From: Candidatus Odinarchaeota archaeon
GTDB taxonomy: Archaea; Asgardarchaeota; Odinarchaeia; Odinarchaeales; Odinarchaeaceae
Assembly: GCA_038826135.1 (NCBI GenBank)
Contig: JAWBON010000071.1
Location: 1 to 6,101, forward strand
Length of the DNA: 6,101 nucleotides
Direction: 5' to 3'
Shown here: piece by piece, positions 1 to 6,101 of the stretch
How positions within the stretch are numbered: the stretch's first letter is position 1
Layout: each line of letters begins with the position of its first letter
Program-made: the position numbers and the translations under genes
The notes under the pieces: generated by a model
Told to the model about the DNA's origin: nothing
Databases searched by the model: none
What the model saw: only the letters and a program-made list of their open reading frames with translations

Positions 1-410
1 CTTCAATAAGCGGTATCGTTTTTGCAATGCTTGGTGGATATTTTTCAGATAAAAAATATAGGAGAGGGTTATGGATAGCTGTGCCCTTGACGTTTCTCTC
101 TTTAATACTGTTTTTAATCCCTGTTTCCGCAGGGGTTTCCGTTTCAATTGATTTATTTTTAAGCTGTTGTATAGGTGCACTTGTATGGATTCCGCAGGGG
201 CCTATATGGTCGCTTCCTAAAATAATTGAACCAGAGTATCCTAACACTGCGATGACGATGCTCGTTGTAATGACAGGTGTTACGGTAACATTATTCCCTG
301 TATTCTTCGGTGCGCTGGTTGATTTCACAGGATCGTTCTTTTACAGTTATATATTTACCGCCTTAACTGTATTTCTGGCCTCACTTGTAAGTTATAGAAT
401 CAGGAATTAA
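1..410 (+). CDS. MFS transporter, C-terminal part (5'-truncated by the window edge)
   Basis: The frame is open from position 3 (SISGIVFAMLGGYFSDKKYRRG...), so the ATG at 27 is internal. GGYFSDKKYRR resembles the MFS motif-A repeat after TM8. About four hydrophobic TM segments follow, ending in the typical 'FFGALVDFTGSFFYSY' TM11-TM12 pattern. TAA stop at 408-410. The substrate cannot be assigned. Confidence 0.88.
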   Translation, partial: SISGIVFAMLGGYFSDKKYRRGLWIAVPLTFLSLILFLIPVSAGVSVSIDLFLSCCIGALVWIPQGPIWSLPKIIEPEYPNTAMTMLVVMTGVTVTLFPVFFGALVDFTGSFFYSYIFTALTVFLASLVSYRIRN

Positions 411-427
411 AAATTCAGGGTAAAAAA
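409..427 (-). terminator. Putative archaeal oligo(T) terminator of the radical SAM gene
   Basis: The minus strand just after the TGA stop reads ATATTTTTTACCCTGAATTTTT, with a T6 run at 427-422 and a T5 run at 413-409, inside the 20-bp convergent gap. Archaeal intrinsic termination uses oligo-U tracts. Confidence 0.45.
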
Positions 428-430
428 TAT

Positions 431-1249
431 TCAGTATATTTTCACAGGGACCTGTCCGCCGCATACTTCTTCAATATATTTTTTAAGTTTTTTTAGCTGG
501 TAATCTTCAGCCGGCTTCACGGTGTTCAGAGCAGGTTTTCTAACAATTGTATAAAGCTGGGCCTCCTTCGGTTTGATTTTACATATGCTTTTACCTAGGT
601 GAATAATCTCTTCATCGCTGGTGTTCGATATCATCTCAGGGTCTGTAGTGTTAAACAGAAGTGTTTGTATTATGAGATGTTTCACTCTCCCTGATATTAA
701 CGTTAGGCCGTCGATTATAGTGTTAACATCAAGATTTTTATTAACAGGTCTATTTATAGCGTGGAAGGCTTTATTTGTAGCAGCGTCAAGTTTGGCTAGT
801 ATTTGATCAAATAACTCTAAGGTTTTTTGAATTCTCGGGTCTGTTATCGTGCTTGAATTGGTTATTAACGTGAGTTTAGCAGCGGGGTAATATTTGTCTT
901 TTATATTTTTAACCGCTTTAACGATATTTGTGAATTTTGGATGGAGTGTAGGCTCACCGTACCCTGAGAATGTAACCGCGTCTAGGTTATAATATGCTGT
1001 GGACAGTTTTGCGAGAGCTGTCTCCAAGGCATCGTAAACTGAAGGAGGGTTAATCCAGCCGCTTACTAATCGGCTTTGCTTCACAGGATTATCGGTGTGA
1101 CCATACTGACAGTATACACAATTAAAATTACATGTTTTACCTTCCTGCACGAGCAGATTTATCCCTATATCCACTCCTATACGCCTAGAATGTATGGGGC
1201 CGTATATGATTTGCCCTGTTCTGGGAGGTACCTTTACCAGCTTGGTCAT
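431..1249 (-). CDS. Radical SAM [4Fe-4S] protein, COG0731/Tyw1-like uncharacterised subfamily (272 aa)
   Basis: CxxxCxxC motif 'CNFNCVYC' at 1132-1109, N-terminal 'YGPIHSRRIG..GINL' signature, 'TFSGYGEPTLHP' (GGE-like motif), 'LITNSS' and 'KLDA'. ATG at 1249 is preceded by GAGGG-TTATTA. Stop codon is TGA (433-431). Confidence 0.93.
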   Translation of the reverse strand: MTKLVKVPPRTGQIIYGPIHSRRIGVDIGINLLVQEGKTCNFNCVYCQYGHTDNPVKQSRLVSGWINPPSVYDALETALAKLSTAYYNLDAVTFSGYGEPTLHPKFTNIVKAVKNIKDKYYPAAKLTLITNSSTITDPRIQKTLELFDQILAKLDAATNKAFHAINRPVNKNLDVNTIIDGLTLISGRVKHLIIQTLLFNTTDPEMISNTSDEEIIHLGKSICKIKPKEAQLYTIVRKPALNTVKPAEDYQLKKLKKYIEEVCGGQVPVKIY

Positions 1250-1334
1250 TAATAACCCTCAATAGCTTGTGTAAACACTTGTATAAAAATGGTTAAATGT
1301 TTTATTGATAAACTTATTGTAAGGGTGGTTGAAC
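1250..1334. promoter_or_regulatory. Divergent promoter region shared by the radical SAM gene and the hypothetical gene
   Basis: AT-rich gap between two divergent starts. TATA-like candidates are TTTTTATA (minus, 1289-1282) and the inverted repeat TTTAT-TG-ATAAA (1301-1312), which reads TTTATTGA on + and TTTATCAA on -. SD-like motifs are GAGGG (minus, 1260-1256) and AAGGGTG (+, 1321-1327). Confidence 0.5.
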
Positions 1335-1619
1335 GTGTCTAAGAGAATGATTTTCAGGTTTGAGGGTGATTTTAAACCTCGCATAGGAGATGTTATATCG
1401 GTTGTTGAATGGAGGCTTGTTAGAGAGGGATTACCTTTAGAAGCTTTAAAAATAGAGGATTCGCTTCATAAACAGGTTTTCATAAGCCGCACTGGAGGTA
1501 TTGAAATGCTAAACCCTGTTAATAAGGCTAATATAAAAGGTAGGGTAATCGGCTTCAAAGAAAAATATAATGTTAAGACTCAAACTCCTATAATATTATT
1601 CGAGGTTGAAACTGAATAG
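1335..1619 (+). CDS. Small hypothetical protein (~94 aa), predicted beta-rich
   Basis: The ORF fills the gap between two clear genes and ends at TAG 1617-1619, 6 bp from the lhr stop. The SD-like AAGGGTG lies 7 nt before GTG 1335, which fits better than the track's TTG 1329 (1 nt spacing); ATG 1347 is another option. Composition is protein-like, with alternating beta-strand patterns (MIFRFEG, PRIGDVISVVE, IKGRVIGF, IILFEVE). No family recognised. Confidence 0.8.
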   Translation: MSKRMIFRFEGDFKPRIGDVISVVEWRLVREGLPLEALKIEDSLHKQVFISRTGGIEMLNPVNKANIKGRVIGFKEKYNVKTQTPIILFEVETE

Positions 1620-1625
1620 GTTCCT

Positions 1626-4505
1626 TTAATCCCAGAAACCTCTTGTTTCAATATATTTTTTCTCAGTTCGTAAAATTTCTAGCAGTATATCGTGTTCTGT
1701 TAAATTCGTTTTTGAAAAAATTCTTTTCACGCTCTGAGGCCCCACCCCTCTGCCAGCTAAAGCCATTATCGCTCTCTTACCCATTGTTAAAATCAGGCTG
1801 CCTGTTCCCTGCAGTTTTTTTAACGCTTGTAGCTCTGCTTTATCTAATTTTTGACCTGACCTCCATTTTTTAACTAGACGGTAGGATTCATTATCATTAG
1901 GATATGTGGCAGCGAGGTATCCGGAGCCGCAAACCATGCATTTAGGATACTCTTCTAAGGATCCCACTGTCCTCGTAGTCTCAAATTTACCACAGTAAAG
2001 ACATATAAGTTTTTTACTGGTGGATTCCAGTCTTTTTTTAAGCACGCTCAGAATCTCCGCTACCGGTCTCTCAGGGGCTACTAAGTCTCTGACACCTAGA
2101 TTGTCTAATGCTATACTCGTGAATTCTCCAAGCCGGCTTTTTCCTTTGGAGGGGCTTATCTGCACCTCTATTTCTTTTGAAATGATTTTTTTAAATATGT
2201 CTGAGGTTTTTTTTAAATCAAGTTTTTCTAAAAGTATTTCTCTGATAGTCTCCTCCGCTACCACAGGGTCTTCGTATTTAATCAATCTTTTTATATCAGT
2301 TGGACTGTAATCAGCGTCTTTTTCAATAAGCCCGAATCTCTTAGCAACGTAAACATATTTCCAGTTAAAAAGCGCGGTCTGTTTTAAAGTTATCTCTAAC
2401 AGCGACTTTAAATGCTCTGTGTTAACCTCGTAAAAAATGTTTTTAATAATATTGGGGTTAACACGCGCTGCGTTTTGGATTGTAATCCGGTAGGGGTCTG
2501 ATTTAATCATTATACTCTCACCGTATCGGCTTAGTAATAAAGCGGCTAGCACTTGAGCTATTGTTTGATTAACCTTACTACCGTAGCAGAGGTGAATTAT
2601 TATTAAATTATCAACGGATTCTATGAGGATGTTTCGCTCACCATTATAAGGCTCCTTATTATCAACGTAGAATTTAACGCTTTCATATAATTTTCGCGCA
2701 GCACTCTCCTTTATTACTATGTTATCTAACTCAGCTTTACCTATCAGCAGTGAATGTTTAATTATTTCAATTATATCCGTTGCATTAGGATTAGAGAGAT
2801 CATTATATAGTTTATCTCTCAGTGAGGCAACCATCCTAGCAATACTGTATGGAACCGGTAATAATTCCCCCTCCCAGGAGGGGACGGCGGCTGTAGGTGT
2901 GGGGACCGGTTCAACTCTTATCGCATCTTCATCCACTGATATAATGCGCCATGCTTGGCCTTTAGCTATAAAAACATCGCCAACTTCATTATTGACCACA
3001 AACTCTTCGTCAAGTCTACCTATCTTACTGTTAGCTGAGATATCAACCACATCATATTGTTTAACGTCAGGTATCATTGAAAGATTTGAGTAATAATATT
3101 GGAGGGTTCTCTGGCTTCTTTTAACCACACCGCCATTTACGTAAACTATTTTCTGCTTATTCATATACTCGACTATTCTTTGAATAGTGTCAATAGGTAT
3201 TTGACGATACGGGTATGCTTTACGTATAATATTGTATAATAATTCGAATTCTATTTTACCGTTCTCCAGTGTTATTCCAGCTATTTGGTGGCATAATACG
3301 TCTAAACTGTTTTCATGTAATATTATATGCTCAATTTTATGTTTCATCGTTGATTTACATATGGAAACAGTTTCGAGAATATCATCCGCGTTTACTGTTA
3401 TAATATAGCCTTCTGAGGGTTTTTCGAGTTTATGTCCCGCTCTGCCTATGCGCTGAATTAGTTTAGATACTTGTCTGGGTGACATGAACTGGATAACAAG
3501 GTCTATGCTTCCTATATCTATTCCAAGCTCAAGAGAAGAAGTACAGATTATGCATTTAATTATCTCATCTTTAAACTTTGATTCAGCTTCAAGTCTAACC
3601 TCTTTGGAAAGAGAGCTGTGGTGAACTGCAAAATTAAAACTAGGATTGTAATTAGCAAGCTTGGAAGCGATTATTTCCGCAGCCTCTCTAGTATTAGTGA
3701 ATACAAGGACTGATTTATGCTCTTGAATAAGCTTGTCAATTAACCTGATTACCCTAGCGATTTTAGGTGTGGATTTTATCTCTGCAGCTAGTTTATAGTC
3801 TTCTTCCGAGGGATCCGCGTAGTCCAGATGGATAATAAATCTTTTACCTCCACCTAAATACATTATTTTAACTTTTTCATCGCTGCCGGCTAGGAATTTA
3901 GCAATTTTCGAAGCGTTTCCGATAGTTGCTGAGAGCCCTATTCGCTGAAATCTTTTACCTGTAAGATAGGCGAGTCTTTCAAGCCCTACTGATAACTGGG
4001 AGCCTCTCTCATCGTTTGCAAGTTCATGTATTTCGTCTACAATAACCCATCTTACAGATTTAAGATGCTCTCTCATCTTTTTACCCGGCAGTATTGCTTG
4101 CAGGGTTTCTGGGGTGAGTATGAGAATATCCGGGGGGCTGACCGCTTGCCTGCGTCTGGTAAGCTGTGTAGTGTCACCGTGGCGTACTTCAACACGTATA
4201 TCTAAGCTTTCACCTAATTTTATGAGTCTTTTTAATATATCCCTATTGAGGGCTTTTAAAGGTGTTATATACAGTGCTTTTATACCCGGAGCATTAGCTT
4301 TCTCCTTCTTCAAGTGAAGTATATTGCTTAATATTGGAAATACAGCCGCCTCTGTCTTACCAGAACCGGTCGGAGCCGCTATTAGTATATTATAGCCTTT
4401 AAGGATTCTAGGTATCGCTTTCTCCTGAGTGATTGTCGGTGTCTTAAATCCGAAAAACTCCAATTTCTCTCTAAGAATATTATCTAATTCATCGAAAATA
4501 TTCAA
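1626..4505 (-). CDS. lhr: ATP-dependent Lhr-family SF2 (DExH) helicase with C-terminal Zn ribbon (959 aa)
   Basis: Motifs seen: Q motif GFKTPTITQ, Walker A APTGSGKT (4376-4353), Ia YITPLKAL, TPETL, Walker B DEIH, III SAT, IV VFTNTR, HHSSLS, V TSSLELGID and VI QRIGRAGH. Lhr-specific features are the winged-helix 'LDVLCHQI', the domain-4 signature 'VPSWEGE', and 'FVYVAKRFG'-like 'YVYVAKRFG'. TTG start at 4505 has an SD GAGGGG 6 nt upstream and an in-frame TAA just before it. TAA stop at 1628-1626. Confidence 0.96.
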   Translation of the reverse strand: MNIFDELDNILREKLEFFGFKTPTITQEKAIPRILKGYNILIAAPTGSGKTEAAVFPILSNILHLKKEKANAPGIKALYITPLKALNRDILKRLIKLGESLDIRVEVRHGDTTQLTRRRQAVSPPDILILTPETLQAILPGKKMREHLKSVRWVIVDEIHELANDERGSQLSVGLERLAYLTGKRFQRIGLSATIGNASKIAKFLAGSDEKVKIMYLGGGKRFIIHLDYADPSEEDYKLAAEIKSTPKIARVIRLIDKLIQEHKSVLVFTNTREAAEIIASKLANYNPSFNFAVHHSSLSKEVRLEAESKFKDEIIKCIICTSSLELGIDIGSIDLVIQFMSPRQVSKLIQRIGRAGHKLEKPSEGYIITVNADDILETVSICKSTMKHKIEHIILHENSLDVLCHQIAGITLENGKIEFELLYNIIRKAYPYRQIPIDTIQRIVEYMNKQKIVYVNGGVVKRSQRTLQYYYSNLSMIPDVKQYDVVDISANSKIGRLDEEFVVNNEVGDVFIAKGQAWRIISVDEDAIRVEPVPTPTAAVPSWEGELLPVPYSIARMVASLRDKLYNDLSNPNATDIIEIIKHSLLIGKAELDNIVIKESAARKLYESVKFYVDNKEPYNGERNILIESVDNLIIIHLCYGSKVNQTIAQVLAALLLSRYGESIMIKSDPYRITIQNAARVNPNIIKNIFYEVNTEHLKSLLEITLKQTALFNWKYVYVAKRFGLIEKDADYSPTDIKRLIKYEDPVVAEETIREILLEKLDLKKTSDIFKKIISKEIEVQISPSKGKSRLGEFTSIALDNLGVRDLVAPERPVAEILSVLKKRLESTSKKLICLYCGKFETTRTVGSLEEYPKCMVCGSGYLAATYPNDNESYRLVKKWRSGQKLDKAELQALKKLQGTGSLILTMGKRAIMALAGRGVGPQSVKRIFSKTNLTEHDILLEILRTEKKYIETRGFWD

Positions 4506-4550
4506 AATCAGCCCCTCTTAGGCGGAAAAGTTTATTGAATATAACACTCG

Positions 4551-4564
4551 GTTTTAAATTTCAA
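4551..4564 (-). promoter_or_regulatory. Putative BRE-TATA promoter of lhr
   Basis: The minus strand reads TTGAAA-TTTAAAAC (TATA-like 4558-4551). This puts a start site near 4530, leaving a ~25-nt leader that contains the GAGGGG SD. Based on motif and position only. Confidence 0.45.
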
Positions 4565-4592
4565 TACTTTTTAACATTTTATTATAAGACGG

Positions 4593-4613
4593 TTATTAAC
4601 AATATGTTATTAT
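4593..4613. promoter_or_regulatory. Palindromic operator-like site TAAC-N5-GTTA (HSR1/Phr-type)
   Basis: The sequence is TTATTAAC-AATAT-GTTATTAT, with core TAAC 4597-4600 and GTTA 4606-4609. The core matches the recalled A. fulgidus HSR1 site CTAAC-N5-GTTAG and the AnnnAC-N5-GTnA core of the recalled P. furiosus Phr consensus. A Phr-like gene lies ~160 bp away. Confidence 0.4.
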
Positions 4614-4724
4614 TATCCAATTATGGAGTCTACTGGTGATGTTTATTAACTTTTCTAAAGTATGTTTTCTTTAACGGTTAAATTTATAATTATAGTTCTG
4701 GTTTATAATCGCAGATTTCAACAT

Positions 4725-4750
4725 AAGAAACTTGTCAGTTACGTGAACTG
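4725..4750 (-). terminator. Possible terminator of the cdc48-phr transcript
   Basis: A 5-bp inverted repeat CAGTT-N5-AACTG (4736-4750) starts 20 nt after the regulator stop and is followed on the minus strand by ACAAGTTTCTT. The stem and U-tract are both weak. Confidence 0.25.
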
Positions 4751-4769
4751 GAGATTTACAGGAAGCGGA

Positions 4770-5480
4770 TTATAGTGTGTAATAGTCTTTTTCCTCTTTG
4801 ACTTTTTTTTCTTTTATCAGATTATATTTTTTAGCCAGTTCTAAAAGCTGGTCTAATTTGTTTTTCGAAATCTTATGGTACTCTAACAGATCTAGGACAT
4901 CCACTTCTCCACCGAGTTCTATAAGTGATCTTACAAGTGCAGCTAAGGATATATCTAAGTTCTCTGAGGGAAAGAATTTATCTATCTCCTCGAATATTCT
5001 GTCCCTTAATTTTAGAAGACTGCATTGGAAAGCTTCTAGTTCTTTGAGTTTACTTTCTGTTTTATTCAACAAGTTTAGGATTTTGCTAATAGTGTTTTCA
5101 TCCTCTTTAAAAAAAGCTATTTTATTGAATTCTTCTAAGGTGTCTTTTAAATAATCGGCTGTAGCCTCTATTTTATCAGGTAATTCCGCCATTTTAATAC
5201 TGAAGCAGCGTGGTGAAAGACTTATGTTTAAGTGGAGTCCTCTCTTTATTTTATAGTATATTCTTGAGGGTCCGTGGGGGCTTTTCTTAATGACTTTTTC
5301 AACTAAACCTGTCTCCTCTAATATGGTTAAATTCTGTATAATGGCTCTCGGTGTTAGGTTGAGTTTGGTTGCTAGGCTGAACGGGTAGTCTTCACCTTGA
5401 CTTAACAGGAAAAGTATCTTTCTCCTTGTGTCACTGCCTAGAGCGTACGCTAGTTTGTCTATGTCTATTTCTTCCCCCAT
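4770..5480 (-). CDS. Phr/HSR1-like heat-shock transcriptional regulator (ArsR-type wHTH, COG1777-like; 236 aa)
   Basis: The N-terminus MGEE...LGSDTRRKILFLL...ILEETGLVE...G.SRIYYKIKRGLHLNISLSPRCF aligns residue by residue with P. furiosus Phr as I recall it (MGEE...LGNETRRRILFLL...ILEEAGLIE...GRPRKYYMIKKGLRLEILLTPTLF). An amphipathic coiled coil follows. SD GAGGGTG lies 6 nt before the ATG. The gene is adjacent to cdc48, the known context of HSR1/Phr regulons. Confidence 0.88.
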   Translation of the reverse strand: MGEEIDIDKLAYALGSDTRRKILFLLSQGEDYPFSLATKLNLTPRAIIQNLTILEETGLVEKVIKKSPHGPSRIYYKIKRGLHLNISLSPRCFSIKMAELPDKIEATADYLKDTLEEFNKIAFFKEDENTISKILNLLNKTESKLKELEAFQCSLLKLRDRIFEEIDKFFPSENLDISLAALVRSLIELGGEVDVLDLLEYHKISKNKLDQLLELAKKYNLIKEKKVKEEKDYYTL

Positions 5481-5506
5481 TTTTTACACCCTCGTAATTT
5501 AAAATA

Positions 5507-6101
5507 TTAAATAGTGTGGCGTTTAGCGAACTCCTCGTAAATTTTCTCCTGATGTTCTATACGCGTCTTTGGTATAGGCCCTATCTTCTTTAAAGCTTCT
5601 TTTAGATGTTTAGCCTCAAGTTTCAGGCTCTCAATGTCTTTCTCCTCTTCTTTACCCTGATGCTTGTCAAGGTATTCTTTAATTGTGTTCATAACTGCTT
5701 CATTGCAGACTGCAGCTATCTCCGCGCCTGAGAAGTTTTCTGTCTCTTTTGCTAATTCATCTATATTAACGTCTTTCGCTAAAGGTTTGTTTCGTAAGTG
5801 CACTTGGAATATTTTCTTTCTCGTAGCCTCATCTGGTAGGGGCACGTATATTAGCCTGTCGAATCTGCCGGCTCTGAGAAGCGCAGGGTCTATTATGTCT
5901 GGTCTGTTTGAAGCTGCGATGACTGTTACACCTTTAAGCTCCTCTAATCCGTCTAGTTCAGTTAGCAGTTGGCTTATAATTCTTTCAGTTGTATGCGCGT
6001 CCCCTATTGTTGAGCCCCTGGCTGGTGTTATAGAGTCGAGTTCATCGAAGAATATTATTCACGGTGCAGCCTGTCTTGCTTTTCTGCATGTTTCTCGAAC
6101 C
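5507..6101 (-). CDS. cdc48: Cdc48/p97/VAT-family AAA+ ATPase, D2 domain and C-terminus (5'-truncated), with an in-frame TGA at 6061-6059
   Basis: Manual translation from 6100 gives [97 protein letters not shown]...FSGAEIAAVCNEA...KRHTI. This includes Walker B (IIFFDE), SQLLTELDG, the sensor-1 Asn, the Arg-finger region and the AAA lid. The track's 5845 'start' is an internal GTG (Val). Whether the gene is intact, recoded or a pseudogene is unresolved. Confidence 0.93.

Follow-up and report, generated by a model that had tools for sequence, protein, structure and literature searches.

An in-frame TGA in the contig-terminal cdc48 gene piece of an Odinarchaeum-like genome is very probably a consensus error

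With high confidence, the TGA codon that interrupts the cdc48 gene piece of the Odinarchaeum-like genome GCA_038826135.1 can be attributed to a consensus error at a contig end, in an otherwise ordinary Cdc48 gene. Although the codon is part of the deposited consensus, the organism itself very probably lacks it; the codon is almost certainly not a real feature and represents nothing novel. The gene is to be annotated as an intact Cdc48 gene that is cut by the contig end, and neither as a pseudogene nor as a selenoprotein gene. More generally, where a TGA replaces a Cys codon less than about 50 nt from a contig end and another odd codon is close by, an error should be presumed unless the TGA recurs in another assembly.

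The cdc48 gene piece and its two odd codons

The window, i.e., the whole stretch of 6,101 nt that was analyzed, is one complete contig (C71) of a metagenome-assembled genome (MAG; GCA_038826135.1, here G000; 1.26 Mb, 105 contigs, 93% complete). Position 6101 is the contig end, and the in-frame TGA therefore lies only 40 nt from it. The best named homologue of the cdc48 product is CDC48 of Ca. Odinarchaeum yellowstonii, and thus the MAG is Odinarchaeum-like and belongs to the Asgard archaea. Its DNA was found in hot-spring sequencing runs. The features that are relevant for the analysis are compiled in Table 1.

Table 1. Coordinates of features in the window
Feature	Position	Strand	Remarks
ArsR-type HTH regulator, 236 aa	4770..5480	-	PF01022; starts 26 nt after the cdc48 stop
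Weak GUGA...AA hairpin, rejected as SECIS	5402..5434	-	inside the regulator coding sequence
Cdc48/VAT AAA+ ATPase gene, last 198 codons including the stop	5507..6100	-	Pfam AAA, AAA_lid_3
TGA codon, private to the window contig	6059..6061	-	true codon very probably TGC (Cys552); presumed wrong base 6059, + strand T for G
Second private change, TGC (Cys) for TTC (Phe543)	6086..6088	-	presumed wrong base 6087, 15 nt before the contig end

The gene piece comprises the second half of the D2 domain, the lid, the C-terminus, and a TAA stop codon, and the gene continues past the contig end. The first-pass annotation had described the TGA as in frame and colinear, with 183 sense codons after it, and this was confirmed in the deposited consensus. 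The sense codons between the TGA and the TAA at 5509-5507 match Pfam AAA and AAA_lid_3. The identification as Cdc48, the alignment with Cys572 of human p97, and the heat-shock context were likewise borne out, by TIGR01243, by a gap-free alignment, and by the gene order, respectively. A full-length protein of the same species (P0121, 735 aa) scored 1074 bits against the TIGR01243 CDC48 model, for which the cut-off is 803 bits, and it contains CDC48_N, CDC48_2, and two AAA domains, which places it in the Cdc48/VAT family. The TGA corresponds to residue 552 of the full-length protein, and in a gap-free alignment this residue falls on Cys572 of human p97 (alignment anchor: residue 520 of the query and residue 540 of p97). 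At this position, 115 of the 121 homologues have a Cys. The same-species protein is thus like archaeal Cdc48/VAT and eukaryotic p97/VCP, as it exceeds the family cut-off and has the Cys at p97 D2 position 572; unlike a complete Cdc48/VAT gene, the window contig carries the last 198 codons only.

A second odd codon had also been noted. It is a TGC (Cys) that is private to the contig, at a position that is occupied by Phe in all homologues checked (121/121). The two odd codons are 27 nt apart, and both are situated inside the last 43 nt of the contig. The Thr in VRET, another residue that had looked odd, is genuine for the genus. The protein collection has just one 112-aa product from the window contig. 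Two further full-length Cdc48 paralogues are encoded in G000, on contigs C55 and C42.

Other assemblies, sequencing runs, and private bases

Comparison with close relatives had been set beforehand as a check of the TGA, and the result was uniform: a TGC was found in three further contigs (L024, L025, and L026), in three congeners (G001-G003), and in two sequencing runs (X1 and X2). The closest contig (L026, from GCA_038851285.1) has an identity of 99.2% over the entire 6.1-kb window, and its 735-aa cdc48 gene is intact, with TTC at 6088-6086 and TGC at 6061-6059. The contigs L024 (ENA) and L025 (JGI) are 92–93% identical to the window. Their last 57 nt are the same as those of the window save for positions 6059 and 6087, so that TTC and TGC occupy the two odd-codon sites and the Cdc48 frame is intact; the two contigs share every difference over the compared stretch and were counted as one lineage. 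The congeners G001-G003 have TGC at the TGA site and intact Cdc48 frames. An exact DNA pattern search of JGI metagenome contigs yielded no match and was uninformative.

The evidence from sequencing runs consists of Logan contigs, which drop rare variants, and a minority allele could escape them. In run X2, contig 10 spans 5817-6101 and reaches 224 nt beyond the window end; it has three differences, and the plus strand has a G at 6059 (TGC). Run X1 is probably the source sample or contains the same strain, because its contigs match the window without any difference along 2.3 kb close to the site (3769-5861 and 5832-6026). The accession of the source sample is probably SRR27730047. It has a break at 6027-6052, and the contig over 6053-6101 shows two differences, one of which is a G at 6059. 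This piece across the TGA site is only 49 nt long and has an odd strand label, and a predicted partial product of the terminal X1 contig is not on record; the X2 contig is the firmer witness. Position 6087 is absent from the listed differences for runs X1 and X2. The depths of the run contigs X1 and X2 at the locus are only 5-8. In runs X4 and X5, the contigs of the window organism end at 6052 and at 5818, respectively, leaving the site uncovered. The short pieces from these two runs over 6024-6086, with 4-9 differences, belong to Cdc48 genes of other organisms and were left out.

The contig end coincides with a gap in the assembly. In both sister loci, L024 and L026, the distance between the position that corresponds to the end of G000 contig C7 (30443) and window position 6101 is 3,634 bp, and thus the window contig stops at an assembly gap. 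In L024 and L026 this stretch contains the remainder of an acyl-CoA synthetase/acetyltransferase gene, followed by hsp20 and the 5' part of cdc48. Neither the hsp20 gene nor the first three quarters (5') of cdc48 were found in G000.

Next, the bases that are private to the window were analyzed, defined as positions at which L026 and L024 agree against the window (base 3045 was judged against L024). The window has 11 private bases, two of which are located within 50 nt of the contig end (P = 0.004 under a uniform distribution, for a span that was chosen post hoc). Both terminal private bases are disruptive, one being a nonsense change and one a Phe to Cys change at an invariant site. Of the seven other coding private bases, six are synonymous and one leads to an Asn/Thr difference. 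The real strain differences in the window are mostly silent, and the two terminal changes are not.

Taken together, both changes are private to the contig end, the gap exists, and the depth is low. We propose that the organism encodes an ordinary 735-aa Cdc48 with N, D1, and D2 domains and a Cys (TGC) at the site, within an Hsp20-Cdc48-Phr-like cluster. In the MAG, the assembly breaks off within cdc48 at a spot of low coverage, with about 3.6 kb missing upstream, and two of the last 43 bases are very probably wrong calls, namely 6059, which makes the TGA, and 6087, which changes Phe to Cys. Miscalled bases are typical where one or very few short-read tails extend a contig, and such read tails may well be the origin of the two calls. 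The pattern resembles low-coverage contig-end errors of short-read metagenomes in its clustered private substitutions, the depth of 5-8, the adjoining gap, and the normal bases elsewhere. The first-pass annotation had rated an error or a recent mutation as at least as likely as recoding, and the results support the error.

In the case of a mutation, a minor subpopulation would carry a real nonsense allele (TGA instead of TGC), either rare or of very recent origin, which happened to be caught at the contig end, and the protein would end immediately before the Walker B motif of D2. A single substitution is enough to generate the allele, the two paralogues on C55 and C42 might make the loss tolerable, and a minority variant is compatible with the contig data. 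However, the allele would have to coincide with another private change, 27 nt away and at an invariant Phe, and both changes would have to fall within 43 nt of the contig end. In addition, the remaining cdc48 codons in the window show no decay, with one other private base, which is synonymous, and run X1, which is identical to the window nearby, reads TGC. A nonsense allele is therefore considered to be very unlikely. It is highly improbable that the UGA serves a minor subpopulation as a regulated switch of the heat-shock cluster, by readthrough or by production of a D1-only Cdc48.

Selenocysteine machinery, SECIS elements, and stop codon usage

The first-pass annotation had raised the idea of a selenocysteine (Sec)-containing or readthrough-controlled Cdc48, i.e., of a UGA that is recoded or read through to yield a Sec-containing or switchable protein. 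Like in Asgard selenoproteins, the UGA of the window is aligned to a Cys of the homologues (115 of 121). Other Asgard classes use Sec, and an Asgard survey reports Sec use in four subdivisions, while other clades appear to be without Sec (PMC11227280). In contrast to Asgard selenoproteins, the UGA is not conserved within the species, which has TGC, and the host lacks the Sec machinery. No Sec in Odinarchaeia is recorded in either published survey (PMC9723677; PMC11227280); according to the first, no tRNA-Sec occurs in Odinarchaeia and Sec recoding was lost there (PMC9723677). The second counts seven Asgard selenoprotein families; among them are SelD, FrhA/VhuU, HdrA, FrhD/VhuD, and Prx-like proteins, the families named there are redox enzymes, and Cdc48 is not mentioned in the main text (PMC11227280). 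The Cys of Cdc48, in contrast, is not a redox site.

A search for the Sec machinery had also been set beforehand as a check, and it was run alike on G000, the three congeners, and Sec-using Asgard controls, which scored clearly. SepSecS, SelD, SelB, PSTK, and tRNA-Sec were not found in G000 (93% complete) or in G001-G003 (93–98% complete). The best SepSecS scores were 72-75 bits in the genus versus 376-412 bits in nine genomes of the phylum, and the best SelD scores were at most 82 bits versus 152-250 bits in the controls, in which the genes contain an internal TGA. For SelB, 155-157 bits were obtained versus 289-306 bits in the controls, and the match is EF-1alpha; for PSTK, the values were 43-45 versus 145-192 bits, and the match is APS-kinase-like. 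The best tRNA-Sec scores of 41-42 bits were below the cut-off of 47 bits, versus 60-63 bits in the controls, and the G000 match turned out to be tRNA-Ser(GCT). The result was the same for G002, a congener with a single contig and a completeness of 98%, as for G000. VhuD/MvhD, a common Asgard selenoprotein family, had no match in G000 or G002.

One match to the SepSecS Pfam model in G000 exceeded the cut-off, but it is SepCysS (Sep-tRNA:Cys-tRNA synthase) that cross-matches the model. SepCysS itself is encoded at G000:C60:4772-5506 and is over its own cut-off, suggesting that cysteine is made in a tRNA-dependent manner. In a genome of the same order, a match to the tRNA-Sec model of 50.3 bits, just over the cut-off, was observed at a contig end (G005:C43:4-89), and that genome has no true SepSecS; the match could represent either an orphan tRNA-Sec or a tRNA-Ser/Leu with a long arm. 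In a Sec-using Asgard genome (G011:C1:553189-554101), selD is present in two frames that are one base apart, with a TGA in the first piece, and this could be explained by a frameshift error, by a small intron, or by a genuine split of the gene.

The lack of a convincing SECIS element, which had been noted before, also held. A first strict pattern, which was run without a control, gave no match. With a looser scan, which recovered AUGA_GA hairpins at four of the six control loci, no conserved SECIS was found 3' of cdc48, and also in the lack of an AUGA_GA element the gene is unlike Asgard selenoprotein genes. An Rfam scan of 4300-6101 yielded a chance match only; as Rfam was also blank on six true selenoprotein loci, this result carries no weight. 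A weak GUGA_AA hairpin that follows the cdc48 stop at a distance of about 70 nt could be taken to favor recoding. However, one match versus 0.17-0.5 expected from shuffled sequences is at chance level, and the motif is not conserved, as GUGA is replaced by GCGA in three congeners. With TGC in the close relatives and the Sec machinery not found, the idea of a Sec-containing or readthrough-controlled Cdc48 had to be abandoned; recoding or readthrough is extremely improbable, and Sec at the site is effectively excluded.

The assumption that UGA is a normal stop codon and is not globally reassigned proved to be correct. The stop-free frames of at least 200 codons in G000 (n = 795) end with TAA in 447, with TAG in 177, and with TGA in 171 cases. 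Because TGA ends 171 of these 795 long frames, UGA is a normal stop in G000, which argues against a global reassignment. The stop might instead reside in a tRNA-type (BHB) intron of the mRNA, but the region around the TGA has no insertion and aligns base for base with the intact genes of L026, L024, and L025. That the TGA is due to such an intron or to reassignment is vanishingly improbable.

Gene neighborhood of cdc48

In the closer loci, the gene order is Hsp20, Cdc48 (735 aa), an ArsR/Phr-like HTH regulator, an Lhr helicase, a small ORF, a radical SAM protein, and an MFS protein. The gene upstream of cdc48 in these loci exceeds the archaeal Hsp20 cut-off, and the order of cdc48 and the regulator gene is the same in all congeners. 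The heat-shock regulon of Phr in Pyrococcus furiosus and HSR1 in Archaeoglobus fulgidus includes Hsp20 and CDC48 (PMC5852551). Similarly, the genes for Hsp20, Cdc48, and the Phr-like HTH regulator lie next to each other with the same orientation in every Odinarchaeum locus seen. The nearest family of the regulator is the Phr heat-shock regulator (NF053602), but unlike Phr, the Odinarchaeum regulator is below the Phr cut-off (78 versus 320 bits). By its gene content, the Odinarchaeum cluster matches the Phr/HSR1-Hsp20-CDC48 heat-shock set.

Two further observations were made in this region. A small ORF of 94-96 aa (1329-1619, plus strand) lies between the radical SAM and the Lhr genes; it was also called in L024 and L026, and it has no Pfam match. 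In L026 (GCA_038851285.1), 20 nt are missing near position 7050, in the Walker A region of the Lhr helicase gene (window positions 4344-4363). The gene was called in two pieces in L026 and is intact in the window and in L024, and the loss is probably an assembly error or a private deletion.
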